Of a stretch of 5,047 nt of DNA, positions 1 through 5,047 are shown in pieces (position 1 is the stretch's first letter; the number at the start of each line of letters is the position of its first letter). A program made the translations under genes and the position numbers. The stretch is from positions 1 to 5,047 of IMG/VR virus record IMGVR_UViG_3300045988_060092; one strand, given 5' to 3'. Source of the stretch: a virus. The notes beneath the pieces were generated by a model. That model searched no databases. It saw only the letters and a list, made by a program, of their open reading frames with translations, and was not told the origin of the DNA.

Positions 1-55
1 AGCAAAGAGAATAAATATCGTAATCCTGAGGATAGAGAGCGAACATCGAAGAATC
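1..55. repeat. Terminal direct repeat; identical copy at 4993-5047 (redundancy of a circular genome)
   Basis: Seen in sequence: bases 1-55 (agcaaagagaataaatatcg...gaagaatc) recur exactly at 4993-5047. This implies a circular unit of 4992 nt. Confidence 0.95.
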
Positions 56-166
56 GCGAAGGAATACAGTTGCAAACCAACGCTGGAACTCTTCAATATT
101 TACGGCTTCTTTGCAAAGTGCACAAGAATTAGTCTTTCTATCAAAAACAGCATAAATAGTCTTCAT
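1..166 (-). CDS. 5' part of a 97-aa junction-spanning ORF (hypothetical protein; positional analogue of the small ORF downstream of the replication gene in gokushoviruses). Start ATG 166-164; continues across the circular junction into 4992..4865
   Basis: My own translation of the minus strand gives an open frame from ATG (rc of cat 164-166) to the window start: MKTIYAVFDRKTNSCALCKEAVNIEEFQRWFATVFLRDSSMFALYPQDY... The ATG overlaps the VP4 stop TGA (163-165) as ATGA, a classic translational-coupling arrangement. Codon usage is NNT-rich like VP1 and VP4. In the joined circle the frame is continuous with 4865..4992. Confidence 0.6.
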   Translation of the reverse strand, partial: MKTIYAVFDRKTNSCALCKEAVNIEEFQRWFATVFLRDSSMFALYPQDYDIYSLC

Positions 167-1065
167 TTACAATCTCCTTCAATCGGTCGAATCAATTTCT
201 TGGCAATTTCAAGTTGGTGTTCTTCTTTCTGAAGAAGACGGGTGACCGATTCTTTTTTAACCGTCTTCTTTCTCCGTGCCTTAAGAATATCAAACCTTTC
301 TGCATCTGTCAAATGCAAATAATCGTCATAATAAGCTGGAGGACGGGTAATCATACCATCCGGTAAAACAACCTTATCATAATTGTAGACATCATTAAAA
401 TACTTAACTATCCAATCGTGCGCAATACCGGGCTTTCGAGACATCGTAATAAATTCAGGGGTACGACCGTGATAATGAGCCGGGGCATCCTTACCATACA
501 CTTTTTTAGTTACGTATCGCGCTACGTAAGCGCAGCTCTTAAAAGTAACATTACCAATGGTATGGAAACCAAAAGGCCAAAGACTAAATAAAAAATCAGA
601 GATATAAAGCGGCCCGTAAGGCGTCTGTCTAAGTAACTGACGGTCATCAGAAAAATCATAATTAAATATAATAAGATGATAGTGAGGCCGTAAATTTTTA
701 TCACCATATTCACCACAAGCAAAAAAACGAATCTTAATATTCTGATAAGACAAAGCCTTGCGTAACCGTTTTAAGAAAAGCTGAACATCACGAACACTGA
801 CAGAGCCGGAAGCAGGAAGGTGCGCATCATCGAAAGTCAAAGTTAAAAAACAATTATGGTCATGTAAAGAAGCCTCATGCACACATCTGACTGCCCATTG
901 CCGAGAATGTGCGAGACGACAGCCAATACATTTTCCACAAGGAATAGTGCATGGTTCCGCACCGCGAGCCGGGGAGCTCGCAGGGGAACCAAACACAATA
1001 CGGTAGCCCGACTTAGAGCTAGCATCAGGAACACGCCAGCAGTCGATCGGATGATAACAAGCCAT
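163..1065 (-). CDS. VP4: Replication initiation protein (rolling-circle HUH endonuclease), Microviridae VP4 / phiX174 gpA family, 300 aa
   Basis: ORF track protein. It contains rolling-circle Rep motif 1 FLTLTFDD (res 73-80), motif 2 HYHLIIF (HUH, res 128-134, nt about 664-684) and motif 3 YVARYVTKK with two Tyr four residues apart (Y180/Y184, nt about 514-528), as in phiX174 gpA. There is an N-terminal Cys cluster CTIPCGKCIGC (res 39-49). ATG at 1065-1063 lies 2 nt after the TAA of the upstream small ORF. Confidence 0.9.
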   Translation of the reverse strand: MACYHPIDCWRVPDASSKSGYRIVFGSPASSPARGAEPCTIPCGKCIGCRLAHSRQWAVRCVHEASLHDHNCFLTLTFDDAHLPASGSVSVRDVQLFLKRLRKALSYQNIKIRFFACGEYGDKNLRPHYHLIIFNYDFSDDRQLLRQTPYGPLYISDFLFSLWPFGFHTIGNVTFKSCAYVARYVTKKVYGKDAPAHYHGRTPEFITMSRKPGIAHDWIVKYFNDVYNYDKVVLPDGMITRPPAYYDDYLHLTDAERFDILKARRKKTVKKESVTRLLQKEEHQLEIAKKLIRPIEGDCK

Positions 1066-1067
1066 AA

Positions 1068-1184
1068 TTAAATACGGAAGCCGCCGCGCATAGGGCGTGC
1101 GCGAAGGTTACGTTTTTTAATATTTACGGCGCCTTTAGTAAAAATCTTGCGAGACTTCTTCTTAGACAGTTTACGACGTTTCAT
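1068..1184 (-). CDS. Small highly basic protein, 38 aa (putative DNA-binding/packaging protein, gokushovirus ORF8 / phiX174 J-like)
   Basis: Not in the ORF track (shorter than 60 aa). My translation from ATG (rc of cat 1182-1184) gives MKRRKLSKKKSRKIFTKGAVNIKKRNLRARPMRGGFRI*, with stop TAA at 1068-1070. About 42 percent of residues are K/R. A strong SD AAAGGAG (rc of 1193-1199) sits 8 nt upstream. Its TAA is 2 nt before the VP4 ATG. Confidence 0.75.
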   Translation of the reverse strand: MKRRKLSKKKSRKIFTKGAVNIKKRNLRARPMRGGFRI

Positions 1185-1205
1185 ATAAAACACTCCTTTG
1201 GTTAG

Positions 1206-1306
1206 CCTGGACTTTATCCAGGACAATTTACCTGGAACTTTATCCAGGACAATTTACCTGGACTTTATCCAGGACAATTTACCTGGACTTTATCCAGGAC
1301 AATTCA
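1206..1306. repeat. Four tandem copies of a 25/26-bp unit (cctggactttatccaggacaattta), each containing the palindrome CCTGGA-n5-TCCAGG
   Basis: Seen in sequence. Units are 1206-1230, 1231-1256 (one extra a), 1257-1281 and 1282-1306 (final tta changed to tca). Each unit holds a 6-bp inverted repeat, cctgga/tccagg. The array fills the VP2 / basic-protein intergenic region. The VP2 stop codon (TGA, rc of 1304-1306) lies inside the variant copy. Confidence 0.9.
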
Positions 1307-2182
1307 CTTAAGCGCACTAAAAGGCATCCAGCGCAACAATTCACCCATTGTAGTACCAAATCTATGTGCATAACCGGTCTTGATATCCTGGACAGACTGT
1401 TCCTGTTCATTAGCAAGTTTAATCCGAATAGAATCTTCGAGATTACGCTGAGTAGAAGCGTCAAGATTAGCCGCACTAGCCAAATTTTCAGCAGTACCAG
1501 CTGCCAAATTATCAATCTCATAAGGCGTCAATTGCTGGAGCCTAGCCAGTTCACCGTAAGACTTCGCGGCAAGCGCAGAAGCGGCACCAGCTTGAGCAAG
1601 ATTAGCCTCAGAGCGTGTACCAAGTTCGGCGACCTGCGCATCAGTAATACGCTTACTATTTTCGATTTCCTGCAAAATTTTATCAATATTTGCATCAGCA
1701 ACTTTAACCTGCATCTTAAAAACTTCAGTCTGTTGTTTAGCTTGAGCAGTAAGAGCGAAAATATTATCCGCTTTGAGCGGTATAAGGGTAGTTTCACCCT
1801 GCACCTGTGCGGTCTGAGCCGACTTAAGTTTAGTATCTTGTAATACATTACTAGCCTCGGCGCGAGTTTTTTCAACTGTAGCCTTGATAGCTTCATTTTG
1901 CATCTGGAGATTTTTTGCCTGCTGAGCGGCCATATATCCGGAAGTCGCGGCAGTACCTAAATTTTCATAGCTACCACCAGAAGAAGCACCAAAAGTACTA
2001 TTACCACCATTAGCCGAAAGGATAGGATTGAGACCAGCTGCGCGGAGGTCAGCGACTTCAATCTGATGTTGTTTGTAAAGCTGGTCATGAGCAAGTTCAT
2101 AATTAGCATTAAACTGTTTTCTCTGCTGGCGGTTAGCAATAAGACCACCAGCAAGACCAGCAATAGCACCAAACAAACTCAT
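1304..2182 (-). CDS. VP2: Putative VP2 (DNA pilot / minor capsid protein), 292 aa
   Basis: ORF track protein. It sits immediately downstream of VP1, as in gokushoviruses. It has a Gly/Ala-rich N-terminus (MSLFGAIAGLAGGLIANRQQRK) followed by a long Ala/Gln/Glu/Lys-rich region that looks like a coiled coil, which is typical of microvirus pilot proteins. The SD GAGGTGA (rc of 2187-2193) is 4 nt upstream of ATG 2182. The VP1 TAA (2196-2198) is 13 nt upstream. Confidence 0.65.
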   Translation of the reverse strand: MSLFGAIAGLAGGLIANRQQRKQFNANYELAHDQLYKQHQIEVADLRAAGLNPILSANGGNSTFGASSGGSYENLGTAATSGYMAAQQAKNLQMQNEAIKATVEKTRAEASNVLQDTKLKSAQTAQVQGETTLIPLKADNIFALTAQAKQQTEVFKMQVKVADANIDKILQEIENSKRITDAQVAELGTRSEANLAQAGAASALAAKSYGELARLQQLTPYEIDNLAAGTAENLASAANLDASTQRNLEDSIRIKLANEQEQSVQDIKTGYAHRFGTTMGELLRWMPFSALK

Positions 2183-2195
2183 AAAATCACCTCAC

Positions 2196-3860
2196 TTAGA
2201 AGTGGTCAACAAGACCAGGGACACCGTAAACCGGCATCGGGCGTGCGCATTTCATCTCAATGTACGAATCAATGATAAACTGAGGTTCATTCTGTACTGC
2301 AAGAATACGAGATACTGGCGGATTATCTTCAATAAACTGAGCAGAAAGCGTGGGAAGATTATCAAACTTTTGAGAAAGATGCCAAACATCAAGAGACTGG
2401 GGGTCCGTAGAACGTAACTTACCGGTAATCATAGAAGGGAAATAACGATATTCCGAGTATCTTTCCTGGTAACCAAATACATCATCATCAGCAGCTGTAC
2501 CCTGTGCATAGATTTCCTTATTCAAAATCGCCTGCTCGCCAAGATGCGCAAGAACCGGCCAGTAAAAATCAAAGCGTGTACGGCGGCTGAACATACGAGG
2601 AATGCCCTGCTGATAGGTAAGATCAGCACGGACATTCAAAAGACCAATGATAATACCATGTTCCACAAAGGATTTAGTGAATCCATGCTTAGCGGATGTC
2701 GAGGACGCAAGACCATATGCGGCAAGGTTGCCCTGCGGCGTCTCTGCGCCAGTAGCACCAGTCGCGGAATTTTGGACAACAGGATTGAAAATAACAGGGC
2801 TTTCCGAGCCGCCAAGGTATTCCGGACGCTGGAGACGAGAATCAGGGGAAACAACACCAAAGTGCGAGCGAAGGATTTCAGTATAACGGGTACCACCACG
2901 AGCATCACGTTCGAAGAGTTTCTGCAACTGGAAAGCCTGACGCAGGGAATTAATAGTAGCAGCTGTTACAGAAGATAAATCAGCATAAACATGAGAATTA
3001 TCACCAAACCCAAGTAATTTGCCACTATCATCGTTACCAGTTCCCAAAAAAGTACCAGACGCACCAATAGCAGTTGATTCGTCAGTAGGATAACCTAACG
3101 AACCACGTTTTAAACTCTGACGACCAACGAGATACCCAACGGAAGAACCGTCTGTGAAAGCAACGGCACCATCACTCTTAACCGGAGCATTACCGGAAAG
3201 AGGGAGCTCTACGCCGGGGCCTTTCTGAGGCCAAGGAAGAGCGCTGGTGAAATAATCGTGACGCTTACCACGCCTGAGAAGCCTGTGCGAACCGGTAAAA
3301 CCAGCATCACCAACACCGACATCATCCAAACCAGTAGCGGATTTAATTTCAGCAAAGGAAGAGAGATTAATAGGATTCTGGAGATTTTCATCTCTGAACC
3401 ATTCATTCCAGATAAGGGCATACGCTCTCGCGGCTAATTCGTTAGCCTTGATACCTTTAACGCCAGTCGGAAGGCCAAAATAATCTTCAAGGGAACCAAC
3501 TGGAAAACCTTTATCAGCCGGGGCAGTAGTCTGAGGTACAAGATAATCAGTAGGCGCACCAGGATAATCCTGCTGGCCGTTAAACTGTTCCCAATGCTTC
3601 CAAAGTAAGCGATATGGTACAAAGAAATAAAAAGTATCAACAAACAGATTATCCATAGTCGGTACTATGGGAGTAGAAAGACGAGCTAAGAAATTAAACT
3701 TAACCTTAAAGGAATCGCCTGGAAGGACTTCATCCACAAGAAACGGGACAAGGAAGCCGCTATCAAAGGTACTTTTCCAGCCGTGGGACCTATCAAACAC
3801 AGACCGAGAGATTTGAGCTCGCGGAATCTGCGAGAATAAATGCTTCATGACTGATTTCAT
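2196..3860 (-). CDS. VP1: Major capsid protein VP1 (Microviridae F-protein family, gokushovirus type), 554 aa
   Basis: ORF track protein. Its size and sequence blocks are those I recognise in gokushovirus VP1: FSQIP...SVFDRSHG near the N-terminus, GKRHDYFTS, RDARGGTRY, LQRPEYLGG, GYQERYSEYRY and KCARPMPVY. The SD AAAGGA is 8 nt upstream of ATG 3860-3858. Confidence 0.92.
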   Translation of the reverse strand: MKSVMKHLFSQIPRAQISRSVFDRSHGWKSTFDSGFLVPFLVDEVLPGDSFKVKFNFLARLSTPIVPTMDNLFVDTFYFFVPYRLLWKHWEQFNGQQDYPGAPTDYLVPQTTAPADKGFPVGSLEDYFGLPTGVKGIKANELAARAYALIWNEWFRDENLQNPINLSSFAEIKSATGLDDVGVGDAGFTGSHRLLRRGKRHDYFTSALPWPQKGPGVELPLSGNAPVKSDGAVAFTDGSSVGYLVGRQSLKRGSLGYPTDESTAIGASGTFLGTGNDDSGKLLGFGDNSHVYADLSSVTAATINSLRQAFQLQKLFERDARGGTRYTEILRSHFGVVSPDSRLQRPEYLGGSESPVIFNPVVQNSATGATGAETPQGNLAAYGLASSTSAKHGFTKSFVEHGIIIGLLNVRADLTYQQGIPRMFSRRTRFDFYWPVLAHLGEQAILNKEIYAQGTAADDDVFGYQERYSEYRYFPSMITGKLRSTDPQSLDVWHLSQKFDNLPTLSAQFIEDNPPVSRILAVQNEPQFIIDSYIEMKCARPMPVYGVPGLVDHF

Positions 3861-3964
3861 GTTATCAATCCTTTCTGAACGACCGCCCTAAGGCTTCGCC
3901 AACAGGCTGTATCGTTCAAAAAAATAGAATGAGTGTGAAAAATGAGCCGCTTAACGGTGTCACT

Positions 3965-3998
3965 CCGGCCAATTACATCAAGTAGTGTAATTGGCCGG
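3965..3998. other. Perfect hairpin: 13-bp stem ccggccaattaca / tgtaattggccgg with an 8-nt loop, in the VP3-VP1 intergenic region
   Basis: Seen in sequence: 3965-3977 is the exact reverse complement of 3986-3998, with loop tcaagtag. It lies 23 nt past the VP3 stop on the coding strand. No U-tract follows it on the coding strand. Confidence 0.85.
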
Positions 3999-4021
3999 TC
4001 GGCGCTTACCGTTAGCAAACA

Positions 4022-4465
4022 TCAGTTTACTTCTTTACCGGAACCTTCAACAGGTCCGGAAGGTACTTCAGGAGTACCGTCAACAGGTTTGTCAATAATT
4101 CCAAGCCTAATTGCTTCAGCATAATCATCACTTCCTTCCTTGAGAGACTGAACAAACTCGAAATAGGCAGCAGGGTCGTTTCCGAATCGTTCACGGATTT
4201 TACTTGAAAGGTGACTAAATGCGTTCTCTGCCGCCACTATGACATTCTGAGCTTCCTGGTAGGAAGGCATATCAGAAAAATCACCAAATTGAGGAACACG
4301 AGACACCGGTACAGTAGGATCCACAAGTACACCAGTAGTCTCAAAACGCGAAATAATACAGTTTATGTCTGCATCATCTTTGAAAGACTGAAGAGTCTGA
4401 GAAGCCTGGTCAAACTTAATACCAGGCTTATCGCCGGTAACAGAATAACGAGATTTAAATTTCAT
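4022..4465 (-). CDS. VP3: Putative internal scaffolding protein VP3, 147 aa (start taken at ATG 4465-4463, not the upstream GTG at 4552)
   Basis: The ORF track frame is 4022..4552. The track's first codon is GTG (rc of cac 4550-4552) with no SD. The in-frame ATG at 4465-4463 (MKFKSRYSVTGDKPGIKFDQ...) is preceded by GGAAAGGA with 5 nt spacing. The product is acidic and about 16 kDa, a size that fits gokushovirus VP3. The call is by size and position only. Confidence 0.6.
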   Translation of the reverse strand: MKFKSRYSVTGDKPGIKFDQASQTLQSFKDDADINCIISRFETTGVLVDPTVPVSRVPQFGDFSDMPSYQEAQNVIVAAENAFSHLSSKIRERFGNDPAAYFEFVQSLKEGSDDYAEAIRLGIIDKPVDGTPEVPSGPVEGSGKEVN

Positions 4466-4667
4466 GATTTTCCTTTCCGCGCGGATCCGCGCTACAAGTA
4501 TCTTCAAATAGACTAGTAGGTTTAAGGTTACTACTAATAAAATAACCACCACAATTTAAGCAAACAGAGCTATGGTCGTCAACATGGTACAAAACGCACT
4601 GACAATACTCACAACGATCGATACCGTCAAATACAAAGCGCTTAAAAGCAGAAGGTACTTTAGACAT
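4455..4667 (-). CDS. Small C4 zinc-ribbon protein, 70 aa (hypothetical; motif C-x2-C-x13-C-x2-C)
   Basis: ORF track protein MSKVPSAFKRFVFDGIDRCEYCQCVLYHVDDHSSVCLNCGG.... The cysteines are C19, C22, C36 and C39. A true ATG lies at 4667-4665. Codon usage is NNT-rich like the capsid genes. Its 3' end overlaps the VP3 start by 11 nt and contains the VP3 SD. A GGTGGTGA element lies 9-17 nt upstream. Confidence 0.6.
   Translation of the reverse strand: MSKVPSAFKRFVFDGIDRCEYCQCVLYHVDDHSSVCLNCGGYFISSNLKPTSLFEDTCSADPRGKENHEI
4479..4492. promoter_or_regulatory. Perfect 14-bp GC-rich palindrome GCGCGGATCCGCGC, 2 nt upstream (coding strand) of the VP3 Shine-Dalgarno
   Basis: Seen in sequence. It can form a 5-bp GC stem with a GATC tetraloop in the mRNA, immediately 5' of GGAAAGGA-n5-ATG of VP3. 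It lies inside the C-terminal codons of the zinc-ribbon ORF. Confidence 0.5.
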
Positions 4668-4694
4668 TTCATCACATCACCACCTGGCTATAAT

Positions 4695-4772
4695 GGGGGG
4701 AACATGCCGCAAGACATAAGAGAACTTAAAAAACAAACAGTCAGAAGCAAGAAAAAAGCGGCATTTCCCCCC
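4695..4772. promoter_or_regulatory. Long-range interrupted inverted repeat (ggggggaacatgccgc ... gcggcatttcccccc; 15 bp with a 1-nt bulge, 47-nt A-rich spacer) in the non-coding region between the terminator and the zinc-ribbon ORF start; candidate promoter/origin/packaging cis element
   Basis: Seen in sequence. Arm 4695-4710 versus arm 4758-4772: the reverse complement of the second arm differs from the first only by one extra c. The region 4668-4864 has no credible coding frame, since the only ORF through it uses a GTG start, rare codons, and contains the terminator. Confidence 0.55.
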
Positions 4773-4792
4773 ATACCCCCGAGGGCTAATAA

Positions 4793-4832
4793 GGGAGAAA
4801 GAAAAACCGCTAACGTCAGCAAACGCTAGCGG
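4793..4832 (-). terminator. Rho-independent (intrinsic) terminator on the coding strand
   Basis: On the minus strand the region reads CCGCUAGCG-uuugcuga-CGUUAGCGG, a 9-bp stem with one G.U pair and an 8-nt loop, followed directly by UUUUUCUUUCUCCC (rc of 4793-4806). It starts about 32 nt after the stop of the junction-spanning ORF. Read on the plus strand it has no T-tract. Confidence 0.8.
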
Positions 4833-4864
4833 CCTGCCGAGGAGAACGGCAAAGAATAGAAAAA

Positions 4865-5047
4865 TCACTCGCCCGGCTGGGCAGAAGTCGGGCGCGGGAT
4901 TTTAAAAATAGAGAAAAGCTCGTCAACCGAACAAATAAGAGACGGCGGAAAAGAATTAGGGTCATCAACGGTCATATTTTCATCATTAAAAGAGCAAAGA
5001 GAATAAATATCGTAATCCTGAGGATAGAGAGCGAACATCGAAGAATC
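4865..5047 (-). CDS. 3' part of the same 97-aa junction-spanning ORF (stop TGA at 4867-4865); 4993-5047 duplicates 1-55
   Basis: The minus-strand frame is open from the window end down to tca (TGA) at 4865-4867, encoding ...DSSMFALYPQDYDIYSLCSFNDENMTVDDPNSFPPSLFCSVDELFSIFKIPRPTSAQPGE*. It is in frame with 1..166 when the circle is closed. An intrinsic terminator starts about 32 nt downstream. Confidence 0.6.
   Translation of the reverse strand, partial: DSSMFALYPQDYDIYSLCSFNDENMTVDDPNSFPPSLICSVDELFSIFKIPRPTSAQPGE
4993..5047. repeat. Second copy of the 55-nt terminal redundancy (same as 1-55)
   Basis: Exact identity to positions 1-55. Confidence 0.95.

Follow-up and report, generated by a model that had tools for sequence, protein, structure and literature searches.

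The window analyzed here, 5,047 nt in all, holds the genome of a gokushovirus, a complete microvirus and gut ssDNA phage, in circularly permuted form. Bases 1 to 55 are repeated exactly at 4993 to 5047, and by this direct terminal repeat the genome is circular, of 4,992 nt; the overlap also suggests a de Bruijn assembly with k=55. Every gene lies on the minus strand, the viral and mRNA sense being the reverse complement of the window. The locus is organized as follows.

163 to 1065, minus strand: Rep gene (PF23343)
1068 to 1184, minus strand: ORF for a 38-residue, Lys/Arg-rich basic protein (MKRRKLSKKKSRK...RGGFRI), with its ATG at 1182 to 1184, kept in all relatives
1193 to 1198, minus strand: Shine-Dalgarno (SD) sequence AAGGAG of the basic-protein gene
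1199 to 1303, minus strand: insertion of 105 nt comprising repeat units 1 to 4 and a 7-nt tail, CTAACCA, delimited by blastn breaks and junction comparison
1304 to 1306, minus strand: VP2 stop codon TGA, immediately 5′ of the insertion
1304 to 2182, minus strand: VP2 gene (DNA pilot or minor capsid protein, 292 residues), from the ORF and the annotation of relatives
2196 to 3860, minus strand: major capsid gene VP1 (Phage_F, E = 2e-181)
3861 to 4021: VP3-VP1 intergenic region
3965 to 3998, minus strand: hairpin with a perfect 13-bp stem
4022 to 4465, minus strand: scaffold gene VP3 (Chlamy_scaf)
4455 to 4667, minus strand: conserved Cys-rich, zinc-ribbon-like ORF of 70 residues, with an 11-nt overlap with the VP3 start
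4668 to 4864: long non-coding stretch

The remaining gene, ORF5 (Phage_ORF5, 97 residues in the related contig L155), spans the window ends. The nearest GenBank records, from uncultured gut and vaginal Microviridae, are 78 to 83% identical and carry the same annotated genes. The Cys-rich ORF is also called in four related sequences (L155, L159, L160, and L162), and its only Pfam match is subthreshold and FtrD-like (E = 0.003). The basic protein has no Pfam match; it is called as a 38-residue gene in L155 and L159 too and is probably a J/VP8-like DNA-binding protein. Just past ORF5, a terminator-like hairpin with a 14-bp stem and a following T-run is found on the minus strand (4804 to 4835). 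The best sigma-70-like promoter match on that strand, TTGACG-16-TAAAAT (10/12), is located inside the 3′ end of ORF5 (4899 to 4926). The Rep operon may end at these two elements.

An array of tandem repeats separates the VP2 stop codon from the ribosome-binding site of the basic-protein gene. TRF reported a period of 25 at 1206 to 1304 (3.9 copies, 97% matches, score 189), and a repeat search returned four head-to-tail copies at spacings of 26, 25, and 25 nt. Read in the sense direction, VP2 ends in ...CTTAAG TGA, followed by two copies of ATTGTCCTGGATAAAGTCCAGGTAA, then ATTGTCCTGGATAAAGTTCCAGGTAA, ATTGTCCTGGATAAAGTCCAGG, CTAACCA, AAGGAG, TGTTTTAT, and ATG. The parts of the insertion are as follows.

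1279 to 1303, minus strand: unit 1, ATTGTCCTGGATAAAGTCCAGGTAA, 25 nt, hairpin at 1282 to 1298
1254 to 1278, minus strand: unit 2, of the same sequence as unit 1, hairpin at 1257 to 1273
1228 to 1253, minus strand: unit 3, ATTGTCCTGGATAAAGTTCCAGGTAA, 26 nt owing to an additional loop T (AAAGTT), hairpin at 1231 to 1248
1206 to 1227, minus strand: unit 4, ATTGTCCTGGATAAAGTCCAGG, 22 nt, hairpin at 1206 to 1222
1199 to 1205, minus strand: tail C-TAA-CCA, 3′ of unit 4

Each unit contains a 6-bp-stem hairpin, CCTGGA-N5-TCCAGG, with N6 in unit 3 as a result of its 1-nt insertion, and the hairpins are set apart by an identical 8-nt linker. The two CCWGG sites of each unit add up to eight within approximately 93 nt (1206 to 1298). 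The first-pass annotation had described this architecture correctly: the four tandem hairpins, the paired CCWGG sites, the odd unit with one extra nucleotide, and the location in an ssDNA phage genome, with VP2 on one side and the basic-protein gene on the other, are all confirmed in the sequence. The array far exceeds chance, as the best TRF score obtained in 300 dinucleotide shuffles was 56, and the genome contains 15 perfect 6-bp hairpins versus 4.95 ± 2.4 in the shuffles. It is not a CRISPR array, as had also been noted, since the linker is invariant and unique spacers are lacking. The window holds 17 CCWGG sites versus 6.3 expected. The nine outside the array are about as many as expected, with neither depletion nor excess, so that a CCWGG bias driven by Dcm or EcoRII was rejected. 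Comparisons made by eye with a dif/XerCD site, a LexA box, sigma-54, and CRP-type motifs yielded no match.

Folding predictions, which the earlier annotation had proposed as a check, returned a structured element in both nucleic acids. As RNA, the 151-nt array region has a predicted energy of −57.2 kcal/mol (z = −8.7 versus shuffles); as viral-sense ssDNA it reaches −24.5 kcal/mol (z = −6.2) in the form of four separate hairpins. The array alone is predicted at −49.4 kcal/mol as a nested inter-unit helix in RNA, or at −34.4 kcal/mol as four local hairpins. In these models the array is a self-contained module, consisting of four 6-bp hairpins or, alternatively, of a single long helix between units. 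The energy required to open the SD-AUG region is 5.6 to 6.3 kcal/mol with the array and 5.5 to 6.0 kcal/mol after its deletion in silico, ruling out that the array sequesters the SD sequence. The view that the hairpins are not terminators was upheld: they are followed by UAAAUUGU or CUAACCA and by no U-tract, and a scan of positions 1185 to 1310 called no terminator-like site. A search of the whole window against Rfam (E ≤ 1) gave no covariance-model match.

We compared the VP2/basic-protein junction with those of 27 syntenic relatives, comprising 3 GenBank and 20 IMG/VR relatives (VP2 68 to 93% identical at the amino acid level) and the 4 closest genomes, taken from a collection of 15 billion proteins (VP2 93 to 95% amino acid identity, whole genome 86 to 91% nucleotide identity). 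The array was not found in any of the 27, over a range of VP2 identities from 68 to 95%. The distance from the VP2 stop codon to the basic-protein start codon is 10 to 24 nt in all of them, versus 119 nt in the window. A typical relative reads TGA-AAGGAGTGTTTTAT-ATG, and in one of them (L138) the downstream AAGGAGTGTTTTAT is identical to that of the window. The SD sequence begins 0 to 10 nt past the VP2 stop in nearly all relatives and abuts it in most. Alignments by blastn with the four closest genomes break exactly at both ends of the segment at 1199 to 1303. By sequence comparison, the array is thus a precise 105-nt insertion between the VP2 stop codon and the SD sequence of the basic-protein gene.

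The same comparison contradicts the proposal that a single t-to-c variant in the last unit created the VP2 stop codon. In most repeat-less relatives VP2 ends in ...CTTAAGTGA or ...CTTAAATGA (AAGTGA or AAATGA), and in MG945228 in ...TTAAAATAG. Judged from these endings, the TGA at 1304 to 1306 is ancestral; moreover, the consensus unit would place TAA, also a stop codon, at this position.

Absence of the repeat from close syntenic relatives, which the first-pass annotation had itself named as evidence against a function, is what we found in 27 of 27. This removes the readings that require a conserved cis element, namely, a complementary-strand origin, Rep iterons, or a packaging signal, all of which had been suggested for the array and are left unsupported. 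A role in RNA stability or translation, suggested at the same time, survives as a strain-specific possibility but not as a family-wide feature.

A better candidate for a family-wide cis element is the hairpin at 3965 to 3998, approximately 2.7 kb from the array. Its stem and loop, CCGGCCAATTACA-CTACTTGA-TGTAATTGGCCGG, have a z-score of −5.1 when folded as ssDNA. Relatives preserve the hairpin almost unchanged, and the stem difference seen in OP549870 is compensatory. Its loop and 3′ arm, CTACTTGATGTAAT, contain ACTTGAT, which is common to the viral-strand origin of phiX174, AACTTG/ATATTAAT (AACTTG/ATAT; rep_origin annotated at 4306). Among 87 gokushovirus genomes, (A)CTTGAT(G/A)T lies in a hairpin loop above a stem of at least 8 bp in 51 or more, and the stem sequences vary from clade to clade. 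On the strength of this motif, the hairpin is probably the Rep nick site; we did not find it described in the literature searched. The distance between this candidate nick site and the array argues against an iteron or origin role of the latter. The likeness of the array hairpin sequence CTGGAT to the nick motif CTTGAT, at five of six positions, was judged insignificant. In one relative, L003 (MG945426.1; 5,637 nt), the VP3-VP1 intergenic region occurs twice, at approximately 2057 to 2260 and 2780 to 2985, origin-like hairpin included, and the two copies flank an extra segment of approximately 900 nt.

The Rep iterons of geminiviruses and plasmids are direct repeats of approximately 20 nt that flank the nick-site hairpin and covary with Rep. 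The array resembles them in consisting of direct repeats in a Rep-encoding circular ssDNA replicon. It differs in its distance from the candidate nick hairpin and in the lack of repeats in relatives whose Rep is nearly the same. Complementary-strand origins of the Bullavirinae include the hairpin of the phiX174 PriA (n′) site and the primase origin hairpins of G4 (PMC9865509). Like these, the array places hairpins in intergenic viral ssDNA; however, the phiX174 and G4 hairpins are single-copy and conserved within their lineages, whereas the array is iterated, its stems measure only 6 bp, and no relative has it.

A function at the DNA level, as an extra complementary-strand priming site or a protein-binding array (serving as iterons, as a decoy for titration, or in packaging), is improbable in our estimation. 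The hairpins predicted in viral-sense ssDNA, the 6-5-6 palindromes, whose operator-like geometry would suit a dimeric protein, their regular spacing of 25 to 26 nt, and the cluster of eight Dcm/EcoRII-type sites are consistent with such a function. However, relatives L160 to L162 lack the repeats although their Rep region is approximately 89 to 91% identical to that of the window at the nucleotide level, and iterons would be expected beside the conserved ACTTGAT hairpin, which shows stem covariation, rather than 2.7 kb away. In addition, stems of 6 bp have little stability in ssDNA, CCWGG sites outside the array show neither avoidance nor enrichment, and none of 108 related genomes has a comparable array.

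Two features of slippage-type tandem repeats are found here, namely, head-to-tail copies of high identity and presence or absence among close relatives. We consider that the array is probably a young, lineage-specific tandem amplification by slippage, and that it is a neutral or slightly costly passenger rather than a selected element. It probably arose when strands mispaired, by slippage or through hairpins, in the course of rolling-circle ssDNA replication. The unit borders, T(G/A)A, resemble a stop codon, and TAA appears again in the tail; the border TAA/TGA and the tail C-TAA-CCA share only 2 to 4 nt of homology. The founder was probably the stop codon together with a hairpin, duplicated in situ, as far as this history can be inferred.

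Smaller duplications occur at the same places in related genomes. Three relatives carry TGAAA three times at the array junction, overlapping the VP2 stop and the SD sequence (L139, 2384 to 2398; L144, 2369 to 2383; L149, 2396 to 2410), and OP549870.1 (L001) has a 16-nt sequence, ATCGAACCGGATTGAA, twice between the basic-protein gene and Rep (2668 to 2699). From these sequences, the VP2/basic-protein and basic-protein/Rep junctions seem prone to slippage. TRF analysis of 108 gokushovirus loci (470 kb) gave a single other tandem repeat with a score above 100, in L213. That locus, from a distant gokushovirus, contains a perfect tandem duplication of 54 nt (two copies, 1881 to 1990), of in-frame length and inside overlapping ORFs. 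None of the other loci in this set of 108 has a multi-copy hairpin array, and in the literature we searched, tandem hairpin arrays are not described for Microviridae. This rarity in gokushoviruses indicates that the array is not routine noise, a point against the passenger reading.

No external source of the unit with matching flanks was found among GenBank phages, plasmids, E. coli genomes, IMG/VR, JGI metagenomes, or the GTDB matches listed, and nothing significant came from blastn searches of phage and plasmid sequences and of E. coli genomes. The exact 17-nt hairpin, CCTGGATAAAGTCCAGG, has 8 matches in IMG/VR and at least 120 in GTDB, and none of those listed is tandem or has matching flanks. 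Of the GTDB matches listed, approximately 22 come from a single multi-copy element in an Acidobacteriota MAG and approximately 30 from a conserved Pseudomonas locus; the remainder fit the approximately 70 expected by chance according to our own estimate. The Acidobacteriota element, in MAG CBDEGM01/OZ250158, is longer than the hairpin and contains it in at least 22 copies (loci L012, L016, L024, L032-L035, L042, L047, L061, L066, L068, L074, L082, and L093-L129). Its conserved flanks (…GGTTGCGGCCTT / GTAAAGGCGCGC…) are unrelated to the phage unit.

Matches to longer or degenerate probes were likewise coincidental or within coding sequence, and none was tandem or had matching flanks. A 22-mer including the 5′ flank had one JGI match, within a nucleotidyltransferase ORF; an 18-mer across the unit junction had two isolated matches in large contigs; and a loop-degenerate pattern had four homologous matches in one ORF of an unrelated phage group. 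An origin from elsewhere in the phage genome was rejected as well, since the best local alignment of the unit was no better than those of shuffled queries (p about 0.27). The genome contains no second copy of the unit.

Beyond the window, the array was found only in three ENA contigs (L132, L133, and L155), which are 100% identical to the window from end to end (1.9 to 4.9 kb) and thus represent a single genotype. In 90%-identity clusters, VP1 and VP2 of the window are singletons. Neither copy-number variants nor single-unit intermediates were found in the one genotype sampled. The perfectly periodic run measures 68 nt by manual count, which is less than k + 25 = 80; the four copies are thus best read as a lower bound.

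We regard an assembly or amplification artifact, or a misassembled copy number, as very unlikely. Short-read de Bruijn assembly can collapse or misjoin tandem repeats, L133 ends inside the array, and the identical contigs may share underlying reads. However, the array and the 1-nt variant of unit 3 recur under differently named pipelines and samples, the variant being present in L132 and L155 and the contigs comprising SPAdes-style NODE contigs and a “scaffold” from ERZ28578579. A 68-nt periodic run is also resolvable at k=55, and the flanks run seamlessly into ancestral sequence on both sides. An artifact would seldom yield clean head-to-tail units of 25 nt whose limits coincide exactly with a stop codon and an SD sequence.

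If the array is a passenger amplified by slippage, it is presumably dispensable for the conserved parts of the life cycle, i.e., replication origins and packaging, and its only likely physiological effect would be at the mRNA level. By lengthening the stop-to-start gap from approximately 14 to 119 nt, the insertion would break the tight juxtaposition of stop codon and SD sequence and, with it, a probable translational coupling. The stem-loop block begins 5 nt past the VP2 stop codon, where it could hinder 3′-to-5′ exonucleases or terminating ribosomes or stabilize the upstream mRNA.

REP elements and the intercistronic hairpins of phiX174 provide analogies for such stabilization of upstream mRNA and hindrance of terminating ribosomes. 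REP/BIME sequences are clustered extragenic palindromes between cistrons or past stop codons, whose mRNA hairpins can stabilize upstream mRNA and modulate translation. The array is similar in presenting clustered palindromes just past a stop codon, between cistrons. REPs are imperfect palindromes of approximately 35 to 40 nt, dispersed by the hundreds in the host chromosome, often in alternating orientation, and mobilized by RAYT transposases. Unlike REP/BIME or MITEs, the array is one head-to-tail run in a phage genome, its units measure 25 nt, and our searches listed no dispersed copies with matching flanks.

We rate as rather unlikely the possibility that the array is adaptive at the RNA level, as an element of the polycistronic mRNA comparable to REP/BIME or to the phiX174 intercistronic hairpins. 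Such an element would shield the VP3-VP1-VP2 mRNA from 3′ exonucleases or form an RNase III-type site through the inter-unit helix; it would uncouple or lower the expression of the basic protein and Rep, thereby retuning the ratio of structural to replication proteins. The very stable predicted RNA fold and the position of the array, 5 nt past a stop codon, where the structural genes give way to the basic-protein and Rep genes, are consistent with this. The SD sequence and its 14-nt context are intact and equally accessible with the array, as would be expected if downstream translation had to be preserved. On the other hand, 27 of 27 relatives do without the array, its occurrence in one genotype yields no selection signal, identical units allow no covariation, and a smaller amount of the basic DNA-binding protein is not obviously advantageous.

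Transcription initiation within the array is still harder to credit. Its unit junctions, TTGTCC-N15/16-TAAATT, could be viewed as a weak promoter array for the basic-protein and Rep genes, as each hexamer matches the sigma-70 consensus at four of six positions by eye, with a spacer of 15 nt, or 16 nt across unit 3. However, our promoter scan, based on a sigma-70 consensus that may not be that of the host, did not call these junctions, whose 8/12 matches fall below the threshold and whose spacing is short. Relatives express the same genes without the array.

Laboratory work on phiX174 bears on the expected fate of such a sequence. According to a review (PMC6855363), phiX174 tolerates inserts of up to 163 bp, with a fitness cost. 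The stability of palindromic inserts in this phage is reported to fall as the number and the identity of the repeats increase (Russell & Muller 1984 and Williams & Muller 1987, as summarized in PMC6855363). The phiX174 inserts (PMC6855363) are similar to the array in that repeated short palindromes form a noncoding junction insert of approximately 100 nt, within the packaging limit, in a small ssDNA microvirus; they differ in being engineered, and unstable when the repeats are more numerous or identical, whereas the array is natural and is the consensus of a wild genotype. This instability implies that the array is either very young or, less likely, kept by selection. By analogy with phiX174, its presence as the consensus in several assemblies could instead reflect positive selection, which would also fit an adaptive RNA element. 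In our judgment, it is more likely that the array is a passenger and will prove to be evolutionarily short-lived.

There is, in our view, a slight chance that the array is a newly evolved, positively selected cis module that persists in spite of the instability of repeated palindromes in microviruses, for example, an additional priming site, a CCWGG or operator-like decoy, or a segment for mRNA processing that shifts the balance between structural and replication gene expression. As a decoy, its CCWGG-bearing hairpins or operator-like palindromes would titrate a host nucleic-acid-binding or defense protein. If this were true, the array would offer a natural snapshot of the birth of a regulatory element de novo in a 5-kb ssDNA phage.

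For the gokushoviruses as a family, our analysis corrects an overinterpretation, as the array does not serve these phages as a conserved origin, a set of iterons, or a packaging signal. It represents a natural case in which a streamlined ssDNA phage gains approximately 2% of extra noncoding DNA by tandem amplification. The insertion took place at a junction where all relatives hold two genes tightly abutted, and laboratory work on phiX174 predicts instability for a sequence of this type. If its maintenance were shown, the array would become a tractable case for the de novo birth of a regulatory element.
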